NCBI GenBank assembly: GCA_966211795.1
Contig: CBIHNW010000025.1
Span: forward strand, 3,787-67,786
Length of the DNA stretch: 64,000 nt
Origin: an uncultured Bdellovibrio sp.
GTDB taxonomy: Bacteria > Bdellovibrionota > Bdellovibrionia > Bdellovibrionales > Bdellovibrionaceae
Reading direction: 5' to 3'
Shown: positions 1 through 64,000 of the stretch, piece after piece
Layout of the letters: the number at the start of each line of letters is the position of its first letter
Numbering within the stretch: position 1 is the stretch's first letter
Translations under genes and position numbers: made by a program
Notes under the pieces: generated by a model
The model's input: only the letters and a program-made list of their open reading frames with translations
What the model was told of the DNA's origin: nothing
Database searches by the model: none

Positions 1-14
1 ATCTTTCAGCGCAC

Positions 15-410
15 GTGGCTTCGGACGGCAGCAAAGAAGTGGCGCGGTCGAAAGCGCTCTTCCTCTATTTTGCCGATGCCGATCACGTGATTCCCGAGGG
101 AACTCCCTACACGAAAAATGTGTTTTACGGCATTGATAAAAACAAGGATGGAAAATTGGATGCCAGCGAAGTCAACATGAACGGAGCCTTCGTCGATGTG
201 GATAACTTTTTAAGCGTTGCCATTCATCCCTGCTCAAAAGAAAGATGTGCGCCTTTGAATCCCCTTGATGAAAAATGTCGGAACTTGTCGACGGCTGATC
301 AACAGATCCTTCGTCAAAGAGAGCTTCTTTTGAATCAATGGCGATTGGAAACTTCGTTTGAAGAAGAGCAGCGAATGCTTCCGCCGTCTGAAGTGACTGG
401 CTCTCACTAA
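15..410 (+). CDS. hypothetical protein with a canonical EF-hand Ca2+-binding loop (possibly 5'-truncated by the window edge)
   Basis: The frame stays open to the left edge, with no in-frame stop between nt 3 and 15. DKNKDGKLDASE fits the 12-residue EF-hand loop D-x-[DN]-x-[DN]-G-x-[ILV]-x-x-x-E. Confidence 0.5.
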   Translation: MASDGSKEVARSKALFLYFADADHVIPEGTPYTKNVFYGIDKNKDGKLDASEVNMNGAFVDVDNFLSVAIHPCSKERCAPLNPLDEKCRNLSTADQQILRQRELLLNQWRLETSFEEEQRMLPPSEVTGSH

Positions 411-488
411 TGGATTTGACTTTGGTTCGTGGGCAAATGCGCCAGAGATGCCGGTTGACCTGGACTGCATCCTTGCTAGGATTGCGGC

Positions 489-794
489 ATGAAAACTTTT
501 ATTCTCCCTCTGTTTTTCATTCTTCTGTCCTCAATCTCTGCCCACTCGATGCCAGATAAGACCGGGTGCAAGGTGGACGCGGATTGCGTGCCGGCCGCAT
601 GCTGTCACAACTCGGCAGCCGTCAATAAAGAATATGCACCGGATTGCCAGGACATGAGCTGCACGGGCGAATGCAAAAAACCTTATGACTGTGGTTGCAG
701 CGAAATTCTTTGCATCGAAAAAAAGTGCACGCTTCAAATCAAAGAATCGATGAAGGAAAATCCGCTCTGCGGCGGCACCCAGTCCTTCTATTGA
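489..794 (+). CDS. small secreted cysteine-rich protein
   Basis: N-terminal signal peptide MKTFILPLFFILLSSISAHS. The roughly 80-aa mature part has 12 Cys, including C-x5-C-x4-CC spacing. No family recognised. Confidence 0.6.
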   Translation: MKTFILPLFFILLSSISAHSMPDKTGCKVDADCVPAACCHNSAAVNKEYAPDCQDMSCTGECKKPYDCGCSEILCIEKKCTLQIKESMKENPLCGGTQSFY

Positions 795-840
795 AAAAAA
801 AAATCCAAAGGCCGGCGCGATTCGCAAGTGCTTTTCCTTT

Positions 841-1629
841 TTATTCCCAGGCAGGTTTTACTTTTGCCAGAAAAGCTTTCATGCCGATTTGACTTTCACT
901 GTCGGCAAAAGCTTTGCGATATGATTTATTCTCGAGCTCAAAAGCTGTTTCTGCCGATGCGCCGAAACTCTCTCGTAATACTTGTTTGCAAAGAGACACG
1001 GCATGCGGAGATTTTTCTTTGATCTCATTCAGGGTTTGCAAAGCGGCCCGGTTCATCTGGTCGCGATTTTCGAAGACTTCATTCACGAGATTCCATTCCT
1101 TTGCATTCGCTGCAGACACCCGTCGCCCGGTCATCATCAGTTCTTTGGCTTTGGCGAGCCCCAAGGCCCGCACAAATCGAATGCAGCCACCAAAGCCCGG
1201 GATCAAACCCAGGGCCACTTCGGGTTGTCCAAAGCTTGCGGACCGGGTTGCGTAAATAAAATCGCAGCTGAGAGCAAGCTCGCAGCCTCCGCCCAGGGCG
1301 ACGCCATGAACGCAAGCGATGACCGGAATTGGCAAAGACTCGAGAAGATCTCCGACCGCTTGACCCAAAAGTCCAAACTGGGCGCCTTCCTCCGGCGTCA
1401 TCTGAGACATCTCTTGAATATCGGCACCGGCTATAAAGGCGCGATCCCCCTCTCCGGTCAGCAAAACTCCCCGCAAGCGCCCGAATTCCTTTGCGTGAAT
1501 CTGCTGAAGAATTTCACGGAAATCTCGAAGCATCGAGCTGGAAAGGGCATTGGATTTTTCCGGTCGCGCAATGGTGACAGTTAAAATCTGGTCGGCCATT
1601 TCGCATTTGATAAATTCATATTTTTTCAT
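841..1629 (-). CDS. enoyl-CoA hydratase/isomerase (crotonase) family protein
   Basis: LTVTIARPEKSNAL, GEGDRAFIAGADIQEM and ALGGGCELALSCDF are typical crotonase-fold signatures. Start moved to the MKKYEF ATG at 1629, which has an AAGGGAAG RBS. The ORF track extends to 1674. Confidence 0.85.
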   Translation of the reverse strand: MKKYEFIKCEMADQILTVTIARPEKSNALSSSMLRDFREILQQIHAKEFGRLRGVLLTGEGDRAFIAGADIQEMSQMTPEEGAQFGLLGQAVGDLLESLPIPVIACVHGVALGGGCELALSCDFIYATRSASFGQPEVALGLIPGFGGCIRFVRALGLAKAKELMMTGRRVSAANAKEWNLVNEVFENRDQMNRAALQTLNEIKEKSPHAVSLCKQVLRESFGASAETAFELENKSYRKAFADSESQIGMKAFLAKVKPAWE

Positions 1630-1686
1630 ACTTCCCTTTGCGGACAGAATCATTTTGAACGGAGATCGATTCATTAAGATAAGACA

Positions 1687-3015
1687 CTAGGAATCCCAGA
1701 TCGCTCCGAAGGCCGGGATGCCACGGCTTTCCAACTCATGCACCACGTGCCAAGTGACTTTCTTATTCGAGATGCAGATCACGGCTTCGGCATCAAAATC
1801 TTGATAAGCCTTTAGCGCGAGCTTCACCAGATCCGGTTTCCCTTGCGCGTCTGTGTCCCAGATGACGGCTTCGGGTTGCGACTGATAAATTTCCTGAACC
1901 AATTCGTGTCCATAAGTTTTTTCCGGATTTCGAGTGGACCAGATCAACCGGGCCGGCACCTCTTTTGAAAAGAGATGCGGCAGACAAGGCCCAATGCCAC
2001 TGCCGGTTGCAATCCAGACCACCCGTTTAAAAAGTTTTTCAACATGACCGACACCGGCCACAGGAATCCCCTTCACCCACAGATCACGCGGCTTCTGATC
2101 GATCAATCGACCGGTCCAGTCCCCGGCCCGAGAGATCGTCAATCGAAATCCTTCTTGGGTTGGATGCGGAACATTGGCAAACGAATGCCACTCGAGCCAT
2201 GGGCTACGGCTCAGATCGGTGGATGAGCCGGCGAAAGGTTTGACTCCATACGAGAACGCCGCCAAGGCCACATGCGAGGACGGCGTCACGCAATCGACCC
2301 GCACCCGCCGAAGCCTGAGCCAAGGCAGGGCGACGCTGACGGTGGCGAGCATCAAAACCAGAGTCGTGAGCAGCTGGGCGCCAGACACTTGCGGCGAATT
2401 CAAGTGAAGATAAATCGTTTGCACCCAAAAGAGATAAAGCGACGTCCACAGTCCAAAGCGTCCGACGATTTCAAACTGATTGTGGAACCTGCTGCGAATC
2501 CTAGGAAGCGCCATCGTTATCATGATCAGAAGAACCGACAAGTGCACCACCAACAATCGAAACAGCGAGAGATCTCGAATCAGCAACGCCTGCAATCCCA
2601 TCCAACAAAACCCACTGAAGAAAGCGCCGACGTGAATTCCGCCAAAATGATAAACTTTGCCGGCCGCCCAGCGCAGACTGAGAGGCCAGCTCGGTGGCAT
2701 GCTGGTGGCGATGCGGAACAAGAGATTGATCGTCTCTTGTTGTCGAATGAAGATGGCGGTCGCAAAATTCGCCAAGACCAGATTTCGCGCGACATTCGCG
2801 CCTTCAGTCGGCGATAAGAAAAGAAAATCTTTGAAATGAAAAAACAAGGCAAGATTCAGCGAAGCCACGAGCAATGCCCAGCGATTGTAAGGCATCAACA
2901 GCGGATGCCGAAACAAGCAATACAGAAAGCCGCGCTTTTGCAAATTTCTTTTTCTCGCATGGCTTTGTTCGATGGATCTTTGAAGTGGCGGGAATGCCAG
3001 CAGTGCAGTTTTCAT
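1687..3015 (-). CDS. polytopic membrane protein with a C-terminal ferredoxin-reductase-like FAD/NAD(P)-binding module
   Basis: The N-terminal ~240 aa have about 6 hydrophobic helices with several His. The C-terminal ~200 aa carry a VWIATGSGIGP dinucleotide-binding motif of the FNR / ferric-reductase type. The start overlaps the upstream stop (ATGA at 3012-3015). Confidence 0.6.
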   Translation of the reverse strand: MKTALLAFPPLQRSIEQSHARKRNLQKRGFLYCLFRHPLLMPYNRWALLVASLNLALFFHFKDFLFLSPTEGANVARNLVLANFATAIFIRQQETINLLFRIATSMPPSWPLSLRWAAGKVYHFGGIHVGAFFSGFCWMGLQALLIRDLSLFRLLVVHLSVLLIMITMALPRIRSRFHNQFEIVGRFGLWTSLYLFWVQTIYLHLNSPQVSGAQLLTTLVLMLATVSVALPWLRLRRVRVDCVTPSSHVALAAFSYGVKPFAGSSTDLSRSPWLEWHSFANVPHPTQEGFRLTISRAGDWTGRLIDQKPRDLWVKGIPVAGVGHVEKLFKRVVWIATGSGIGPCLPHLFSKEVPARLIWSTRNPEKTYGHELVQEIYQSQPEAVIWDTDAQGKPDLVKLALKAYQDFDAEAVICISNKKVTWHVVHELESRGIPAFGAIWDS

Positions 3016-4598
3016 AAAAATCCTCCGATGCCAGCCTCAAGCATTCGGCTCTGCTGCTGTTGATGAGCGACCGCCAGGATCGTGAGGGCCCGCTTGTCGA
3101 TTTTACCCCGACTGGTGACCGGAAGCTCGTCCATCGCCAGCACCAAAGAAGGCGTGCAGTAATAAGGTAGCAAATGCGCGACTTGGTTTTTAGCGCTCTC
3201 AACATCGACGTGACCGGGTCTCACGAAGGCCACCAAGTTTCGGCTGTCGAGCTTCAAGGTCACGGCCTGCTCGATTTCAGGAATCTTCTCTAAAGCGGCC
3301 GACACCGAGTCCAGCTCCACCCGAAAGCCACGGATCTTCACCTGATCATCGGTGCGGCCAAAATGTTCAAGCTCCCCATCGGCGGTCCATCGGCCAAGGT
3401 CCCGGGTGCGAAACATTTTTCGTCCGCCACCCAAGAAGGGATCATCTTTGTATCGCTCTTCCGTCAGGACGGGATTGCCAATATACCCCAAGGACACACA
3501 GTCACCGCCCGCCCACATCTCGCCAATCTCGCCGATCGCACACGGTGTGAGATCTTCATTCAGAATGTAGACGCTATTATTGGGCGTGGGCTTACCGATA
3601 GTCAGTTTCCCTCTCTGTGGATCATACTCGTGAACCGTGTTGACGATCGTGACTTCGGTGGGCCCGCACGAATTGTGAAAGCGGCAAAACTGGGACCACT
3701 TCTCGGCTAAAGAGGCGGGGCAGGGCTCGCCGGCGACCGCGGCCACTTTGATATTTCGGCAAAGATTGGCATCCAATCCTGCTAGGATGCTTGGGGTTCC
3801 GATCACGACGTCGACTTGGCTGACGGCCTCTTGGATGCTTTTCCCCCGAATGATCAACTCGCAGCCATGCGACAAGGCCCCAAGAATTTCCCAAGCCGCC
3901 ATATCGAAGGCGATATTGAGAATCTGCGAAACCTTCTGACCGGCCCGCAAGCCTAAATCCCCAGGCGAGGTCAGTAGAATATTGCAAAGATTTTGATGCG
4001 TGACCATCACTCCATTGGGAAAGCCCGTCGTTCCAGAGGTGAACAAGACAAAGCAAAGCTGATGGGCCAAAGCCACATTTCCAGCATCGATTTGCGGATT
4101 CTCGGCTGGTGCGTCTGATTGTTTCTGCATGAATTCATCAATCGCCAGCAATGGAATGTCTTTGAATTCTGGCAATGTCGGCACAAGATCTTTCAGCGTC
4201 AGGATCATTTTGGATTTTGATGTTCGCGCAACGTGTTGAAGCTGAGGGCCCGGCGCAATCCGCGAATCTTGCGGGACATAGGCCGCGCCAGTTTTCAAAA
4301 TGCCCAAGATGCCCACAACCATGGAAATCGAGCGCTCTAGAAAAAGCGCAATGTGATCTCCCGGACGAACTCCTTGATGAATTAAATGTTTGGCCAGAAG
4401 ATTCGCCCGACGGTTCAACTCACCATAGGAAATCGTTTGGTCCAAGTGGGACACGGCCGGGGCCTGCGGATGCCGTCTCACCTGATCTTCAATCGCCCGG
4501 TGGATCAACGAATGCGGTGGCTTCACGCTTTCGGCGAAGCCAAATTTTTCAAAAAGAATTTGATCTTGATTGGATAAAGTTTGCAGTTGCGCTTTCAT
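3012..4598 (-). CDS. stand-alone NRPS-type adenylation (AMP-binding) enzyme
   Basis: Core motifs read in order: ISYGEL (A1), LKTGAAYVPQD (A2), FTSGTTGFPNG (A3), FDMAAWE (A4), NSCGPTE (A5), GEMWAGGDCVSLGY (A6), FRTRDLG (A7), GRTDDQVKIRGFRVEL (A8), LPYYCTPS (A9), SRGKIDKRAL (A10). The protein ends after A10 with no carrier domain. Confidence 0.85.
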   Translation of the reverse strand: MKAQLQTLSNQDQILFEKFGFAESVKPPHSLIHRAIEDQVRRHPQAPAVSHLDQTISYGELNRRANLLAKHLIHQGVRPGDHIALFLERSISMVVGILGILKTGAAYVPQDSRIAPGPQLQHVARTSKSKMILTLKDLVPTLPEFKDIPLLAIDEFMQKQSDAPAENPQIDAGNVALAHQLCFVLFTSGTTGFPNGVMVTHQNLCNILLTSPGDLGLRAGQKVSQILNIAFDMAAWEILGALSHGCELIIRGKSIQEAVSQVDVVIGTPSILAGLDANLCRNIKVAAVAGEPCPASLAEKWSQFCRFHNSCGPTEVTIVNTVHEYDPQRGKLTIGKPTPNNSVYILNEDLTPCAIGEIGEMWAGGDCVSLGYIGNPVLTEERYKDDPFLGGGRKMFRTRDLGRWTADGELEHFGRTDDQVKIRGFRVELDSVSAALEKIPEIEQAVTLKLDSRNLVAFVRPGHVDVESAKNQVAHLLPYYCTPSLVLAMDELPVTSRGKIDKRALTILAVAHQQQQSRMLEAGIGGFL

Positions 4599-4741
4599 TT
4601 TGTCTCCCGTTCATGCCAGCGACCCATCGGCGGATCACTTTCTCAGTTGGACCCCGTGTAATCGAGCTTGGGGCCGAGTAAAAGATACCCGGAATGAAAC
4701 AGGTGTTTCATATTTGGGGGCACCTCGGGTATCTTGCGGAA

Positions 4742-5680
4742 ATGCTAAGCGAATTGGCGTCTTTGAAATTTTACGACCTCGAAGTTTTTGTAGAAGTTTC
4801 TCGTGCGAAATCCATTCGCGAGGCCGGCCGCCGTCTCAATAAAACTTCGGGACAGATTTCAAAATCCATTCAGGGTCTCGAGAAAAGATTGTCGCGCAAA
4901 CTGCTCAAGCGCTCGGCCCAAGGCGTGATCTTGACGGAGCAGGGAATTGAACTTTTGGCAATGACCCAAGTTCTTTTCCAAGAGGCCGATAAGATTGAGC
5001 GCTGGGTTGGCGGCAAAAACAAAAATCAAGAGACCAAGGTCTTAGCCATCGCCAGCAATAGCTTTTTGAACAATCACCTGGTGGCGCCCACCAGCTCGAA
5101 ACTGAATTTCGATGCTGAAGGGATCAGCCTTCGCTTTATCGATTTGCCACCGGACCAATTGATCCCGCAGGGACTGCGCGGACTTTTTGAAGTGGCGGTT
5201 CACTATGGCAGCTTCTCGTGGCCGTCCACCTGGGTGAGCAAAGCCCTTGGAAAATCCAGGTGGGTTCTTTGCGCCAGAAACCAGCATCCCTTACCAAAAA
5301 AGCCAAATCTTGAACAAGTCCTTCAGTACCCTTTCGTCATCCCCGCCTATTCCAGCGCCGAAGGCCTGACCCGAGGAAATGACCAATTTCCACTGCCGTA
5401 TTCAAAACGCAAAGTGGGGCACGAAGCGACAACGGCCGATACGGCCATGGCGGTGGTCATGAATTCAGATCAAATGACTTTCATCCCCGAGATCTCCGCC
5501 AAATTTTTCCTGCAGACCGAAGTTTTACGCGAAGTGAAGATTCGCGACTTTCCGGCCAGCGAGAAAATCGAGAAAGAGATTTACCTTTCGGTGAAAGCAG
5601 ATTCGGTTCAACAGTCCGTCTTCATGAAGCTGTTTGAAGAAATGCGCAAAAGGTTGCAAGAAGGCCATCGCTTTCGTTGA
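4742..5680 (+). CDS. LysR-family transcriptional regulator
   Basis: N-terminal wHTH: LKFYDLEVFVEVSRAKSIREAGRRLNKTSGQISKSIQGLEKRL. It is divergent from the adenylation operon. The ATG at 4742 puts the HTH at the usual distance from the N-terminus. The ORF-track start is 4694. Confidence 0.85.
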   Translation: MLSELASLKFYDLEVFVEVSRAKSIREAGRRLNKTSGQISKSIQGLEKRLSRKLLKRSAQGVILTEQGIELLAMTQVLFQEADKIERWVGGKNKNQETKVLAIASNSFLNNHLVAPTSSKLNFDAEGISLRFIDLPPDQLIPQGLRGLFEVAVHYGSFSWPSTWVSKALGKSRWVLCARNQHPLPKKPNLEQVLQYPFVIPAYSSAEGLTRGNDQFPLPYSKRKVGHEATTADTAMAVVMNSDQMTFIPEISAKFFLQTEVLREVKIRDFPASEKIEKEIYLSVKADSVQQSVFMKLFEEMRKRLQEGHRFR

Positions 5681-5894
5681 TCCCTGACTTCGCCGCTCGC
5701 AACTTTTTCAATTCAGGCCAGGGCGTCTCGAGATGAAACGCGACCATCAAGCTTTTGGTTTTGGGAGCATCACAGAATGATTCGTTTTCGCCAATGATTG
5801 TACAAGCTTGGGACAAAATGAAAAAAAATAACCCTAAGATTTTATCAAGAAATTACGATGAAGAGAGAACATTTGAAAGCGAAGTGAATGTGCT

Positions 5895-6809
5895 ATGACA
5901 TACAATCGACGACAATCAGGATTCACAATGATCGAAATGCTGGTGGCAATCGGCATTCTCGGAATTGTGATCTCGGGTTTTATCTCGATGATGAGCTACA
6001 TGCGCCGAGAGCTTCAAGCCGCCAATCGAAAAGTGGAGGCCATCGAACTTCGCCGGACGGCCACGACTTATATGTCGGACCTTCCGACTTGCGGTTGTCA
6101 GCTGAATCTCAATGGCGGGACTTTTGATGCGACCCTCGTCGCACCAGCGGTTCCAGAAATGAACATTTCAAAATTGCAAACTGGTTGCGCGCCAACGGCG
6201 AGCTCGGTCCTGGAAGAAAATCAAACGGTGCCCGGTTCTTCGGCGAACCTTGCGGTTGAATCCGTCAAGCTTCAATCCATTGAAGCGACCGGCAGCCCGA
6301 ATCGGTATCGCGGCCGTCTGCACATTGAATTCAAAAGTGACTCGCAGACATACTCGACCCGTGGTTTTGAATTTGAAATTCGCTTTCGCACCGATCCCGC
6401 AACTCCGGACACGGCCAAGAAAGTCGTGGCGTGTGAATTTGTCGGAAGTTCGGACGGCGCCGGTGCGGCCGGCGGTGCTGGCGGCGGCATCACCGGCAAC
6501 TGCCCGCCTGGCCAGTACATGATGGGAATCCAAAACGGCATGGTGAGATGCTCGGCGGTCGCGGTCAATGGCGCCACTTCAAATTCCAACTCTGGCTCCT
6601 GGACGCTCACGACCCCTGGCCCTGGCTGTGAGGGAACTTCCTGCATCACCGGAGACTATGGTGTTTGCGAAGGAACAAGCTGCGTGACCAACGGAAATTA
6701 CTGCAATGGCGTGGACTGCGCCGCCTGTGGACCGACCCCGGCCTGCGATGGCACCAGTTGCAATGCTTCACGAGCCACCCTGTGTCCGCAATTTGGATTT
6801 CCGATCTAA
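5895..6809 (+). CDS. prepilin-type N-terminal cleavage/methylation domain protein with a Gly-rich and Cys-rich C-terminus
   Basis: RRQSG|FTMIEMLVAIGILGIVISG is a class-III (type IV pilin / pseudopilin) signal. The C-terminus has a GAGAAGGAGGG tract and about 15 Cys, with repeated GTSC. Confidence 0.75.
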   Translation: MTYNRRQSGFTMIEMLVAIGILGIVISGFISMMSYMRRELQAANRKVEAIELRRTATTYMSDLPTCGCQLNLNGGTFDATLVAPAVPEMNISKLQTGCAPTASSVLEENQTVPGSSANLAVESVKLQSIEATGSPNRYRGRLHIEFKSDSQTYSTRGFEFEIRFRTDPATPDTAKKVVACEFVGSSDGAGAAGGAGGGITGNCPPGQYMMGIQNGMVRCSAVAVNGATSNSNSGSWTLTTPGPGCEGTSCITGDYGVCEGTSCVTNGNYCNGVDCAACGPTPACDGTSCNASRATLCPQFGFPI

Positions 6810-6817
6810 GTTTTCAA

Positions 6818-7720
6818 TCACGGCGCAAGAAACGTGGCCAAGGATACGATGTCGGTCACGCAGTGGCCACCATACAGCGGACGCCACGTGATCTTAAGTC
6901 CCCTTGCGGCAGCTCTCTCGGCGAAAGCCTCATTGCCCTCGAAATTTCCATAAGCATCATACAGTCCCGAGCTTAAATAAAATTCGGGACTGGTGTGCGG
7001 ATCCACTTTTTCGATCAGCTGCAAAGGTGAAAATGCATTCCACTCTTTTTCGTCCGCCATAAATTCTTTCGCCATTTGAATCACGCCGAAAATAATTTTG
7101 GGATCAGCACCGGTGCGTCCCAAAAACTCTTCGATCTCGCCGACCGGCGCAAACGGTGACAATTTGTAAACCACCGGGCAACTGGCCGCGACTTTCTGGA
7201 ACAGCTGTCCCGTCTTCAAACCCATCACCAGTGCATTGATTCCACCCATCGATTCGCCAAAAAGCATTCGGGTTCGGGGCTTTCCGGTTTTCGCCTCCAC
7301 TTCGGGAATGACGGTCTGGGTGAAGACGTTCAAAAGACCGCTATTCTCCATCGCACCTTTTTCATTCAACAGCCAAACGGGACCGAAGGAAACCGTCACC
7401 ACGGTTGGCGGCGTAACTTTCTGCTTCTGCCAGTACTGCTGAATCATGGCCGTGTAAAAGGTGTCGTCGTTCCAAATGTTTTCATCGAGATTACGCCCGT
7501 GAAGAAGGTAAGCGAGATCCCCGTTCGTCGAGCCAACGGCCGGTTTGTGAATGCAGTACCGCCAAGGCCGCGAGCCGGAACCGGCGAAACATTCTTTGCT
7601 GGCGGGAATGTAGGACACCTTTTGATCCCCGCGAACCGCCGTGAGCTTGGCCCAAGCGAAATAGGAAATCAGGATCAAAGCTATAACGGTGAGGAGAAAA
7701 CTTTTTTTCTTCATGGGCAC
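6818..7720 (-). CDS. secreted alpha/beta-hydrolase (putative esterase family)
   Basis: Hydrophobic N-terminal leader. The nucleophile elbow GESMGG (G-x-S-x-G) sits in a typical esterase context. Confidence 0.7.
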   Translation of the reverse strand: MPMKKKSFLLTVIALILISYFAWAKLTAVRGDQKVSYIPASKECFAGSGSRPWRYCIHKPAVGSTNGDLAYLLHGRNLDENIWNDDTFYTAMIQQYWQKQKVTPPTVVTVSFGPVWLLNEKGAMENSGLLNVFTQTVIPEVEAKTGKPRTRMLFGESMGGINALVMGLKTGQLFQKVAASCPVVYKLSPFAPVGEIEEFLGRTGADPKIIFGVIQMAKEFMADEKEWNAFSPLQLIEKVDPHTSPEFYLSSGLYDAYGNFEGNEAFAERAAARGLKITWRPLYGGHCVTDIVSLATFLAP

Positions 7721-7814
7721 TTTTCCTTGTTTGAGAATTCACATTCGAGCACCGGATTTGCGAATTGGCAAGTGCGCGGCAAACTGAGACGGTTCAGCGA
7801 AATCGGGTCTCGTT

Positions 7815-9212
7815 TTGGGACGCAACATTGAAATCACGGGAGAAACCCAGTATTCTGATAGAGATAAGGGGAAGAGTCTGAAGTTACAATTACGCAGCAA
7901 ACACAAAGTTTGGGTTCTCGTAGCCATTTCTACATTGGTCACCTCTTCGCTTTTCACCAACTGTTCAAATGGATTCAAAGTTGAAGACGGAACCGGAGCG
8001 ACAGTCGAGCTCGGATTGGGTTCTACCGACCCCGGCACTCCCACCACCACTCCTCCGGTGGCCCCACCTCTTCCAGATGTGCCTACGCTTCCAAAAAATC
8101 CAAGCCAGCCACCTCCAGCCCCAGCGCCTGAGCCGATCACCATGACCAATCAGCCAGCTTGGATGAAGGGTAAAAGTTTGAATGAGTGGATCGAAATTCC
8201 GAACACCAGCGGCGCTGGTGGCTCAACTTTCAAATCTTTTAGCGGATTGGCTTTGCGTGAAGCGACCAGCGAAATCGTCATCGGTGCTGCCGGCGGGCAC
8301 GGAGATGGCGCCGACAATCGAGTCGTTTCCCTGGTGCTCGCCACGGACCAACCGAAATGGATTCTCCATATTGGCCCCAGTCCCGTTCCGGTGTTCAATG
8401 TGCCTTACTATACAGACGGCACACCTGCGGCCCGGCACACTTATCAAAACACTTATTACATCGAGTCTCTGCACCGACTGTTCCTGTTCGGCGCCAATTA
8501 TGTCCCAGGAAATGCCGTGCAATATCCGAATGTCGATGCCTTCTCGTTCGAGACCAATCAGTGGGATCCGCCCAACACATGGGCGCCGATGCCGGATTAC
8601 AGTTTCGGCGCGGTGAAAGTTCCAGGAACCGATGATGTTTTTTCGTCCAACTTAACCAAATGGTCTGCGGCCGATGCCTTGGCGGCCTATAAAGCCGGAA
8701 ATCCGGGGACAACCAGCGTGTTCTCGACACCGATCAAAGTTCGAACGGACAGTCAGGTGCGATGGCCTCTGGCTTTCGATAAAAAAAGAAATCAGCTTTA
8801 TTCACTGCAATGGGGTGACGGACAAGGATATAGCGGTCCGGCCATCAGCTCTTCGCGCATTGATCTTGCGACCGGCGTGCAAACCAAAGTGAGCATCAAA
8901 CCAAGTGCGGCCTTTGATCAATTCGCGGCGGAACGTCCCGTTTACGCCTCGATGGATTATGATCCAGAAAATGATCGGTTTTTATTTTACAGCGGTCTTG
9001 ATGCAGCCCTCGGCCGAATTTACGTGATCAAGCCGACTTCGCTCAACGAGTATGAAATGAGCATCTTTGCAACCATCGCATCTTCAAAAATGCCACCAGC
9101 CACGCAGGGATCCGGCATGCAATCGAATTTTAAATATGTTCCGGGACTAAAGGGATTTGTTTTATTGGCAACACCTGATGCCAATTTATTCTTTTTAAAG
9201 ACCGCTCAATAA
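7815..9212 (+). CDS. lipoprotein, paralog A (Pro-rich linker plus a probable beta-propeller-like body)
   Basis: Lipobox-like LFTNC and a Pro-rich PPVAPPLPDVPTLPKNPSQPPPAPAPEP linker. By eye about two-thirds identical to the 14813-16162 product. The start is uncertain: TTG at 7815, or CTG at 7878 behind an AAGGGGAAG RBS. Confidence 0.75.
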   Translation: MGRNIEITGETQYSDRDKGKSLKLQLRSKHKVWVLVAISTLVTSSLFTNCSNGFKVEDGTGATVELGLGSTDPGTPTTTPPVAPPLPDVPTLPKNPSQPPPAPAPEPITMTNQPAWMKGKSLNEWIEIPNTSGAGGSTFKSFSGLALREATSEIVIGAAGGHGDGADNRVVSLVLATDQPKWILHIGPSPVPVFNVPYYTDGTPAARHTYQNTYYIESLHRLFLFGANYVPGNAVQYPNVDAFSFETNQWDPPNTWAPMPDYSFGAVKVPGTDDVFSSNLTKWSAADALAAYKAGNPGTTSVFSTPIKVRTDSQVRWPLAFDKKRNQLYSLQWGDGQGYSGPAISSSRIDLATGVQTKVSIKPSAAFDQFAAERPVYASMDYDPENDRFLFYSGLDAALGRIYVIKPTSLNEYEMSIFATIASSKMPPATQGSGMQSNFKYVPGLKGFVLLATPDANLFFLKTAQ

Positions 9213-9226
9213 AAAGGCGACGACTG

Positions 9227-11392
9227 ATGATGAAAATTTCGAAACCGTCGAAAACATTTCTTCCTCGCCTGTTCGCCCTCGGCGCTCTCTCGATCTTGAT
9301 GATCAGCTTCAACAATTGCTCAGGCTTTCAATCTCTCGAGCTTGGCGGATCCGAAGAAGCTTCATCCTCTTCGACTCCTACTGTCCGCGAACCAGGGACT
9401 CTTCCTGAAATTCATTTGATAAGCCCAGTCTCACAAAATGCCGCCCCCTTCATGGTGGGACAAGCTTTTCGCAAGGGCGATGTGCCGGCCGGAAAAGGTG
9501 TCGAAGTTTCCGGAGCCGAAGCTCAGGTCATTGCCAAAAACGTGTGGCCTGATGGGTCTTTAAAATTTGCGATCATTTCCGGAACCGCGACAGTGTCGGC
9601 CAATACCCCGACAGAAGTGCAATTGTTTCGCACGAGCACACCGACCCCTTTGGGCGCCGCGCTGACCACCCAAGATCTACATGCGAAAGGTCTCACGGCC
9701 CGCATCGATGCCGGAAGCTTCGGCTCGGCCGCTTGGGCGAACACGGATTGGGATCAGGCATTTCAAACGTGGGTTTCCGGACCCCATATGTCTTCCTTCA
9801 TTTACCGAAAACAAGTTGGCGGTGACCCACACCTGGTGGCGTGGCTCGAGGTGCGCATTTTCTCAAATGGTGCGATCGAAGTCTTTCCCTGGATCGAGAA
9901 TGGATACCTGCTGGTTGCGGGCCCCACGATCAAAAGTGCCACTTATACTTTCACTTTGAATGGCCAGGAAAAATTCAATCAAGCGGTCGATCTCGGTCAC
10001 CACACGCGAACGCCATTGATCAGTGGCACGGCCCTTTCTTATTGGGTCGATGCCGATCCGCAAGTGACACCTCTGGAAGACGTTCAATACCTGCAAACGA
10101 CAGAGCTGGTTCCCAGCTACCAGTCGGCGATCGATCCGGCCATCATCACCGGATTGCCAAGCACCTATACGCCTCTGCAAGCGGGAAGCTACGTTTATGA
10201 TAGCGACTCGATGCCAAGCTCGGGCTTTCAGCGCCCGATCGGACTGCTGCCGAATCACGAGGTTCTCTTTTTATTAGCCGCAAATTCACAGCAAGCTTAC
10301 GAGTCCGTGATTCGCAACGGTTTTAGTGCGGGCCGCTACCCGATTCATTACCGCGATGAAAAAACTCAGCGCCCTTTGCGAATTTCCGCTTACCCGAATC
10401 TGGTGATCAGCGACGGCTCAGGTTTTAAAGACAATGGTGCTTCGTCCAAAAGTCAGTACACGCCTGCTGTCGTCGCTACGACCGGCACAAGAACTTGGGA
10501 CACGGCTCATTCGCCATCCATCGGATATCTGGCTTACCTTGTGACTGGGCGTTGGTACTTCATGGAAGAAACACAGTTCGCGGCCACCACCAATTACATC
10601 GGCATCACCGATACGGATATCATGCGCCACGGAGCTTTGGGCATCATGCATCCTGTGGCTGGCGCATTCCAAACGCGCAGTGCGGCCTGGGCCATTCGCG
10701 CCTTGGCACAAACTTTATCGGCAACGCCGGACGACGATCAGCCTCTGCGGGACGAGTTCAAAGCGTCCTTCGAAGCCAATGTTGAATTTTATCACACTCG
10801 CTACATCGCAAAGCCCAACAATCCCTACGGCATGATCATGCCCGGCGAAAGCTATGGCAACGGCGGCACTTCGGTCCTCGCTGTTTGGCAGCAGGACTTT
10901 GTCACCGCCTCTTGGGGCTACGCTCTTTCGATGGGCCTGCCAGTTTCCACCGTCAGCGCAAAAAAGATGTCCGAGTTTTTCCAGTGGAAGGCTCGCAGTG
11001 CCGTCGGCCGCTTGGGAAACGCCAGCGATTTTTGGTACGTGAATGGGGCGCCCTACACTCTTTCCGTCTCACCAGTGGCCAATCCAGATTGGGTGAATGG
11101 CACAGGGCCTTGGCATCAAAGCTGGAAGGACGTCTACAACGCCACCTACACTCCGGCACCGGCTTGGATGAGCTCAACCGAAGGAACGCTTGGCGCTGAA
11201 TACACGATCGATTCGTGGGCAAGGTCCATGTGGGGCAATATTCAGCCCGCCATTGCCTATGCGGTTCGCTACCAAGTGCCGGGCGCGAAGGATGCTTATG
11301 ATCGCATGTCTCACGCGGCCAACTGGGCCGAGATGATCAGCTACATGAAAACGGCACCAGTCTGGAGCGTTGTGCCTGCCGCGAATCCGTAA
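9227..11392 (+). CDS. large secreted lipoprotein, unknown function (possibly glycan-active)
   Basis: Signal plus lipobox (ISFNNC) and a Ser-rich linker. It lies 14 nt downstream of paralog A, so is probably co-transcribed. The N-terminal segment with WPDGSLKF recalls the beta-sandwich N-domains of some polysaccharide lyases, which is a weak memory-based resemblance only. Confidence 0.7.
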   Translation: MMKISKPSKTFLPRLFALGALSILMISFNNCSGFQSLELGGSEEASSSSTPTVREPGTLPEIHLISPVSQNAAPFMVGQAFRKGDVPAGKGVEVSGAEAQVIAKNVWPDGSLKFAIISGTATVSANTPTEVQLFRTSTPTPLGAALTTQDLHAKGLTARIDAGSFGSAAWANTDWDQAFQTWVSGPHMSSFIYRKQVGGDPHLVAWLEVRIFSNGAIEVFPWIENGYLLVAGPTIKSATYTFTLNGQEKFNQAVDLGHHTRTPLISGTALSYWVDADPQVTPLEDVQYLQTTELVPSYQSAIDPAIITGLPSTYTPLQAGSYVYDSDSMPSSGFQRPIGLLPNHEVLFLLAANSQQAYESVIRNGFSAGRYPIHYRDEKTQRPLRISAYPNLVISDGSGFKDNGASSKSQYTPAVVATTGTRTWDTAHSPSIGYLAYLVTGRWYFMEETQFAATTNYIGITDTDIMRHGALGIMHPVAGAFQTRSAAWAIRALAQTLSATPDDDQPLRDEFKASFEANVEFYHTRYIAKPNNPYGMIMPGESYGNGGTSVLAVWQQDFVTASWGYALSMGLPVSTVSAKKMSEFFQWKARSAVGRLGNASDFWYVNGAPYTLSVSPVANPDWVNGTGPWHQSWKDVYNATYTPAPAWMSSTEGTLGAEYTIDSWARSMWGNIQPAIAYAVRYQVPGAKDAYDRMSHAANWAEMISYMKTAPVWSVVPAANP

Positions 11393-11403
11393 AGGACGTT
11401 TTC

Positions 11404-11847
11404 TTGAAGGCGAATCCACTTGCATTTTTCATTCATCCCATTCCGCTCTCAGCTGTCGCCCTGATGGCCATCAACGATCATTGGCTCAAATTTCATTTCC
11501 CGGGATTTCTCACCGGAAAGATCAGCGATTTTTGTGGGGTCTTTTATCTGCCGATTTTCCTCTTGGCCCTTTCTGTTGGCGCCGGTCTTCTTAGGTCGCG
11601 ATCTTTTCAGGAAACTGGTGGCCGGTTGAACTGGAGAAATCTTTGGATCGCCATTTTATGCACAGATTTTCTTTTGCTCTCGGTGAAGCTGAGCCCGCTG
11701 ATCGCAAGTAGTGTGGAACATTTTTTTCAAGAATTTCTGTTTCGCATTCAATTGAATTCAGACCCCACGGATCTCGTGGCGCTGGTGATGAATCCGCTGA
11801 CGATTTTGTACATGCAACGTTTTATTTCGCCATCAAAACGCATTTAG
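11404..11847 (+). CDS. small integral membrane protein
   Basis: TTG start 7 nt after an AAAGGA. About 4 hydrophobic helices. No family recognised. Confidence 0.5.
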   Translation: MKANPLAFFIHPIPLSAVALMAINDHWLKFHFPGFLTGKISDFCGVFYLPIFLLALSVGAGLLRSRSFQETGGRLNWRNLWIAILCTDFLLLSVKLSPLIASSVEHFFQEFLFRIQLNSDPTDLVALVMNPLTILYMQRFISPSKRI

Positions 11848-12249
11848 CACGGCATCAAGCTCAAAAGAGACTTTGCAAACTTCGACACCATCTTCACTGC
11901 AGGTGTAGACATTGAGCTTCGTCTGATCGTGATCGATCAAGGCGTGGCGGCAGGTGCGCATCTTTTCGCCGATCCAACCGGAAAGAACATCCTCGTCGCG
12001 AAAACTGAGCAAAGAGGACGGCAAGCCAAATTCAGATGCATGCCGATTCTGTGGGGAAACGATTTCTTTGTTTTGAATGGTGACCGTATCGTAAGGCAAT
12101 GCCCCAGGGCACGAAGAGGCCACGAGATACACCTCTTGAGTTTTCGCCGCTTGCAATGGATCTTGATCACTCTTCTTTGAAGTCGCGATGGTCACAACCG
12201 AAGTCGCCAGCATGCAAGCAATGGTGAAAAGAACTTTCAGTTTCTGCAT
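11833..12249 (-). CDS. secreted hypothetical protein
   Basis: Start moved to MQKLKVLFTIACMLATSVVTIATS (signal peptide). This ATG overlaps the upstream stop by 1 nt (TGATG at 12247-12251). Confidence 0.55.
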   Translation of the reverse strand: MQKLKVLFTIACMLATSVVTIATSKKSDQDPLQAAKTQEVYLVASSCPGALPYDTVTIQNKEIVSPQNRHASEFGLPSSLLSFRDEDVLSGWIGEKMRTCRHALIDHDQTKLNVYTCSEDGVEVCKVSFELDAVLNAF

Positions 12250-12977
12250 CAGGATCCCGCCGCCGGTTTGGCTGAAGATGTCGAAGCATTCTCTGGTACG
12301 TATTTTAAAAGCACCGAAGTCTTCTGTCCGAGCTGGGCCGGGATCGCGCAGTTCGGTGTTTGGCAAGATGGATAGGTTCCGTGCCAACCGACGGTACTCA
12401 GACCGATATCCATCGAAATTTCATTCGGTGCGTGCTCGCCCACAAGCCCAATCTGAATCGGAATTTCAGAGGCCATATTGCTCATCACCAAGCTCACGTC
12501 GATTGCCGGAATGATGGCAGCGCTTGACAATTCGTAATAGCAAATGACTTCTTTGGATGAAAAAAGACCGCTATCGGTATAGCGCACGTAACTGAGCCGA
12601 GGGATTTCGATCTCTTCCGCTTCGTCTTGACAGAGTTCGTACATGATTCCGTATTGGGAGATTTCTGTTTTGCTGGCAAAGTAGCCCGAATCGACCTGCA
12701 TGTCTTGCATCTTTGGGCTTTGGCATTCGGAAGCCGAGCCTTCAACCAAGCGATAATGACCACGAGATGTGACGATCAGTTTTCGCTCGCGCCCGCCGGA
12801 AGTGATGATTCGATTCGCCATTTTCATCGACAATTGAATCATGCCCGACGCAGCCACCGCATTCTTCGCCGCTGTTTCCTGCGCCGTGAAAGCCCGGTTT
12901 TCAGTCTTATCAGCCGCCTGCGTGGAGGTCGCCGCCACCAGGAGCAAACTTCCTAAAATAGACTTGATCATGGGCAT
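12249..12977 (-). CDS. secreted hypothetical protein
   Basis: Signal peptide MPMIKSILGSLLLVAATSTQA|AD. Translationally coupled to the downstream gene. Confidence 0.6.
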   Translation of the reverse strand: MPMIKSILGSLLLVAATSTQAADKTENRAFTAQETAAKNAVAASGMIQLSMKMANRIITSGGRERKLIVTSRGHYRLVEGSASECQSPKMQDMQVDSGYFASKTEISQYGIMYELCQDEAEEIEIPRLSYVRYTDSGLFSSKEVICYYELSSAAIIPAIDVSLVMSNMASEIPIQIGLVGEHAPNEISMDIGLSTVGWHGTYPSCQTPNCAIPAQLGQKTSVLLKYVPENASTSSAKPAAGS

Positions 12978-13159
12978 CTCCTTCTACTCACTTGGGAAGC
13001 GACGATCATGCCACCAGGGACGCAGTCAAAACGAAGTTGTCGCAATCTCAAGCCGCTCGCCGCATTTGAGCCGACTTCGGGCGAGCAGGTGTTGAAAAGT
13101 TTAACAGGGTGGAGGTGAGTTCGGGGGTTGGTTCGGGGTGATGTTTGGGGGTTTTGCTT

Positions 13160-13208
13160 GTGGATGGTGGTTTGTGGATGATGGTTTGTGGATGGTGGTT
13201 TGTGGGTG
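13160..13208. repeat. 14-bp G/T-rich tandem repeat (GTGGATGGTGGTTT, about 3.5 copies)
   Basis: Units read at 13160-13173, 13174-13187 (one mismatch) and 13188-13201, with a partial fourth copy. GTTCGGGG-type G-runs precede it. Confidence 0.8.
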
Positions 13209-13260
13209 AAGTTGATTCCTGAGTACGTTTGCTGGGTGGTTCGCCGGATTCACGACTGGC

Positions 13261-13400
13261 ATGAAGATCTGCGCTGCAATCTTTGAGCTCTGGACGAACA
13301 TCAAACCGTGCTCTTGAATCTTGAAGACTCCTGCGCGCATGAAGCTTTGCGCTGGAATTTTAGAATCCGCGATGCACATAAAGCTCTGCGGAATATTTCT
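13261..13400. repeat. degenerate tandem array of the TGAAGCTTTGCGC-type motif (copy 1, about 5 units)
   Basis: Motif hits at about 13262, 13283, 13322, 13340 and 13378, with spacing of 18-60 bp. The same motif family forms the array at 35461-35790. Confidence 0.7.
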
Positions 13401-13410
13401 GCTAATGGAA

Positions 13411-13658
13411 TATTTATTTGACAGCATTTTCGTTCGGAAGCGCTTGAGAGGATTTGTTTTTTTAGGCGTCTCTCCGATGCCTTTCATTCGCGAGCATTAG
13501 CTTTGTATAGCGATTACTGATTGTGATTCGAGACCGCCCATAAATTTTCAAATTCATTTGAGCAGCTAGCCCACGAGCGTGTTCGTTTTCGCTTTTAAAT
13601 CTCGTGATAAGGTCGCTTTGAATTTATGAGAATTATTTTTTTAAGAGGAGATTTGAAA
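13411..13658 (+). other. conserved non-coding leader of HNH module 1
   Basis: It shares ordered blocks with 35802-36045: TATTTATTTGACAGC, GATGCCYTTCATTCGC, TTGATTCGAGRCC, TAAATTTT, AGCAGC, CTCGTGATAAGGTC, AAGGAGAT. No conserved ORF on either strand. Confidence 0.55.
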
Positions 13659-14645
13659 ATGAAGATTGAAACAGATAAAAAATTGAGCAAGATTTTGAAT
13701 ATCAAAAATTTAAGCGATTCTTTGTTGCTTGAAAAAACGAACGGCCTGGTCAAAGAAGAACGCGAAGTGCTGACAAATCTTTTGCATCACTTCCGCGAGA
13801 TCGAGCGGCGTCGTCTTTTCTGCGATTATAAATATGAATCACTTCGCGAGATGCTCGTGAAGCATTTTGGATATTCGGATGATGAAGCCTACCGAAGAAT
13901 ATCTGCCATGTGGTTACTTAAAGACGTGCCAGAAGTGGAAGAGAAGATCACAAATGGCGAACTCTCGCTATCACACTTAAGCATGGCTCAGTCTTTCTTT
14001 CGAAAAGAAGCAAAGATCCATAAAGTTGAGATTTCGAAAGAAGATAAGCTTGGTCTTCTGGCAGAGATCAGCGAGCAAACAATCCGAGAAGCGCAGAGAA
14101 TTATGCTCGCCCAGTCTTCAGCTCCGGAGGAACTGCGGCCTGACAAAGTCACGATCATTAGCGAAGCAAAAATTGAATTCCGGTTCACCGCGAATCAATC
14201 CTTGGAATCCAAAATCTCGGAAGTCAAAGGCCTGCTCGCCCACAAGCATCCAAATCTATCGATGGGAGAACTGCTAGAAGTGCTTTGCGAAATATCCATC
14301 GAAGCTTTAAAAAAAGAGAAGACTTCGACATCAAAAACTGAAAAGATCGCGACGCCCAGGAGAAGCTGCGTCAGTGAAACTCAGATCAGCAGTCCTCACA
14401 GCGATGCGACGTCCGTGGTAAAACCAAAATCCCAAGCTCAAATCAACCGCGAAGTCTGGCAAGAAAGCCAGCATCAATGCAGCAACTGCGGATCAAAGCG
14501 CGGACTCGAAATCGATCACAGGCATCCCAAAGCTAAGGGCGGAGAAAACTGCAAAGACAATCTCCGCATCCTCTGCCGAAAATGCAATCAGCGTGCGGCT
14601 ATCAAAGAATACGGGCAACTCAAGATGGATCTCTACCTGAATTAG
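13659..14645 (+). CDS. HNH endonuclease (DUF222-like N-terminal domain plus C-terminal HNH/Zn-finger), copy 1
   Basis: The C-terminus CSNCGSKRGLEIDHRHPKAKGGENCKDNLRILCRKCNQRA contains CxxC...DH...N...CxxC. AAGAGGAG RBS before the ATG at 13659. Close paralog of 36046-37119. Confidence 0.85.
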   Translation: MKIETDKKLSKILNIKNLSDSLLLEKTNGLVKEEREVLTNLLHHFREIERRRLFCDYKYESLREMLVKHFGYSDDEAYRRISAMWLLKDVPEVEEKITNGELSLSHLSMAQSFFRKEAKIHKVEISKEDKLGLLAEISEQTIREAQRIMLAQSSAPEELRPDKVTIISEAKIEFRFTANQSLESKISEVKGLLAHKHPNLSMGELLEVLCEISIEALKKEKTSTSKTEKIATPRRSCVSETQISSPHSDATSVVKPKSQAQINREVWQESQHQCSNCGSKRGLEIDHRHPKAKGGENCKDNLRILCRKCNQRAAIKEYGQLKMDLYLN

Positions 14646-14812
14646 AAATCTCTTTCCACATCAGGCTCCGCGCGAAAGTCCGCAGGGGACCACCCAGTAT
14701 GGTGGTGCCCGTTGCGTGCGCTCTCTCCATGGATCTTAGAAAGCTGCTTCAGGCATCAAGCTTTGTGCGAAAGCAAGCGAAGGCATACAGCCCTCGCCTT
14801 CAGGCGGAGAAG

Positions 14813-16162
14813 TTATTGCGCTGTCTTGATGAAAAAGAGATTCGAGTCCCTGGTTGGCAGAAGGACGAAGCCTTTCAGGGCTGGCACGTATTTAAAGTTT
14901 GAGTTGAGGCCGGCGCCCATCGTTGGTGGTGGCTTCACTGATGAAGCGGTGGTTTGCAGCAAGCTCATGTCCCACTCGGTGCTGGTTGAAGAGGGCTTGA
15001 TCGCGTACACTCTTCCCGCCGCGTCGCCAAGGCCGCTGTAAAAAAGGAAGCGATCATTCACGATGTCATAGTCCATCGCCGCGTAAACAGGAACCTCGGC
15101 GACAAACATACTGTAAGCGCTGCTGGGCTTGATCGTGATATCGGTTTGCACGCCCGAGGCGAGTTCGATCTTTGAGGCGAAGACGTTGGGAGCGTTGTAA
15201 CCCTGACCATCCCCATACTGCAAAGTGAAGATTTGATTGCGGGCCTTATCATAAGCCATCGGGAACCGGATCGCGGCATTGGTTCGCGTCTGAATCGGAT
15301 GAGACCAAACGCTGGTGGAAGATGGAGTACCGGCTTGATACATGGCCTTGGCCTGCGCCGCCGACCACTTGCTCAAGCCATTCGAATAAACATCATCGCT
15401 TCCCGGAATCTTGACGGAGCCGAACTCGCCAAGCACAGGCATCGGTGCCCAGGTGTCTGGTGGATCCCACTGATTGGTCTTAAACGAAAAGGCATCAACG
15501 GAAGTGAAAGAATAAGCATTTCCATAGGTGTAGCGAGCCCCGAATAAAAACAGCCGATCCAACGATTCGATATAGTACGTGTTTTGATACGAATGCCGGG
15601 CCGATGGAGTTCCATCTTGGTAATGTGAAACATTGAGATCCGCAAAAGGGCTCGGCGCTATGTGCAAGACCCACTTGGGCTGATCAGCGGCGAGCACCAA
15701 AGACACAACCCGATTGTCAGCCGAGTCCCCGTGTCCCCCGGCCGCACCGATCACGATTTCACTGGTCGCTTCTCGCATCGCCAGGCCGCTAAAAGCCTGA
15801 ATAGCGGCCCCACCCGCGCCGCCCGTGTTCGGGATTTCGATCCACTCGTTCAAACTTTTACCGGACATCCAAGCCGGTTGATTGGTCATCACAATCGGCT
15901 GGACCGGCGCCGGAGCTGGTTGGCTGGGAGTCGAGGGATTGGTGGTGGTGGTCGGAGCCGGTGAAATCGGCGAAGTCGAAGTCGAATCGCCCGAACCCGC
16001 GTCAGGAGTGCTCGATGCCAAGCTTTCAGTCGAAGTTTGCAGTTCGTTCGTGATAAAGCCCTGGGTGCAGTTATTGAAAGCCAGGATGCAAATGAGAAAT
16101 GAACCTGTCAGTACGAGCATTCTTCGCAAGCGTCGCTGGCGAACTGAATTCAGTTTGAACAT
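14813..16162 (-). CDS. lipoprotein, paralog B of 7815-9212
   Basis: Lipobox LAFNNC and a Pro/Thr-rich linker. Long colinear identity with paralog A, for example MTNQPAWM.GKSLNEWIEIPNT.GAGG and SEIVIGAAGGHGD.ADNRVVSLVLA.DQPKW. Confidence 0.75.
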   Translation of the reverse strand: MFKLNSVRQRRLRRMLVLTGSFLICILAFNNCTQGFITNELQTSTESLASSTPDAGSGDSTSTSPISPAPTTTTNPSTPSQPAPAPVQPIVMTNQPAWMSGKSLNEWIEIPNTGGAGGAAIQAFSGLAMREATSEIVIGAAGGHGDSADNRVVSLVLAADQPKWVLHIAPSPFADLNVSHYQDGTPSARHSYQNTYYIESLDRLFLFGARYTYGNAYSFTSVDAFSFKTNQWDPPDTWAPMPVLGEFGSVKIPGSDDVYSNGLSKWSAAQAKAMYQAGTPSSTSVWSHPIQTRTNAAIRFPMAYDKARNQIFTLQYGDGQGYNAPNVFASKIELASGVQTDITIKPSSAYSMFVAEVPVYAAMDYDIVNDRFLFYSGLGDAAGRVYAIKPSSTSTEWDMSLLQTTASSVKPPPTMGAGLNSNFKYVPALKGFVLLPTRDSNLFFIKTAQ

Positions 16163-16408
16163 TTTGGCATCCCCTTACCGAACTTTCATTGTACCCGAAG
16201 CATCAAAAAGAGCCAATCTCGCTGTCATCTCGAGATCATTTCGAGACATCCGCACGGATTCAGCAACGAAAATTCTAAACGGGCTTCATTGCCCACGGAA
16301 TTCAGTTCGGACTTCAGTCTGGCAGAGAGCCGTCTCATTTTGAGAAAGCTTTGCAAGCCACCAATCATCACCACTCTTCATTCGCAAGTGTTGCCACTGC
16401 ACCAGAAC

Positions 16409-17575
16409 CTAAATTTTCACTTCGATGGCGATGACGCCCACGAGGACGGCCCAGAATGGAGAGCCGATGCCGAGGAAGGTGACTCCAGAGGCCGCAATGA
16501 CGAAGGTCAAGAAGCCAGCTTCGCGGTGATTCGCCGTGGCCAAAGCTTTCTCGATTCCGCTGGCGACCGTTCCCAATAAAGCAAAACCCGCGATGGCGAG
16601 AATCATTTCTTTCGGAAATGCCGCAAACAACGAAGTGACGGCGCCGGCAAAAATTCCGATGACGGCGTACAGGCTGCCCGAGACGACGCCGCTGATGTAT
16701 CGTTTAGTCGGATCCGGATTCACTTCGGGGCCCATGCCGATGGCGGCGGTGATGGCCGCGAGATTGATGGAAAAGCCACCGAAACAAGCCGTCAGAAGAT
16801 TCATGAGCCCCATCCCCGTCAACACCACCGAGATCGGAGCCTGATACTGATGAGCCCGCAACACAGACAGGCCCGTCAGATTTTGCGAGGTCATGGTCAC
16901 GATAAAGAGCGGCACCCCAAGACTGAGCAAAGCCTGTAGCGAGAACTGGGGCTGAACCCAATGAAACTGGGTCAAAGTAAATCCGACCTGATCAAAGTGC
17001 AAAATCCCCAAAGCCATCGACACGATCATTCCCACCACCAGCACCAAGAGCATGGTCATGCGCGAGCGGATTTTTTTCCCGAGCAAATAGGCGCCGAGCA
17101 TGGCGCCAATCAAGACGCGATTCAGTTCAAACGCGTGAATGGCGTCCAGGCAAAAGTGCAGCAGCACTCCGGCCAGAAGCGCCGAGGTGAGAGAAACGGA
17201 AATGCGTCCCATGATTTTTTCAAACCAACCCGTCAGGCCAAACACCAACGTCATCGCGGCAACAAAAAGAAAAGCACCCATCGCTTCACCGAGCGAAAAA
17301 CCAGAGGCTCCACCAATCAACAAGACAGCACCCGGGGTCGACCAGGCGATCAAGACCGGAATCCGGTAACGAAGCGAGAAAAAAACCGTCAACACCCCGA
17401 GACCAATGCAAAGCGAGCCAAGCCATGAGCCCGCATCGCTGGCACTGGCACCGAAAGCCTGTGCGGCTTCAAAGACCACCACCGCCGAGCTTGTCATGCC
17501 AATCAAGACAACGATCAATCCCGCAATCACGGCCGATAAAGAAAAATCATTTCGCAGTCGATTCCACGCTGTCAT
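16409..17575 (-). CDS. benE: BenE-family benzoate/H+ symporter-like membrane transporter
   Basis: Polytopic protein of about 12 TM. The N-terminal FSLSAVIAGLIVVLIGMTSSAVVVFEAAQAFGAS and SLRYRIPVLIAWSTPGAVLL are typical BenE-family stretches. Confidence 0.8.
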   Translation of the reverse strand: MTAWNRLRNDFSLSAVIAGLIVVLIGMTSSAVVVFEAAQAFGASASDAGSWLGSLCIGLGVLTVFFSLRYRIPVLIAWSTPGAVLLIGGASGFSLGEAMGAFLFVAAMTLVFGLTGWFEKIMGRISVSLTSALLAGVLLHFCLDAIHAFELNRVLIGAMLGAYLLGKKIRSRMTMLLVLVVGMIVSMALGILHFDQVGFTLTQFHWVQPQFSLQALLSLGVPLFIVTMTSQNLTGLSVLRAHQYQAPISVVLTGMGLMNLLTACFGGFSINLAAITAAIGMGPEVNPDPTKRYISGVVSGSLYAVIGIFAGAVTSLFAAFPKEMILAIAGFALLGTVASGIEKALATANHREAGFLTFVIAASGVTFLGIGSPFWAVLVGVIAIEVKI

Positions 17576-17827
17576 GCTCTTGATTGTCGCGAGCCTTCAG
17601 CGAAAGCGCAAAATCTTTTCGCTGATTTCAAGAGACTCGACCAGCACAGTTTCCCGCTGATTTCGAGGGGCGGTCGGCGAAAGACTGGACAGTTGCTAAA
17701 AATATTGCACCCCTATCTCCCCGCGACCGAAACAAATTTGTTGGATTTACCTGTCAAAATAAAAACAGCATCTTTCAAAATACTTTTCGTTTACTTTGCG
17801 CCGACTTTTCAAAACGGGGTTTTTCAC

Positions 17828-18637
17828 ATGAAAAATATTTTGCTCACTGCCATTTTTGCTTTTCCAGTTTTCTTCACCCTCTCGGCATCCGCCGTGCTGC
17901 TTCCGGAAGAGCTTGTGCCCAATCAAAATTCATTCCTAGACCTGCCGGCCATTTATGCGGCGGCCGCCCAAAAGGGACAGAGCAATCTGGGAAAGCAATG
18001 CAAATTCGATTCAGCCGCCGAATACGAAGCTTACAAGAAAACCGTTTCCGATCCCGATCTTTTGATGTCCGACGAAGCCTTCAAAGCGAACATCCAACAA
18101 GTCGGACTGAGTTCGGGCGATCCGTCGGCGCTGGCCTATGAAACAAAAGATCTCTGCTTTATGAATTTCAAAGAGTACACGGCCCTTCGCTTGTACACGG
18201 GTTCTTTGTACATGATGCTGAACAACGCACTTCGAAACCACAACAAAGCCCAGGTTCAGCAGTACCGCATCGTCACCAAATTTCTGATGTCAGCCCTGAA
18301 CAAGTTGAAAAACTTTGTCGGCTACGTGAAACGCGGATCCACCTTGCCGGCGGATCAATTGGCGCAGCACCAAGTCGGCACCCAGATCGTGTACACGGGC
18401 TTCACCAGCACCTCGGTTGCTTCCGGGTTTGGCGGCAATGTTCGGTACGTGATTTATTCGCGCAGTTGCAAATACATCGCACCCTTCTCTTATTTTCAGC
18501 AAGAGGAAGAAGTTTTGTGCCTGCCTGGAATTCGTTTTCAAATTCGCTACCGCAATCTGCAAAATGGCGTGACCGAGCTTTTGATGGAAGAAACCGGGCA
18601 AGAGTTTGATGTCGATCAAGCCCTGCAGGCAATGTAA
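17828..18637 (+). CDS. secreted mono-ADP-ribosyltransferase toxin (R-S-E class, ADPrib_exo_Tox-like)
   Basis: Signal peptide MKNILLTAIFAFPVFFTLSASA. YTALRLYTGSLYMMLNNALR is a Y..Y...N..LR NAD-site helix. The catalytic triad motifs are VKRG (Arg), GFTSTS (STS) and QQEEEVLCLPG (ExE followed by VL.LP). Confidence 0.8.
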   Translation: MKNILLTAIFAFPVFFTLSASAVLLPEELVPNQNSFLDLPAIYAAAAQKGQSNLGKQCKFDSAAEYEAYKKTVSDPDLLMSDEAFKANIQQVGLSSGDPSALAYETKDLCFMNFKEYTALRLYTGSLYMMLNNALRNHNKAQVQQYRIVTKFLMSALNKLKNFVGYVKRGSTLPADQLAQHQVGTQIVYTGFTSTSVASGFGGNVRYVIYSRSCKYIAPFSYFQQEEEVLCLPGIRFQIRYRNLQNGVTELLMEETGQEFDVDQALQAM

Positions 18638-18645
18638 AATAAAGG

Positions 18646-19653
18646 ATGATCATGAACGCGATCGTTGCGAGCTGCCTGATATTTTTGGCCCTGAACCAAG
18701 CGCAGGCGAAGACCTATGAGATGCCTGAGCCACAAAGCGCGACGCTGTCATCGGTGAGCTACCGCTTCAATGAGATCCGCACGGTCCCCGGAGATGAAAT
18801 TCACTTTTCAGTTCCGCAAAATCTTCGCGGGCAAAAGCTCTCTTTTGTCATCCTAGGTCACCGCCAAGATCCGACCACCCACAAGGGCGGCACCCCCGGA
18901 CAAAAGCTAGATCAGATCCCAGGCCTTTCTGCCGTGCTGGTGCATTCCACCAATCTCAGCATCACGAATTCGCCAGATGCCTGGAGATACTGGGCCGGAA
19001 TGGCGTCTGGAAATTTCGGCGCCAAATTTGCTGAACCCCGCTTTGATCCCGAGATCGAAAATCTTTACGAGTGGAACAGTATTGGCTCTCGCGGTGTGCA
19101 AAGCAATGAGCTGTCTTTAACGCCGCTCATGATTGATCAAGTCACCGTCCGCAACGTGGGTCAGGACGAAGTGTTGGTGAGCCAGCTGACGCTGAAATTC
19201 ATTCCGCAGGACATTACGAGCCAGCAGGTTTTGGTGTATTCGCCAGGCACCCAGTTCAGCTCCGAATTCGGCGGCAAAGCCCATCTCGGTGGTGGACAGT
19301 CTTTTCAAGGAACCTTCCCGCAGGCGCTGGTGCTGAACGGGATTCAAGAAATTCCGTTGCAAGAGGGCCTGATCATCAAAGGGATCGAGGCCGCCATCGG
19401 CGACTCTCACCCCGATCAGATTTCAAATTCGGACGGCGGCTGGGGAACGCAGGGCTGGGCCAAATTTTCGATTGGGATTGGTCCAAACAGCTCCAACATT
19501 CAGTGGCTGACCGAGCGCGAGAATGTGCCACCCGAGGGATTGGCCTTGGCATTTCCCCTGACCGAAGCCCGCACCCAGGGAACCAAACTGTATTTGAAAT
19601 CCGAAAGCGACACCACCTACGTGATGGGCGTGCGGATTTCGTATCGAAAATAA
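18646..19653 (+). CDS. secreted hypothetical protein, probably co-transcribed with the ART gene
   Basis: It starts 8 nt after the ART stop. Signal peptide MIMNAIVASCLIFLALNQAQA. No recognisable family. Confidence 0.65.
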   Translation: MIMNAIVASCLIFLALNQAQAKTYEMPEPQSATLSSVSYRFNEIRTVPGDEIHFSVPQNLRGQKLSFVILGHRQDPTTHKGGTPGQKLDQIPGLSAVLVHSTNLSITNSPDAWRYWAGMASGNFGAKFAEPRFDPEIENLYEWNSIGSRGVQSNELSLTPLMIDQVTVRNVGQDEVLVSQLTLKFIPQDITSQQVLVYSPGTQFSSEFGGKAHLGGGQSFQGTFPQALVLNGIQEIPLQEGLIIKGIEAAIGDSHPDQISNSDGGWGTQGWAKFSIGIGPNSSNIQWLTERENVPPEGLALAFPLTEARTQGTKLYLKSESDTTYVMGVRISYRK

Positions 19654-19718
19654 TTCGCTCGTCCCTTCAGAAAAGCGTCTTGTCTCGACAAAGCCATGGG
19701 TGATAGATTTCCTGATCT

Positions 19719-20759
19719 ATGCGATCACGTGGGGCTTCACTCTTCCAAGCTGTCTTCATTTTTTTCCTGTTCTTAGCCGATGCCGGCGCTCAAGAAATCA
19801 AGGCCGACAAACCGAGCGATGAAACCGAGGGCCGCGCCTGGGCTTTCTACATCGAAAACGATTCGCACAACATCGGTGGCCCAGGATCAGATCAAGCGTA
19901 CTCGAACGGATTTAAATTCTCTTACATCTTTGCCGAAAACCGAGCGCCCCGATGGGCGGAGAAATCCACGCGCGCTTTGGATTTCTTAGATTCAAATCTC
20001 AATCACGCAAAAATGAATTTTGGCCTTTCCGTTGGTCAGCAGATTTACACGCCCAACGACACCGCGACCTCGGATCTGATCACCGATGATCGTCCTTATG
20101 CCGGTTGGCTTTATTTGGGATTGGCCGCGAGCTTCAAAGAAGAAAATGTTGGCCATTTTTTCGAATTGGATCTGGGCGTCGTCGGCCCCAGTGCCCTGGG
20201 CGAACAGGTGCAAAATAATTTTCATCGCCTGATTCAAGAAAGTCCGGCCGAAGGATGGAAAAATGGCTTGCATGATGAGCCCACCGTCGAATTGCTGTAT
20301 CAAAAAAGATTCAAGGCCTGGCAGAAATCGCAGTTCGACTTTGTCCCGTATTACGGTGGTGCTTTTGGAAACGTCAAAGTCGGCGTGCATGTCGGCGCCT
20401 TGGTCCGTGCCGGCATCAATTTACCGGATGACTTTGGCCCCAGCCGTCCTTCAGCCAGCGATGGAGACAGCTTCGTCGCGCCCAATCCCTCTCCCGAAAG
20501 CCGACAGAAAAGTTATTACGCCTTTGCCGGCAGTCGGGGAAACGCGGTTCTTCACAATATTTTTCTGGATGGAAACACCTGGCAACCAAGTCCGCACGTC
20601 AAAAAGTACCCGCTCACTTTCGAAACCGAATTCGGTGTTGGCTTCCAACTTCTTCCTTACTCGGTCGTCTGGAGATTCGTCACGCGCTCGCCCGAATTTG
20701 AAGAGCGAAGCCGCGTGAACAGCTTCGCTTCTTTGAATGTCATGTACTTTTTCAAATAA
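19719..20759 (+). CDS. LpxR-family (DUF2219) outer-membrane lipid A deacylase-like protein
   Basis: Signal peptide, then WAFYIENDSHNIGGPGSDQAYSNGFKFSY and DDRPYAGWLYLG, which are typical of the LpxR/DUF2219 barrel. It ends in an aromatic residue run (NVMYFFK). Confidence 0.7.
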   Translation: MRSRGASLFQAVFIFFLFLADAGAQEIKADKPSDETEGRAWAFYIENDSHNIGGPGSDQAYSNGFKFSYIFAENRAPRWAEKSTRALDFLDSNLNHAKMNFGLSVGQQIYTPNDTATSDLITDDRPYAGWLYLGLAASFKEENVGHFFELDLGVVGPSALGEQVQNNFHRLIQESPAEGWKNGLHDEPTVELLYQKRFKAWQKSQFDFVPYYGGAFGNVKVGVHVGALVRAGINLPDDFGPSRPSASDGDSFVAPNPSPESRQKSYYAFAGSRGNAVLHNIFLDGNTWQPSPHVKKYPLTFETEFGVGFQLLPYSVVWRFVTRSPEFEERSRVNSFASLNVMYFFK

Positions 20760-21627
20760 GGTTTTTATCGGGACGCGCTTGCAGCCGTTCCTTATCCGCT
20801 TCACTGAGCGGTTTGGCCTGGCGTGCTTCCATCGCCGCTCCTTGCTGCTCGGATATAAATCGCGACATCAGTGCTTGGATCTTATTCATCAAAGATCCGG
20901 CCACCACATGATCCTTACCAGCTTGCATGGCATCGTAACCCTGACGAGCAACCTCGGCCGCGCTGTCTTTTTTCGCCTGTCCGACTTTGGTGTCAAGCAT
21001 ATTGGCACGAGCAAAAAAGTTGGTTTCGGTGGCGCCTGGCTGCAACGCGGTCACGGTGATGCCGTGTTCTTTAACCTCGTAAGCAATCGCCATCGCGAAA
21101 GATTGCACAAATGCCTTGGATGCCGAGTACACGGCCTCGAAAGGTCCGGGTGTTTCTGCCGCAATCGATGAAGTGAAAAGAATCTTTCCTTCACCTCGAG
21201 ACACGAAATCTGGCAGTATTCGTTTGGTCAAGTGCACGACCGAAGTCGCATTGAGCTGAATCAGATTCAGCTCTTTTTGCAGATCGGTTTCAAGAAAGGG
21301 CCCGCCGCTGCCGACACCGGCATTCATCACGATGCAATCCAGTGGCACGCCTAAAGATTTGATCTCGCGGTAAAACGATTCAACACCGTCGTAATTCGAA
21401 AGATCGGCTTGAAAGGCCTGCACTTCTTGGCCGATGTTGCGGAACACGTCGGCCGCCTCGAAAATTCCGGGTTCTTCCGCCGTCACCAATAAATTATAGC
21501 CTTCTTCGGCAAATATTTTTGCAAGCTCGTAACCAATACCGCTGGACGCGCCGGTGATGGCAACCCATCCGCCGGGTTTGATGTCCGTGGTCTCAAAATC
21601 CGTTCGTCGTTCATTTTGATTTTCCAT
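20752..21627 (-). CDS. SDR-family oxidoreductase
   Basis: TGASSGIGYELA (TGxxxGxG) and the YSASKAF catalytic YxxxK. Confidence 0.9.
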   Translation of the reverse strand: MENQNERRTDFETTDIKPGGWVAITGASSGIGYELAKIFAEEGYNLLVTAEEPGIFEAADVFRNIGQEVQAFQADLSNYDGVESFYREIKSLGVPLDCIVMNAGVGSGGPFLETDLQKELNLIQLNATSVVHLTKRILPDFVSRGEGKILFTSSIAAETPGPFEAVYSASKAFVQSFAMAIAYEVKEHGITVTALQPGATETNFFARANMLDTKVGQAKKDSAAEVARQGYDAMQAGKDHVVAGSLMNKIQALMSRFISEQQGAAMEARQAKPLSEADKERLQARPDKNLI

Positions 21628-21642
21628 TTGTAATCTCCGGCT

Positions 21643-22815
21643 TTACTGCATGTTGATGATCACTTTGATGCATTCATCTTTTTGTTCGTTGAATTCTTTG
21701 TAAGCATTCGGACCGTCATCGATGCGGATTCGGTGCGTGATCACGAATGACGGATCGATTTTGTCCTGCAGAACCAAATCCAACAGGGGTTGCATGTATC
21801 TTTGCGTGTGCGTTTGACCCATTTTCAAGGTCAGACCTTTTCCAAACGCCGCACCAAACGGAATTTTATCCAACAGTCCGCCGTACACGCCCGGAATGGA
21901 AACGGTTCCGCACTTTTTGCAAGCCTGCAGCGCCTGTCTCAGAACATCGGGGCGATCCGTTCCCAGTCGCACCGCCATCTTCACGCGATCGACACTGGCG
22001 GTGAGCGTATGGCCATGAGCCTCGAGACCAACGGCATCGATGCAAGAATCCGGTCCTTCGCCGCCGGTCCGGTAAGAAATTTCATCTAAAATTCCATCCA
22101 CCTCATCGAAATTGATCACTTCCGCCCCGGCCTGCGCGGCCATATCCAGACGTGCTTTATAGTGATCAATCACCAAGACCCGTTCGGCGCCTAATAGAAA
22201 GGCACTGCGAATCGCCATCTGGCCCACGGGTCCAGCTCCCCAGATCGCGACCGTATCGCCGCGCTTGATGTTGCAGTTTTCCGCCGCCATGTAACCGGTC
22301 GGGAAAATATCGCTGAGAAAAAGAACTTTCTCGTCGCTGATTCCGTTCGGGATCACCAGTGAATTGGTATCGGCAAATGGCACGCGAATAAATTCCGCCT
22401 GCCCGCCCGCGTATCCGCCATACATGTGCGAATAGCCAAACAAGGCCGCGCCACCGTGACCGTATAATTTATCAGCCAACACCGCATTCGGGTTCGAGTT
22501 ATCGCAGGCCGAATACTCTTCATTTTCACAGTGGCTGCAATGACCGCAGCCGATATCAAACGGAATCACGATGCGATCGCCAACCTTGATCTTTTGAACC
22601 ATCGAGCCGACTTCCATGACTTCGCCCATCGTTTCGTGCCCGAGAATATCTCCTTTTTCCATGCTGGGAATCACGCCGTTATAAAGATGCAAGTCCGATC
22701 CACAGATCGCGGCCGTCGTCACCTTGATGATCGCGTCATGCGGGTTGAGAAGTCTTGGATCCCGAACATTCTTGACGGCGACATCATGCTTTCCTTGCCA
22801 ACAAAGTGCTTTCAT
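21643..22815 (-). CDS. zinc-dependent alcohol dehydrogenase (formaldehyde-dehydrogenase-like subfamily)
   Basis: [21 protein letters not shown], the structural-Zn Cys cluster [15 protein letters not shown], and the [10 protein letters not shown] Rossmann motif. Confidence 0.9.
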
Positions 22816-22833
22816 TTTTCCTCCTGATCGTTC

Positions 22834-23454
22834 TTAGTGTATTAAAGGTGCATCGGCCAAATCTTCATCGCGACCACTGGTCTGTCCTTCGATGGTGGGA
22901 ATTTCTCCCGTTTCCAACAAAGCTTTCAGACGTCGAAGATTGGTGAGTGTGAGATTGTAAGGATCTTCACCGGTGAATTTACCGGCGAGCTCGGTGAGCT
23001 TGCCACCGGGGACATGATAGTTCAGTTGCAAACGAACGATCGTGCCGCGATCGGCGGCGGCTTTCTCGAAACGCACGATGCCCGAGGTTTGCACTTGTGA
23101 GCCCTCGAGACTGCGCCACGAAATCAATTGTCCTGGAATTTCATCAACGATTTCGGCATCCCACTCGGCCGTGAGACCTGACTGGAATTTCAGTTTCCAA
23201 TGAGATTTGACATTGGTCATGACCTGCACTTCGGCCAGGTCCTTCATAAAACTTGGTAGATTTTTAAAGTCTCGCCAAAAATCGAAAACCATTTCCGGTG
23301 GTTTGCCGATCGTGACGGAAAAGAAATGCGTGTCGGTGGTTTTGGCCTTTTTTGCTGCCGGCGCTTTGGCTTTTTTAGCATTCGAGCGTTTGGTGCTCGC
23401 GGGGCTTGCGACATCCAGCCCTTCGGTCTCTGCCAGATTCTGATTGTTCTCCAT
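22834..23454 (-). CDS. SRPBCC (cyclase/dehydrase-like) family protein with a Lys/Ala-rich N-terminus
   Basis: VFDFWRDFKNLPSFM...WDAEIVDEIPGQLISWRSLEGS is typical of the SRPBCC fold. The ATG at 23454 follows a GGAGGAGAG RBS. The ORF track extends to 23544. Confidence 0.75.
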   Translation of the reverse strand: MENNQNLAETEGLDVASPASTKRSNAKKAKAPAAKKAKTTDTHFFSVTIGKPPEMVFDFWRDFKNLPSFMKDLAEVQVMTNVKSHWKLKFQSGLTAEWDAEIVDEIPGQLISWRSLEGSQVQTSGIVRFEKAAADRGTIVRLQLNYHVPGGKLTELAGKFTGEDPYNLTLTNLRRLKALLETGEIPTIEGQTSGRDEDLADAPLIH

Positions 23455-23598
23455 CTCTCCTCCTAGATCAGGTTGGTCGGTGATCGGCTTTGAAACTCCG
23501 GAATCATCCGTTTCCAAATTCGATCGTTCCCAAATCCGATGCAAAACCGATGCAAGAGAAGAGATGAAGGGGTTAAAAATGTTAGAAATCAGTTTTTA

Positions 23599-24165
23599 TC
23601 AATGAGCCGCTCGATTTTCAGCGATCTCTTTTTCATGAGGAGCATCTTCACCGCCCATCGCTTCGTACTTCGCACGAAGTTTCAGGTATTGCTCGCCCAG
23701 ACGTGCGCGGTCTTCAATCTTCGAGTGCTTTTTCACTTCTGGAAGCATCTCTTCCTCTTCTTCTTCAATATGGTGTTCAACCATTTCAGCCAGCACTTTT
23801 ACGCGCGCCGACCACAAGTCTTCATCGTCTTCGGTACGCTTGATCTCTTCGATCATTTGGTCAGCCAAGCTGTGCTCGACATCACCTTCAAATCCGTCTT
23901 CACGCAGCTCTTCATCATCTTTCATGAAAACGTAAAGGCTTTCTTCCTCGGGCTTTGCGTGGGACACCAACAAGGGAGCAAATTCTTCAAACGCCGCAGA
24001 TCTTTTCAGGAAACTTTGCTCAGAATCTTTCAAGACTTCGATCAATTCCTTCAAGGGCTTGTGATCCTCAAGAATCAATTTGATGATATCAGTTTCGGTC
24101 TTTTGAGGCGCCGCCTGTTTTGTTGCTGAACGCTTCGTCGATTTTTTGGCAGATTTCTTTGTCAT
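23599..24165 (-). CDS. hemerythrin (HHE cation-binding) domain protein
   Basis: ILEDHKPLKELI and VEHHIEEEEEEMLP motifs. The ATG at 24165 follows a GAAGGAG RBS. The ORF track extends to 24348. Confidence 0.7.
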   Translation of the reverse strand: MTKKSAKKSTKRSATKQAAPQKTETDIIKLILEDHKPLKELIEVLKDSEQSFLKRSAAFEEFAPLLVSHAKPEEESLYVFMKDDEELREDGFEGDVEHSLADQMIEEIKRTEDDEDLWSARVKVLAEMVEHHIEEEEEEMLPEVKKHSKIEDRARLGEQYLKLRAKYEAMGGEDAPHEKEIAENRAAH

Positions 24166-24369
24166 GGAGCACTCCTTCTCAAGTAATGTTAGGAAAGTGA
24201 TATTTGTCAGGAGCAAGAACGGTGCTGGGCCAACTGAAAACAAAGGGGACCATTTTGGGAAAGATGGGACACCGTGGGGCCATCTGGAACACATCCCGTG
24301 GCAATTAGCATAACTTTCAAAAGTGGAGAGGAAAGATGACGGGCCCAATCTTGCACGATCCCAACCATC

Positions 24370-24888
24370 ATGTGGACCATGAGCCTTTCCTTTTTCGAAG
24401 TCGTTCTCCGCGCTGGCACCATTTACGCCGCTCTCTTCATATTATTTCGCATTGCCGGAAAAAAGCAGCTTGGTGAAATGTCACCATTTGATCTGGTGCT
24501 CCTCTTGATCATCAGCGAATCCGTCAGCAACGGCCTCGGTGGCAACGACAACTCTGTCACCACGGGACTGATTTCGGCCTCGTCACTGGTGTTCCTCAGT
24601 TTTCTGATGGATCGCTTGGCCTTTCGCTCAAAAAAAATTGAAGGCTGGCTCGAGGGCGAAGCGCAGCTCATCATCGCCAACGGCAAAGTGCGCACCGAAC
24701 TGATGCAAAAAGAAAAAATCACCGAAGGTGAGTTGAAAGAAGCGATCCGGGCTCATGGTTTGGATCACATGGACCAAATTCAATACGCCGTCCTGGAAGC
24801 GAACGGAAAAATTTCCGTGATTCCCAAGCAGCGCTCGGGAACCGCAAGCCAAACTTTGAATCCCGAAGATTCCACCCTCAATAGCTAA
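24370..24888 (+). CDS. DUF421 (YetF-like) membrane protein
   Basis: LFRIAGKKQLGEMSPFDLVLLLIISE is the DUF421 signature region. Confidence 0.75.
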   Translation: MWTMSLSFFEVVLRAGTIYAALFILFRIAGKKQLGEMSPFDLVLLLIISESVSNGLGGNDNSVTTGLISASSLVFLSFLMDRLAFRSKKIEGWLEGEAQLIIANGKVRTELMQKEKITEGELKEAIRAHGLDHMDQIQYAVLEANGKISVIPKQRSGTASQTLNPEDSTLNS

Positions 24889-25058
24889 TGATCCCAGAAA
24901 TCCAACGCCCGCAATTCAAGTGACTTGATTGAGCCCCCCAAAATATTATTTATGGATCCAGCTTTTGGCCCAGCATAATTTAAAGATTTCCTTATTTTCC
25001 TCTCTCGCATGAAAATCTCGCTGCCAATGCGCCCGGCCCCTATGCTATACCCATTTCT

Positions 25059-26594
25059 ATGAACCCCAAAGATGTCAGCCTCCTGAGAAAAATCGCTCTG
25101 CCGATCAATCTTTTGTCGTTCGCTCTTTTGACCACCTTGGGCGTACTGTTGGTGCAAAGCAACGCCAAGTCCGTTCGCAATGCCATGCAATCAAAGGTCA
25201 CATCCCTGACCGAATTTATCGCAACGGCCAGCGCGCCTTATCTTAAAAATTACGATATCTACGCGGTGGATGGATTTGCCAAGCAAGCCATTCAAGATCC
25301 GGACGTGGCCTCCATTACCTTCTATCGCGACCAAAAATCGGTGGTCGAAGCCAAAAACCCAAAATGGGATGGCAGTGAAATTTTCGAGGCTCGGCAAGAC
25401 GTTATCGACCACGACGAAAAAGTTGGTGAAATTCGTGTGGGATTTTCAACAACGCGGATTCAAGCCTCGGTCCACGAAATCATCTGGATCGATGTGCTGA
25501 TTATCTTTTGTGAGCAGATCGCTCTTTTGCTGGGAGTCTTGTTCGTCACCCGCCGAATGACCAAACCCTTAATTCACTTCAGCGAAACGTTGCGACGGGT
25601 GGCGAGATCCGGTGATTATTCCGAACGACTGCGACAACAGCCGGATTTTGCGGCCAGCGCCCAAGAAATCAAAATCGTTGCCACCGAATTCGACCACATG
25701 CTGGCCGAAATCCAGCGCAAAGACCAAGAGATTCATCACGCCAAGCACGAGCTTGAGGCCAAGGTTGCCAGCCGCACCCTGGAGCTTGAGAAAACCATGC
25801 AGTCCTGGAAATCCACGCAACAGGCCTTGATCGAAACCAGCAAGTTCGCGGCCCTGGGCGAAATGGCCAGCGGCATCGCGCACGAGATCAACAATCCGCT
25901 GTCGATCATCAGCATGGCCAGCTCGCAGCTTTTAAACCAAGCTGAAAAGGGCCAGGTGGACGCCGCACTTTTAAATCGCACGGATGAAAGGCTGCAGGCC
26001 GGCGTGAATCGCATCTCAAAGATCATCAAGGGCCTGCGAAGCTTTTCGCGTGAAGCCAGCCTGGATCCCAAAAAAGAGGAGTCCGTGAAGGCCATTTTGC
26101 AAGACACCCTTTCCTTTTGCAAAGAACGCTTCAAGGCCGGCGGCATTCTTCTCAAGGTGGGTGACATTCCGGAAGACTATACGATTCTGTGCCGGCAATC
26201 CGAGATCTCACAGGTGCTGTTGAATCTTTTGAACAATGCCTACGACGCCGCCATCGACGCGCCGAAAAATTCAGGCTGGGTGCAGATCAACGCTCAGAAA
26301 AAAGAGAACTGGATCGAAATTTCGGTGGCCAATAATGGACCCGCCATTCATCCTTTGATTGCGCAGAAAATTTTCGATCCGTTTTTCACCACCAAACCGC
26401 TGGGACAGGGCACGGGCCTGGGACTCAGCATTTCCAAGGGCTTGGCCGAGGCCCACCACGGCACTTTGATTTTGGATTTAAGCCAGCCTGATACGACCTT
26501 CACGCTTTGTTTGCCGGTCGCGCACTCAATCGACGGCGATCATTTTTCCATCGACGATTTTCACCAGAAAGTTCCGCCGCAAGGCCTGGTGTGA
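25059..26594 (+). CDS. sensor histidine kinase (2 TM, HAMP, HisKA, HATPase_c), orphan
   Basis: H-box FAALGEMASGIAHEINNPL, N-box LLNLLNNAYDA, G-boxes DPFFTTK and GTGLGLSISK. No response-regulator gene is adjacent. Confidence 0.9.
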   Translation: MNPKDVSLLRKIALPINLLSFALLTTLGVLLVQSNAKSVRNAMQSKVTSLTEFIATASAPYLKNYDIYAVDGFAKQAIQDPDVASITFYRDQKSVVEAKNPKWDGSEIFEARQDVIDHDEKVGEIRVGFSTTRIQASVHEIIWIDVLIIFCEQIALLLGVLFVTRRMTKPLIHFSETLRRVARSGDYSERLRQQPDFAASAQEIKIVATEFDHMLAEIQRKDQEIHHAKHELEAKVASRTLELEKTMQSWKSTQQALIETSKFAALGEMASGIAHEINNPLSIISMASSQLLNQAEKGQVDAALLNRTDERLQAGVNRISKIIKGLRSFSREASLDPKKEESVKAILQDTLSFCKERFKAGGILLKVGDIPEDYTILCRQSEISQVLLNLLNNAYDAAIDAPKNSGWVQINAQKKENWIEISVANNGPAIHPLIAQKIFDPFFTTKPLGQGTGLGLSISKGLAEAHHGTLILDLSQPDTTFTLCLPVAHSIDGDHFSIDDFHQKVPPQGLV

Positions 26595-27674
26595 TTCCGG
26601 ACTGAAACCAATCCTCAATCCCGAAAGGTCCGCACCCGACATTTTTTCTTCCAGCGCCTTGCGAAATCGGTCGCGACTGAGATTTGGCCCGGCTCTTTTT
26701 AAGCCCTCGACCAGAATCATCGCGTCGATGTAGCCTTCAAGGCCGGCAATGTCGGGTTCAAGATGTTTGGCCTTAGCTTCGCGCAAGTACTGCTCGGTCA
26801 CTTTCAAAGACAGGTCCGATAACAAGGGTGTCCCGATCATCAAATACACGTCCGCTTTCAAATTCTTGATGCCTTCGAAAAACTCGGGATTGGCCAGTGT
26901 CGCATCTCCCATAAAAATCGGACTTAATTTTTCGGCACGTAGCTTTTCCATCAGTTTCAGGCTGGGCATCGCCCGCCCCCACAAGAGCACGGCTTCGGGT
27001 TTCGAATTTTGAATCACGGCAAGCGCCGCATCCACATCCAGCGAGTTTCGCGTGTAAGCTCCCGCGGCCGAAATGTCCAAACCCTTGGCCTGCAAAGCCA
27101 GCAGCGTGCCGTTTCGGCCTTCGTTTCCGTAAGAATCATCTTGGTAAAAAATCGAAATCCGCTTGAGCTTTTTCTTATCGACCAGAAAGTCGATCATGTC
27201 GGTCGCAATTTGATAATAGCCACGCTTGGTGAGGAAGACATTTTTCTTCGGCGGATTTCTCAGGAACTCGGCGCCGCTCGAAGGGCAGATCAGGGGAATG
27301 TCCTTGTCTTCAATGTAGGCCAGGGCAGCTTTAACCGTGGGTGTTCCATAGTACTTGAACAATGCGAAGACCCTGTCCTCTTCAACTAACTTCTTGGTAT
27401 TGGCCAAAGTTCGTTCCGGTTCATAGGCGTCATCGTACACGATCAACTCGATGCGACGTCCGTGGACGCCCCCCGCCGCATTGATTTTATCAAGATAGAG
27501 CTTCTGCCCCGCCAAAAGGTTTTTTGGCCGGGCCGCTTGGGGCGAACTCAGATCCGTGGATTCGCCGATCCGAATTCGCTTTTGCGAGACTCCAGGGGCC
27601 TTTGAGAGGGCTGCAACCGGGATCCCAAACCCGAACAGGATCAGCGCACCGAGAATTTGTTTTGGGATTTTCAT
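26526..27674 (-). CDS. periplasmic substrate-binding protein (LivJ / Peripla_BP_6-like)
   Basis: Signal peptide. KLYLDKINAAGGVHGRRIELIVYDDAYEPERT is typical of branched-chain amino-acid-type SBPs. No ABC permease or ATPase gene is adjacent. Confidence 0.85.
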   Translation of the reverse strand: MKIPKQILGALILFGFGIPVAALSKAPGVSQKRIRIGESTDLSSPQAARPKNLLAGQKLYLDKINAAGGVHGRRIELIVYDDAYEPERTLANTKKLVEEDRVFALFKYYGTPTVKAALAYIEDKDIPLICPSSGAEFLRNPPKKNVFLTKRGYYQIATDMIDFLVDKKKLKRISIFYQDDSYGNEGRNGTLLALQAKGLDISAAGAYTRNSLDVDAALAVIQNSKPEAVLLWGRAMPSLKLMEKLRAEKLSPIFMGDATLANPEFFEGIKNLKADVYLMIGTPLLSDLSLKVTEQYLREAKAKHLEPDIAGLEGYIDAMILVEGLKRAGPNLSRDRFRKALEEKMSGADLSGLRIGFSPESHQALRRNFLVKIVDGKMIAVD

Positions 27675-27818
27675 AGTGACCGAAGTACCGCAACCTGCAA
27701 AGCCGCGTCAGTCACTAACAGCCTGCGAAAACTGGAAAATCTCGGGTTCAGGCCCATAAAACATTTGCCAACACTTCTAAAGTCGACTTTAACACTGTGC
27801 CACAGGGGGGATTCACTA

Positions 27819-28592
27819 ATGTTCATGCAAAAATCAATGACAGCTTTGTTCGTGACGGCAGCTCTTTTGTCGGGCGTTGCTTGTTCAAAGACTCAAACAG
27901 CTTCTGAAGTGGCGGACGCTCAACACGCTTCGATCGTTAACGGCCGTCCCGTTCTCGCAACGGACGCATTTGCCAAGTACACGGTTGCCGTCGGCCCTGC
28001 TGACGAACCTCAGTGCACAGGCGTTGTGATCGGCGCTCACCACGTTTTGACCGCAGGCCACTGTGCCGAGGCCATCCAAGGTGGCGTGGTGATCTTTGCT
28101 CTGGATTATTCAAAGGCAAGCACCATCACTCGTAAGATCACAAAAATCACGGCACATCCACAGTACTGCCCCTCGTGCACCGAGAGCGTCAGCCTGGGCG
28201 ACACCAATGATGTGACAGTCGTTCAATTCGAAGGCGAATTGCCAGCGGGCTACGAAGTCGTCGAGTTTGCTCCGAAGAGCGCGATCGTTTCAAAGGCTCA
28301 AGTTCACTTGGCTGGTTTCGGCGCCAACGAAAATTATGACTATGAAACCATCATGAAGGTCACCGAAGTTCCGGTGAACGAAGTTGGAACTTCCGAATTC
28401 AACACCGATGAAACCAAATCTGGCAGCTGCAACGGTGACTCTGGCGGCCCAGCTTACTTGGAAATCAACGGCAAATTGACTTTGGCGGGTATCACCAGCC
28501 GTGGCGATTCTTACTGCCGCCAAATGGGCGTTTACACGATTCCGTCTGTCCACAACGAGTGGATCCAGTCGGTCATCAAAGCCGCTCACTAG
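27819..28592 (+). CDS. trypsin-like (S1) serine protease lipoprotein
   Basis: Lipobox LLSGVAC, His motif TAGHCAE, Ser motif GDSGGPA. Start moved to the ATG at 27819 behind a GGGGGG RBS. Confidence 0.9.
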   Translation: MFMQKSMTALFVTAALLSGVACSKTQTASEVADAQHASIVNGRPVLATDAFAKYTVAVGPADEPQCTGVVIGAHHVLTAGHCAEAIQGGVVIFALDYSKASTITRKITKITAHPQYCPSCTESVSLGDTNDVTVVQFEGELPAGYEVVEFAPKSAIVSKAQVHLAGFGANENYDYETIMKVTEVPVNEVGTSEFNTDETKSGSCNGDSGGPAYLEINGKLTLAGITSRGDSYCRQMGVYTIPSVHNEWIQSVIKAAH

Positions 28593-28621
28593 TCTAAAAA
28601 TTCAAATTTGAAATGAAAAAA

Positions 28622-28657
28622 AAGCCAGTCTGGAAACAGACCGGCTTTTTTATTTTT
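28622..28657 (+). terminator. rho-independent terminator
   Basis: AAGCCAGTCTG-GAAA-CAGACCGGCTT hairpin (one mismatch), followed by TTTTTTATTTTT and preceded by an A-tract. Confidence 0.75.
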
Positions 28658-29044
28658 CGACCCTCGCACCTGCTAGCAACAACCACCATAGAATCTTCAC
28701 CTCGCCACTCAATCTGCGCGCACTCCCCGCCGCAATGGCGACGATCACCACTGCCGGCATGACGATGTTCACCCTGTGGATGAACTCATCCCTGGGCTAT
28801 TGCGGTGAATCACCTTTAAAAATTAAAACGAGAGGGACTCATCCATGATCTTTGCCGTTGGTATAGCATGTTATCTTGGACTCAAGACATTGCATCGTGC
28901 CAACGGTCAAGATTGTGGATGGGCGACTGTTCGAGCAGCTCTGTCCATGAAGCATTGAAATCACCTGCGGGACGGACCATTCCTCACGGAAGAATGTCGC
29001 TAAGGCAATCAGCTGGACTTGGGATCTTCTCGTCCGACGACCCT

Positions 29045-29476
29045 TTAATGGGCGAGGGTGATTGGCAAGGACTGTGTTTCGGGATTGCTGCCATCAGCGG
29101 GCCGGAAGGTCACTCGCACTTCCCAGGTGCCGGGCATGGTGAAATAAAGTTTTGAGACTTGGTAATGGCCTGGTTCGGAAAGCTTTGCGATCTTGGTGGG
29201 TGAAGAGCCATGACCCATGTCCGGCATAAACAGAACGACTCGAAAATCACCGTCGATATCGACCGCTTGATCAGCGGCATTGAGCCACTGCACTTGCAAT
29301 TTCGACTCAGGACCAACAACCGCCGGATTCTCTGGCACCCAGCTCAGAGCGGCCTTTAAATTTCCGCCTTGGTAAGACAAAACCGCCGGTGACGAAGCCT
29401 CAACCTGCGCCATTGTTGGAGCTGCAAATGCAGTGATCAGGATCAGGCCGATGGTGGTGGCAAAAATATTTTTCAT
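29045..29476 (-). CDS. secreted YtkA-like/FixH-like Ig-fold domain protein
   Basis: Signal peptide MKNIFATTIGLILITAFAAPTMA. FMPDMGHGSSP and TMPGTWEVRVTF are shared with 30159-30647. The ORF-track N-terminal extension to 29851 is rejected. Confidence 0.65.
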   Translation of the reverse strand: MKNIFATTIGLILITAFAAPTMAQVEASSPAVLSYQGGNLKAALSWVPENPAVVGPESKLQVQWLNAADQAVDIDGDFRVVLFMPDMGHGSSPTKIAKLSEPGHYQVSKLYFTMPGTWEVRVTFRPADGSNPETQSLPITLAH

Positions 29477-29602
29477 CCGTTTTGTTCTCGCTTTCGGAGC
29501 GCCGATATACAACAGTTCCGCAAAAGCTGCCGCACAAACTTTTATTCTTCTCGCATCGTCCCAATGGATTTCGCCGCGACCTTTTTCAAGTACAAGCAAG
29601 GC

Positions 29603-30169
29603 ATGAAAAACACCGCACTGCTGCCACTTCTTCTGCTCGCGCTCAATGTGCTCTTTACGCCGACCGCACACGCCGCTTATTCGGTTCAAGGTGAAGACCT
29701 GCTCTCTGGCCAAAAGATCGAAGCCACGGCCAAAGCAAAAGGTTTGGTCGTGATTTTTCTCTCGTCTCGCTGCCCTTGCTCGGACAGCCATTTGCCGATC
29801 ATCGAAAAGCTCAGCCAGCAGTTCACCGATTTTCAGTTTGTCGGCATTCATTCAAACGCCGATGAAGGCAAAGAACAGGCGCAAACCTATTTTAAAAACG
29901 CGCACCTGAGCTTTCCGATCCTGCAGGATGAAAAATCAAAATGGGCGGATCAGTTGAAAGCTTCAAAGACCCCGCACGTGTTTGTGCTAAGCCCCGATGG
30001 CGAAACGCTGTACAAAGGGGGCGCCACGAGCTCGGCGCATGGGCCGACAGCCGAACATGCCTATCTTCAAGACGCCCTCACCGCCATTCAAGCCGGGAAA
30101 AAAGTGACAACGGCCGAGACAAGAACATTGGGCTGCGCGATCTCAAGGGGCGAGAAATATGTTTGGTAA
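29603..30169 (+). CDS. secreted thioredoxin-fold (redoxin/TlpA-like) protein
   Basis: Signal peptide MKNTALLPLLLLALNVLFTPTAHA. The active-site region is VVIFLSSRCPCSDSH, which is CPC rather than CxxC. Confidence 0.7.
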   Translation: MKNTALLPLLLLALNVLFTPTAHAAYSVQGEDLLSGQKIEATAKAKGLVVIFLSSRCPCSDSHLPIIEKLSQQFTDFQFVGIHSNADEGKEQAQTYFKNAHLSFPILQDEKSKWADQLKASKTPHVFVLSPDGETLYKGGATSSAHGPTAEHAYLQDALTAIQAGKKVTTAETRTLGCAISRGEKYVW

Positions 30170-30647
30170 ATTTCTTTTGCCGCTCGTCTGCGGTCTAACG
30201 CTTGCCTGCGCCCGTCCCATTTATCACGATACGGCCCCGAACCCAGATTCTGGGAATTCTCCGCACAGTGGGGACGCCAGCTCAGGCTCGCTGGATAAAC
30301 TGGAAAAGGCAGCCGCAAGTTTGGACCGCTTAGGGTTCAAACTTTCGATCGTGTGGATCAAAAATCAAACGGACGAGGAAACCGGATCTTTTCTTCTGAA
30401 ATTTTGGCGCCCCAACAAAGGCGATCAATCACCCGTCTTGCAAGATTTCGCGCAAACACTGAACGTTCGATTGTGGATGCCTTCGATGGGGCATGGCGCT
30501 TCGCCCGTCAGCCTTCAGCACATTGATATCGGAACCTACCAAGTGGATGACGTGTACTTTTCGATGGTTGGAGATTGGGAGATTCAAGTCGATCTTAAAA
30601 ACGGAGAAGAGCTCGTCGATGCCACCCAGATTCCGATTCATTTTTAA
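30159..30647 (+). CDS. YtkA-like domain lipoprotein
   Basis: Lipobox LTLAC. WMPSMGHGASP and SMVGDWEIQVDL are paralogous to 29045-29476. It overlaps the upstream gene by 11 nt. Confidence 0.65.
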   Translation: MFGKFLLPLVCGLTLACARPIYHDTAPNPDSGNSPHSGDASSGSLDKLEKAAASLDRLGFKLSIVWIKNQTDEETGSFLLKFWRPNKGDQSPVLQDFAQTLNVRLWMPSMGHGASPVSLQHIDIGTYQVDDVYFSMVGDWEIQVDLKNGEELVDATQIPIHF

Positions 30648-31533
30648 TTTCTTGGCACTCCTCTTGATTCTGGCCTCGCCATTGCTTGCTCGGGCCTCGG
30701 CCTGCTGTGGAGGAAATTTCTCGGGCCCAGCGCTCATCACCGGCGATGATCAAAGCCAGCTTTCTCAGTCCATCAATTATTCGCAGATCGATACCGATGT
30801 GGAAGCCAGTGGTCTTTGGCGAAAGCGCCCTGAACCCGAAATATTGAAAAGCTTCAATCTTCAGGCCTCGCGGGTGTTTCAGGATCGGTGGCAGGCAGGG
30901 CTTGGTGTTCCGGTCGTGCAACGCTCGCGCGGATCGGTTGTTGAAAGCGGCATGGGTGATGTGTCCACGAATCTTGGATATGAATATTGGAACGACTGGG
31001 ATTACCACCCGATCCGCCCCAAAGGCATCGGCTACCTGCAGCTGATCATCCCTAGCGGAAAATCAATTCAAGAATCAGATTCAAGATACCAGCTCGAAGC
31101 CCGCGGCCGCGGTTTCTGGGCCCTAGGGATTGGCACGGTGCTGACCAAAACATTCACCCGCTGGGATGCTTTTACCTCATTTGATCTGCATCGCAGTTTT
31201 GAGAAAACGGCCTCGCTCGCTCAAGGTTCCTCGAAATTGAAGCCGGGATTTGGTGGATCCGCAGGGCTTGGGGGCGGATATCATTTTGAGACGATTCGCC
31301 TGGGCACTTCGCTCAGCTGGAATTACGAGGATCCCGTGAACGTCGACGGCCCGGCTCCATCCGAGGGGACTTTGCAAAGATTTGTCACGGCGGCGGTCAA
31401 CCTGACCTACATCTTAGAGAACGAGTGGAGTGTGACCGCACAATATTCGGATCAGGGCCTGATTGGCAGCCCTCTAAACACGACCTTAAGCCAGAGCGTC
31501 TCACTTCAGCTCCAAAAACGTTGGCTTCGCTGA
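30619..31533 (+). CDS. outer-membrane beta-barrel protein with an N-terminal CC motif
   Basis: Signal peptide ...LLARA|SACCGGNF. Alternating amphipathic strands, ending in an aromatic/basic residue run (QKRWLR). Start uncertain. Confidence 0.5.
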   Translation: MPPRFRFIFNFLALLLILASPLLARASACCGGNFSGPALITGDDQSQLSQSINYSQIDTDVEASGLWRKRPEPEILKSFNLQASRVFQDRWQAGLGVPVVQRSRGSVVESGMGDVSTNLGYEYWNDWDYHPIRPKGIGYLQLIIPSGKSIQESDSRYQLEARGRGFWALGIGTVLTKTFTRWDAFTSFDLHRSFEKTASLAQGSSKLKPGFGGSAGLGGGYHFETIRLGTSLSWNYEDPVNVDGPAPSEGTLQRFVTAAVNLTYILENEWSVTAQYSDQGLIGSPLNTTLSQSVSLQLQKRWLR

Positions 31534-31606
31534 AAAAAAATCCGCTCGGTCGCAACCAGAGGACCTTGTTTGATCAAGTCCCGAACTTAAAATTCCGATA
31601 AAGCAA

Positions 31607-32614
31607 TTGATGTCGAGTTCAAAGCAGAACGGAATCGAAACTATTGCGGATCACCTGATGACAGAAGTCCCGAAGGACTTTTTCTTCGACGGCATGACGT
31701 TACCGGCTTCGATTTATCTCAAAATGAAAACATCGAATTATCTCGTGATCGGCAAGAGAACGGATAAGGCCAATTTCTCAAATCTGCACTCATTCAATAA
31801 TGAAGAAGCCCACGTTTTTGTGAAATCATCCGAATACCCGGCTTTGGTTGCGGCCGTCACCAGCTTGACCGGCAAAGTGCTCTCGCAAAAATCGGTTCCT
31901 GATTCGGTGAAGTTGAAATTTCTTTCAGGCCTGGCCGAGGACGCGATGACGTCCCTGAACGCGGCGGGCATGACCTCGGTTTCGAAAGTGCAAAAACTGG
32001 GAGAACTGGTCGATCAAATGAGCCGCTCTCTTTCCGCTTTCGAACAGATCATCGAAATCCTGCACCAGCTGCCAAATAATGAAGCCAAACATTCGATGAC
32101 GACCTGCCTGGTCTCGATGCTTCTGTGTGATGAGTTGCAAATCAACCTTCCCATGGCACGCGAAAAAGTGGCGATGGGATCCCTGCTGCATGACGTGGGT
32201 CTTCGCTTCGTGGCGCCCGAAATTTTGCAAAAGCCCCGACACCTATGGAGTCCCGACGATCTTGCAAGCTACGAAACTCATCCCATGAAAGGGATCGAGA
32301 TGCTGCGGGATATGAAGGATCTACCGAGCGACGTGCTCTTGATCGTGGCCGAACATCACGAGAATGCTCAGGGCACGGGCTTCCCGAAAAAAATGCGCGA
32401 CATCAAGATCAGTCCTCTGGGTAAAATCGTGGCGCTAGCCAATTATTACTCGAGCCTGCTGTTTGGTGAAAAGGCCGATGCCAAAACCTACACCCCGGAT
32501 GAAGCCGTCGCTTACATCGAAGAAGTGATGGGACAGCCATTTAACAAGCAGGCCTTCTTGGCACTTAAAAATATCATCAATAAGAAACACCTCGCCGACC
32601 GCACCGGCAGCTAG
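31607..32614 (+). CDS. HD-GYP-type phosphohydrolase domain protein
   Basis: HDVGL and VAEHHENAQGTGFPKKM, which is HHExxxGxG[YF]P, so the GYP reads GFP here. Confidence 0.8.
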   Translation: MMSSSKQNGIETIADHLMTEVPKDFFFDGMTLPASIYLKMKTSNYLVIGKRTDKANFSNLHSFNNEEAHVFVKSSEYPALVAAVTSLTGKVLSQKSVPDSVKLKFLSGLAEDAMTSLNAAGMTSVSKVQKLGELVDQMSRSLSAFEQIIEILHQLPNNEAKHSMTTCLVSMLLCDELQINLPMAREKVAMGSLLHDVGLRFVAPEILQKPRHLWSPDDLASYETHPMKGIEMLRDMKDLPSDVLLIVAEHHENAQGTGFPKKMRDIKISPLGKIVALANYYSSLLFGEKADAKTYTPDEAVAYIEEVMGQPFNKQAFLALKNIINKKHLADRTGS

Positions 32615-33344
32615 AACAAGACAGACATATTGCATCACCGGCTGTTGCCAGTGGACAAGGCTTGCGGCATCGATTTGAATGTCAGGTCTGTGAGCCAATC
32701 AAAAACCTTCTTTCAAGCCTATTTGCAAACGATCCAAAGAGTGGGCGTGGTTCTTTTCATCTTCGCCTTGGCCGGCACCTTTTTCGATCAATGGGTGACC
32801 AACCAAATGGCCTTGATGCTGGCAAACCCCCAAGGCACCAGCCACTGGGTGTGGTTCTACGGAGCCATTTCTTTGGTTTGGGGTGTGGTCTACCCACTTG
32901 CGAATTTGCTCTTGATCTTATCGGTCCTGCAGCCCCAGCCTTTGCTCAAATTTTGGTTCCAAACTTTCCCGCACGCCATGATCGAGCTCATGCGCTCTTG
33001 GGGCAAGTCCATGCTCTGGGCTTTTCTGCTGATCATTCCGGGCGTCGTCGCTTTTATACGCTACCTGTTTGTGCCCTTTATCGTCTGCCTGGATCCTCTC
33101 TACCCCCAAGGTGAGCGCGAGGCCCTGCAAAGATCCTGGGCCCTCTCGAAGGGTCGCATGTGGCGGCTCTTTGGATTTTTCATGCTCACTTCGCTGGTGG
33201 TGCCGGCCTTCTTGTCGGTCTTTGATGATTTGAAAATTTTGACCGAACACCCGGTGACGAGCGTATTGATTTGCCTGTTGGAGATGTTTTTGAATATTGC
33301 TTTCAGTCTCTGGCTCTGGAAAATCTATCAAAGGAGTGTGCAAA

Positions 33345-34397
<1,053 letters not shown>

Positions 34398-34558
34398 GAT
34401 ATTATGTTTCTTGAGTGCCTTGACCGAAACTGGACCATAGCTCTTTTGACCTGGACCTCGGGAACCGCTATTCTAATTTCACCTAGAAACGAGCTTTTTT
34501 GCTGCTCAGATTAGCTTCAATTTCAGGTTGTTCTGATTCTTTTATCCGACTTCGATAG

Positions 34559-34590
34559 AACCCGTTCCAAAAGAACGGGTTTTGTTTTTT
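34559..34590 (+). terminator. rho-independent terminator
   Basis: AACCCGTTC-CAAAA-GAACGGGTT followed by TTGTTTTTT. It lies about 160 nt after the upstream stop codon. Confidence 0.75.
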
Positions 34591-34632
34591 CTGCTTCCCG
34601 TCGGCGCGCTTGATCGGTCAACATCAAATGAT

Positions 34633-35421
34633 ATGGCAAAAATTGGCGTGTTTGATTCAGGTGTGGGTGGATTGACGGTTCTCAAAGAACTCGCCTCTCA
34701 CTTTCCCAAAGAAGAGTTTCTTTATCTCGGCGACACCGCCCGTCTGCCTTACGGCACCAAATCTGCAGAAACCATTCGCCAGTATTCGGAACAGATTCTG
34801 GGGTTTCTGACCGAGCGAAAGGTCGACGCCCTGGTCATCGCCTGCAACACGGCCTCATCGCAAGTGCCCAAGCGCGATTGGCAGGGCCTGCCGGTCTTCA
34901 ACGTGATCGAACCGGGTGCCGAGTACGCGGTCACCCACAGCCAGAACCAACGCATCGGCGTTCTCGGCACGCGCGCGCTGATCGCCAGTGGCGCTTACCA
35001 GAAGGAAATCCAAAAGCTCTCAGCAGGCGCCCAGGTCTTCGCGCAAAGCTGTCCTTTGTTCGTGCCGCTGGCGGAAGAGGGATGGCTCGAAGATCCGATC
35101 ACGAACTTGATCGCCTATCGCTACCTGCATCCCTTGCTCGAGTCGCAGATCGACACCTTGATCATGGGCTGCACGCATTATCCCTTGCTGAAAACCTCGA
35201 TCCAGCGAGCCTGCGGGGCGCATGTCAATCTCGTGGATTCCGGCAAAGCCTTGGCCTTGCAGCTGGAGAAGGCTTTTGACTCTCAACGTTTGCAACGCTC
35301 TTCTCGAGAGGCCGGAGAGATCCACATCCTGGCCACGGACCTGTCTTCGCACACGCAGGATCTCGCGGCGCAGATTCTGAATCCACTTCGGGTGGCTTCG
35401 TTTGAGGTTGTGCACTTGTGA
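34633..35421 (+). CDS. murI: glutamate racemase
   Basis: IGVFDSGVGGLTVL, LGDTARLPYG, the IACNTAS (Cys1) and GCTHYPLL (Cys2) motifs. Confidence 0.9.
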   Translation: MAKIGVFDSGVGGLTVLKELASHFPKEEFLYLGDTARLPYGTKSAETIRQYSEQILGFLTERKVDALVIACNTASSQVPKRDWQGLPVFNVIEPGAEYAVTHSQNQRIGVLGTRALIASGAYQKEIQKLSAGAQVFAQSCPLFVPLAEEGWLEDPITNLIAYRYLHPLLESQIDTLIMGCTHYPLLKTSIQRACGAHVNLVDSGKALALQLEKAFDSQRLQRSSREAGEIHILATDLSSHTQDLAAQILNPLRVASFEVVHL

Positions 35422-35460
35422 ATGGGATTTGGCTTGCGGAGGTTTTATCTCGTGTCGCGG

Positions 35461-35790
35461 ATGAAGTTTTGCTGTGATCTCGCGTAGGTCTCGCTCCGCA
35501 ACTGAAGCTTTACGCTGAAATCTTACGGGGATTTCTCCATAGCTGAACTTTATTTCTGCATCGTGGAACCGCTGCGCAAATGAAGCTCAGTGCCAGGCGG
35601 CTTCGATCTTTGCGATTGTCACGAAGCTTCGCGGCTGCATTTGAATTCCGCTGCGGACATGAAGCTTTGCACCGCCAGCGGCGGACGTGAATTTTGCGTT
35701 CGCATCAAGCTAGGCCCGCGCTGCACGCGAAGGCTTGCAGCCGTGTCTTGAGTGGCTTCTGCTGCGTGCGTGAAGCTCCGCGGAATTTTC
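35461..35790. repeat. degenerate tandem array of the TGAAGCTTTGCGC-type motif (copy 2, about 10 units)
   Basis: Motif hits at about 35462, 35503, 35544, 35581, 35622, 35642, 35660, 35688, 35705, 35728 and 35771, at 18-42 bp spacing. Confidence 0.7.
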
Positions 35791-35801
35791 GAGGTCATAG
35801 A

Positions 35802-36045
35802 TATTTTATTTGACAGCCATTCGGGGCGAGATCGCCTGATGTGAATTGGTTTTTCATGTTTTCTCTGTGATGCCCTTCATTCGCTCGCATTGGCTCTCTG
35901 TTGAGAGTGGCAATTTTGATTCGAGGCCCGTCGTAAATTTTTAAACTCGGAGTAGCAGCCAGACAGGCAGAGACCACGAATTCCGATTTAAAACTCGTGA
36001 TAAGGTCTCCGTGATATCACGATTTATTTTAAAGGAGATCTGCAA
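35802..36045 (+). other. conserved non-coding leader of HNH module 2
   Basis: Colinear conserved blocks with 13411-13658. It ends in AAGGAG plus 7 nt plus ATG. Confidence 0.55.
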
Positions 36046-37119
36046 ATGAAGACTGAGATGAACAAAGCGATGAACATTAAAAATTTGAACGACACTCTTC
36101 TCGTGCAAAAAACTGAAGTCTTGGTGAAAGAAGAGCGTGAAGTGCTGACGAAGCTTTTGCATTATTTCCGGGAGATTGAACGACGCCGCCTTTATTGCGA
36201 TTACAAGTACAAATCACTTCGCGAAATGCTGGTGAAACATTTTGGATATTCGGATCATGAGGCCTACCGAAGAATCTCTGCCATGTGGCTTTTAATAGAT
36301 GTTCCAGAGATGGAAGAAAAAATCACGAATGGTGCATTATCTTTAACTCACCTAAGCCTTGCACAGTCTTTCTTTCGAAATGAAGCAAAGATTCATCATG
36401 TTTCAATATCAAAAGAAGATAAGCTTGAGCTTCTCGCTGAGATTAGCGAGCAAACAATCCGCGAGGCGCAGAGAATTATGCTCTCGCAGTCTTCGGCTCC
36501 AGAGGAACTGCGGCCTGACAAGATGAGCGTCATCAGTGAGCAGAAAATAGAAATCCGGTTCGCCGCGAATAAATCATTGGAAGAAAAAATCTCGGAAGTG
36601 AAAGGCTTGCTAGCCCACAAGCATCCGAATCTATCATTGGGAGAATTGCTCGAGGTGCTTTGCGATCTTTCGATCAAAACCTTGAAGAAAGCAAAGACCG
36701 AGACCTTGTCGAAACAAAAGTCCGCGGCGCAAAGGAAAGGCCGCGTCACCAAAGTGCGAATGGATGATTCTCAAAAGCTTGAATCGCAGTCGAGCGTGAA
36801 CACAGATATTCATGATTCACGATCAGCGAAGCCAGACTTTCAAGCGCCACAAACAGCGACCACACCAAATATGGAGGACTCCGCCGAAAAGCTGAAACCC
36901 AAATCCCAAGCGCAAATCAGCCGCGAAGTTTGGCAGGAAAGCCAATACCAGTGCAGCAACTGCGGATCAAAGCGCGCGCTCGAGATCGATCACCTCAAGC
37001 CCAAAGCCAAAGGCGGCCTCAACACGAAAGAAAATCTTTGCGTCCTTTGCCGTGCCTGCAATCAGCGGGCGGCCATCAAAGAATTTGGGCAGCTCAAGAT
37101 GGATCTGTATTTGAATTAG
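36046..37119 (+). CDS. HNH endonuclease (DUF222-like N-domain plus HNH), copy 2
   Basis: By eye about 80% identical to copy 1 outside a variable linker. C-terminus CSNCGSKRALEIDHLKPKAKGGLNTKENLCVLCRACNQRA. Confidence 0.85.
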   Translation: MKTEMNKAMNIKNLNDTLLVQKTEVLVKEEREVLTKLLHYFREIERRRLYCDYKYKSLREMLVKHFGYSDHEAYRRISAMWLLIDVPEMEEKITNGALSLTHLSLAQSFFRNEAKIHHVSISKEDKLELLAEISEQTIREAQRIMLSQSSAPEELRPDKMSVISEQKIEIRFAANKSLEEKISEVKGLLAHKHPNLSLGELLEVLCDLSIKTLKKAKTETLSKQKSAAQRKGRVTKVRMDDSQKLESQSSVNTDIHDSRSAKPDFQAPQTATTPNMEDSAEKLKPKSQAQISREVWQESQYQCSNCGSKRALEIDHLKPKAKGGLNTKENLCVLCRACNQRAAIKEFGQLKMDLYLN

Positions 37120-37224
37120 ACGGGCTGACGAAGCCACGGTTGGGTTCGGCGGCCTTCCAGTGAAGTGGAAAGCCCTCTTGTGAATTGCAAACCCTTCCCG
37201 TCCGCCACATCGGGAGCCGCGGGA

Positions 37225-38418
37225 TTAAACGAAGATCTCCCTCGGTGGCGCGAATAGATTGTACGAGCTGGCCATCGAAGCGCCGTAGGCTCCAGCATCA
37301 GCCACCAGCAGCCAGTCGCCTTCTTGCACGCCTTTGAAGACGCGGTCTTTGCCGAGGAAATCTGAGGACTCGCAGACTGGGCCGACGACGTCGGCGGTGA
37401 ATTCTTCGCCGGCTTTCTTTTGCAAAGGCATGATGCGGTGGACAGCTTCGTACAGGGCCGGGCGAATCAGGTGGTGCATGCCCGAATTGCAGATCAGGAA
37501 ATTTTTGTCGGGCATTTTTTTGATATACTGCACCTGGGTGATCAGGACGCCACTGCGAGCGACCAGGAAGCGGCCGGGTTCAAGCTGAATTTGGGCCTCG
37601 AGACCCGCGAGCTCTTCTTTTAAAACTTGGCAATAATTTTCCATCCACTGCGCATCGGTCGAGGCATCCAGAGCGTAGTCAATACCAAGACCGCCGCCGA
37701 CATCAAAGGTCTGCATCGGAAAACCTTGGGCTTTCCAGGATTCGAAAACGCGGCGCTGGATTTGAATCGCCTCGCGCACGGCGGAAAATTCCATCAGCTG
37801 CGAGCCGATGTGGGAACTGACTCCCACCAATTGCAGGCTGGGATACTGTTTTAAAATTTCGAAAGCCAAAGCCAGCTGGGTTTCATCCATGCCGAATTTA
37901 TTTTCTTTGAATCCGGTCGAGATGTAGGGATGCGTTTTCGGATCGACGTTTGGATTGATGCGAAAAACGACCGAGACCTTTTTTCCCATTTGGTTCGACA
38001 CTTCGCCGATGCGCCGAAGTTCCGAAGCGCATTCGATGTTCAGCTGGCGGATGCCGGCCTTGAGACATTGCTGGATTTCGTCTTTGGTCTTAGCCACGCC
38101 CGAGAAAATAATTTGGTTGCCAAGAAAGCCAACTTCGAGCGCGCGGCGAAGCTCGCCACCGCTGACGATATCGACCCCGATATTTTGCGCCTTGAACAGT
38201 TTCAAAAGTTCGGGATGCGGATTGGCCTTCATGGCGTAATGCACGGAAAATCTTTGCGTCAACGCGCGGGCCACGTAAGACTGGAAAAGAAAAAGTCGGT
38301 CCTGCAAACCTTTTCGCGAATAGACATAGGCGGGCTCATCCCCGTCTTTCGCCAGATTTGAAAGACGCACACCATCGAGTTCCAATTCTCCATTTGAATT
38401 GTATTCCAGTTTTGACAC
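37225..38418 (-). CDS. lysA: diaminopimelate decarboxylase
   Basis: YAMKANPHPELL (PLP Lys), GGGLGIDY, CESSDFLGKD, GAYGASMASSYN. Confidence 0.9.
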   Translation of the reverse strand: MSKLEYNSNGELELDGVRLSNLAKDGDEPAYVYSRKGLQDRLFLFQSYVARALTQRFSVHYAMKANPHPELLKLFKAQNIGVDIVSGGELRRALEVGFLGNQIIFSGVAKTKDEIQQCLKAGIRQLNIECASELRRIGEVSNQMGKKVSVVFRINPNVDPKTHPYISTGFKENKFGMDETQLALAFEILKQYPSLQLVGVSSHIGSQLMEFSAVREAIQIQRRVFESWKAQGFPMQTFDVGGGLGIDYALDASTDAQWMENYCQVLKEELAGLEAQIQLEPGRFLVARSGVLITQVQYIKKMPDKNFLICNSGMHHLIRPALYEAVHRIMPLQKKAGEEFTADVVGPVCESSDFLGKDRVFKGVQEGDWLLVADAGAYGASMASSYNLFAPPREIFV

Positions 38419-38447
38419 GCGAAACCTTTTCTCCTAAATCTGAAGAG

Positions 38448-39173
38448 ATGACAAACGCAAACGCATCTTCGATCTCTTCAACAGTCTTCTCTTCCGTCTC
38501 GTCGACAGTATCTGCCTTTACCTTCGGCCACAGTCCCCTTGGACTGCCAATCCAAGCCTATCGCTTTTCCAATGGCGGCGCAAAAGTTCTGATTCTCGGC
38601 GGAGTGCACGGTGACGAAATCGAAGGCGTGATCGCAAGCCACGGTCTGCTGCGTGAGTTTTCACATTCATTTCCCTACAATCTCGACCTGGTGCTGGTCC
38701 CCACCTTCAATATCGAGGGCGTCTTGCACCGAACCCGCACCAACTCTCGCGGTGTCGACCTCAATCGCAATCTTCCCACCAAGGATTGGTCGCCCGAGGT
38801 GAAAACCCCGCGCTACCATCCGGGTCCGTTTGCCGGCAGCGAACCGGAAAATAAAGCATTAGCTCGGTTTATCGAAAGCGAAAGTCCCCAGTTTTTGCTG
38901 AGCCTGCATTCCTGGCATCCGGTCTTAAACGTCAATGGGGATTGCATGAGTGAGGCCGAATCACTGGCGCGCTGGACGGGCTACCGCATCGATGCCGATA
39001 TCGGCTACCCAACGCCGGGGTGTCTGGGAACTTTTGCGGGGCTTGAGCGCCAGTCGCCGACATTGACTTACGAAATCGAGCGCGGGCTTTCGGCCGAGAA
39101 AATTTTAGAGATCCATGTCCCCGCCATTTTGGAATGCCTGAAAGAAACGGAAAAAAGAGGAGCGCGACCATGA
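38448..39173 (+). CDS. M14-family zinc peptidase (MpaA / succinylglutamate-desuccinylase-like amidase)
   Basis: ILGGVHGDEIEG (HxxE Zn site), DLNRN, LSLHSW. The stop overlaps the dapD start (ATGA at 39170-39173). Confidence 0.7.
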   Translation: MTNANASSISSTVFSSVSSTVSAFTFGHSPLGLPIQAYRFSNGGAKVLILGGVHGDEIEGVIASHGLLREFSHSFPYNLDLVLVPTFNIEGVLHRTRTNSRGVDLNRNLPTKDWSPEVKTPRYHPGPFAGSEPENKALARFIESESPQFLLSLHSWHPVLNVNGDCMSEAESLARWTGYRIDADIGYPTPGCLGTFAGLERQSPTLTYEIERGLSAEKILEIHVPAILECLKETEKRGARP

Positions 39174-39994
39174 ACTCATCCCAAATCGATCAAATATTTT
39201 CGGATCTACAACAGGGCAAAAACATCGATGACCTGCACACCGAAGAGATCGCCGCCATCGAGCAAACCATTGCGGGACTGGATCAAGGAAAAATTCGCGT
39301 CTGCGAAAAGACGCCGGCCGGATACCAGACTCATCAATGGATCAAGAAAGCGATACTGCTTTACTTTCGTTTGAAAAAAATGGCTCCGGTTCGCGCTGGC
39401 GACCTTGAATTTTATGATAAAATTCCGCTCAAGACCTGGTCTCCCGAAATGAATGTCCGCGTGGTGCCGCATGCGTTGGCTCGCTACGGATCTTTTCTTG
39501 AGCCCGGCGTGATCTTGATGCCTTCGTTTGTGAATATCGGCGCACATGTCGGGAGTGGCACCATGGTCGACACCTGGGCCACGGTTGGAAGCTGCGCGCA
39601 GGTTGGAAAAAATGTGCACCTTTCAGGCGGCGTCGGCATCGGCGGAGTCTTGGAACCCGTGCAAGCGAATCCCGTCATCATCGAAGACAATTGCTTTCTT
39701 GGCAGTCGCTGCATCGTCGTTGAAGGCGTGATCGTCGAAGAGGGCGCGGTGCTCGGCGCGGGCGTCACGCTGACCGCTAGCACTAAAATTTTGGATGTGA
39801 CAGGATCCAGCGCACAGACCATGCAAGGCCGCGTACCAGCGGGCTCGGTCGTGATTCCGGGAACGCAAACGAAGAAATTTCCGGCGGGCGAGTTCGGCGT
39901 GCCATGCGCACTGATCATCGGCAAACGAAAACCCAGCACGGACTTGAAAACGTCATTGAATGAAGCCCTTCGCGATTATCAGGTCAGCGTTTAG
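39170..39994 (+). CDS. dapD: 2,3,4,5-tetrahydropyridine-2,6-dicarboxylate N-succinyltransferase
   Basis: A long match to the classical DapD core: GTMVDTWATVGSCAQVGKNVHLSGGVGIGGVLEPVQANPVIIEDNCFLGSR. Confidence 0.9.
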   Translation: MNSSQIDQIFSDLQQGKNIDDLHTEEIAAIEQTIAGLDQGKIRVCEKTPAGYQTHQWIKKAILLYFRLKKMAPVRAGDLEFYDKIPLKTWSPEMNVRVVPHALARYGSFLEPGVILMPSFVNIGAHVGSGTMVDTWATVGSCAQVGKNVHLSGGVGIGGVLEPVQANPVIIEDNCFLGSRCIVVEGVIVEEGAVLGAGVTLTASTKILDVTGSSAQTMQGRVPAGSVVIPGTQTKKFPAGEFGVPCALIIGKRKPSTDLKTSLNEALRDYQVSV

Positions 39995-40077
39995 GATTGG
40001 ATGGACGAGCGTCGGAAGAAACCCGGCGCTTCGTGTTTTGCGGTCGGCGAAAAGCAACCCGCGTTCAGCGTAAAGTT

Positions 40078-41898
40078 CTATTTCTTCTCGAGCCTCGTCC
40101 AATACTCGCGTTGGCCGGCGGCTTGCGCTTTAAAAAGATCAAGACCGCTGACGTAGGGCCGGCCATGCCGCAAAGCCCATTCGCGAGCCCGACTGTCTTC
40201 GCGGTAATTCAGATCCACCAAAATTTCAAAATTCACTTCGGGTGGAAAGTCATCTTCTGGACCGGCGGCCCACACCAACACCTGCACCGAAGCCGGCAAG
40301 CTTTGATCCGCGGATCGCGGCCGTCGCGTGCGGACTGAGACCGAAATGGCTTGCGGTAAAATTTCTTGAATGGCGCCCAGCGTGCCGCCACCTCCCCAGA
40401 TCAGAGCCGTCGCCCCCACGACGGGAACTTGGATGAGCCGACAGGCTTTTTCGATTTGCGCCCGCAGCCCCTTAAGATCCGTGTTATGGCCCGAGACCGT
40501 TTTGCTTGCGATCGACAAGGTGTTCACCGCCTGCAATCGCTGCGCTTCTGCCGACAACTGATCGCAGGCCTGAAATGCATCGCCTTTAAAAGGCGAGGTC
40601 ACGGCGGCGGCCGTCAATCCGAGTGAGATCAAAAATGGCAAGGCTTCTTTAAATTCAGTTTCTTCTAACAAAATCGGCCACACGGGTTGGTTTTTCGCAG
40701 CGAAGAATTCAGATTGCTCGATCATGGTGCGCGAATGATGGACCGGATTTCCGATCAAGGCCGCAAATGCCTGCGTTTTTTCCTGAGTGCTGAGCCATTC
40801 AAACAGCGTCGGCTGATCGGCGGCCGAGCCATCACTTTCCCGCCAGAAATTGATTTTCTGCCGTCCCTTCAAGTAAAGGCGAAGCCACATCCAGCGTCCG
40901 GCGACTCCCGCCGGCGATCGCGGCAAAACGCTTCGCTGCGATGGATTTTCGCTCTGCCACCTTAAAATTTCTTGGGCTTCCGCCAAGCTCTCGATCACGG
41001 GCGCGGCCTTGAGATGCTGTCCGGTAGACCCCGCTTTTTCCAGTCTTAACAAAAAGGCCGTCAGATTTTCTCCCGACAGTCTTTCATGACAAGACAAAAC
41101 CGAGATCTCGTTTGTTGGACAAGGACCCAGCTCTAGCGCCCAGTCGCTTTCCTGCGTTTGCGATAAATACCGAAGGTGATCCACGGACTTCTTCGGCAAG
41201 CGAAAGCTGAGCAGACGTTTCTCGTGTGGAACCTTTCGCCACAAAGTCGCATCCAAATCCAAGAGATCATCGCGAATTTCGTACAGAGCACAGCCAAATC
41301 GCTGGGCGCAAGTTTCGAATTTTCGCAGCTGCCACTCTTGCAAAGTGAGAATGCCCTGGGCCGCAAGCTCGATTGGTGATGCGGACCAAAGTTTTTCCTC
41401 GATCGGATGCGGCTGATCCAAGCCTTCTGGCAGCCAGTAGGCCTCGTCGGCCAGGGCCGAATAGATTTTCTGCCGCAGTTCGAATCGTTCCTTAAATTCT
41501 TGCAGCGGACTGACGCCCGCGTTCAATCGGGGTCGGTCCAAGAAAATGCGGCCGTGCTCGTCACTTTTGCGACGAAGCCAGATGACCTTGAGATCCTTGG
41601 ACTGGGCGCGGGACTGAGCCAGTTGAAATCCGCCCCCGACCGAAAGAACGTAGCTTGGATATGTCGCTTCGATCTCTCGAAAAACCTGTTGCTCGATTTC
41701 CCGAAACCTCGTCTCGCCGATCTCTGGGAAGAGCTTAATGATCGGGGTCTGCAAGCGCTTTTCAATCTCTTGATCGAGATCGAGAAAAGCAGTGGAGCTT
41801 GATTGCAAATAGGTTTTCAGTCTTAGCAGGAACTGGGATTTCCCCACGCCACGGTGGCCGATCACGATCCATTTCATCGACTCATTCTCCGACAGCAA
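40078..41898 (-). CDS. trifunctional shikimate kinase / type I 3-dehydroquinate dehydratase-like / shikimate dehydrogenase fusion
   Basis: N-terminus: P-loop GHRGVGKS plus LDLDQEIEKR (AroK). Middle: YEIRDD, LSFR, SCHE and LKAAP resemble the AroD ExRxD / His / Lys signatures. C-terminus: GNPVHHSRT, NTDLKG and WGGGGTLGA (AroE). Alternative start is the ATG at 41877. Confidence 0.8.
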   Translation of the reverse strand: MLSENESMKWIVIGHRGVGKSQFLLRLKTYLQSSSTAFLDLDQEIEKRLQTPIIKLFPEIGETRFREIEQQVFREIEATYPSYVLSVGGGFQLAQSRAQSKDLKVIWLRRKSDEHGRIFLDRPRLNAGVSPLQEFKERFELRQKIYSALADEAYWLPEGLDQPHPIEEKLWSASPIELAAQGILTLQEWQLRKFETCAQRFGCALYEIRDDLLDLDATLWRKVPHEKRLLSFRLPKKSVDHLRYLSQTQESDWALELGPCPTNEISVLSCHERLSGENLTAFLLRLEKAGSTGQHLKAAPVIESLAEAQEILRWQSENPSQRSVLPRSPAGVAGRWMWLRLYLKGRQKINFWRESDGSAADQPTLFEWLSTQEKTQAFAALIGNPVHHSRTMIEQSEFFAAKNQPVWPILLEETEFKEALPFLISLGLTAAAVTSPFKGDAFQACDQLSAEAQRLQAVNTLSIASKTVSGHNTDLKGLRAQIEKACRLIQVPVVGATALIWGGGGTLGAIQEILPQAISVSVRTRRPRSADQSLPASVQVLVWAAGPEDDFPPEVNFEILVDLNYREDSRAREWALRHGRPYVSGLDLFKAQAAGQREYWTRLEKK

Positions 41899-42970
41899 GT
41901 CTTTGGCAAAACTGAACCAGCTCGTCGATCTTCACATCATGAATGGGACAAAGTCCGGGACGCTGAATGAAAATAAATCGCAGGGCCCCTTGCTTCGACA
42001 TTTTTTTATCTTTCAAAAGATAATCGCGAACGTCGATTTTTTCCCGCTGAATGATTTGGACCAAATCCGCCCTCGACGGCAGAAGCTGCATCACCGGAGC
42101 CGACTCGAGCTTTTCCGCCTGAGTCTTCTTGAGCACGCCTTGATCTTTCGATAGCTCAAGCGCGGCGCGAATGCCGAAAGCCACCGCCCGCCCATGCGCG
42201 AGCCCCTGGGCGGCTTCCCATACGTGACCCAAGGTGTGACCCAAATTCAGCAAATGTCGGATCCCTTTTTTCTCGAGCGGGTCGCGTTTGACGATGCGGT
42301 ATTTGCCTTCAATCAATTGCGGCAGAAACTTCCAGGCGGTTTCATTGTTGAAGGATTTGATTTTGGAAAACTGCTCCCACAATTTCCCGCCGGTCAAAAG
42401 CGCCATTTTGATGGCCTCGCCAAAAGCTTCCTCGGCCCTTGCTGCCGGTTGCGCCAGCAAGATGGGCTTCACCAGTAATATTTTCCGCGCGGGATAAAAA
42501 GTGCCGATCTGATTTTTAAAGCCGCCGACATTCAAAGCGGTTTTCCCACCATGAGCGGAATCCATCGCCGAAAGCCAAGTGGTCGGTACGTGAACCAAAG
42601 GAAGACCGCGCTTCAGGATGCTAGCGACAAAGCCCGCAAAATCCCCGATGCTACCGCCTCCCAGACCCACAATCTGCACGCCCGACGCATTCATTTGGCT
42701 GTGAAGTTCAAGAATTTTTTCAAGGCGTGCGGGAAATTCCCGGAGATCTTTCAAGCTCTCGCCGCTTTCAAAGCCGATGCGAAAGGGAAAAGTCTCGATC
42801 CACTTTTTCACCTCACGCAATGAAGGCTCACCCGACTTTTCAAAATAAGAGTCATAAATTAAAAGACAAGGCCCACCAAAACTTTGCAGGCTTGGCCACT
42901 TGGTGAGAAATCGGATTTCACTCGCAGTCTTTTCTCTCGCAGTCGATTTCAAGCGGCATCCCCCGAGCAT
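41882..42970 (-). CDS. aroB: 3-dehydroquinate synthase
   Basis: GGGSIGDFAGFVA, VPTTWLSAMDSAHGGKTALN, LNLGHTLGH. An alternative TTG start at 42952 overlaps the upstream stop. Confidence 0.9.
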   Translation of the reverse strand: MLGGCRLKSTAREKTASEIRFLTKWPSLQSFGGPCLLIYDSYFEKSGEPSLREVKKWIETFPFRIGFESGESLKDLREFPARLEKILELHSQMNASGVQIVGLGGGSIGDFAGFVASILKRGLPLVHVPTTWLSAMDSAHGGKTALNVGGFKNQIGTFYPARKILLVKPILLAQPAARAEEAFGEAIKMALLTGGKLWEQFSKIKSFNNETAWKFLPQLIEGKYRIVKRDPLEKKGIRHLLNLGHTLGHVWEAAQGLAHGRAVAFGIRAALELSKDQGVLKKTQAEKLESAPVMQLLPSRADLVQIIQREKIDVRDYLLKDKKMSKQGALRFIFIQRPGLCPIHDVKIDELVQFCQRLAVGE

Positions 42971-44124
42971 CGAGGCTTTTCCGCGAAAAACTCGTTCAAA
43001 CGCAGGGATAATTTTTGGAGATCAGAATCGGACAACGTGATGGACATGCGCAGATGCAAAGGCATCCCGAAGGCTTCACCCGGCATGCAGGCGATCCCTT
43101 TCTTTTGCAAAAGGTCTTCCGCCACCTGCACCGAAGTGCGCGAGGCATCTTTCAAACGAATCCAGAGATAAAAAGCCCCTTGCGAAGTGTAGACTTGGAT
43201 GTGCGGAATCTGTTGCAGCTCGCGCGAGATCCATTGATGGCGATCCTTCATTTTCATTTTTAAATCTCGCACGAATTGATCACCAGACGCCAGCGCCTTC
43301 TCGGTCGCTTTTTGAATAAAGTCCGGAGTGCAGGTGAGACTTTGACTGAAAAACTGATTCAGTTTTCGAATGCATTCCGGATGCGCCGCAATCCATCCCA
43401 TGCGCCATCCCGTCATCGCATAGCTTTTTGAGACGCCGTGGACGATGATCAATCGCGCTTTTAATTCTTCATCCGCCACGTCCAGAAGACTGGGAGCGCG
43501 CGAAGCTTCATCAAAATTCAATTGATTGTAGATATCATCACAGATCACCATCACGTCGGGATGATCTTTCAAAACCTCTGCCAATGCCTGCAGTTCTGTT
43601 TTCGAATACACAGCGCCCGATGGATTGTTGGGCGAGTTCAGAATCAGCACGCGAGATTTTTCATTCAATCCGCGCTTTAAAACATCAGGGCTCAGTTTGT
43701 ATTCAGAATCCGGCGGCAAGATCCGAACGCTGGCACGCGCCATTTCTGCCAGCTGCTGATAGCTCACCCAATAGGGAGCCGGAATCAGGACCTCGTCACC
43801 CGCATCACACAGAATCTGCATCAAGGCATAAAGTCCGAATTTCGATCCGGGCGTGATCAGAATCTGTTCGGGGGTGTAGGTCGCCTGATAAACTTTTTGA
43901 AACCAGTTTGCCACCGCTTGCCGAGTGCTAAGAAGACCTTGCGCTGATCCGTACCGAGAGGTCTCTGTCATCACCTGATGGGCCAATGCTTGCTTAATCT
44001 CAAGATCGACATCACCATCAGGCTCGCCCACCGACGCCAAAATGATGTCTTCACCTTTCGCTTTGAGCTCTTGCGCTTTCAGCGTGGTGGTCATCGTTGG
44101 CGAGGCCGTTAAGTTTTGTGCCAT
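42949..44124 (-). CDS. class I/II pyridoxal-phosphate aminotransferase (aspartate/aromatic type)
   Basis: LNSPNNPSG and the SKSYAMTGWRMGW PLP-Lys motif. Alternative starts are GTG at 44139 (GTGA overlap with the aroC stop) or ATG at 44175. Confidence 0.85.
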   Translation of the reverse strand: MAQNLTASPTMTTTLKAQELKAKGEDIILASVGEPDGDVDLEIKQALAHQVMTETSRYGSAQGLLSTRQAVANWFQKVYQATYTPEQILITPGSKFGLYALMQILCDAGDEVLIPAPYWVSYQQLAEMARASVRILPPDSEYKLSPDVLKRGLNEKSRVLILNSPNNPSGAVYSKTELQALAEVLKDHPDVMVICDDIYNQLNFDEASRAPSLLDVADEELKARLIIVHGVSKSYAMTGWRMGWIAAHPECIRKLNQFFSQSLTCTPDFIQKATEKALASGDQFVRDLKMKMKDRHQWISRELQQIPHIQVYTSQGAFYLWIRLKDASRTSVQVAEDLLQKKGIACMPGEAFGMPLHLRMSITLSDSDLQKLSLRLNEFFAEKPRCSGDAA

Positions 44125-44135
44125 CTTCGAGAACT

Positions 44136-45191
44136 TCACACGCCCTCCGCGGCGATTCGATCTTGGCGCGCCCACAGGACGTGATCCGCCATCACCATCC
44201 AGGCCATTGATTCAAGAACCGGAATGGCACGAATGACGATGCAGGGGTCATGTCGACCCTTTTTCGCCGCATCCAAAACGGTGGATGTGGGTTTAAAAAA
44301 CACGCGAAATAAAATGGGCTCGCCCGAGCTGATGCCGCCGCGGATGCCGCCGTAATGTCGCTGGTCTTGCTGGCGATGAAACTGCGAACCTTCAGCTTCA
44401 GTCACGTCGCGACCATCACCCAATTCGACCCCGGCCGTCGCGCCGACACTCATAAATGCCGAGGCCATGTCCGCTTTTAATTTGTGAAATACGGGTTGGC
44501 CTAAGCCCGGGAACGGATTGGAAATGAAAACTTCGACTTCGCCGCCATAGCTGCGACCTTCCGTTTTTGCTTTCAATAAAAGGTCTTCGATCAAAATATT
44601 TTTTTCGGCATTCGGCATGCGCGAAGAAAACTGATCCACCCGCAATTGGCCGCTGCCGAGATCAGATTCGATTTTCAAGATCTCTTGATCATTCAAGGCG
44701 TGCGAAGCGATGCGGGTCGCAAACGCAAAAACCTGCATCTGCGGGCAAAGCTCTTTCAAAATCATCTGTGCAACTGCGCCGCCGATCACGCGCGACAATG
44801 TTTCCCGTCCCGACGACCGACCACCGCCGCGATGATCGGAATGCCCAAACTTGAGCCGCCACAGATCATCGGCATGCCCCGGACGGGGTTGAAAGGCGAT
44901 TTCTTTGTAATCTTCCGAACGGGTGTCTTTGTTGCGAACGATGATCGCAATTGGTGTCCCGAGCGTTTTTCCCTCGAAAACCCCGCTTAATACTTCGGGT
45001 CGGTCTTCTTCATTTCGAGGCGAGACGATCGAATTCTGACCAGGTCGTCGGCGCGCCAACTCTTTTTCCAAAAGGTCCATATCAAAGGGCACACCGGCCG
45101 GGCAGCCTTCGATGATGGCACCTAAGGCCACCCCGTGGCTTTCGCCAAAACTGGTGATTTGAAATCGGCTGCCGAAAGTATTTGCTGACAC
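44136..45191 (-). CDS. aroC: chorismate synthase
   Basis: TSFGESHG, GGGRSSGRETLSRV, RHDPCIV. Confidence 0.9.
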   Translation of the reverse strand: MSANTFGSRFQITSFGESHGVALGAIIEGCPAGVPFDMDLLEKELARRRPGQNSIVSPRNEEDRPEVLSGVFEGKTLGTPIAIIVRNKDTRSEDYKEIAFQPRPGHADDLWRLKFGHSDHRGGGRSSGRETLSRVIGGAVAQMILKELCPQMQVFAFATRIASHALNDQEILKIESDLGSGQLRVDQFSSRMPNAEKNILIEDLLLKAKTEGRSYGGEVEVFISNPFPGLGQPVFHKLKADMASAFMSVGATAGVELGDGRDVTEAEGSQFHRQQDQRHYGGIRGGISSGEPILFRVFFKPTSTVLDAAKKGRHDPCIVIRAIPVLESMAWMVMADHVLWARQDRIAAEGV

Positions 45192-45221
45192 TTGATGCCT
45201 CTCTCTTGTTGAACGACCGCT

Positions 45222-46424
45222 CTAGGCCGCCACCTTCTGCTGATCGATGATCTGCCAAAACTCGGGAAAACTTTTGTGCACGACTTCGGGATGCAGAATC
45301 TGGATCGATGAGGTCTGTGACGCCACCAATGCCGCGGCAAACGCCAACCGATGATCATGATCCGTATCATAGGAAAATGAGCTGGTCGGCATCACCAATC
45401 GCGCCGGTGGATGAACTTCCATTCCGTCCGGCAGGATCTTCGTTTGCACCCCGAGATGGCCAAGCAGTTCCGCCGTCTTCTGGATGCGATTGGATTCTTT
45501 AAACACCAAGTGCGGAGCCCCATCCAATCGGGACGGACCCTTCGCGAAAGCGCACAAGGTTGCAAGCACCGGAAAAAGATCCGGGCACTCGTTCAAATTC
45601 CAATGCACACCTTGCAATGATACCAGACCCGGAGTTTTTTGAAAGATGCGAACATGATCCGCTCCCGTCTCGACGCCGGCTCCCATTTTTTCGAGGATTT
45701 GCACAAACACCTTATCGGGTTGCAAGCTCTGAAAGGGGAAACTGCGAAACGTGGCCTCGCCATTCAAAGCGGCATAGGCCGCGATCGCGAAGCTTGAGCT
45801 TAAATCGCTTTCAATTTGGTACTGCCGAATCTGCACCTTCGAGTGAGCTGGGATCAAAACACCCTTCTCAAAATTTTCCAGGCGCATGCCAAAGTCCTTC
45901 ACGACCTGGGTCGACATCTGCCAATACCCTTCAGAAACGCCGGTCTGATCCCATTCGATCTTCAACGGAAAGTCCAGGTCCCAGGCATTGAGCAAAATGC
46001 CCGAGACAAACTGGCTTGATTTTTCGCGATTCACGCGAAGGCTCAGTTTTGGTTTTTGCCACCCGCGGCTGTGAATGATCAACCGATCGGTTTGAATTTC
46101 GATTCGCACACCGAGCTGCTTTAAAATCTCGACCAGATCTTCTTGCGGCCGACTGAGAAGTCGGGGCGTGCCTTTCAAAATATGCACGCCGGGGATTCTG
46201 GACGCTCGCAAAGCCAAGAACCGCAACACGGTGCCGGCACTGCCGCAGTCGTAAATTGACTCGCGCTGCAGACGCGCGAAGGCTTCTTTCATCTTCAAGA
46301 CGTCATCACAGGTCGACTCGCCCTTCAGGACGACCGAAGGCGCGTAAGAGCCGCAGATCAACGCTCGGTTGAAGTGCGACTTGGAAGCCGGGATGACGCC
46401 GTCATAGCGAAAAAGGCTTGGCAT
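45222..46424 (-). CDS. aroA: 3-phosphoshikimate 1-carboxyvinyltransferase (EPSP synthase)
   Basis: PASKSHFNRALI, DCGSAGTVLRFL, KESNRI. The start overlaps the upstream stop by 1 nt. Confidence 0.9.
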   Translation of the reverse strand: MPSLFRYDGVIPASKSHFNRALICGSYAPSVVLKGESTCDDVLKMKEAFARLQRESIYDCGSAGTVLRFLALRASRIPGVHILKGTPRLLSRPQEDLVEILKQLGVRIEIQTDRLIIHSRGWQKPKLSLRVNREKSSQFVSGILLNAWDLDFPLKIEWDQTGVSEGYWQMSTQVVKDFGMRLENFEKGVLIPAHSKVQIRQYQIESDLSSSFAIAAYAALNGEATFRSFPFQSLQPDKVFVQILEKMGAGVETGADHVRIFQKTPGLVSLQGVHWNLNECPDLFPVLATLCAFAKGPSRLDGAPHLVFKESNRIQKTAELLGHLGVQTKILPDGMEVHPPARLVMPTSSFSYDTDHDHRLAFAAALVASQTSSIQILHPEVVHKSFPEFWQIIDQQKVAA

Positions 46425-47473
46425 CAGGCCGCCTTTTTCTTTGGAATTTCGGTGACCACATTGCGATCCAATGCCGTCCCCATCGCTTTCAAGCGGGCCA
46501 TCAGTTGCGAAAAATCCGTCGGCAATAAAGCTTGCGGACCATCTGACAATGCCTCTTCGGGTTTGTCATGCACCTCGACGATCAAGGCATCCCCACCGGC
46601 CGCCATTCCGGCCAAGGCCATTGGTGACACCAAGTTTCGATATCCGGTTCCGTGACTGGGGTCGACGACGATCGGCAGATGCGTGAGCGATTTCAAAATC
46701 GGAATCGCGTTCAAATCCAGCGTGTTTCTGGAATATTGAGTGTCGAAAGTGCGGATGCCCCTTTCGCATAGAAGGACCTTGCGGTTGCCGCCTGCCAGAA
46801 TGTACTCGGCGCTCATCAACCATTCTTCGATGGTCGAAGACATGCCCCGCTTCAGCATCACGGGCTTATCGATCTGACCCAGCTCTTTTAAGAGCGAAAA
46901 ATTTTGCATATTGCGCGCACCGATTTGGATGATGTCGACATAATCCATCATCATCTTCAGGCCTTCTGAATCCATGGCTTCGGAAATCACCGGCATGCCG
47001 GTTTCCTCGGACGCCATTTTCAGGATCTGCAGACCTTTCTCACCCATTCCTTGAAATGAATACGGCGAGCTTCGGGGTTTGAAGGCTCCCCCGCGTAAAA
47101 CCGTGGCCCCCGCCTTGCGAACCGCGCGCGCAATGCGCATGGTTTGATCTTCACTTTCGACCGAGCAAGGTCCCGCCATCACGATCAACGAGCCAGCCCC
47201 CCCGATCTCGAGGCCCTTGACTTGAATCTTGGTGCCCTCGGGATTTGCCTGTTTGCTGGCAAGCTTGAAAGGTTTTGAAACGCGAAACACGCTTTCGATA
47301 AAGGGAAAGGTCTCAAATTCCTTGAGCTGAATTTTCTCTGTCTTCCCGAGCAAACTGATGGTGCACTGATTTTGTCCTTCGACCACATGGGCTTTCAAAC
47401 CCAGTTTCTCGATCTTCTGCACGACTTCGGCAATTTGTTCTTTGGTCACGTTCTGTTTGGTGACAATGATCAC
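46424..47473 (-). CDS. DAHP synthase, type I-beta with an N-terminal ferredoxin-like regulatory domain
   Basis: MAGPCSVES, GGAFKPRSSPYSFQG, VDPSHG. I place the start at the GTG at 47473, which forms a GTGA overlap with the upstream stop and follows an AAAGGGGG RBS. The ORF track extends to 47656. Confidence 0.85.
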   Translation of the reverse strand: MIIVTKQNVTKEQIAEVVQKIEKLGLKAHVVEGQNQCTISLLGKTEKIQLKEFETFPFIESVFRVSKPFKLASKQANPEGTKIQVKGLEIGGAGSLIVMAGPCSVESEDQTMRIARAVRKAGATVLRGGAFKPRSSPYSFQGMGEKGLQILKMASEETGMPVISEAMDSEGLKMMMDYVDIIQIGARNMQNFSLLKELGQIDKPVMLKRGMSSTIEEWLMSAEYILAGGNRKVLLCERGIRTFDTQYSRNTLDLNAIPILKSLTHLPIVVDPSHGTGYRNLVSPMALAGMAAGGDALIVEVHDKPEEALSDGPQALLPTDFSQLMARLKAMGTALDRNVVTEIPKKKAA

Positions 47474-48723
47474 GAGGCCCCCTTTTTCTGTTTGAGACTT
47501 TGAAATTGATGGTAAAACTGATTGGCCTCGATGAAGAGGCTTTGCTGCTGATCCTTCACATCCTGCGATTGGCTTTGGCAGGATTGAAGCTCTTGCACCA
47601 GCTGCGCCAAGGCCGTCTGCACGGCCTGGTGATTGCTGTTTAAAATGGATTCCCAAATGGTGAACGAAGATCCACTGACCCGCAACAAGTCACTGATCAC
47701 ACCCGGAAAAAATTCAGGATTTTGCGCGAACGATTTGTCTTTCAAACACACGGCCATCACGCTCGATAAAAGCTGCGGCAGGTGACTGGTCCACGCCAAA
47801 GCTTCGTCGTGCTCGTGAGCCTGGGTCCAAAACGGACGAGCACCCACAGCCAAAGCCAAAGCTTCACAGGTGGCTTTGCAGGAATCGCTGACGGACCCGG
47901 AAGCGGTCCAACAAAAAACTTTGTTATAAAAAAGCATGCTATCGGCGTTCTGAAAGCCCGAAACCTCTTTGCCGGCCAGCGGGTGACCGCCAACATAGAC
48001 AAATGAACTTGGTTTTTCTTTCTGTCTTCGCAGATAGGTTTTCTGCATCAGCTCTTTGGTGCTACCGAGATCCAAAACCAAAGCGCCGTTTGGAAATGGA
48101 AATTCTAACAGGTACTGCGCATTGATGTCGACCGAAGCGGCCAGCACATAGATCGCGGCCGGATGCATGTGCGATGGATCCGTAATAAAATGCAAATTGG
48201 AAAACTGATTCTCTTCTTTCCACTGAAGAAAGCTTGCCAGCGGCAATCCCGGATCAAGCACTTCGAATCGCCAATGCGGCAGAGCTTCGCTTAACGCTAA
48301 ATAGAAGCTTGCCCCCAGAAGACCAAATCCGCAAAGCGCCACCGTCTGACTTTTTGAAAAATCAAGATGCGCTTTCTCGACCATGGTTTCGACCAGGGCC
48401 TTTTGCACATGAGCGCCTTCTAAAAAGCGAAAGCGCTCCACCAGGGTCATAAACAAAGCTTCCATCTCAGAAGGAGACAGCGGTCCTTCGCTACCAGCAG
48501 CCTGACGGACCTTTTGGCGGATGCGACCCTCGCGGGCCGGATCGTAAATCGGCATCTGGCGTGCACGCTTGTACTCGCCGACCGAAAACACCAGCTGAGC
48601 ACGCTCTTTGAGCAAAGCGAAAAGTTGCTGATCCACGCGGTCGATACCCTGGCGCAGGTCTTCCAAATTCAGATCCTGAGCCGAATGCTGCCCGGGCACT
48701 TTGGCTTTGAGCGCAAAAGTCAT
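47470..48723 (-). CDS. tyrA: bifunctional chorismate mutase (AroQ) / prephenate dehydrogenase
   Basis: N-terminal LRQGIDRVDQQLFALLKERAQLVFSVGEYK (CM type II). The remainder is a Rossmann-type PDH (VALCGFGLLGASF). Confidence 0.85.
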   Translation of the reverse strand: MTFALKAKVPGQHSAQDLNLEDLRQGIDRVDQQLFALLKERAQLVFSVGEYKRARQMPIYDPAREGRIRQKVRQAAGSEGPLSPSEMEALFMTLVERFRFLEGAHVQKALVETMVEKAHLDFSKSQTVALCGFGLLGASFYLALSEALPHWRFEVLDPGLPLASFLQWKEENQFSNLHFITDPSHMHPAAIYVLAASVDINAQYLLEFPFPNGALVLDLGSTKELMQKTYLRRQKEKPSSFVYVGGHPLAGKEVSGFQNADSMLFYNKVFCWTASGSVSDSCKATCEALALAVGARPFWTQAHEHDEALAWTSHLPQLLSSVMAVCLKDKSFAQNPEFFPGVISDLLRVSGSSFTIWESILNSNHQAVQTALAQLVQELQSCQSQSQDVKDQQQSLFIEANQFYHQFQSLKQKKGAS

Positions 48724-48988
48724 TGCAATCTCCCAATGGTTTTCGAGGGTAATGAGTCTCTTTCGGTGGATTCAGCCCAGAGTTAAAGAACCCTCGGCGA
48801 AAATGATGAGGCCAAACTGTCTACGCCGTCGACACATTCACCAACCTCGAAGCATTTGGATTTGAGAATGAAAATAGCCCCGATCGTCAAAAACCTCGTC
48901 AAAAGTTTTTTAAAATTCTCAGAATGAAAATCGGCACTATTTGATAATCATGCGATGACTTGATAAATTATTTTTATAATCCCCGCGT

Positions 48989-49567
48989 TCAAAAACAGTC
49001 CTTCGCCAAAAAGTCGATGTGTTCGCGAATATCCTTGGGCCACGTCTGCACCATGCGATCAAAGGTCTTTCGATCATTGGCAAAAAGGCTGCGAAGGGCC
49101 TCTTCGTAATTTGGAAAATCACCCGCCTTGGTCGTCATGAATTTATAAGTCGCGTTTTGCGATTGACGAATTTCGTCTTTCACCCGACTTTTCTTTCGCG
49201 CCTCTTCGACCAATTTTCGCAACGTCACCGAAGCTCCACCCGGTTGGGTCGCAAGCCACTCCCACTGGTTTGGCAAAAGCCCAATTTCCCTCGAGACCAC
49301 GCCCAGCTTCGGTCTGCCGGGGCCGACCTTCTTTTCTGGATTCTGCCTTTCCATCTCAGCCTGCAGGCGCTCGAGAAGTGTCTCGGACTTTCGCCGCAAA
49401 TCGATCTCCACCAGCTCGCTGGTTTGGTTATCGAACAGTTCAATCTCGGCTTCTTTGTTTTTCTTCAAGTACTCGAGACTTTTTTCCACCACGCTCAGCA
49501 GATGTCCGCTGCCGACTTTCTTATTGCCGGCAAATGCCGTGCATTCCCGATCTATTCTTGGCTCCAT
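48989..49567 (-). CDS. DUF2239-family protein
   Basis: CTAFAGNKKVGSG at the N-terminus and GPGRPKLGVVSREIGLLPNQWEWLATQPGGASVTLRKLVEEA match my memory of DUF2239 sequences. Confidence 0.65.
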   Translation of the reverse strand: MEPRIDRECTAFAGNKKVGSGHLLSVVEKSLEYLKKNKEAEIELFDNQTSELVEIDLRRKSETLLERLQAEMERQNPEKKVGPGRPKLGVVSREIGLLPNQWEWLATQPGGASVTLRKLVEEARKKSRVKDEIRQSQNATYKFMTTKAGDFPNYEEALRSLFANDRKTFDRMVQTWPKDIREHIDFLAKDCF

Positions 49568-49588
49568 AAGGACCCCTCTTTCTGCTTT

Positions 49589-49638
49589 TAATATTACCCG
49601 GGTCTTATTAGCTTGTCAATATCACCCGGGTCATATTA
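49589..49638. promoter_or_regulatory. pair of 22-bp ACCCGGGT-centred palindromic operator sites overlapping the DUF2239 promoter
   Basis: TAATATTACCCGGGTCTTATTA (49589-49610) and CAATATCACCCGGGTCATATTA (49617-49638). On the minus strand, TTGACA-17 nt-TAATAT lies between and over the sites, about 30 nt upstream of the ATG at 49567. Confidence 0.6.
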
Positions 49639-49760
49639 TCCCCGCGCCCTTCATCCTGCCAATTCTGGGCAATTTTCCAAATGTTTGTCAGGCTCTAAGC
49701 CTCAACTGGCGCCTCACCCCTTGGCACGATTTGCATTCCCTCTGAGCCCGAGAGGTTTTT

Positions 49761-50912
49761 ATGAAAAACTGGATGCAAGTTTCAAAATTGATGATGATCG
49801 CTGCGGCTTCAGCCGCTTTGGCAAACCCGCAAGCGCTCGCCGCTCAAAGCACGGTCACCTCCGTAGATCACCCGATCGCCACTCAAAGCTCGGTCACCTC
49901 CGTAGCCAATGCCGTCACCGCCGAATCCTTGCTGCAATCTCGCATTCAGCGAGAAGCCGACGCCGGCGTTCCGCTCAAACACCGATCGATTCTCACCAGG
50001 GGACAAGGACACCCTTGCAAAACACTCTTGATGTTTCCGGGCCTGTACGAATCACCGGCGTATTTGAAGGGCTTGACCAAGTATTATACGAGCCACGGCT
50101 TTAACGTCGTGGCTTTGGGCCTGAGCGGCCACTTTCGCGCCGGCGATCCCGAGATGCGCCACTTCAGTTATCAGGACTGGCGTCACGACACGGAAGAGGG
50201 CTTAAAGATCGCCAAGCTTTTGGGACAGCCCGTTTTCGTTTTTGGTTACTCGACAGGCGGTACGATGGCCGCGGATCTGGCCCTGAGATTCCCGAAAGAC
50301 GTTTCCGGATTGTTTTTATTTGCGCCCGCCCTGGATGTCACCGATTCCGTTCGCAACATGGTTCACCTGGGCTCCTTGCTCAACATCCAACCGGTCGCAC
50401 TTTGCAATAAAGAGAAGCTAAGCCCCATGTGCAAAGCCATCGCCCACGTCGCCGCTGGCGGCGTGCAGAAAGCCCGCCCACTTCTGGCAGAAGGACTGTC
50501 ATGGTCCCCGTTTGCTGGTCTACAAGTGCATCGTTACGTTGAAGCGATCTACAAAGAGCGTTCCGCCGCTTACACCACACCAACCGGCAGTGGCGATGGC
50601 GAGCGAAGCCTCAGTCGCAGCGAAGTCTTAAGCCAAATTTACGGCCAGATCTCAGCGCCAACTTTCCTCGTGGTCGATGAAGGAGATCTTACGGTCGCAA
50701 CACCCTTGTCAGAAAAGGTCTTTGAAAATCTGCGCGGCCCAAAAGACATGATCGTCTACAAAGAGAAAGACGGCATCGCCCACACCAACATCACCAAATA
50801 TGCCGAAGACAGTTTCAAAGGATCGCCAGAGCATTACAACCACTTCACCGACGATCTTGAAAAACGAATGGACCGCTTCCTCGACCAAGTTTCAATTTCT
50901 TGCGAAAAGTAA
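49761..50912 (+). CDS. secreted alpha/beta-hydrolase
   Basis: Signal peptide. Nucleophile elbow GYSTGG. An N-terminal 13-aa tandem duplication (QSTVTSVDHPIAT / QSSVTSVANAVTA). Confidence 0.75.
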   Translation: MKNWMQVSKLMMIAAASAALANPQALAAQSTVTSVDHPIATQSSVTSVANAVTAESLLQSRIQREADAGVPLKHRSILTRGQGHPCKTLLMFPGLYESPAYLKGLTKYYTSHGFNVVALGLSGHFRAGDPEMRHFSYQDWRHDTEEGLKIAKLLGQPVFVFGYSTGGTMAADLALRFPKDVSGLFLFAPALDVTDSVRNMVHLGSLLNIQPVALCNKEKLSPMCKAIAHVAAGGVQKARPLLAEGLSWSPFAGLQVHRYVEAIYKERSAAYTTPTGSGDGERSLSRSEVLSQIYGQISAPTFLVVDEGDLTVATPLSEKVFENLRGPKDMIVYKEKDGIAHTNITKYAEDSFKGSPEHYNHFTDDLEKRMDRFLDQVSISCEK

Positions 50913-50949
50913 AACCGCTCCCGACTGTTCCACAGACGAAGGAAAGAAC

Positions 50950-51043
50950 GGCACTCATCCACGATGTTGACCGTCGGTACGGAGCGTTTTCGTGAATTCA
51001 AGATAACATGCCATACCAACGGCAAAGATCGTGGATGAGTGCC
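50950..51043. repeat. long imperfect hairpin (16-bp perfect outer stem) in a convergent intergenic region
   Basis: GGCACTCATCCACGAT (50950-50965) pairs with ATCGTGGATGAGTGCC (51028-51043). The next 14 nt inward pair at about 10 of 14 positions. Confidence 0.7.
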
Positions 51044-51161
51044 CTCTCAAGATTCAAACTCGAAGCTCTCACAGCAAATGCTTTCACGAACGCGGACTCG
51101 GGCTCGGGCCGGGCAGGTTCCACCACTATTGGGGCGACAAACAGGGTGCGGGATCTGAAAT

Positions 51162-52391
51162 TTAATTCTTAGCGCGCAGAGCTTCTGAGGGTGAAAACTG
51201 GGAGGCACGCTTGGCGCTGAAGTAACTGCCTGAGAGTGCGATCAACGAGCCGAAGAGAAAGATCATCAAGACAAATTGCCATTCAAGATAAGCCGGGATC
51301 TGCGAGTCATAGTAAATATCTGGCAACACGTTGAGCGGATGTTTTTCGATCCACAGGCTTGTGCCCGAGCCGATGATCAATCCGGATCCTAAGCCCAAAG
51401 CGGCCAGACACAGACCGATCTGCATGAAAAGTTTCTGTACGCCCATCGTGGAAAAGCCGATGGCGCGAAGAATGCCGATCTCTCGTCGCTTTTGCGAAAT
51501 CAACAAAATCAGAACTGAAATCATCGAAAGGCTTGCAATCAGGGCGGCAAGACTTAGAAACAAAGTGATCACAATTTTTTCCAGACGAAGCGCAAAGAAC
51601 AAAGCCGAGTTTCGCTCTTTCCAAGTCTGCACCCGCACCTCGGGAAATCCCTGCATCTCCGCTTTGTAACGATCCGCTTGCGAAGGATCAGGGGTCCAGA
51701 CTTCCATGCCGACTTGTCGACTGTCGGAATTTTGCAGGCGCTTTAGGGTGTGATCGCGAACGTAGAAAATATTTTGCGCGTCGACATCAGACAGACTGGT
51801 CGAGATCAGGCGCTTGACCTTTACGCGCTCGTACTTGGGCGTTTCACCGGGTGGCAGCAGCAAGCTTTCCGGCGGAATCACCATGATCGAGTCTCCTTCA
51901 AAAACGCCGAGACTGATTGCCAAATCCACACCCATCAAAATTTCACCAGGCCCCAGGACCTCGAGCTTTAAGGGTTCCGTTTTATTTTTGCTATCGAGCT
52001 TGTGCATGTCCTTCAACATGCGATCCAGGCTTTCTTGCGTCAATCCGCGCGCGACACCGCCGCGGAAATGCCCATCCAGCGTGCGGATGATGACGTCCTG
52101 GTTTTCAAAAATCTGCACACGCAGATCGCTTTGATTTTTAAGCTTCGTCGCCAGCGGATGTGCGTCCAAAAGTGCCGCTGACTTGACGCCCGGAATTTCA
52201 ACCGTCAAATGCGGTTCGACAGCGATGGTGCGCTCTTGAATGTTGCGATTCAAAGCCGTCATCACGGAAATAACGATGACCAGGGCGCTCACCGAAATGC
52301 AAAGCCCGATCACCGTGAGCCACGAGATCTTCTTCACCAAAGCGCCAGCCCGGCTCGAAAACAGGTATTTTTTAAAGAAATCCAGGAACAT
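51162..52391 (-). CDS. LolC/E-like (FtsX-fold, MacB-type) ABC permease
   Basis: N-terminal TM, a large periplasmic domain and 3 C-terminal TMs. The REIGILRAIGFS motif is typical of the LolC/E / MacB family. Confidence 0.85.
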   Translation of the reverse strand: MFLDFFKKYLFSSRAGALVKKISWLTVIGLCISVSALVIVISVMTALNRNIQERTIAVEPHLTVEIPGVKSAALLDAHPLATKLKNQSDLRVQIFENQDVIIRTLDGHFRGGVARGLTQESLDRMLKDMHKLDSKNKTEPLKLEVLGPGEILMGVDLAISLGVFEGDSIMVIPPESLLLPPGETPKYERVKVKRLISTSLSDVDAQNIFYVRDHTLKRLQNSDSRQVGMEVWTPDPSQADRYKAEMQGFPEVRVQTWKERNSALFFALRLEKIVITLFLSLAALIASLSMISVLILLISQKRREIGILRAIGFSTMGVQKLFMQIGLCLAALGLGSGLIIGSGTSLWIEKHPLNVLPDIYYDSQIPAYLEWQFVLMIFLFGSLIALSGSYFSAKRASQFSPSEALRAKN

Positions 52392-52405
52392 CCGGAAAGA
52401 CTAGC

Positions 52406-53386
52406 TTATTTGTCCTGGCTCGGCATGCGTTTTTTGTTTTTGGATCGCTGCGCTTCTTCTTCGCGCACTTCCTCGGCGTTTCCTTTGACCAGGAAGGACT
52501 TTTCCATGGCTTTGATTAGCACCACGGCCTCGTCCAAAGCTTCCAGCGCTCGGCGGCTGGACTGCGGAAGATCGGGCGCAATTTCAGCCAAGGCCGGAAT
52601 CACGACTTTGAACTCTTCCGTTAGCACGGCCAAATTGCCCACAAGCTTTGTCATGTCCTTTGCCATGTGGGGCGCTTCGCGATTGATCTCGGGAATGATT
52701 TGATTGAGCTCTTTCGTCGTCACGGCAAGCTCTTTTAGCACCACGCCCAAGTTTTCATCCTTAGTGGCCTGACGCGAAAGTTTGATCACTTCAAGCGACA
52801 TCGTGTTGAGGCTTTTCAGCAAGGGATCGATGCGGTCAAAGGCATTGATGAAGGCCTGCGTTCGATTTTTATCCAAAAACGCTTCCGCCAGAAACTTGAG
52901 ATTGTCCATCATTCCGCTCATGGTCTTTAAATAAGTGCCAAGCTCGCGGCCACTCATCAGCGTCAAGAGATCCATGCCTTCTTCAGACGCCATCGCGCTG
53001 CCATCGGCCAAGGGGCCGGCGGTGGTTGAGCCCACCGAAATGTCGAGCACGCGATCGCCGATGACGAAAGGTCGAATCAATTGGGCGACCGAATCGGTTT
53101 TAATTTTTCCTTCGAATTTGCTGAGCACGTAGAACTTGACCAAAATGCGGTTGTCGCTCGTCAGCTCCACTTCTTCGACGCTGCCGGCTTTCAGACCTTG
53201 AATCTGAACCGTCGTCCCCGGATGCACGCCATCACCTGAAACAAATGAAGTGGACCAATGAAGTTTGCTATCGAACCAGCCTTGCTTCACGGCGACGCTT
53301 AAAAGCGCCAGCACGAAGCCCGCGATCGAGGCCGCGACAAAAATGCCGGCGACACGTTCAAACTTATTGAACTTCACATGATTCAT
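52406..53386 (-). CDS. MlaD-like MCE-domain protein with a long helical C-terminal extension
   Basis: N-terminal TM anchor and the MCE core GVHPGTTVQIQGLKAGSVEEVEL. ATGA overlap with the upstream gene. Confidence 0.8.
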   Translation of the reverse strand: MNHVKFNKFERVAGIFVAASIAGFVLALLSVAVKQGWFDSKLHWSTSFVSGDGVHPGTTVQIQGLKAGSVEEVELTSDNRILVKFYVLSKFEGKIKTDSVAQLIRPFVIGDRVLDISVGSTTAGPLADGSAMASEEGMDLLTLMSGRELGTYLKTMSGMMDNLKFLAEAFLDKNRTQAFINAFDRIDPLLKSLNTMSLEVIKLSRQATKDENLGVVLKELAVTTKELNQIIPEINREAPHMAKDMTKLVGNLAVLTEEFKVVIPALAEIAPDLPQSSRRALEALDEAVVLIKAMEKSFLVKGNAEEVREEEAQRSKNKKRMPSQDK

Positions 53387-54093
53387 AAACTGACGACTTT
53401 CTTTTCCCCATCGATGACGTCTTGATAAATTGTGCCGCAATCAATGAAAATTTCTTTGTGCGGCAAACAGTTCATCAACTGTTCATCAAAGGAACTGATG
53501 AAGACGTGCTGGGCTTTGTCTTTTTTGCGAAGCTCTTGCACGCAATCGAAAAATTTCAAAATTTGATCCTGACCCAAACCCACGCTCGGATCATCCAAGA
53601 GCAAAACTTGGGGCTCTAACATCAGCGCGCGGATCAGGCACGCCATTTTGCGCACACCACCCGGAACGGTTGAAGGACGCAGGTTTGCAAACTTTTGCAC
53701 GCCCAGCATTCGCATGTACTCGGCTGCCCGATCTTCCGCTTGTGGCTTCGAACAAACCTTATGATACACCAATGGCAGAGTGATATTTTCAAGCAGCGTG
53801 CGGTTGTGCAAAAGCCCGCCGAAATCAAAGCCGTAACCGATGCTGGTGCGGTAGGGAAGAAATTCCTCGAATGACATTTCGGCCACGTTCACGTCGTTGA
53901 TCAGGTACTGACCCTTTTGGGGAACCACGAGCCCCGCCATGATTTGCAAGAGCGACGAGCGGCCCGATCCCGACGAAGCCTTCACCCACACGATTTCATT
54001 CATAGGGAAGTCAAAGTCCACTTGCTCGAACAAGGGCTCTTGGCCCTCGTGGTGAAAGGTCAAGCCTTCGAATTTTAAGCTTTGGATCTTCAT
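53383..54093 (-). CDS. MlaF-like ABC nucleotide-binding-domain protein with degenerate catalytic motifs
   Basis: NBD-length protein colinear with ABC ATPases. Walker A reads SSGSGRSS, the Q-loop region YGFDFGG, the signature VPGGV, Walker B LLLDDP, and the H-loop region FISSFD. Confidence 0.75.
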   Translation of the reverse strand: MKIQSLKFEGLTFHHEGQEPLFEQVDFDFPMNEIVWVKASSGSGRSSLLQIMAGLVVPQKGQYLINDVNVAEMSFEEFLPYRTSIGYGFDFGGLLHNRTLLENITLPLVYHKVCSKPQAEDRAAEYMRMLGVQKFANLRPSTVPGGVRKMACLIRALMLEPQVLLLDDPSVGLGQDQILKFFDCVQELRKKDKAQHVFISSFDEQLMNCLPHKEIFIDCGTIYQDVIDGEKKVVSL

Positions 54094-54908
54094 AGAACCC
54101 CCATTTTCATTAGCTGGCTGAGATAGAAAAGTGACGTCACGGTGAGATTGAAAATAACGACGTAGATGATGGAATTGACCACGGCCTGCGTGGTGACGAT
54201 CGGAACTTCGGTCGGACTGCGCTTCACCGAAAGCCCCTGATAGCAGGACACGACGAAAATGATCATGCCGCTAAAAGTGTTTTTCAAAAGAAAGAGCCAC
54301 ATGTCTTCAAACGCAAAAGCATTGGCCAAAGAATCCAGATAAAAGCTGGTCGGTAGATCATGCAAAAGCTTGGTCAGCAAAAATCCACCCAAAAGCGCCA
54401 TCGCCGTAAAATAAAACGAAAGGCAGATCACGCTGATCACGCCGCCCACCAGTCGCGGAAACACGATGTAACTGAGAGGATTGATGCCCATCGCTTCCAG
54501 CGCTTCGATCTCGCGATTGGCGCGCATGTTGCCGACTTCGCTGGCCACCGCCGTTCCGGACCTGGCAATCACCACCAGCGCCGTCATCAAAGGACCGAGC
54601 TCGCGCACGATGATCGCCACCAAAAGATTGCCGATCATTTGCGTGCCGCCAAACAGATGCAAATTCGAAGACGACTGCAGAATGACGACGCCGCCACTGG
54701 CCAGCGCCAGCACAGTGATCAAAGGCAGAGCTTGAAAACCGGTGAAATAAATCTGTGCCGAAATCACCGAGATGATGGTGCGAAGACCCTGAGATTGATC
54801 GCGCAAAGTTGCACGCAAAGACAGATACACCATCAAAAGAACTTTTGAGGTGTACTCGAGATTGCTAGTCACTGTGCGACCGAGACGGTCAATAGAGGCC
54901 CAAACCAT
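54090..54908 (-). CDS. MlaE-family ABC permease
   Basis: QIYFTGFQALPLI, REIEALEAMGINP and IVFPRL are MlaE hallmarks. ATGA-type overlap with the NBD gene. Confidence 0.85.
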   Translation of the reverse strand: MVWASIDRLGRTVTSNLEYTSKVLLMVYLSLRATLRDQSQGLRTIISVISAQIYFTGFQALPLITVLALASGGVVILQSSSNLHLFGGTQMIGNLLVAIIVRELGPLMTALVVIARSGTAVASEVGNMRANREIEALEAMGINPLSYIVFPRLVGGVISVICLSFYFTAMALLGGFLLTKLLHDLPTSFYLDSLANAFAFEDMWLFLLKNTFSGMIIFVVSCYQGLSVKRSPTEVPIVTTQAVVNSIIYVVIFNLTVTSLFYLSQLMKMGVL

Positions 54909-55028
54909 ACGGCTTTTATCGGTTTAGGCGGGACTTAAGTTAATTCAAGGAAGGGCCAGTTTCCGATGAAGATTTCGAGACGAGCCGCAAGTTTTCCATG
55001 TGGCTTGACCAAGCCCAAGGCGAAAGCC

Positions 55029-55598
55029 TCAATAAGCCCAGGTGGCGTAGAACATGGACTTCAGGACTTCGGTCGAGATTTCCCAAACGCTGGACTCGGA
55101 CCGACCGGGATTCACCGCGAAAGGAATCAGCTGAATTGTCTCAGGATAGCTCGCATGAAAGGTCTGCAGGGCGCGGTACATGTGAAAGTTCGAGGTCACG
55201 ACCGCCACGTCTCGACAGGACAGCGCTTCGACCAAAGGCAAAGTCTGCTGGGCATTTCCAAAAGTCGTCGTCGAGCGACGATCGAGCACCACATCTTTTT
55301 CGCTGACGTCACCGTAGAAGGGCCAAAGCGGAAAAATATCTCGCAATGTCGCATTGGCAAAAACGCCCGAGATGATCAGCTTCTTCACCTGCCCGCGCGA
55401 AAGAAGATCCAAGCCTTCCCGCACGCGGTTCGATCCACCCGTCAACACCACTGCACAGTCCGCACTGATATCATCCGTCCACGAATTGATCGGCTGCGAG
55501 GAAATGATTCGGTATTCACGGCCAAAGGCAATCGCGAAGCCAATGACCATAATCAGGACAAGGTAAAAAACTGGGCGCTTGGGCCAAGCCTTTATCAC
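55029..55598 (-). CDS. DUF218 (YdcF/SanA/ElyC-like) protein
   Basis: N-terminal TM, AVVLTGGSNRV, VVTSNFHMYRA. Confidence 0.75.
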   Translation of the reverse strand: MIKAWPKRPVFYLVLIMVIGFAIAFGREYRIISSQPINSWTDDISADCAVVLTGGSNRVREGLDLLSRGQVKKLIISGVFANATLRDIFPLWPFYGDVSEKDVVLDRRSTTTFGNAQQTLPLVEALSCRDVAVVTSNFHMYRALQTFHASYPETIQLIPFAVNPGRSESSVWEISTEVLKSMFYATWAY

Positions 55599-55605
55599 GC
55601 GGTCA

Positions 55606-55983
55606 TCACTTGGCGGCGGTCACTTCGATTTCAACGTTCACACCTTTTGGCAAAGCCGCGACCGCAACGGTCGAACGTGCCGGAGGTTGCTCGGTGAAAA
55701 AACGTCCGTAAACTTCGTTCACGGTTTGAAAATCACCCATGCTGGTCAGGTAAATCGTGGTCTTGACGACGTTCTTGAAAGTCAAACCGGCCGCTTGCAA
55801 GACCGCATCGATATTTTTCATCACCAATTCCGCTTGGCCTTTGATGTCGCCAGTGAAAACCTGATTGGTTGCTGGATCCAAAGGAATCTGGCCCGAGCAG
55901 AAAACCAAATTTCCGACTTCGATCGCTTGCGAGTAAGGACCGATTGGAGCTGGAGCGCTATTTGTCAAAATCACTTTTTTCAT
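55606..55983 (-). CDS. ridA: RidA-family reactive-intermediate deaminase
   Basis: APAPIGPYSQAI, FCSGQIP, the C-terminal ARSTVAVAALPKGVNVEIE. Start at the MKKVIL ATG at 55983. Confidence 0.9.
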   Translation of the reverse strand: MKKVILTNSAPAPIGPYSQAIEVGNLVFCSGQIPLDPATNQVFTGDIKGQAELVMKNIDAVLQAAGLTFKNVVKTTIYLTSMGDFQTVNEVYGRFFTEQPPARSTVAVAALPKGVNVEIEVTAAK

Positions 55984-56008
55984 GTTCAACCTCGATTGCA
56001 ATGATCGA

Positions 56009-56500
56009 TTAAAAGTAAAAAACAATTCCGGCATTCAAGAAAGAATCACCCAGCGTGCGAAAACGAGTTTTCTTCACCGTCGTGATCCCCATGCCTGTCT
56101 CAAAATTAAATCCCAAAGAATCAAGCCCCGGCAGAAAAAATTCGCCACCCACCACGGCCGCCACTTCGTAGCCCGAGTCCTTGCTGCTGGCAACCTCTTG
56201 ATTGACCATCGCCACGTGCCCGCCGCCAAAGAAATTCATATTTTCTTCCTTGAAGATCAAGCGCCGGACGCCACCAGCAAAGGCAAATTTCGAGTTGTTA
56301 TCTTCCGTGTCCACGCCCAAAGATCCAAAGACGTTAAAATCCGGAGATGGATAATAGAAAATCGCGACACTTGGAAGGCTCATGGTCACCAACGAGTTGC
56401 GATAGCCCACGCCCATACGGCTGGTGAGGTCCTTCGCATTTGCGGTTGCCGCCAATCCCAATGCGCTGATGAAAATACTGAATGCCAAAAAGAATCTCAT
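56009..56500 (-). CDS. small outer-membrane beta-barrel protein
   Basis: Signal peptide MRFFLAFSIFISALGLAATANA. Alternating strands and a C-terminal ...GIVFYF. Confidence 0.65.
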   Translation of the reverse strand: MRFFLAFSIFISALGLAATANAKDLTSRMGVGYRNSLVTMSLPSVAIFYYPSPDFNVFGSLGVDTEDNNSKFAFAGGVRRLIFKEENMNFFGGGHVAMVNQEVASSKDSGYEVAAVVGGEFFLPGLDSLGFNFETGMGITTVKKTRFRTLGDSFLNAGIVFYF

Positions 56501-56653
56501 GTCGTCTCCGTGCTGTATCAAAAAATGAACCCCTTTATTCAAGCGGCACTTGTCAAAATCAGCAACGAAAATGGCGTGAGGCAACATGTCATGCCACCAC
56601 TATGGACAAGCGCCAGGTCCTCAAGTACGGTTTTGAGAAGTCATTTTCAATGT

Positions 56654-56729
56654 GGGCCTGTAGCGCAGCTGGGAGCGCGCTTGCATGGCATGCAAGAGGT
56701 CGTCGGTTCAATCCCGATCAGGTCCACCA
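56654..56729 (+). tRNA. tRNA-Ala (anticodon GGC)
   Basis: Cloverleaf folded by hand: acceptor GGGCCTG/CAGGTCC with the G3:U70 alanine identity pair, D-stem GCGC/GCGC, anticodon stem CTTGC/GCAAG with loop ATGGCAT, T-arm GTCGG-TTCAATC-CCGAT, and an encoded CCA. Confidence 0.9.
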
Positions 56730-56747
56730 CTTTGTTCAAAGTCGCCT

Positions 56748-57341
56748 ATGCAACAGTTTGCGATCTCCATTTTAGCACTCATGGCGGTTTCACTGGCTGG
56801 AACTCCATCATTTTCTTCTGATAATGTCTTGCAAGGAAATTGGCAGGCTCAGTGTGCGCCTTTACCGGATCGACATTCGGCCCTTGGCAGCCTTCACTTG
56901 AACGAAGGAACTTTGACAGCTCATTTTGTTCTTTTTGCCGATAAGAGCTGTGAGACGCAAAATCTTACGATCGACATGAATTCTCAATACGTCGTCGTCA
57001 ACTCGCCAGGAATCGTCCGTAACATTGATTTGGTTCCAACTTCAGTTCAAATGACGCTGCTCAATCCTGACGTTGTTCAGTACTATAACAAAAATCAAAT
57101 CTGCAATCTCTCGGGTTGGGAATTGAATCAACCAAAAGACATTTCAGGGGCTAGCTGTCCCGCCTTCCATGCTCCCAAAAATGACCAAATCAATTACGAT
57201 ATTTTTCAAATATCAGCTGGAACTTTGAGATTTGGCGCTTTCCCAAACGCAGGCGCAACGATCCAAGAAGATCGCCCCGCGGACATTCAGAAAAGTCCAG
57301 AATTCAAAATTCAAACAGATCCCCGACCTCCCTATCTCTAA
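56748..57341 (+). CDS. secreted hypothetical protein
   Basis: Signal peptide MQQFAISILALMAVSLAGTPSFS. No family recognised. Confidence 0.55.
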   Translation: MQQFAISILALMAVSLAGTPSFSSDNVLQGNWQAQCAPLPDRHSALGSLHLNEGTLTAHFVLFADKSCETQNLTIDMNSQYVVVNSPGIVRNIDLVPTSVQMTLLNPDVVQYYNKNQICNLSGWELNQPKDISGASCPAFHAPKNDQINYDIFQISAGTLRFGAFPNAGATIQEDRPADIQKSPEFKIQTDPRPPYL

Positions 57342-57420
57342 CTTGCAGTTTTTGATTTGCTTGGTGAATATATTCAACAGGCACTTCAGAATTAAATCCG
57401 ATTCTGCCCAGGAGGCTTTC

Positions 57421-57768
57421 ATGAAGATCTTGATTTTCGCAACCGGCTTGCTTGTTTCGGTAATGGCGATGGCTCAATCTCCGACTGAAAATATCAGCGC
57501 GCAAATGGCCCAACAGGGGTGCGTCCCGCATCGGGATCAAAATGGCGAGATCTCTCGGCTCGATTGCAACAAACAAACCGGCAAGCAATATCAAATGCTC
57601 GGCGTCCGCAAATCAAATCAGCTCTTGCGAACAAGCCCAAATCAAAATGACCTCGATCAGAATTTTCAAAAGAGTTTAAGAAACAGCAGCCCCCAAGTTC
57701 AGCAAGCCTATTTAAAAGCGGCAAAAGAGCTCGAAGAGAAGAAAAAAATCGAATCTGAAAATCGATAA
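57421..57768 (+). CDS. small secreted hypothetical protein
   Basis: AGGAGG RBS. Signal peptide MKILIFATGLLVSVMAMAQS. Confidence 0.55.
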   Translation: MKILIFATGLLVSVMAMAQSPTENISAQMAQQGCVPHRDQNGEISRLDCNKQTGKQYQMLGVRKSNQLLRTSPNQNDLDQNFQKSLRNSSPQVQQAYLKAAKELEEKKKIESENR

Positions 57769-57973
57769 GATATGGGAGCCAACAAAATCTCGATTTCGGC
57801 ACTTCTTCTGTCGTTGGCGTAGTCATTTCGACGGAATGAGATTTTCTGAATTACAAACATTAGCACCCCGATCAACGTAGCATCCGTCAAACCGAACTAT
57901 GCCTTGGGTATTGACTCTGGAATACTCATTGCAAGATGGGCCGCTGGAATCAAATCGGCACCAGGGGGTCACT

Positions 57974-58492
57974 TTGAAAATTCGAAATTTTATTTTTGCT
58001 ATCGCATTTTTTCTTCTCGCCTATTTAACTGCAAGCGCCTGCCCATCCATCTGTGGCTCGCCAACCTGCAGCGGCTATGATGGTCCCGGCGGCCCATGCT
58101 ACAGCGGTCCCGGCGGACCCATGTATGCCGGACCCGGTGGCGCCATGTATGATGGCCCCGGCGGGCCTCGGTACTCAGGTCCCGGTGGTGCGTGCTACGA
58201 CGGCCCCGGCGGAGCCTGTTATGCGGGTCCTGGCGGACCTGATGATTCGGGCCCGGGCGGCGCATGTTACGACGGTCCCGGTGGACCTCGATATTCGGGC
58301 CCCGGTGGTGCGTGCTACGATGGACCGGGCGGACCGCTTTATGATGGTCCCGGTGGCCCCCGATATGACGGCCCTGGTGGCACTTGCTACGACGGACCGG
58401 GCGGCAATTGTTATAGCGGCCCCGGGGTTTACGGATCTGGCGCTCACTGCCCTCGCATCTGCACCAATCCTTGTCCCTGCCCAAACAACTAA
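57974..58492 (+). CDS. secreted GPGGxxYx octapeptide-repeat protein with Cys-rich caps
   Basis: TTG start 5 nt after AGGGGG. Signal peptide (M)KIRNFIFAIAFFLLAYLTASA. Then come 14 consecutive GPGG-x-x-Y-x units flanked by CPSICGSPTCSG and CPRICTNPCPCPNN. Confidence 0.6.
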   Translation: MKIRNFIFAIAFFLLAYLTASACPSICGSPTCSGYDGPGGPCYSGPGGPMYAGPGGAMYDGPGGPRYSGPGGACYDGPGGACYAGPGGPDDSGPGGACYDGPGGPRYSGPGGACYDGPGGPLYDGPGGPRYDGPGGTCYDGPGGNCYSGPGVYGSGAHCPRICTNPCPCPNN

Positions 58493-58566
58493 GCGTTGAA
58501 TCCGACATCGTTCCCAATCCATGTTCAGAAACGCTACGGACAAAAAATTTATTTTACACAACGAAG

Positions 58567-58596
58567 ACAGGCTCCTCAAACGAATGAGCCTGTTTT
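58567..58596 (+). terminator. possible terminator hairpin
   Basis: ACAGGCTC-11 nt-GAGCCTGT followed by TTTC. The T-tail is weak. Confidence 0.35.
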
Positions 58597-58882
58597 CAAT
58601 TACGCTCTTTGTTTGGCGCACTAGCGAACCTAATCTTCGACCTTAATGCAGACATGCGATTCAGGAGATTTGAATGGACCTTCAGACGAACGAAGCAATT
58701 CAAATGGATTGCTAAACGCAGGTTCGTTGGCGAAGCCGAACTAGATGTACTCATCGTCTCCTCAATGGTTAACACCTCTAACCCACTATTGCAGTCGAGC
58801 GCAGGCGCACGAATGAGCTGAGCCTCGCCGAACTGCTGGGCGATCGCCATGCATTCCCTTTTGGGGTGTACGGAGTATTCTT

Positions 58883-58935
58883 AAACAATAACACCCGGGT
58901 AATATTGACTTTATATTACCCGGGTGTTATTGTTT
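58883..58935. promoter_or_regulatory. perfect 23-bp inverted repeat containing two ACCCGGGT operator sites, overlapping the methyltransferase promoter
   Basis: AAACAATAACACCCGGGTAATAT (58883-58905), then TGACTTT, then ATATTACCCGGGTGTTATTGTTT (58913-58935). TTGACT (58905-58910)-17 nt-TATTGT (58928-58933) is embedded. Confidence 0.65.
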
Positions 58936-58941
58936 AGGAGC

Positions 58942-59829
58942 ATGAAAGCTAATAATTTGAAAGCTGATGAGGGTCCCATGGGCGAATTCATTCAACATGT
59001 TTCTGATACCTCTGCTTGGGTCGCACACTATCGTGCGATTGAATCCGAGCGCCCCGACTCCTTATTTAATGATCCCTTTGCTCGAATTTTGGTGGGCGAT
59101 CATGCGTTGAGTGTCGAGAAACTACAGTCTGAAGCGACAAAGTGGACTCGTTGGACAGTCGTGATGCGCACTTACATCATCGACCAAATGATCCAGGATC
59201 TGATTTCAAAGGGAGTCACCACATTTTTAAATCTGGGTGCAGGACTGGATAGCCGCCCTTATCGGATGAGCCTCGGAGCTGAAGTTCAGTGGATTGAGGT
59301 GGATTTTCCTCACATCATCGAACACAAGCAAAAGATCCTTCAGAAATTCAGCCCGAGCTGCAAACTGGAAAGTATTGGTCTCGATTTGTCGAACCGGGCT
59401 TTGAGGCTTTCTCTGTTTGAAGAGCTTGCCCACAAGTATCCGCAGATTGCTGTTCTAACTGAAGGAGTTTTGCCTTATCTAACACAGGAACAGGTTTCAG
59501 ATCTATCGGAAGATTTGATTCAGCAATCCAGTTTCAAATACTGGATTTGCGAATACATCTCTAAGAAATCCTATCGATATTTAAAAGATCCAAAGCGAAT
59601 GAAAGCTTTGAAAAATGCTCCATTTGAATTTTACCCGGAAAATTGGATGGGGTTTTTTGAGGAGCGTGGATGGCATCTAACGCAATCGCAGTTTTATACC
59701 GAAATTTCTGAAAAACTTGGACGTCCAACGCCGATACCGAAAGTTTTCAAATTTTTTGAACTCGTAATGGGAAAAAAATGGGCAACCCCTTTTAAGCAAA
59801 TGTCTGGCTTTTTGCTTTGGGAAAGATAA
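58942..59829 (+). CDS. class I SAM-dependent O-methyltransferase (LCM / TIGR00027-like)
   Basis: TSAWVAHYRAIESERPDSLFNDPFA and the SAM motif FLNLGAGLDSRPYR. The start is uncertain (58942, 58978, or the ORF-track GTG at 58924). Confidence 0.8.
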   Translation: MKANNLKADEGPMGEFIQHVSDTSAWVAHYRAIESERPDSLFNDPFARILVGDHALSVEKLQSEATKWTRWTVVMRTYIIDQMIQDLISKGVTTFLNLGAGLDSRPYRMSLGAEVQWIEVDFPHIIEHKQKILQKFSPSCKLESIGLDLSNRALRLSLFEELAHKYPQIAVLTEGVLPYLTQEQVSDLSEDLIQQSSFKYWICEYISKKSYRYLKDPKRMKALKNAPFEFYPENWMGFFEERGWHLTQSQFYTEISEKLGRPTPIPKVFKFFELVMGKKWATPFKQMSGFLLWER

Positions 59830-59873
59830 TTCGATGACGGAATCTACGGGCGGCTCATAATCACTCGTTTCGA

Positions 59874-60248
59874 ATGAAGAAGGCGCTCGATTGGCTAGCG
59901 CAATGTATATTTTTCGTACTTCTTTTTTATGTGACAGCCGCTCACGCCGAACCGATCAGCAGCGCAGGACTCATTTGGATCAATGCCAACGAGGCAATGA
60001 AGACTTGCGATCGGATGTTTAGTTCGAGCATCAAAAAGGCTGGTGAAATTGTTCTTGATATTCTGATAGATGAATCCGGATTGGTGAAAAATGCGACCCC
60101 AAATCAAAAGAAGTCTTCTATTAGAAATGAAAAATTAACTTCCTGTGTGATCAACTCTTTTAATGGCCACACTCTTCAAATGGATGCGACGGGAAAAGAG
60201 AAAACTATTTCGGCAACCTTTCAATTTCCAAGAAAATTTGACCAGTAA
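59874..60248 (+). CDS. small secreted protein, possibly with a TonB-C/AgmX-like C-terminal fold
   Basis: Signal peptide ending TAAHA|E. The pattern GEIVLDILIDESGLV...C...TISATFQF loosely resembles TonB_C-type domains. Confidence 0.45.
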   Translation: MKKALDWLAQCIFFVLLFYVTAAHAEPISSAGLIWINANEAMKTCDRMFSSSIKKAGEIVLDILIDESGLVKNATPNQKKSSIRNEKLTSCVINSFNGHTLQMDATGKEKTISATFQFPRKFDQ

Positions 60249-60337
60249 TCACTGATTTAATCAGTCGAGATTGCAATCAAGAGGCACTTGGAGGTTGACC
60301 GTTTATTGTTGAATAGCCGAAAGTATATAGAATAAAT

Positions 60338-60793
60338 ATGAGGAAAGTGCTCACTCGAATCAAAAATTTCTGTGGAATCTTAATCAGCAAAAGGCATTTC
60401 TTTCCGAAAAATTACCTTCTGTGGGTCTCTCTTTACTCTCTGATTGAATATTACAGACCAACAACGAATAATCCGTTCAGCAGTGAGCGCTTTAGTTCAA
60501 GCAAGCTTAGCTTTAACGAAGTTTTCCTGATCTTGCTCATTGCGCATCCTATTCTCATTTACATCGATACCTATAGCTTAGCTAAATTTTTAAAATCGAA
60601 TTTAGTCAGGGGGCGTTTCTACATCTGCATAGGCTTGGGAATATCCTTTGTCCTTTTCAAAATCCACATGGATAGATTTGAACATTTTGGCGACGACGGG
60701 CTTTTGTATTCGCTATTTTATGGATTGTCGTATCTGACGGTATTGACTTCGATTGTCGTTTCATTTTTCTTAGGAAGCCGCATCGTACGGTGA
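60338..60793 (+). CDS. hypothetical membrane protein (AT-rich region)
   Basis: About 4 hydrophobic segments. No family recognised. Confidence 0.4.
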   Translation: MRKVLTRIKNFCGILISKRHFFPKNYLLWVSLYSLIEYYRPTTNNPFSSERFSSSKLSFNEVFLILLIAHPILIYIDTYSLAKFLKSNLVRGRFYICIGLGISFVLFKIHMDRFEHFGDDGLLYSLFYGLSYLTVLTSIVVSFFLGSRIVR

Positions 60794-60987
60794 TCTTGGC
60801 GAATAATTTCGCCGCCCTTCCAACCACTTCGCTGACCTCAAATTTGATCAGTCGAGCTTAAGCACTTCTCTGGTCTGCGCAATTCCCGCCCATGATAAGC
60901 TCAGGATGCGTCGCCTTCTGAAGTGATAATTGTTTTGAACTTTCACCGGAAAAGAAGAATGGTAGGCAGAATTCATTGAGGACTTCT

Positions 60988-61362
60988 ATGAGAAAATATT
61001 TCGGCATTTTGGTGCTTCTTTCGTTATCTCAGGTGGCAGCCGCAGCTTCAGACGGAAGCTGCACTTCTAACTTTGGATTTGGGGTTATTCCAAATGGAGC
61101 AACCGTCTCTGGTTATTCGACTTCAATGTCGATGCCTGGCATTCCATGCTCAATTACGACGGTGACCTGCATTGATGGCCATTTCAACGGTCCAGATCTT
61201 TATCCAAGCTGTTCAGACATGATGCAAAGTTGCGATGGCATTCCCAATGGTGGCACAGCATCGGGCTATATTTCGCCCGTAGCTCCTTGCATCTTCACAA
61301 CAGTAACCTGCACGAATGGGGCACTGTCAGGCCCGATGCCATCTCCTTCTTGTACTGAATAA
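60988..61362 (+). CDS. secreted Cys-rich protein with an internal duplication
   Basis: GAGGA RBS and a signal peptide. Two homologous halves: IPNGATVSGYS..PCSITTVTCIDGHFNGP..PSC and IPNGGTASGYISPVAPCIFTTVTCTNGALSGP.PSPSC. Confidence 0.55.
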   Translation: MRKYFGILVLLSLSQVAAAASDGSCTSNFGFGVIPNGATVSGYSTSMSMPGIPCSITTVTCIDGHFNGPDLYPSCSDMMQSCDGIPNGGTASGYISPVAPCIFTTVTCTNGALSGPMPSPSCTE

Positions 61363-61518
61363 AAAGATGACCGCCACAGTTTGCGTATGACGTGAAGCCG
61401 CCATCTATTCGTTGGTGGAATCACACTTTCGAGCCCGTGTTTGGTGTCCGAATAGCAGCCGAGCAATGCTAGAAAAACTTTTGTTGAACATCTAGACCGA
61501 CGTTATTAAGCTCAAACT

Positions 61519-62238
61519 ATGATGTATCAACTGAGCTTCGCTTCATTATTCATTTCCATATTTCTACCTTTTATCTCGCAGGCTAGCTGGACGATGGATC
61601 CAAATTTGAAATCTGCAATCAAGTGCAGCCAGGAACTTTTTGGTGAAGAGGTGACGCCGGTAATTTGGAAACATGGCAATGACTTGCTAGCGATCTGCTC
61701 TTCGAGCAAGGTCAAACCAAACTCAAAGTTACTTTTAAAAGAAATGTTCCAAATCGAAGTGCGTCTGAATGGGAAAGAGCAGCGGCTAGCCTACGAGGGC
61801 GAGGTTGGCAACAAACCAAAAGAAATAAAGTTTTCTGGTGACGACATTTCAATCACCTCATTTTTAGGAGAAGGCGATTCGGCTTATTATACCCAGACTA
61901 TCACTTGCACTGGCAACAATTGCCAACTTTCAAAACCCAAGTGCCTTTTAAAGCATGAGACCAGTTCGCAAGCTGCAATCAATGAATTCGATAAAAAACT
62001 GACTCAAGCTGTGCCGGATAAAAAACTGCAAATATGGTCCTCCTATTTTTCCGGCGCAAAGAAAAATTCTAAAGCGGATAAAATTCTACGTGAAGCCATG
62101 CTTGGTAACGACCACGCAAAGAAACTTGTAACGACTGATGTCGGCGCTGACGGCGCAGATGCAGAAATTCAAGCCCAGCTAGCGTCTGATATCGAAGAAG
62201 CTCGAAAAATTTGCATGGATGTTTCAAAGAAGCCCTAA
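61519..62238 (+). CDS. secreted hypothetical protein
   Basis: Signal peptide MMYQLSFASLFISIFLPFISQA. No family recognised. Confidence 0.5.
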   Translation: MMYQLSFASLFISIFLPFISQASWTMDPNLKSAIKCSQELFGEEVTPVIWKHGNDLLAICSSSKVKPNSKLLLKEMFQIEVRLNGKEQRLAYEGEVGNKPKEIKFSGDDISITSFLGEGDSAYYTQTITCTGNNCQLSKPKCLLKHETSSQAAINEFDKKLTQAVPDKKLQIWSSYFSGAKKNSKADKILREAMLGNDHAKKLVTTDVGADGADAEIQAQLASDIEEARKICMDVSKKP

Positions 62239-62540
62239 CTCGAATACCGTGTGAGATTCGTTTACCATTAGCCTGTCGGCAAATAACTAACGGCCTTGAT
62301 ACCTGAATTCACAACACGATGGTTTGCCAGTATTCAAAATAAATTGCGTGCGAGCTTACCTGAACTTGTGAAAATCATCCAAGCAAAGGAGCGCATTCGA
62401 ACACAGGTGCCTGAGTGACAAACTAGGTGCTAATAAACTGTATTGAACATTCAAGTAGTTGAAGACTTTGATAGAGACTTTTCCAAAGGGATAACTTACT
62501 TTTTCTTTTGAAAGAAGTCCCGAAAGCTCGGATAGACATC

Positions 62541-62762
62541 TCAGCAATTTCGAAATCCGATTATAAGCGAGAAAGGTCCAAAGATAAACAGCACTACCCA
62601 TTGTTTGGTACTGAGTGCACTTGGAGTTCCCATTGCTCGGACTCCGGCCGGGAGAATCACTCCAAACCAAAATATTGTCGAAGGCGCAAGAAGGATTGGC
62701 CCGAAATTTTTTTTTAAACCAATATACGCGTTCTTCAACATCCACAACGGCACCTTGCCCAA
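62541..62762 (-). CDS. hypothetical small membrane protein (or a fragment)
   Basis: Two hydrophobic segments. It competes with the overlapping 62356-62772 ORF, which has a less protein-like composition. Confidence 0.3.
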   Translation of the reverse strand: MGKVPLWMLKNAYIGLKKNFGPILLAPSTIFWFGVILPAGVRAMGTPSALSTKQWVVLFIFGPFSLIIGFRNC

Positions 62763-62817
62763 AATGGAGCAAACAAGAATATGACTGCCTTACAAATAGT
62801 TTCAGCGAGAGAACTAA

Positions 62818-63081
62818 CTATAATTTTTTTCGGAATTTTAATCCAAAATATAAAAGCAAGTCGATGACTACAATACCGACTATATATTTAGTTGCCATTT
62901 TCTTTCCTTCATCTCCACAAAATTGTTTTGCAGAGACCGTGAATATTCCAGATACGCACCCGTCAAATGCGTAATCAGCATAAATCACCGCTGGTAGCGA
63001 AATCATTAAAAGTATCAACCACTTTTTGCTTGAAGCATTTCCCATACAGAAAATTTTAACTAGTCTCTTACGATTCTCCAA
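62818..63081 (-). CDS. hypothetical small membrane protein
   Basis: Two hydrophobic segments, in an AT-rich context. Confidence 0.3.
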   Translation of the reverse strand: MENRKRLVKIFCMGNASSKKWLILLMISLPAVIYADYAFDGCVSGIFTVSAKQFCGDEGKKMATKYIVGIVVIDLLLYFGLKFRKKL

Positions 63082-63175
63082 TATCTATATGGACTAGGAA
63101 ATGTATTTATACTCTTTAGAGCTTGAAACAAAAAGTGCCATCGCTGCCACTAATAATTCCATCTTCTATTTTGAT

Positions 63176-63655
63176 TTAAGATTTGCTCTGGAATTCATCA
63201 CGAGCCTTCTGAAGCTTTGCATATGCCGCTTTATAGCCTTCCTGGAACTCTTCCCTATTCAATGGAATTCCAAAACAAAATATGAATGGCTTTGAGTCTC
63301 TTTCAACATAAACGTCAATGCGTCCTCCAAACCAACTCTTCAGACGGGTGACCTCAGCCCACGAAAAAAACTGGTCGTCGAAACCTATGCCCCGATCCGT
63401 AGCGGTCACATTTTTTTTAAACCTAAGCACCCATGGCAAGGTGAAAACCAAACCTACAACAGCAAGTAATGCAATAAAGCCTGCAATAAATTTTGAATTT
63501 GTTTCCGCATAATTTGGAGACAAAAAGATTAAAATTATCAACATAGTCGAACAGAAAACGGCGATGCCAATGTGGTGCGCCCTACTTACCCTTGTGCGAT
63601 GGCCAACATTTGAGAAAATAACTTTTTCGCCCGTATTATTTTTGATCTTCATCAT
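63176..63655 (-). CDS. hypothetical membrane protein (2 TM plus a soluble C-terminal domain)
   Basis: Hairpin TM pair followed by a roughly 70-aa charged domain. Confidence 0.45.
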   Translation of the reverse strand: MMKIKNNTGEKVIFSNVGHRTRVSRAHHIGIAVFCSTMLIILIFLSPNYAETNSKFIAGFIALLAVVGLVFTLPWVLRFKKNVTATDRGIGFDDQFFSWAEVTRLKSWFGGRIDVYVERDSKPFIFCFGIPLNREEFQEGYKAAYAKLQKARDEFQSKS

Positions 63656-63793
63656 TTAACTCATTAGCTTTCTCATTCACATTCCTAGCATTTTTATCTT
63701 CTTGAGTTCGAATATGAAGTCTCTAACCTGGTCGGGCAAAAAGAATCTAGCTGCTAGAACTTTCATTCAAAGAGAAAAATTCAATTATTCCAC

Positions 63794-64000
63794 CTAACCG
63801 ACATATTTCAGATAAAAGCCAAAGGCGAACCAAAGCAATGCTGAAAACACAGTCACAAACTGTATTTTTTTGGTAAGGGGATCAATGGGCATTCCCCATC
63901 CAGCTTTAGTTAAAAATTTCTCTTTCAAGGAATTGTCTTTCATCGGTCTGGAATACTTTTTTTTGCAGTCGACTGAGCCTAATATTGCCCCAAATTGCAA
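63794..64000 (-). CDS. hypothetical membrane protein, N-terminus outside the window
   Basis: The ORF is open to the right edge, with a hydrophobic C-terminal segment. Confidence 0.3.
   Translation of the reverse strand: MQFGAILGSVDCKKKYSRPMKDNSLKEKFLTKAGWGMPIDPLTKKIQFVTVFSALLWFAFGFYLKYVG

Follow-up and report, generated by a model that had tools for sequence, protein, structure and literature searches.

Paired palindromic operators at the promoters of a DUF2239 gene and a methyltransferase gene in Bdellovibrio, with DUF2239 as proposed autorepressor

Genes, promoters and operator sites at the locus

The window analyzed here is a stretch of 64,000 bp from an uncultured Bdellovibrio sp. A gene at 48989..49567 on the minus strand codes for a protein of 192 aa that belongs to the DUF2239 family (PF09998, E 3.9e-68; 229.3 bits with a cut-off of 25, covering profile positions 2-182 of 182) and is proposed below as an autorepressor. 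It has an intergenic region of 193 bp in common with the divergent gene of a secreted alpha/beta hydrolase (49761..50912, plus strand; Hydrolase_4, E 8.9e-16). About 9 kb away a gene on the plus strand (58942..59829) encodes a SAM-dependent methyltransferase of the LCM/TIGR00027 family, which was assigned by matches to PF04072 (E 5.9e-30; 105 bits versus 22.3) and TIGR00027 (116.7 bits versus a cut-off of 93.55). The homologues of this protein align from residue 13-17 onwards; its true start may be the ATG at 58978. The methyltransferase gene is followed, 44 nt past its stop, by an ORF of 124 aa (59874..60248, plus strand) with a signal-peptide-like N-terminus and no family match. Since no terminator-like site was found between the two, this ORF may share the methyltransferase transcript and may be co-transcribed as a member of the regulon described here.

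The DUF2239 gene and the methyltransferase gene are each preceded by a predicted sigma-70-type promoter on which a pair of palindromes of 20-22 bp with the core ACCCGGGT is located. At the DUF2239 gene the promoter (49591..49619, minus strand) consists of TTGACA (49619-49614), a 17-bp spacer and TAATAT (49596-49591). Its proximal operator (49589..49610, TAATATTACCCGGGTCTTATTA), which like the other three is given without strand, covers the -10 and most of the spacer and is centred at about -15.5. The distal operator (49617..49638, CAATATCACCCGGGTCATATTA) is centred at about -43.5 and overlaps the -35 with 3 bp of its arm. The methyltransferase promoter (58905..58933, plus strand) is composed of TTGACT, a 17-bp spacer and TATTGT with an upstream TG (extended -10). 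Here the arm of the distal operator (58886..58907, CAATAACACCCGGGTAATATTG) overlaps the -35 TTGACT, and the proximal operator (58911..58932, TTATATTACCCGGGTGTTATTG) covers the spacer and five of the six bases of the -10. In both promoters a consensus scan thus found sigma-70 hexamers with a spacer in the range of 16-18 bp and an overlapping operator. The numbers of consensus matches, 10/12 and 9/12 for the DUF2239 and the methyltransferase promoter, respectively, exceeded those in shuffled sequence.

All four sites as well as both hexamer pairs, TTGACA-17-TAATAT on the minus strand and TTGACT-17-TATTGT, had been proposed in the initial annotation of the window and were recovered by our scans; the site at 58911-58932 carries one mismatch to the YAATA arm. 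The centre-to-centre spacings of 28 bp (DUF2239 pair) and 25 bp (methyltransferase pair) were likewise as annotated. One detail has to be adjusted: the proximal site does lie over the spacer and the -10 in both promoters, whereas the -35, which had been placed between the two sites, shares 2-3 bp with the end of the distal site.

The palindromes are unique to these promoters. In the window the core ACCCGGGT occurs four times versus 0.40 expected occurrences. Throughout the window's own assembly (4.64 Mb in 56 contigs, 50% G+C) it was found at 30 sites, only four of which carry AT-rich arms, so that the claim that no other copy is AT-flanked holds for the window and for the whole genome. Three of the four sites agreed fully with AATANNACCCGGGTNNTATT and the fourth deviated by one mismatch; the site ranking next in the genome had two mismatches, and three further sites had three. 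A weight matrix derived exclusively from the promoters of DUF2239 genes in other phyla ranked the distal methyltransferase site first (26.1 bits), followed by its proximal partner (24.5 bits) and by the proximal (23.5 bits) and distal (21.6 bits) sites of the DUF2239 promoter, with the next match at 18.9 bits. Five weaker matches (up to 18.9 bits) were examined and all of them were located inside long ORFs. Five second-order Markov simulations of the genome yielded no match of at least 19 bits. The whole-genome consensus scan which the initial annotation had called for therefore returned the four sites as the best ones, all of them on the two promoters. A generic repeat scattered through coding regions, named there as the refuting case, does not describe them: because the four sites are unique and all located at promoters, the palindrome is not a dispersed repeat. 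Further regulon members in the genome of the window were considered and rejected, as the weaker matches examined were all intragenic.

Distribution of the operator pair and spacing of its sites

Among 41 related genomes the DUF2239 gene was present in nine, in one of them as a 41-aa fragment at a contig end. All eight full-length carriers, including the genome of the window, have the palindrome pair in front of the gene with TTGACA between the sites. In relatives with 71-75% identity the gene context differed and the operator pair was kept; in one genome (G016) the pair is located ahead of a two-gene operon of an MFS transporter and DUF2239.

Furthermore, 151 high-quality genomes sampled across the phylum were searched with a strict two-site pattern, which was counted if it was no more than 100 bp away from the gene or preceded the operon of the gene. 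The DUF2239 gene was carried by 17 of them. The operator pair adjoined the gene in 11/17 DUF2239-positive genomes versus 0/134 negative ones (Fisher p = 7.7e-13), and all 11 pairs enclosed TTGAC or a variant of it (TTGCA in G016). The remaining matches of the two-site pattern had random spacers and occurred at a rate equal to that of a reversed-pattern control.

To this we added 80 DUF2239-encoding loci of more than ten phyla from a collection of species-representative genomes. They span, among others, Alpha-, Beta-, Gamma- and Deltaproteobacteria, Paenibacillaceae, Actinomycetes, Acidobacteriota, Planctomycetota, Chloroflexota, Armatimonadota, Obscuribacterales/Melainabacteria and Chlorobiaceae. 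Sites of at least 17 bits were present in 77 of the 80 loci, in every case upstream of DUF2239 or of an operon longer by one gene; in a few loci they were found 0.65-1.4 kb upstream of DUF2239, before one intervening co-oriented gene. No such site was found elsewhere within the 4 kb flanks of these loci. The three exceptions comprise two loci with degenerate copies (cores TACGGA and CCGTGG) and one locus that is truncated at the upstream gene of the operon. Variant cores were seen in Geothrix (TACGGA) and in some Acidobacteriota and Deltaproteobacteria (CCCTGG or CCGTGG). In these variant-core loci the putative reading block of the protein was unchanged, so that no signal of covariation between protein and operator could be extracted; such a signal is unavailable because both partners are nearly invariant.

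The arrangement upstream of DUF2239 genes or operons, here referred to as the operator cassette, has the consensus ATTTTACCCGGGTAATATTGACa...ATTTTACCCGGGTAaAAT. We defined it from other genomes by two AATTTTACCCGGGTAAAATT-type palindromes 25-34 bp apart, with the proximal one holding the -10 in its downstream arm and with a -35 at or after the distal arm. Both promoters of the window belong to it, the DUF2239 promoter with the modal spacing of 28 bp and the methyltransferase promoter with 25 bp and a -10 that is displaced by 3 bp. Over all loci the spacing ranged from 19 to 34 bp, with 28 bp in 34 loci and 29 bp in 12. The 28-bp class (consensus ATTTTACCCGGGTAATATTGACa...taATTTTACCCGGGTAaAAT) has the -35 at +9..+14 of the distal site; within the proximal site, positions +4..+9 are those of the -10 (TAAAAT, TATAAT or TAATAT). 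Together with the 17-bp promoter spacer these offsets account for the site spacing of 28 bp. In the 34-bp class, found in Desulfobacterota, the -35 lies wholly between the two sites.

A spacing of 28-29 bp corresponds to about 2.7 helical turns and does not imply face-to-face cooperativity. The cooperative binding of two dimers suggested in the initial annotation thus does not follow from the geometry, given a variation of 19-34 bp. Its more general proposal, i.e. operators of a symmetric and presumably dimeric repressor that overlap promoter elements, is supported by the layout. While the spacing varies, the proximal site keeps a fixed distance to the -10, which makes occlusion of the promoter the conserved feature. 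This promoter-embedded geometry indicates repression by occlusion, and there is little doubt that an occupied proximal site would block RNA polymerase.

The role of the distal site is less certain than that of the proximal one, since its position at -43.5 could equally be an activating one; such a position is typical of class II activation. In a corresponding two-state switch, again with DUF2239 as the binder, a dimer on the distal site would activate or stabilise RNA polymerase, and the promoter would be shut once higher protein levels also filled the proximal site. Lambda cI at OR2, class II activators and the controller proteins of restriction-modification systems at their distal box offer parallels to such a switch. 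The overlap of only 2-3 bp with the -35 is in favour of this, as is the often unequal score of the sites of one pair (e.g. 21.6 bits for the distal and 23.5 bits for the proximal site of DUF2239), and the pair is conserved although a single site over the -10 would suffice for repression. However, in most loci the -35 is already the consensus TTGACA, the 17-bp spacer is optimal and the -10 is good, which leaves activation unneeded. Moreover, a fixed contact should not tolerate that the distal site varies relative to the -35, as it does with spacings of 19-34 bp and with a 34-bp class that has the -35 between the sites. We therefore regard a switch of this kind as unlikely and retain repression by occlusion as the preferred reading.

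Neighbouring genes around DUF2239 were not conserved in the 80 loci, and clusters of flanking ORFs were limited to single lineages, as judged with a simple ORF caller that is unreliable in GC-rich loci and left 22 of the 80 loci unparsed. A conserved neighbour as the true regulator or as an obligate partner was accordingly rejected. Neither the 80 loci nor the closest relatives showed a conserved adjacent toxin or ParA-type ATPase as expected for toxin-antitoxin or plasmid-partition systems. Searches with PADLOC and PHROG gave no match, and no association with defence systems or phages was seen. The statement of the initial annotation that no obvious regulator gene is adjacent can be extended, as no other regulator was found linked to the cassette across loci.

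These data bear on the question of which protein binds the palindromes. A different, unlinked transcription factor might bind them, with DUF2239 and the methyltransferase being merely two of its targets, and the fact that no profile or fold search revealed a recognisable DNA-binding domain in DUF2239 speaks for such a factor. Yet this factor would need to accompany DUF2239 throughout more than ten phyla and to be missing from genomes without it, the pair being found in 0/134 negative genomes, and it would never be encoded beside DUF2239, whose neighbours are not conserved. The cassette travels as a single gene with its promoter, and the block in which DUF2239 is best conserved, made up of a GRPK arm and two helices, suits a GC core with A/T arms. 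An unlinked factor is thus highly improbable. With no other regulator linked and no conserved neighbours, the assumption that DUF2239 is the binder is by far the most economical one. That DUF2239 itself might be the autoregulator had been offered as a speculation and turned out to be the best-supported part of the initial annotation, since the operator pair tracks the gene across phyla while the neighbours change; autoregulation also fits the absence of the pair from all 134 DUF2239-negative genomes.

The methyltransferase promoter and further targets

The two operators of the methyltransferase promoter differ from those of any DUF2239 promoter in being exact reverse complements of each other over 23 bp. 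They form a perfect palindrome of 53 bp (58883..58935, without strand) with 23-bp arms and a centre of 7 nt (TGACTTT). As single-stranded DNA it would fold into a perfect stem of 24 bp with -24.7 kcal/mol (z = -9.8).

The pair appears to be confined to this lineage. A tblastn search of 80 foreign loci detected no homologue of the methyltransferase near DUF2239. Orthologues were found in one relative (G003) with 73% identity and in six other genomes with 38-57% identity, where loci of 2-4 kb contained no site of at least 15 bits, neither upstream nor elsewhere. The upstream region of the orthologue with 73% identity could not be aligned. A paralogue within the same genome (C1:438226, 46% identity) has no operator site either. 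A general link between DUF2239 and the methyltransferase was rejected for these reasons, and the lack of sites in orthologues and paralogue implies that the methyltransferase promoter was captured in this lineage only. Hence the small regulon of DUF2239 and methyltransferase put forward in the initial annotation stands for the two promoters of this genome and does not extend to other genomes.

This pattern, together with the exact symmetry of the two sites, could also mean that the pair is a recent and perhaps non-functional copy, which may have arisen by inverted duplication, that the 53-bp palindrome serves at most as a cruciform or a recombination hotspot, and that only the DUF2239 promoter is controlled. 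Against a non-functional copy, the two sites have the highest scores in the genome. In addition, the -35 TTGACT is found at the same offset of +9..+14 from the distal site as in DUF2239 promoters and is separated by a 17-bp spacer from an extended -10 within the proximal site. If DUF2239 binds such sites at all, the methyltransferase promoter would be occluded too. A non-functional duplication is therefore quite unlikely. On the basis of the two best sites of the genome and the shared -35 offset we consider the methyltransferase promoter to be probably functional.

For the divergent alpha/beta hydrolase gene no promoter-like site on the plus strand was found in the intergenic region; control of this gene by the DUF2239 operators is possible.

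Scans of 12 other genomes usually showed no strong occurrence besides the pair at DUF2239, and extra targets turned up occasionally. Kaistia granuli, for example, carries a second full pair of operators in an unlinked position, ahead of a gene for a protein of 116 aa. Operon partners or extra targets included the MFS transporter in Bdellovibrio, a P-loop kinase (AAA_33) in Polaromonas-like genomes, alpha/beta hydrolases following DUF2239 in eight loci of Paenibacillaceae, a FAD_binding_3 monooxygenase in Bradyrhizobium and a DUF1330-like protein. The hydrolases of the eight Paenibacillaceae loci were not homologous to the hydrolase of the window at E 1e-3. Taken together with the methyltransferase these targets share a theme of small-molecule modification or export, which suggests that DUF2239 is a ligand-responsive repressor.

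The DUF2239 protein, its proposed mode of action and related systems

DUF2239 is a large family, whose sequences form more than 5,500 clusters at 90% identity, and is present in Caulobacter vibrioides and Deinococcus radiodurans. A literature search for DUF2239, PF09998 and IPR018715 found no mention of it, and matches to motif strings were cloning primers; NCBIfam holds no model for the protein.

Conservation was analyzed in an alignment of 61 sequences from different phyla with 43-75% identity to the protein of the window. It contained 24 invariant columns, 19 of which are located within residues 84-119 (GRPKLGV..E..LLP..W.WL..Q..GAS...R.L.), namely G84, R85, P86, L88, G89, V90, E94, L97, L98, P99, W102, W104, L105, Q108, G111, A112, S113, R117 and L119. 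This invariant block of the protein parallels the nearly invariant core of the operator. Two AF2 monomer models were obtained with pLDDT values of 75 and 85.7, the latter using the alignment of 61 sequences. The latter model starts with an N-terminal alpha/beta domain (8-75), and the GRPK motif lies in the unstructured segment (76-98) that comes next. A short helix (99-106) and a long one (111-147), joined by a turn at QPGG, lead to a small C-terminal helical bundle (154-188). The segment 76-98, the putative DNA-reading segment, was unstructured in both models.

Searches for a known DNA-binding fold gave no significant match. A Pfam scan of the central block (residues 78-136) with E values up to 10 returned DUF2239 alone and neither a ribbon-helix-helix (RHH) nor a helix-turn-helix (HTH) family such as HTH_7 or HTH_3. 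Sequence-profile searches of the PDB, for which the whole family or the central block (E up to 10) served as query, found nothing relevant, and Foldseek produced no PDB match with an E value below 1 for either model. The PF01402 profile did not match the DUF2239 genes of the 41 genomes. Aligned by hhalign to 11 RHH_1 domains collected from relatives, the central block reached a probability of 0.9% over 10 aligned columns in a test of low power, the query alignment of this block being shallow (Neff 1.7); the probabilities for central, N-terminal and C-terminal blocks against RHH_1 were 1-5%. Membership in the ribbon-helix-helix family was consequently dropped. The layout of the monomer, with residues 76-98 unstructured and helices at 99-106 and 111-147, is compatible with such a fold and not diagnostic of it. 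We note that the RHH-like sequence pattern of DUF2239 remains suggestive despite the negative profile test. A weak alignment of the N-terminal domain to an Smr domain (E 0.3) was not significant.

From the distribution, the geometry and the conservation described above, DUF2239 is very probably a sequence-specific DNA-binding repressor of its own promoter and, in this genome, also of the methyltransferase promoter 9 kb away. In the scheme that we infer, including the binding by DUF2239, its oligomeric state, repression over activation, the assignment of protein segments to operator parts and the ligand, the protein, presumably a symmetric dimer, would recognise 20-bp palindromes with the consensus AATTTTACCCGGGTAAAATT. 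The proximal site would be centred near -15.5, with its downstream arm (GGGTAATAT or GGGTATAAT) forming the -10 hexamer and the rest filling the 17-bp spacer, and as it overlies -10 and spacer its occupancy would exclude RNA polymerase. With its centre near -43.5, the distal site would abut or overlap the -35 TTGACA. As reading head we propose the invariant block 84-119, in which an AT-hook-like GRPK arm might contact the A/T arms of the operator. The CCCGGG core could then be read by the helices at 99-106 and from 111 onward, or by a dimer-dependent beta-ribbon of REVTLL. The N-terminal alpha/beta domain (8-75) and the C-terminal helical domain (154-188) may serve for dimerisation and perhaps for sensing a small molecule that relieves repression.

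The proposed function resembles several known systems in part. Ribbon-helix-helix repressors (Arc, Mnt, CopG, MetJ, omega and ParD-type antitoxins) are likewise small proteins that repress their own promoters via symmetric sites over -35 and -10. DUF2239 shares with them a basic arm that precedes a strand-helix-helix-like pattern (REVTLLP..W.WL....GAS..LRKLVEEA), and its reading segment is disordered in the monomer models as would be expected if folding requires the dimer. However, DUF2239 is larger (about 190 aa) with two extra domains, lacks a toxin or partition partner and shows no match to an RHH profile or fold; its sites are 20-bp palindromes in contrast to tandem repeats of 8-11 bp. Controller (C) proteins of restriction-modification systems and lambda cI at OR1/OR2 are dimeric autoregulators as well, which have paired palindromic operators on their own promoter, near the -35 and over the -10 and spacer. 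They differ from DUF2239 by a canonical Xre-type helix-turn-helix, of which DUF2239 has no match, by the consensus of the C-box and by a linkage to restriction-modification genes or prophages that DUF2239 does not show. By analogy DUF2239 would act like an Arc/CopG-type or a C-protein-type autorepressor, and it is assigned to neither family.

A third likeness concerns the arm. Hin and Gin invertases, Tc3-type HTH proteins and AT-hooks (RGRP) have in common with DUF2239 an invariant G-R-P-K/R before the helices, and A/T arms flank the core of the operator. Hin-type GRP(R/K) and AT-hook arms lie in the minor groove of A/T tracts. Unlike the Hin/Gin/Tc3 proteins, DUF2239 has only two helices after the arm, no recombinase domain and no match to HTH_7, and a non-helical stretch of 12 residues was noted between its arm and the helices. 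Finally, repressors of the TetR/QacR and MarR type are autoregulated and control small, lineage-specific regulons of transporters and enzymes that modify small molecules; as in these, the extra non-DNA-binding domain of DUF2239 could sense a ligand. Their fold is unrelated, though, and in contrast to them most DUF2239 genes stand alone without an adjacent target and the operator is essentially invariant across phyla.

Most regulator-operator pairs drift. That operator and promoter are kept almost base for base in Firmicutes, Proteobacteria and Acidobacteriota is unusual. As an explanation we offer that the arms of the operator double as the -10 and as the edge of the -35. The autoregulated repressor with palindromic operators overlapping the promoter is a known principle; new would be the DUF2239 family and its DNA-binding module.

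One may speculate further, with considerable reservation, that DUF2239 founds a so far unrecognised family of transcription factors. Its GRPK minor-groove arm and two-helix unit would then represent either a new fold or an RHH or HTH fold diverged beyond recognition, acting on an operator unchanged across more than ten phyla. As a self-contained and self-limiting unit of gene and promoter, the cassette would spread horizontally and occasionally capture promoters of genes for small-molecule modification or export, here that of a carboxyl/O-methyltransferase. If this were true, the protein would sense a ligand and repress a response to xenobiotics or metabolites, and it would also provide a ready-made, host-independent repressor/operator pair.

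The window offers the clearest case of an unlinked second target whose promoter shows the two-site layout in full, and thereby a minimal regulon of one repressor and two promoters, in which the substrate of the methyltransferase may relate to the inducing signal. For DUF2239, a widespread and so far uncharacterised family, a testable function would thus be assigned.

DUF2239 genes and operator pairs in other genomes

In other genomes carrying DUF2239, a small protein of approximately 141-143 aa, DUF1330-like and with a Pfam score that stayed below the gathering cut-off, is recurrently encoded directly next to the DUF2239 gene. These neighbours were present in the loci L084 (2752-3177), L089 (4623-5054), L091 and L100, which belong to a Bradyrhizobium, where the gene lies upstream and in operon with DUF2239, to two Chloroflexota and to one Paenibacillus. 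Kaistia granuli (locus L133, contig G049:C8) carried a second full operator pair at 1471-1518, which is unlinked and has a spacing of 28 bp. It is followed 50-100 bp downstream by a gene of 116 aa without Pfam match.

The family profile of DUF2239 (residues 14-91) gave a weak alignment to the NEDD4-binding protein 2 Smr domain (2vkc; E 0.3, not significant). Within this alignment the LDLHG motif of Smr lies opposite the conserved D-L-R-G of DUF2239.

The methyltransferase gene and its surroundings

The choice between two candidate start codons of the methyltransferase gene (58936-58980) is ambiguous. ATG 58942 is preceded by AGGAG at a distance of just 1 nt, and given the predicted transcription start at about 58940 its use would result in a leaderless mRNA. 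A GAGGG Shine-Dalgarno sequence lies 4 nt ahead of ATG 58978 (Met13), and alignments with homologues begin only at residue 13-17.

An ORF of 84 aa on the minus strand (58596-58850), without Pfam or PHROG match, has its start 36 bp away from the distal operator of the methyltransferase gene. Should this ORF be a genuine gene, its transcription would diverge from that of the methyltransferase gene out of one shared control region. Outside the window, the same genome encodes an LCM-family paralogue with 46% identity (C1:438226-439062), and no operator sites were found in its 3.8-kb locus.

Regions flanking the DUF2239 gene

Between the DUF2239 stop codon (48989) and the aromatic amino-acid operon, which starts at 48723 on the minus strand, no terminator-like site was found (48700-49020). 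Read-through from the DUF2239 promoter into the operon is possible.

On the other side, a hairpin (CCTCT-GAGCCCG-AGAGG, then TTTTTATG) is located at 49739-49763. On the plus strand this hairpin resembles a terminator, and it also base-pairs the Shine-Dalgarno sequence (GAGAGG) of the gene for the alpha/beta hydrolase (ATG 49761), so that it could serve either as a translational control element or as a terminator of transcription from upstream.

Follow-up and report, generated by a model that had tools for sequence, protein, structure and literature searches.

A degenerate ABC nucleotide-binding domain in an MlaE-MCE operon of the Bdellovibrionota, a candidate pseudo-ATPase

The MlaE-NBD-MCE operon

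In the window, the whole 64-kb stretch of DNA that was analyzed, genes for an MlaE-family permease, an ABC nucleotide-binding domain (NBD) and an MCE-domain protein form an operon (Table 1). The initial annotation described the NBD gene as the only ATPase gene of the operon and as translationally coupled on both sides, and both descriptions are borne out by the sequence. The NBD start is overlapped by the MlaE stop (ATGA at 54090-54093), and the NBD stop overlaps the ATG of the MCE gene (ATGA at 53383-53386). The operon has one NBD gene, and a regular expression search for Walker A plus LSGG detected no second ABC NBD elsewhere within the window. A second, consensus NBD gene was likewise not found at the orthologous loci examined. 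Genes for MlaB, MlaC or MlaA were not seen adjoining the operon, nor was a STAS gene seen among its neighbors at this locus or the orthologous loci. Scanning the operon boundaries for promoters and terminators gave nothing exceeding shuffled expectation.

Table 1. Genes and NBD motif elements of the locus, in window coordinates; residue numbers are those of the NBD.
Feature	Coordinates	Strand	Description
LolC/LolE-like FtsX-family permease	51162..52391	-	409 aa; 14 nt downstream of the MCE gene
MCE-domain protein	52406..53386	-	326 aa from ATG 53386
Degenerate ABC NBD	53383..54093	-	236 aa, ATG start; PF00005 ABC_tran 69.9 bits (cutoff 25), residues 23-170
H-loop equivalent S200-S201-F202-D203	53485..53496	-	His absent in both possible registers
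Walker B V-L-L-L-D167-D168	53590..53607	-	Mg-binding Asp kept; catalytic Glu replaced by Asp168
Signature equivalent V143-P144-G-G-V	53653..53667	-	aligned to LSGGM (canonical LSGGQ/M)
Asp90 at Q-loop Gln position (FQ replaced by F89-D90)	53824..53826	-	inside the invariant block I-G-Y-G-F-D-F-G-G
Walker A equivalent A39-S-S-G-S-G-R45-S46	53956..53979	-	aligned to MlaF GPSGCGKT; first Gly replaced by Ala, Lys by Arg
MlaE-family permease	54090..54908	-	272 aa; PF02405 MlaE 223 bits; TIGR00056 173.6 bits
DUF218 (YdcF/SanA/ElyC-type) protein	55029..55598	-	PF02698 57 bits; conserved upstream neighbor by synteny
RidA (L-PSP) family protein	55606..56034	-	PF01042 151 bits; conserved upstream neighbor by synteny

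Of the operon's genes, mlaE is the best conserved, with 63-95% identity among the Bdellovibrionota species listed (at least 80). The MCE protein consists of an N-terminal transmembrane helix, one MCE domain (PF02470 MlaD, 40 bits, residues 46-118) and approximately 190 aa predicted to be helical. Its start at ATG 53386 agrees with orthologs such as that of locus L001; the open reading frame listing begins at TTG 53440. The nearest solved relatives of the MCE protein are an MCE subunit of the M. smegmatis Mce1 complex (8fed_D) and YebT/LetB, ahead of MlaD, and its orthologs give weak matches to Pfam Helical_needle. A single-sequence AF2 model places helices over residues 129-319 with a pLDDT of only 44 and is a secondary-structure hint at most.

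The LolC/LolE-like permease scores 208 bits with TIGR02212 lolCE, below the cutoff of 362, and 53 bits with Pfam FtsX. No LolD gene adjoins it. A gene of this type follows the MCE gene in most Bdellovibrionales loci of sufficient length and is absent from the Bacteriovoracaceae locus L084. The MlaE-NBD-MCE order is kept in nearly all fetched loci of sufficient length, and it extends to Bacteriovoracaceae and unplaced metagenomic lineages. Together with the ATGA coupling, this unvarying order argues for stoichiometric co-assembly.

Catalytic motifs of the NBD and their conservation

The motif register was established by aligning the NBD with HMMER to MlaF of P. aeruginosa (7ch8) and, by hand and without gaps, to P0348, a canonical MlaF. 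All five catalytic motifs had been read as substituted in the initial annotation, and on formal alignment these residue correspondences hold with small register corrections. The Walker A Lys is indeed Arg; the string quoted for this motif, SSGSGRSS, was one residue out of register, and the alignment shows that the first Gly is lost as well. The Q-loop Gln is replaced by Asp90 and the signature LSGG by VPGG, as proposed. Replacement of the catalytic Glu also stands, while the quoted LLLDDP was one residue off and the Walker B Asp167 itself is kept. The H-loop has no His. Its position is Ser201 in the gap-free register (Glu+33, compared with YtrE, BceA and P0348) and Phe202 in the MAFFT register, where S-H-D corresponds to S-F-D, which is how the motif had first been read. 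Apart from this one-residue ambiguity the HMMER, MAFFT and manual registers agree, and the conclusion is unaffected. The NBD thus departs from a catalytically competent ABC ATPase in Walker A, Q-loop, signature, catalytic Glu and H-loop.

Full-length open reading frames from 79 fetched loci yielded 76 distinct, species-level orthologs, all of which occupy the same MlaE-NBD-MCE position. The Q-loop position holds Asp in 71, Glu in 4 and Gly in 1, with Gln in 0/76, and it is Asp in 121/121 close homologs among the matches listed. H-loop His was found in 1/76 orthologs. The signature Ser position is Pro in 50 and Ser in 18, and the second Gly of the signature is variable (R30/S26/G18). Position 168, that of the catalytic Glu, is Asp in 65 orthologs and Glu in 7. 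Residue 45 of Walker A is Lys in 52 and Arg in 24 and so is K/R in 76/76; G44 and D167 are each invariant (76/76), and A-loop position 13 is Phe in 69 and Tyr in 5. Phe13, G42, G44, K/R45, S/T46 and Asp167 are conserved in the Bdellovibrionales orthologs.

At least 120 homologs, down to 56% identity, carry the same substitutions. Judged from these alignments, their recurrence in the homologs and the 76 orthologs is far beyond chance. Orthologs had been suggested as a check on the substitutions; they do not have the canonical residues, which excludes strain-specific decay and sequencing error. One ortholog (L054) is much less degenerate, reading GSTGSGKST, LDEP and SHD and lacking only the Gln and the signature Ser. 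A few orthologs of this kind suggest that activity may differ between lineages.

Approximately 106 cluster representatives made up a more distant set. Gln at the Q-loop position and His in the H-loop are both absent (0/106 each), and the Q-loop position is D/E in 93/106. The Walker A Lys is present in 53/106, the rest having R, V, C, T, Q, S, I or other residues. One lineage (P0214) has no P-loop, reading SDDKNQASE, yet is encoded in the order MlaE-NBD-MlaD. Positions at least 85% identical across the family are G61, N66, R82, G86, F89, G93, L94, N97, N103, L106, Y110, H111, P140, K149, R155, P161, L166, D167 and P169, none of which is in Walker A. By this measure, family-wide constraint has moved off the ATP site to the Q-loop and the surroundings of the helical subdomain. 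In ABC structures generally, the coupling helix of the permease docks in a groove that the Q-loop makes together with the beginning of the helical subdomain.

When the distant members P0185 and P0214 were each used as a single-protein query, every match was an unrelated canonical NBD of 19-33% identity, the sources including Acidobacteriota and Verrucomicrobiota. Among canonical NBDs, P0335-P0337 scored best with the family profile (~147 bits); they were considered as Bdellovibrionota MlaF paralogs and rejected, P0337 lying in a Bacteroidota-type locus with Por_Secre_tail neighbors. P0340, P0347 and P0348 are ordinary canonical MlaFs.

Most fetched loci have an intact reading frame, and the NBD is under purifying selection (dS saturated, dN 0.09-0.36, dN/dS roughly ≤0.1). 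It diverges faster than MlaE, with 34-60% versus 63-78% identity and a dN ratio of 1.5-2.8. In ABC transporters it is usually the permease that diverges faster. The catalytic loss predicted from these motifs is conserved under selection across the Bdellovibrionota, a phylum of predators.

Fold and relationship to known systems

An AF2 model of the NBD (pLDDT 90.8, pTM 0.88) has a RecA-like core and a helical subdomain. Foldseek matched the model to FtsE 8ymc with a TM of 0.85, and to MceG, MlaF, LolD and YbbA with E~1e-19. The C-terminus is a 10-residue tail only, in which K231, V234 and L236 are conserved and which is disordered in the monomer model. Intact frames, the low dN/dS and the confidently predicted, full NBD fold argue that the gene is not a pseudogene.

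The NBD had been called MlaF-like. Its position between mlaE and the MCE gene supports this label, but its sequence scores no closer to MlaF than to LolD, FtsE or YtrE. With NCBIfam models it reaches 80.3 bits for MlaF (NF008809), far under the cutoff of 441, 104 bits for LolD (TIGR02211), under the cutoff of 307, and 92 bits for FtsE, far under the family cutoff. The family profile gives 142 bits with YtrE and scores MlaF, LolD, FtsE, YtrE and BceA within 10 bits of one another. Neither approach detected sequence affinity specific to MlaF over LolD, FtsE or YtrE, and operon position is the sole support for the name. Family members are now annotated as "MlaF", "FtsE", "LolD" or "YtrE" ATPases, and these annotations are misleading.

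The operon resembles that of MlaFEDB in E. coli, P. aeruginosa and A. baumannii in the order mlaE, NBD, MCE gene with overlapping start and stop codons, in its MlaE-family permease and in a single-MCE-domain protein with an N-terminal transmembrane anchor. The NBD fold superposes on MlaF. Unlike MlaF, a canonical ATPase that turns over approximately 1.8 ATP s−1 in E. coli MlaFEB (PMC5016091), the NBD has none of the catalytic residues. At 236 aa it is also shorter than MlaF (~269 aa), with the short conserved tail apparently in place of the long C-terminal "handshake" extension, and unlike MlaD the MCE protein carries its predicted helical extension of ~190 aa. LolD/FtsE/YtrE-type NBDs are the best NCBIfam and profile matches and are of similar length (~225-240 aa). 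They differ in having the catalytic motifs and in pairing with an FtsX-type permease, whereas the operon partner here is MlaE, though a LolC-like gene lies just downstream.

In the heterodimeric ABC proteins TM287/288, TAP1/2, CFTR NBD1 and Pdr5, degenerate sites bind ATP and do not hydrolyze it. Those sites share with the NBD a catalytic Glu changed to Asp or Ser, a lost H-loop His and a degenerate signature. Such proteins are not known to lack one consensus, hydrolyzing site. With a single NBD gene in this operon, both sites of a homodimer would be degenerate and a consensus site would be missing.

The mycobacterial Mce1 and Mce4 systems likewise combine an MlaE-like permease (YrbE) with MCE proteins bearing long helical "needle" extensions, and the MCE domain examined here is closer in sequence to the Mce1 subunit than to MlaD. 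As a precedent, mce operons also have their ATPase, MceG, encoded elsewhere. MceG is canonical, whereas here a degenerate NBD lies inside the operon, and in place of six MCE genes there is one, implying a homohexamer. PqiABC and LetAB/YebST are MCE-based lipid conduits without an ATP-hydrolyzing subunit. PqiA and LetA are unrelated to MlaE and those systems have no known NBD, whereas in this operon the ABC architecture is kept with its engine apparently disabled.

A candidate pseudo-ATPase

On balance we favor the view that the NBD is a folded pseudo-ATPase that does not hydrolyze ATP and is kept as a structural or regulatory subunit. Transport probably does not depend on hydrolysis of ATP by the operon's own subunit. 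In E. coli MlaF the same Lys to Arg change, K47R, left no detectable ATPase activity and did not complement (PMC5016091). The initial annotation had argued for a non-hydrolyzing subunit retained for its structure. With this precedent, the orthologs, the purifying selection and the NBD fold, a retained, non-hydrolyzing subunit is the best reading. The strong P-loop conservation in Bdellovibrionales is more than a purely structural role needs and counts against this reading. With the nucleotide-binding elements conserved in these orthologs, ATP binding may persist, and the NBD may serve as a sensor or switch and not solely as a structural piece.

In the mechanism that we propose, the NBD would attach to an MlaE dimer from the cytoplasmic side, beneath an MCE hexamer, in a putative 2:2:6 assembly. 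Mg-nucleotide is probably still bound in the source organism and its Bdellovibrionales relatives, as suggested by retention of the aromatic A-loop residue, P-loop glycines, K/R45, S46 and Walker B Asp. Hydrolysis would be lost for want of the catalytic base, the Q-loop Gln, the H-loop His and the signature Ser. The retained role may be to stabilize and position MlaE via the Q-loop/helical-subdomain groove, and the nucleotide-bound NBD perhaps locks or gates the complex in one conformation. Lipids would then pass through the MlaE-MCE conduit passively, or under a driving force unrelated to hydrolysis at the NBD. We tentatively extend this proposal, as a possibility worth entertaining, to a Bdellovibrionota-wide MCE transporter of ABC architecture in which both NBDs are pseudo-enzymes that act as a nucleotide-sensing or structural clamp on MlaE, with passive or gated lipid flow. 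If true, this would be an ABC transporter that abandoned ATP hydrolysis, a natural intermediate between ATP-driven Mla/Mce and engine-less Pqi/Let.

The NBD could instead be a slow but genuine ATPase, with Asp168 as the base, Asp90 acting on Mg2+ or water and Arg/Lys45 on the phosphates, in which case the system would be ATP-driven at low turnover. Asp is sometimes a weak substitute for the catalytic Glu; with such a base, and with the acidic Q-loop residue perhaps coordinating Mg2+ or water, slow turnover is possible. Conservation of the P-loop glycines, K/R45, S/T46, Asp167 and Phe13 in the 76 orthologs is consistent with this, as is retention of Lys in 52/76. The near invariance of the acidic Q-loop residue (D/E in 75/76 orthologs as well as in most distant representatives) suggests selected chemistry, not drift. 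Even so, a slow ATPase seems rather unlikely. MlaF K47R is inactive (PMC5016091), and the NBD has neither the H-loop His nor the signature Ser. Across roughly half of the wider-family clusters the Walker A Lys has become Val, Cys, Thr, Gln or another residue at the same operon position, a position that the lineage without a P-loop also occupies, and the NBD evolves faster than the permease.

Hydrolysis might also be supplied from elsewhere, which the initial annotation had raised as one option beside a system not driven by ATP: by LolD or by the NBD of a second Mla-type cluster, heterodimerizing with the degenerate subunit or replacing it on MlaE. The shared MceG of mycobacterial mce operons is a precedent. 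The LolC-like permease that adjoins the operon in most Bdellovibrionales has no adjacent LolD, which implies that an orphan LolD-type NBD is encoded at another site. Among the genes tabulated for B. bacteriovorus 109J in the Tn-seq work is a cluster separate from the orthologous operon, EP01_RS00890-00900, annotated as an organic-solvent (Mla/Ttg2-type) substrate-binding protein, an ATP-binding protein and a permease. We consider a borrowed ATPase improbable. The degenerate NBD is always present and coupled on both sides and should therefore fill both NBD sites of the MlaE dimer. A mixed dimer would leave degenerate elements in both composite ATP sites, as each site pairs one subunit's Walker motifs with its partner's signature. 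The remaining alternative, that the gene is decaying, that sequencing or assembly introduced the changes or that the motifs were aligned out of register, has nothing but the unusual motifs themselves in its favor. It is scarcely credible given the intact frames, the high-confidence fold prediction and the agreement of the three registers save at one H-loop residue, and a pseudogene or artefact is refuted by the dN/dS and by recurrence of the same substitutions across 76 species and some 100 additional clusters.

There is continuing debate over whether ATP hydrolysis is required by Mla/MCE transporters, and over the direction of lipid flow that would require it. If the sole operon NBD of a naturally occurring, conserved MlaE-MCE system cannot hydrolyze ATP, as the motifs predict for this one, that system would be a direct test case. 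With it one could ask what an MlaE-MCE conduit is capable of without an engine, what nucleotide binding alone contributes, and which NBD surfaces serve assembly and nothing else. An ABC transporter degenerate at both sites would also be a rarity, and this one would illustrate cleanly how an enzyme becomes a pseudo-enzyme inside a membrane complex. No published description of this NBD family was found in the literature on Bdellovibrio MlaF, degenerate MCE/MlaE systems and ABC pseudo-ATPases, including a paper on Veillonella Mla phylogenomics.

In published Tn-seq data for B. bacteriovorus 109J, the orthologous operon EP01_RS04855-04865 is dispensable for predation, with W values of 1.4-1.9 in the neutral range of the data set. 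This dispensability weighs against the pseudo-ATPase reading, in that any selective function of the operon may lie elsewhere than in predation fitness as measured there.

Catalytic motifs and operon of the NBD

The initial annotation had claimed that all catalytic ABC motifs are substituted in the nucleotide-binding domain (NBD) encoded between the MlaE permease and MCE genes. Motif correspondences were examined by phmmer against PDB sequences, where the top match was P. aeruginosa MlaF (7ch8; 86.7 bits), with LolD at ~80 bits. Formal alignment to MlaF confirmed substitution at every motif. Walker A, GPSGCGKT in MlaF, reads A39-SSGSG-R45-S in the NBD; the lysine substitution had been reported correctly, but the loss of the first glycine had gone unremarked. 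The Q-loop FGVLFQSGALF corresponds to IGYGFD90FGGLL, the signature ELSGGMKRR to TVP144GGVRKM and Walker B LLYDEP to LLLD167D168P. Two of the motif strings originally given were one residue out of register, although the substitutions they described stand. A gap-free register from Walker B places the canonical histidine (33 residues past the catalytic glutamate) on Ser201, as do profile alignments to YtrE and BceA and manual counting against P0348, a canonical MlaF. MAFFT, with an inserted gap, and the initial annotation place it on Phe202. Since neither residue is histidine, the conclusion that the NBD has no H-loop histidine holds.

Features of the operon and its surroundings
Feature	Coordinates	Strand	Remarks
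MlaE permease gene	54090..54908	-	272 aa; Pfam MlaE 223 bits
NBD gene	53383..54093	-	236 aa, ATG start; ORF listing and reverse-strand reading; Pfam ABC_tran 69.9 bits
MCE gene	52406..53386	-	326 aa from ATG 53386; Pfam MlaD (MCE) 40 bits
LolC/LolE-like FtsX-family permease gene	51162..52391	-	Pfam FtsX 53 bits
DUF218 and RidA genes			upstream of MlaE; Pfam
192-aa ORF	56009-56587	-	between RidA and tRNA genes; no Pfam match
tRNA-Ala (GGC)	56654-56729	+	just upstream of the RidA-DUF218-Mla-like block
197-aa ORF	57899-58492	+	no Pfam match
Alpha/beta hydrolase gene	49761-50912	+	flanks the Mla-like operon
DUF2239 gene	48989-49567		after the aromatic amino-acid run
Aromatic amino-acid biosynthesis run	45222-48723	-	EPSP synthase, DAHP synthase with ferredoxin-like domain, chorismate mutase/prephenate dehydrogenase

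The MlaE TGA sits within the ATGA that opens the NBD gene (54090-54093), and in a second ATGA the NBD TGA overlaps the MCE start codon, from which the frame begins M-N-H-V-K-F. The mechanical MCE ORF (52406-53440) begins further upstream, at TTG 53440, which gives a 54-nt overlap with the NBD. Ortholog starts, for example in the fetched locus L001, match the overlapping ATG and not this TTG. A six-frame regex search found no second gene with Walker A and LSGG in the 64-kb window, and no mlaC, mlaB or mlaA was seen beside the operon. G+C content of the window is 51%, and its MlaE shares 95% identity with the MlaE of an uncultured Bdellovibrio MAG.

The MCE protein has an N-terminal transmembrane helix and one MCE domain (residues 46-118), which is nearest in sequence to an MCE subunit of the M. 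smegmatis Mce1 complex (8fed_D) and to YebT/LetB, before MlaD. A single-sequence model of low confidence (pLDDT 44) predicts the ~190 residues past this domain to be helical, and orthologs give weak Pfam 'Helical_needle' matches. The protein resembles bridge/needle-type MCE proteins more than it does MlaD, which is short and passes lipid on to MlaC.

Conservation, fold and selection

Searching 5.8 billion proteins gave 489 matches, of which the best 120 (96% to 56% identity) were examined; these include Bdellovibrio, Pseudobdellovibrionaceae and Oligoflexia. Counting the window protein with these 120, D90 is found in 121/121, D168 in 120/121, P144 in 116/121 and phenylalanine or tyrosine at position 202 in 120/121; position 45 is arginine in 89 and lysine in 32. 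Using the window MlaE as query with one locus per species, at least 80 loci were fetched, labelled Bdellovibrionota almost throughout (a few MAGs are otherwise labelled), and 76 distinct NBDs were read. By tblastn most of these loci have the order RidA-DUF218-MlaE-NBD-MCE-(LolC-like). The Q-loop glutamine occurs in 0/76 (D71, E4, G1), the H-loop histidine in 1/76, the catalytic glutamate in 7/76 (aspartate in 65) and the signature serine in 18/76 (proline in 50). This absence of canonical residues excludes strain-specific decay. Walker A has lysine in 52 and arginine in 24, while G44 and D167 are invariant. Bdellovibrionales orthologs keep nucleotide-binding residues: A-loop F13 (F69/Y5), G42, G44, K/R45, S/T46 and D167.

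The NBD of L054, a Bdellovibrionaceae MAG locus (JACKAN010000010.1, ~3745-4443), is far less degenerate. It has GSTGSGKST, LLLLDEP and VFSSHDE, and departs from the canon only at the Q-loop (glutamate for glutamine) and the signature (proline for serine). Judged by its motifs it could represent a natural intermediate or else have partly reverted, and it could be useful for comparative biochemistry.

Exhaustive phmmer of 1.84 billion cluster representatives gave 117 clusters at E<=1e-30, with canonical NBDs turning up only under ~145 bits. Full-length distant members (n=106) were chosen by a non-glutamine Q-loop and glycine at position 92, so that G92 is a selection criterion. Among these 106, chosen partly on the non-glutamine Q-loop, glutamine and histidine are both missing in all. 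Walker A lysine is present in 53/106, the others having R, V, C, T, Q, S, I and more, and the catalytic position is D53, E26 or N10. The order MlaE-NBD-MlaD was also found in distant members with fetched contigs (a Bacteriovoracaceae MAG and a wood-metagenome contig), and one distant contig whose NBD lacks a recognisable P-loop ('SDDKNQASE') still encoded it.

An AlphaFold2 model from a 26-sequence alignment (pLDDT 90.8, pTM 0.88) is disordered only at residues 227-236. Foldseek matched it to FtsE (TM 0.85), MceG of the Mce1 complex, MlaF, YbbA and LolD (E 1e-19 to 1e-21). As modelled, the NBD is thus a complete, well-packed nucleotide-binding domain. Against the family profile, YtrE reaches 142 bits, BceA and MJ0796 137, A. 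baumannii MlaF 135.6, FtsE 135 and LolD 132. NCBIfam ranks LolD (104 bits) over MlaF (80 bits), both far under their cutoffs. These near-equal scores and this ranking indicate that 'MlaF-like' describes operon position and not sequence affinity; the family is currently mis-annotated as MlaF, FtsE, LolD or YtrE.

Against ten relatives, dS is saturated (>=0.84 wherever computable) and NBD dN is 0.09-0.36, giving a dN/dS of roughly 0.1 or less and thus purifying selection. NBD dN is 1.4-2.8 times MlaE dN, and amino-acid identity is 34-60% where MlaE has 63-78%. Ordinarily the NBD is conserved better than any other subunit of an ABC system. In the 106 representatives, identity reaches at least 85% at G61, N66, R82, G86, F89, G93, L94, N97, N103, L106, Y110, H111, P140, K149, R155, P161, L166, D167 and P169. 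None of these positions lies in Walker A, and they are concentrated in the Q-loop and where the helical subdomain begins. By analogy with known ABC structures, we infer that the most conserved positions form the surface receiving the permease coupling helix.

Role of the NBD

Wild-type E. coli MlaFEB turns over at ~1.8 s-1, ATPase is undetectable in MlaF(K47R)EB, and the allele fails to complement an mlaF deletion (PMC5016091). The window NBD naturally has the K47R-equivalent substitution and four more.

In published Tn-seq results for B. bacteriovorus 109J (PMC6561027, Data Set S2), the orthologous operon was identified by exact neighbour order, matching L001: EP01_RS04845 (L-PSP), 04850, 04855 (permease), 04860 (ATP-binding protein) and 04865 (MCE protein, annotated 'substrate-binding protein'). 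Under each of the four predation conditions, fitness W is 1.4-1.9, which counts as neutral in this data set; predation on E. coli and V. cholerae therefore does not require the system. For EP01_RS04880, the LolC-like gene, the entry is 'ND' (no fitness value), as for essential genes. A second cluster, Mla/Ttg2-type by annotation, adjoins alanine racemase (PMC6561027): EP01_RS00890 ('organic solvent transporter substrate-binding protein'), EP01_RS00895 (ATP-binding protein, ND) and EP01_RS00900 ('organic solvent resistance transporter permease'). In contrast to the dispensable operon, the MCE-type EP01_RS00890 is strongly required (W 0.26, 1.0, 0 and 0.03; 0-0.26 in 3/4 conditions). These annotations indicate, for at least this relative, a further Mla-type system that includes an NBD of its own.

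The most economical reading, which we consider probable, is that the NBD is a pseudo-ATPase. Its scaffold and permease-facing surface would be under selection, and hydrolytic chemistry would have been lost since before the family radiated. Judging from residue conservation, the Bdellovibrionales proteins probably still bind nucleotide, an ability that some other lineages have probably lost. The complex would be an MlaE2-NBD2-MCE6 conduit in which lipid moves passively or is gated by nucleotide occupancy. A conserved acidic residue in place of the Q-loop glutamine, together with an intact P-loop, leaves some room for a slow non-canonical ATPase instead, which we regard as unlikely. A working ATPase borrowed from elsewhere is less likely still: the second Mla-type cluster or an unlinked LolD could conceivably supply it, but the degenerate NBD, coupled and always present, should take up the sites on MlaE, and pairing it with a working subunit would leave degenerate elements in each of the two composite ATP sites. 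An artefact or pseudogene is excluded by the same substitutions in 76 orthologs and by purifying selection.

Heterodimeric ABC proteins are well known to contain single degenerate sites, and there are known MCE systems that lack an ABC engine (Pqi, Let) or share one (MceG). A single operon NBD with all motifs replaced implies two degenerate sites. No description of a degenerate NBD at the MlaF position was found in the literature searched, and a conserved NBD that belongs to an Mla/MCE operon and has every catalytic motif replaced appears to be undescribed in the searchable literature.

Neighboring genes

The LolC/LolE-like gene starts 14 nt past the MCE stop and has no LolD adjacent. Of the Bdellovibrionales loci that extend far enough to tell, most carry it downstream of the MCE operon; it is missing from the Bacteriovoracaceae locus. 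The 192-aa ORF has an internal signal-peptide-like segment (…FSIFISALGLAATANA) and the C-terminal end …GIVFYF; its appearance is that of a small outer-membrane beta-barrel protein. The 197-aa ORF has a hydrophobic N-terminal segment and a Gly/Pro/Tyr/Asp-rich repeat array flanked by cysteines (…YDGPGGPRYSGPGGACYDGPGG…), and may encode a repeat protein that is secreted or located at the surface.

What the first reader, a model, noticed from the sequence alone, without database searches (positions are those of the whole stretch)
57974..58492. Secreted protein built from 14 tandem GPGGxxYx octapeptides, a silk- or elastomer-like repeat in a bacterium
- After a signal peptide and a CPSICGSPTCSG cap, the sequence runs GPGGPCYS GPGGPMYA GPGGAMYD GPGGPRYS GPGGACYD GPGGACYA GPGGPDDS GPGGACYD GPGGPRYS GPGGACYD GPGGPLYD GPGGPRYD GPGGTCYD GPGGNCYS.
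- It ends with CPRICTNPCPCPNN.
- At the DNA level this is a 24-bp repeat that is not identical between units, so it is probably old and under selection rather than a recent slippage product.
- GPGGX/GPGGY pentapeptides are the beta-spiral elastic modules of spider flagelliform and MaSp2 silks.
- One Tyr in 13 of the 14 units, and a Cys in 7 of them, would permit dityrosine and disulfide cross-linking.
- I know of no described bacterial family with this unit. It may be a structural, adhesive or sheath component.
Basis: partly seen in the sequence, partly recalled or inferred. Interest (0 to 1): 0.65.

Follow-up and report, generated by a model that had tools for sequence, protein, structure and literature searches.

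The report
Exported cysteine-capped GPGGxxYx repeat protein
This is a real gene for a small exported protein made of 14 eight-residue GPGGxxYx repeats between cysteine-rich caps; it belongs to a widespread bacterial domain family that nobody has named, and it looks like a fixed, disulfide-locked fold rather than a silk-like elastomer.

Summary
The ORF at 57974-58492 (+) encodes a signal peptide, a Cys cap, 14 in-phase GPGGxxYx units, and a CPRIC...CPC tail.

**The GPGG frame is the selected one.**
- In the GPGG codons, all variation between units falls at third positions.
- Against the one close ortholog (a Bacteriovoracaceae MAG), pS is 0.76 and pN is 0.22. In the +1 and +2 frames pN exceeds pS.
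- Public metagenome gene calls for this identical DNA used the wrong (+1) frame, so the true protein is missing from protein databases.

**It is not an orphan.**
- Hundreds of unnamed relatives share one architecture: an export signal, a CxCxGY cap, about 11 full units, and a GPGGtGxxCPxxC[KR] end. They occur mostly in Pseudomonadota, and also in Bdellovibrionota and Acidobacteriota.
- Some relatives carry the module at the C-terminus of TPR or Sel1 lipoproteins.
- No Pfam, NCBIfam, PDB or literature match covers the module.

**The family evidence argues against an elastomer and for a discrete disulfide-stapled domain.**
- The repeat number is fixed.
- Residues and Cys positions are conserved unit by unit.
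- AlphaFold2 models are fairly confident (pLDDT 84) and contain no helix or strand.

No gene neighbour is conserved, so the function remains inferred: an envelope structural or binding module.

The parts
57963..57968 (+). Shine-Dalgarno-like AGGGGG, 5 nt upstream of the TTG start
   Evidence: Read directly from the sequence.
57974..58039 (+). Probable TTG start codon and 22-aa Sec signal peptide, (M)KIRNFIFAIAFFLLAYLTASA, with an AxA cleavage site (ASA|C)
   Evidence: Translation. It aligns with the ATG-initiated signal peptide MKMKFFLSSLLLTFTLSGLSAFA|C of the L009 ortholog. AF2 models residues 2-19 as the only long helix. Cleavage itself is inferred.
58040..58081 (+). N-terminal Cys cap CPSICGSPTCSGYD (3 Cys). 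It ends in C-x-G-Y-x, like the family's CxCxGYx cap
58082..58417 (+). 14 in-phase GPGGxxYx octapeptide units (24 nt each), with Cys at position 6 in units 1, 5, 6, 8, 10, 13 and 14
   Evidence: Variation limited to third codon positions is shown.
58418..58489 (+). C-terminal cap GPGVYGSGAHCPRICTNPCPCPNN. It holds a degenerate 15th unit, the family's CPxxC motif, and an extra CPC (4 Cys)
58490..58492 (+). TAA stop codon
58563..58597 (.). Stable hairpin between this gene and the convergent 84-aa ORF. It is a likely (bidirectional) transcription terminator
   Evidence: Fold: -19.6 kcal/mol, z = -4.8, with 0 of 200 shuffles folding as well. The simple terminator scan missed it. Function is inferred.
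58053..58499 (+). Overlapping +1-frame ORF (148 aa, Ala/Pro/Val-rich). Public gene callers annotated this instead of the true gene. It is not part of the feature and is listed as a mis-call
   Evidence: L002 gene 6180-6626 and L001 gene 6207-6626 map to this frame. In this frame pN (0.39) exceeds pS (0.26).

Best explanation
The gene encodes a small exported protein, about 150 aa when mature. It is a divergent member of a widespread but undescribed bacterial domain family.

**Family architecture.**
- A Sec or lipoprotein signal, sometimes followed by a TPR/Sel1 domain.
- A Cys cap ending in C-x-G-Y-x.
- A run of GPGGxxYx octapeptides.
- A CPxxC C-terminal cap.

**Proposed mechanism.**
- After export and cleavage at ASA|C, the chain folds in the oxidising periplasm into a compact, non-helical, non-sheet repeat structure.
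- Each unit probably forms a GPGG turn followed by a short extended xxYx segment.
- The 14 cysteines (3 in the N-cap, 7 at repeat position 6, 4 in the C-cap) form disulfides that staple the caps to the first and last units and lock neighbouring units together.
- The 13 regularly spaced tyrosines form the core or a ladder-like surface.
- It would act as a rigid, protease-resistant structural or binding module of the cell envelope, not as an extensible elastomer.

**What is shown.** The frame, selection, an N-terminal hydrophobic signal-type segment in this protein and most relatives, family membership, the fixed Cys scaffold in relatives, the absence of predicted alpha/beta structure at fairly high confidence, and the absence of conserved partners.

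**What is inferred.** Export itself and signal-peptide cleavage, disulfide formation, the turn/extended geometry, the role of the Tyr residues, and the envelope structural or binding function.
For: **Frame and selection.**
- All variation in the GPGG codons is at third positions.
- Against the L009 ortholog pS = 0.76 and pN = 0.22 in this frame. In the +1 and +2 frames pN exceeds pS.

**Family size and spread.**
- 229 hits in the first protein search, all unnamed.
- A profile search found 735 representatives at E<=1e-3 and 278 at E<=1e-10. A few of the hits inspected are unrelated low-complexity proteins.
- 78 genome loci and 80 metagenome loci.

**Export.**
- 73 of 77 genome loci have a hydrophobic signal segment upstream of the module.
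- In 60 of them it lies within 30 aa of unit 1. 15 look like lipoprotein signals.

**Fixed architecture.**
- 50 of 80 complete modules have 11 full units.
- The Cys pattern is C..C.....CC in 42 of 50. Short forms show C..CC in 11 of 12.
- 62 of 80 modules have an even Cys count.
- Units keep their own residues across taxa, for example Glu as the commonest residue at position 6 of unit 5 and Arg in unit 7.
- The window protein keeps C-x-G-Y-x, Cys in the first and the last two units, and CPxxC.

**Structure.**
- The AF2 model of the canonical module has mean pLDDT 84 (85-89 across the repeats) with no strand and only one 3-residue helical turn in the C-cap.
- In the window protein the only long helix is the signal peptide and the only other helical element is a 3-residue turn in the C-cap. 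pLDDT is 78-93 at both ends of the array.

**Domain behaviour.** The module occurs at the C-terminus of TPR/Sel1 lipoproteins and as a tandem double module.
Against: - No experimental data exist for any member.
- The AF2 model of the window protein has pLDDT below 50 for residues 67-88, and pTM is only 0.43-0.57.
- 18 of 80 modules have an odd Cys count by my regex.
- In the window's own subfamily the unit number is not fixed: 14 here against 12 in L009, with traces of 4- to 5-unit block duplications. This is more plastic than the canonical family.
- No conserved neighbour gives a functional anchor.
- There is no direct evidence of transcription or translation, and no sigma-70-like promoter was found on the + strand.
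Confidence: 0.6

Rival explanations
1. Silk-, resilin- or elastin-like elastomer. The GPGG turns would form an extensible beta-spiral. Secreted monomers would be cross-linked through dityrosine and disulfide bonds into an elastic sheath, matrix or adhesive.
For: - The GPGG motif plus a regular Tyr resembles spider GPGGX/GPGGY and resilin motifs (from established knowledge; not homology).
- AF2 models show no helix or strand in the repeats.
- Tyr is present in 13 of 14 units and Cys in 7 of 14.
- The unit number differs between the window (14) and its ortholog (12).
Against: - The protein is short (about 150 aa) and has conserved Cys caps at both ends.
- In the family the unit number and the Cys positions are fixed, and units keep individual identities across phyla.
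- pLDDT of about 85 is atypical for disordered elastomers.
- No peroxidase, laccase or other cross-linking enzyme recurs nearby.
- The period is 8, not 5, and there are no spidroin terminal domains.
Confidence: 0.12
2. Periplasmic metal-binding or oxidant-scavenging protein. Cys or Met at repeat position 6, Tyr at 7, Asp at 8 and the CxC/CPxxC caps would bind Cu, Zn, Cd or Ca, or act as sacrificial redox residues. Known analogues are the octapeptide Cu-binding repeats of Pseudomonas CopA/CopB and the prion octarepeat.
For: - Position 6 is Cys, Met or Ala, and some relatives carry Met in most units (P0001, P0004).
- Asp is common at position 8.
- Clustered CxC and CPxxC motifs are present.
- The protein has an export signal, pointing to the periplasm or beyond.
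Against: - No metal-resistance, efflux or redox genes recur next to the 78 genome loci.
- The commonest residue at position 6 in canonical units is Ala.
- Cys is confined to the same few units and the count is mostly even, which fits structural disulfides better.
- There are no His residues in the repeats.
Confidence: 0.13
3. Not this gene. The region would be non-coding repeat DNA, or the real product would be one of the overlapping ORFs: the +1-frame 148-aa ORF chosen by public gene callers, or an antisense ORF of 148 or 172 aa.
For: - All frames are open across the GC-rich repeat.
- Gene callers chose the +1 frame in two assemblies.
- One antisense frame also shows pS above pN (0.66 against 0.23).
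Against: - Variation between units is silent only in the GPGG frame.
- The +1 and +2 frames have pN above pS.
- Only the GPGG frame has a signal peptide, conserved non-repeat Cys caps and hundreds of homologs with the same architecture.
- The antisense signal is the expected mirror of sense-strand wobble variation. That frame has no start context, no signal peptide and no conserved ends.
Confidence: 0.02
4. Ribosomally made peptide precursor (RiPP or bacteriocin), with the repeats as core peptides for Cys/Tyr-modifying enzymes.
For: The product is small, Cys-rich and repetitive.
Against: - It has a Sec signal peptide rather than a leader peptide.
- No radical-SAM enzyme, cyclase, protease or ABC exporter recurs in the flanks of 78 loci. 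The most frequent Pfam family among 114 flanking genes is Sel1, in only 3.
- The module is also fused to TPR/Sel1 lipoproteins.
Confidence: 0.03

Closest known systems
Unnamed family of hypothetical proteins with the architecture CxCxGY - (GPGGxxYx)n - GPGGtGxxCPxxC[KR] (for example P0033, P0032, P0007; loci L010-L086 in Massilia, Janthinobacterium, Pseudoxanthomonas, Halomonas and others)
   Same: - Export signal.
- C-x-G-Y-x immediately before unit 1.
- 8-residue GPGGxxYx units.
- Cys at position 6 of the first and the last two units.
- CPxxC after the last unit.
- Module at the C-terminus.
   Different: - 14 units here instead of 11 full units.
- Seven repeat Cys instead of four.
- N-cap CPSIC-x4-C instead of CxC.
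- An extra CPC tail.
- Only one other sequence shares these caps: L009, a Bacteriovoracaceae MAG with 12 units.
Spider flagelliform / MaSp2 silk GPGGX and GPGQQ modules, and resilin or HMW-glutenin-type elastomers
   Same: - A GPGG turn motif with a nearby Tyr.
- Gly/Pro richness.
- No predicted helix or sheet.
   Different: - Period 8, not 5.
- 14 units in a 150-aa protein rather than hundreds of units in proteins above 200 kDa.
- Cys caps, and a fixed unit number in the family.
- Ordered-type AF2 confidence.
- No spidroin terminal domains.
- No homology: the resemblance is a motif only.
Polyproline-II / polyglycine-II bundle proteins: snow-flea antifreeze protein and the mycobacterial PE_PGRS PGRS domain (PMC13243192)
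   Same: - Gly-rich.
- Neither alpha nor beta.
- Small, with disulfide stapling (snow-flea antifreeze protein).
- A bacterial exported repeat domain (PGRS).
   Different: - Those proteins have a triplet (GGX/GXX) periodicity that puts Gly on one face. Here Gly is at positions 1, 3 and 4 of an 8-residue unit, and a bulky Tyr sits in every unit.
- Foldseek found no PDB match at all, although Foldseek is weak on coil-only folds.
RTX nonapeptide beta-roll (GGxGxDxUx)
   Same: Short Gly/Asp-rich tandem repeats in exported Gram-negative proteins. The turn-plus-short-segment logic is similar.
   Different: - 9-residue units with a Ca-binding Asp.
- Beta strands that DSSP detects.
- Type I secretion signal rather than a Sec signal peptide.
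- No HemolysinCabind Pfam hit.
Octapeptide metal-binding repeats (prion PHGGGWGQ; Pseudomonas syringae CopA/CopB DHSQMQGM) - from my own knowledge
   Same: Eight-residue period. Gly-rich with one aromatic residue (prion), or periplasmic and Met-containing (Cop).
   Different: - No His.
- Cys caps are present.
- No metal-resistance gene context.
- No sequence relationship.

Membership tests
Unnamed Cys-capped GPGGxxYx repeat-domain family (defined here) | N-terminal Sec or lipoprotein export signal upstream of the module | tested here: met
   The window protein has (M)KIRNFIFAIAFFLLAYLTASA|C. 73 of 77 genome relatives have a comparable hydrophobic segment.
Unnamed Cys-capped GPGGxxYx repeat-domain family (defined here) | Cys cap ending in C-x-G-Y-x directly before unit 1 (canonical form C-x-C-x-G-Y-x) | tested here: met
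   The window has C-S-G-Y-D before unit 1. The CxC is replaced by C-x4-C and there is one extra Cys (CPSICGSPTCSGYD). This is therefore a variant cap.
Unnamed Cys-capped GPGGxxYx repeat-domain family (defined here) | At least 4 in-phase 8-residue G-P-G-G-x-x-[YF]-x units | tested here: met
   14 units with exact spacing of 8, and Tyr in 13 of them. 203 of 232 retrieved relatives meet the same rule.
Unnamed Cys-capped GPGGxxYx repeat-domain family (defined here) | Cys at repeat position 6 in the first unit and the last two units | tested here: met
   The window pattern is C...CC.C.C..CC. The canonical pattern is C..C.....CC in 42 of 50.
Unnamed Cys-capped GPGGxxYx repeat-domain family (defined here) | CPxxC shortly after the last unit, at or near the C-terminus | tested here: met
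   CPRIC lies 10 residues after unit 14, followed by a 9-residue extension TNPCPCPNN.
Spidroins (flagelliform / MaSp2) | Long arrays of GPGGX/GPGQQ pentapeptides | tested here: not met
   The period is exactly 8 residues (24 nt), with only 14 units.
Spidroins (flagelliform / MaSp2) | Conserved non-repetitive spidroin N- and C-terminal domains | tested here: not met
   The Pfam scan gave no spidroin domain. The only hit was a sub-threshold DUF3432 match (E = 0.009, 16.7 bits against a cut-off of 26.7).
Collagen-like triple helix | Gly at every third residue (GXY)n | tested here: not met
   Gly is at positions 1, 3 and 4 of an 8-residue unit. There was no Collagen Pfam hit.
RTX beta-roll | GGxGxDxUx nonapeptides (Pfam HemolysinCabind), secreted without a Sec signal | tested here: not met
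   No Pfam hit. The period is 8, a Sec signal peptide is present, and AF2/DSSP shows no strands.
Polyproline-II / polyglycine-II bundles (snow-flea antifreeze protein, PGRS) | Triplet GGX/GXX periodicity along each helix | tested here: not met
   The 8-residue period is not a multiple of 3, and no constant Gly face exists across units.
Polyproline-II / polyglycine-II bundles (snow-flea antifreeze protein, PGRS) | Ordered fold with no alpha-helix or beta-sheet; PPII backbone angles | tested here: inconclusive
   The models have no strand and no helix beyond the signal peptide and a 3-residue turn in the C-cap, at pLDDT about 85. Backbone angles could not be read because coordinates are not returned. 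Foldseek gave 0 PDB hits.
Resilin / elastin-type cross-linked elastomers | Intrinsic disorder and dityrosine or other intermolecular cross-links | not testable with these tools
   AF2 confidence and the fixed architecture argue against disorder. Cross-linking needs biochemistry.

The most novel reading that the evidence does not exclude
The GPGGxxYx module would be a new protein fold. It would be an ordered repeat structure with neither helices nor sheets, built from 8-residue turn/extended units with a tyrosine ladder and clamped by conserved disulfides. It would form a widespread, so far unnamed envelope domain of diderm bacteria, and its members are often missed or mis-framed by gene callers.
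Probability: 0.35. Interest if true: 0.7.

Novelty: new variant of a known kind. Interest (0 to 1): 0.55.

Why it matters
- If the module is an ordered, disulfide-stapled fold without helices or sheets, it would add a new architecture to the very small set of such folds (snow-flea antifreeze protein, PGRS bundles).
- It would define a new domain family present in hundreds of bacterial lineages. These include cultivable genera such as Janthinobacterium, Massilia, Pseudoxanthomonas and Halomonas, where it could be studied.
- Its short, regular, Tyr-rich and Cys-locked units could interest protein designers and materials scientists.
- There is also a practical point. Because all six frames are open across the GC-rich repeat, gene callers picked the wrong frame for this very locus. 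Members of the family are therefore probably under-represented or wrongly translated in protein databases.

Tried and rejected
1. **Family libraries.** Pfam and NCBIfam scans of the window protein and of canonical relatives found no model covering the module.
2. **Solved and predicted structures.** The PDB sequence-profile search gave 0 hits. Foldseek of both AF2 models against the PDB, and of the canonical model against BFVD, gave 0 hits even at E<=10. Foldseek may simply be blind to coil-only folds.
3. **Literature.**
   - No paper holds GPGGPAY, GPGGPCY, GPGGACY, GPGGPMY, YDGPGG or YSGPGG.
   - The GPGG + bacterial search returned only silk and biomaterials papers.
   - The GPGGP + periplasmic search returned nothing.
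4. **Names.** Cluster look-ups for ten NCBI-held relatives gave only 'hypothetical protein'.
5. **Genomic context.**
   - All-against-all BLAST of ORFs within 4 kb of 78 loci found no neighbour shared beyond near-identical genomes.
   - A Pfam scan of 114 immediately flanking genes found at most 3 sharing a family, Sel1.
   - The RiPP, secretion-partner and metal-operon ideas therefore have no support.
6. **Strain comparison of repeat number.** The three other contigs that reach the repeat (two whole, one only its last 112 bp) are 100% identical over it. The metagenome scan found only canonical-type relatives and none of the window's cap type.
7. **Taxonomy of the window.** tblastx of all genome loci against the window showed no informative synteny. 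Assignment to Bdellovibrionota or Bacteriovoracaceae rests only on the best ortholog (L009) and on an AgmX/PglI-type domain next door.
8. **Promoter.** The promoter scan found no + strand sigma-70 site upstream.
9. **C-terminal Lys.** I considered that the C-terminal Lys/Arg of canonical members might be a Braun-lipoprotein-like peptidoglycan attachment site. I rejected this because Arg is about as common as Lys and the window protein ends in Asn.
Full report
**1. The observation**

- It has a hydrophobic N-terminal segment, then CPSICGSPTCSGYD, then 14 units of the form GPGGxxYx at an exact spacing of 8 residues (nt 58082-58417).
- It ends with GPGVYGSGAHCPRICTNPCPCPNN.
- Tyr occurs in 13 of 14 units and Cys in 7 of 14.
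- Tandem Repeats Finder sees the 24-nt period and its multiples (48, 72, 120 nt) at 70-78% matches.
- The local GC peak (65-69% against about 44% in the flanks) is simply the Gly and Pro codons.

**2. Is this the real frame?**

Because the repeat is GC-rich, all frames are open: four other ORFs of 148-172 aa overlap it on the two strands. Three lines of evidence pick the GPGG frame.
- Among the 14 units, the first and second positions of the four GPGG codons never vary, while third positions carry 1.38 bits of entropy. Units are 64% identical in DNA but 73% identical in protein.
- Against the only close ortholog (L009, a Bacteriovoracaceae MAG), the GPGG frame gives pS 0.76 and pN 0.22. The +1 and +2 frames give pN above pS. 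One antisense frame mirrors the sense signal, as expected from shared wobble positions, but it has no start context, no signal peptide and no conserved ends.
- Only this frame yields a signal peptide, conserved non-repeat caps and a large set of homologs.

- It has AGGGGG 5 nt upstream.
- It aligns with the ATG start of the L009 protein, MKMKFFLSSLLLTFTLSGLSAFA|CPSVC....

A stable hairpin at 58563-58597 (-19.6 kcal/mol, z = -4.8) sits between this gene and the convergent downstream ORF, and is a plausible terminator. No sigma-70-type promoter was found on the + strand.

**3. A mis-annotation**

The same DNA occurs in other public contigs. Two ENA contigs carry the whole gene at 100% identity, and a Logan contig that starts inside the repeat matches its last 112 bp. 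In both ENA contigs the gene caller annotated the +1 frame (window 58053/58080-58499), an Ala/Pro/Val-rich artefact. This explains two results: the exact-sequence look-up of the true protein found nothing, and the window's own protein was not among the hits.

**4. It belongs to a large, unnamed family**

- The protein search returned 229 hits, none with a name other than 'hypothetical protein'.
- A profile search of 1.84 billion representatives found 735 hits at E<=1e-3, 278 at E<=1e-10 and 55 at E<=1e-30. A few are unrelated low-complexity proteins.
- Genome and metagenome scans added 78 and 80 loci.
- The named genome records are mostly Pseudomonadota (Massilia, Janthinobacterium, Pseudoxanthomonas, Montanilutibacter, Halomonas, Nitrincola, Polymorphobacter, Beijerinckia and many MAGs).
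- There are also records from Bdellovibrionota, Acidobacteriota, Nitrospina, Omnitrophota and Sulfurovaceae.

The canonical architecture is:
- an export signal;
- a C-x-C-x-G-Y-x cap;
- 11 full GPGGxxYx units;
- a half unit GPGG(T/D/S)G, then x-x-C-P-x-x-C-(K/R) at the C-terminus.

Export and domain behaviour:
- 73 of 77 genome loci have a hydrophobic signal segment upstream. In 60 it ends within 30 aa of unit 1, and 15 look like lipoprotein signals.
- In other members the module is the C-terminal domain of TPR or Sel1-repeat lipoproteins, or follows DUF4124. One protein carries two modules in tandem. It therefore behaves as an autonomous domain.
- No Pfam or NCBIfam model covers it, no PDB sequence matches it, and no paper in the searchable library contains its characteristic strings.

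**5. Where the window protein sits in the family**

It keeps the diagnostic features:
- C-S-G-Y-D before unit 1;
- Cys at position 6 of unit 1 and of the last two units;
- '...CYS GPG...' followed by CPxxC (here CPRIC).

It differs in several ways:
- 14 units rather than 11 full ones;
- seven repeat Cys rather than four;
- an enlarged N-cap (CPSIC-x4-C) and an added CPC tail, giving 14 Cys in total.

Only the L009 protein shares these caps (CPSVCTSVC ... CPSICQGSCPCK), and it has 12 units. None of the 80 metagenome loci does. TRF's 120-nt period, and the repeated four-unit block PMYD-PRYx-ACYD-ACYx in L009, show that this branch has grown by multi-unit duplications.

**6. Folded domain or elastomer?**

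The family data favour a discrete fold.
- Among 80 non-redundant complete modules, 50 have exactly 11 full units.
- The Cys pattern at position 6 is C..C.....CC in 42 of those 50. The short five-unit form is C..CC in 11 of 12.
- The Cys scaffold at both ends is therefore fixed, and only the Cys-free middle changes in length.
- 62 of 80 modules have an even Cys count, most often 8.
- Individual units keep their own residues across taxa. In the 22 eleven-unit modules, the commonest residue at position 6 is Glu in unit 5 (10 of 22) and Arg in unit 7 (11 of 22). This is not what concerted, interchangeable elastomer repeats show.

The AlphaFold2 results point the same way.
- The canonical module has mean pLDDT 84.2, with 85-89 across all repeats and pTM 0.57. 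It has no strand, and its only helical element is a 3-residue turn in the C-cap.
- The window protein has mean pLDDT 72.5. The only long helix is the signal peptide, and the only other helical element is a 3-residue turn in the C-cap.
- In the window protein pLDDT is 78-93 at both ends of the array and below 50 for residues 67-88. That is where it has more units than most sequences in its alignment.
- Foldseek found nothing in the PDB or BFVD.
- The tools do not return coordinates. I therefore cannot say whether the backbone is a beta-turn spiral, polyproline-II-like or something else, nor check the disulfide geometry.

**7. Function**

- Genomic context is uninformative. No ORF family recurs within 4 kb of the 78 loci beyond near-identical genomes.
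- Among 114 immediately flanking genes, the most frequent Pfam family (Sel1) occurs only three times.
- The window's own neighbours are not shared with relatives. They are a tRNA-Ala, small secreted hypothetical proteins, an LCM/TIGR00027-type methyltransferase and an AgmX/PglI-C-like protein.
- This argues against a RiPP, a dedicated secretion or cross-linking partner, or a metal-resistance operon.
- My best reading is a rigid, disulfide-locked envelope module used for structure or binding, alone or appended to TPR/Sel1 scaffolds. Metal binding or oxidant scavenging is the main functional rival (Cys/Met at position 6, Tyr at 7, Asp at 8). All functional statements are inference.

**8. Comparison with known systems**

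- Spider GPGGX modules and resilin share only the motif. Period, size, caps, fixed length and predicted order all differ, and there are no spidroin domains.
- Collagen (Gly every third residue) and RTX (nonapeptide, Ca-binding Asp, strands, no Sec signal) fail on their defining features.
- The nearest concept is the small class of Gly-rich folds with neither helix nor sheet: snow-flea antifreeze protein, and the PGRS domain described as a PPII bundle in PMC13243192. Those depend on a triplet periodicity that an 8-residue unit with a Tyr cannot reproduce.

**9. Verdict**

- The window protein is a divergent member of a widespread but uncharacterised domain family that may represent a new fold.
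- Interest is moderate. It depends on structural and biochemical follow-up, which is feasible in cultured carriers.

Noticed in passing
window 58053-58499 (+1 frame); L002 6180-6626, L001 6207-6626: Public gene calls for the identical DNA annotate an Ala/Pro/Val-rich +1-frame ORF instead of the GPGG gene. The true protein is therefore absent from the protein collection. Other family members may be affected in the same way.
   Followed up: partly
window 57999-58621, both strands: Besides the true gene, four ORFs of 148-172 aa overlap the repeat (one on the + strand, two on the - strand, plus the extension from ATG 57899). The GGN/CCN-rich sequence lacks stop codons in every frame, which is a trap for ORF-based annotation.
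   Followed up: yes
window 58563-58597: A strong hairpin (-19.6 kcal/mol, z = -4.8) lies between the GPGG gene and the convergent 84-aa ORF (58596-58850, - strand). It has U/T-rich sequence on both sides and is a possible bidirectional terminator. The simple terminator scan missed it because its rule allows a loop of only 3-8 nt.
   Followed up: partly
window 56654-56729: tRNA-Ala(GGC) lies just upstream. Several long spurious ORFs (55982-56821, 56482-56775) run across it.
   Followed up: no
window 56685-57341, 57424-57768, 59874-60248: The GPGG gene sits among other small proteins with signal-peptide-like N-termini and no Pfam family. The 124-aa one has a sub-threshold match to the AgmX/PglI C-terminal domain (NF033768, E = 4.8e-6, 26.6 bits against a cut-off of 40), a model named for myxobacterial proteins (myxo_SS_tail).
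   Followed up: partly
window 58924-59829: A SAM-dependent methyltransferase of the LCM / TIGR00027 type lies immediately downstream (Pfam E = 6e-30). It is not conserved next to relatives of the GPGG gene, so it is probably unrelated.
   Followed up: partly
window ~52400-54900 (L001/L002 533-3035): An MlaD/MlaF(ABC)/MlaE-type lipid-transport operon on the - strand, followed by an FtsX-type permease gene. These indicate a diderm bacterium.
   Followed up: no
family level: P0137, plus the short forms counted: The long (11-unit) and short (5-unit) canonical forms differ by exactly six Cys-free middle units. One protein (P0137) carries a long and a short module in tandem. This hints at a structural super-period of 2, 3 or 6 units.
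   Followed up: partly
family level: P0107, P0053, P0060; P0034, P0042, P0075: Two sister subfamilies share the repeat but have different C-terminal ends and a single-Cys N-cap (xCxGY). One ends in ...Y[KR]GPWGPCITG...W...NCP and the other in ...D[KQ]WNRPSPxC[KRQ].
   Followed up: no
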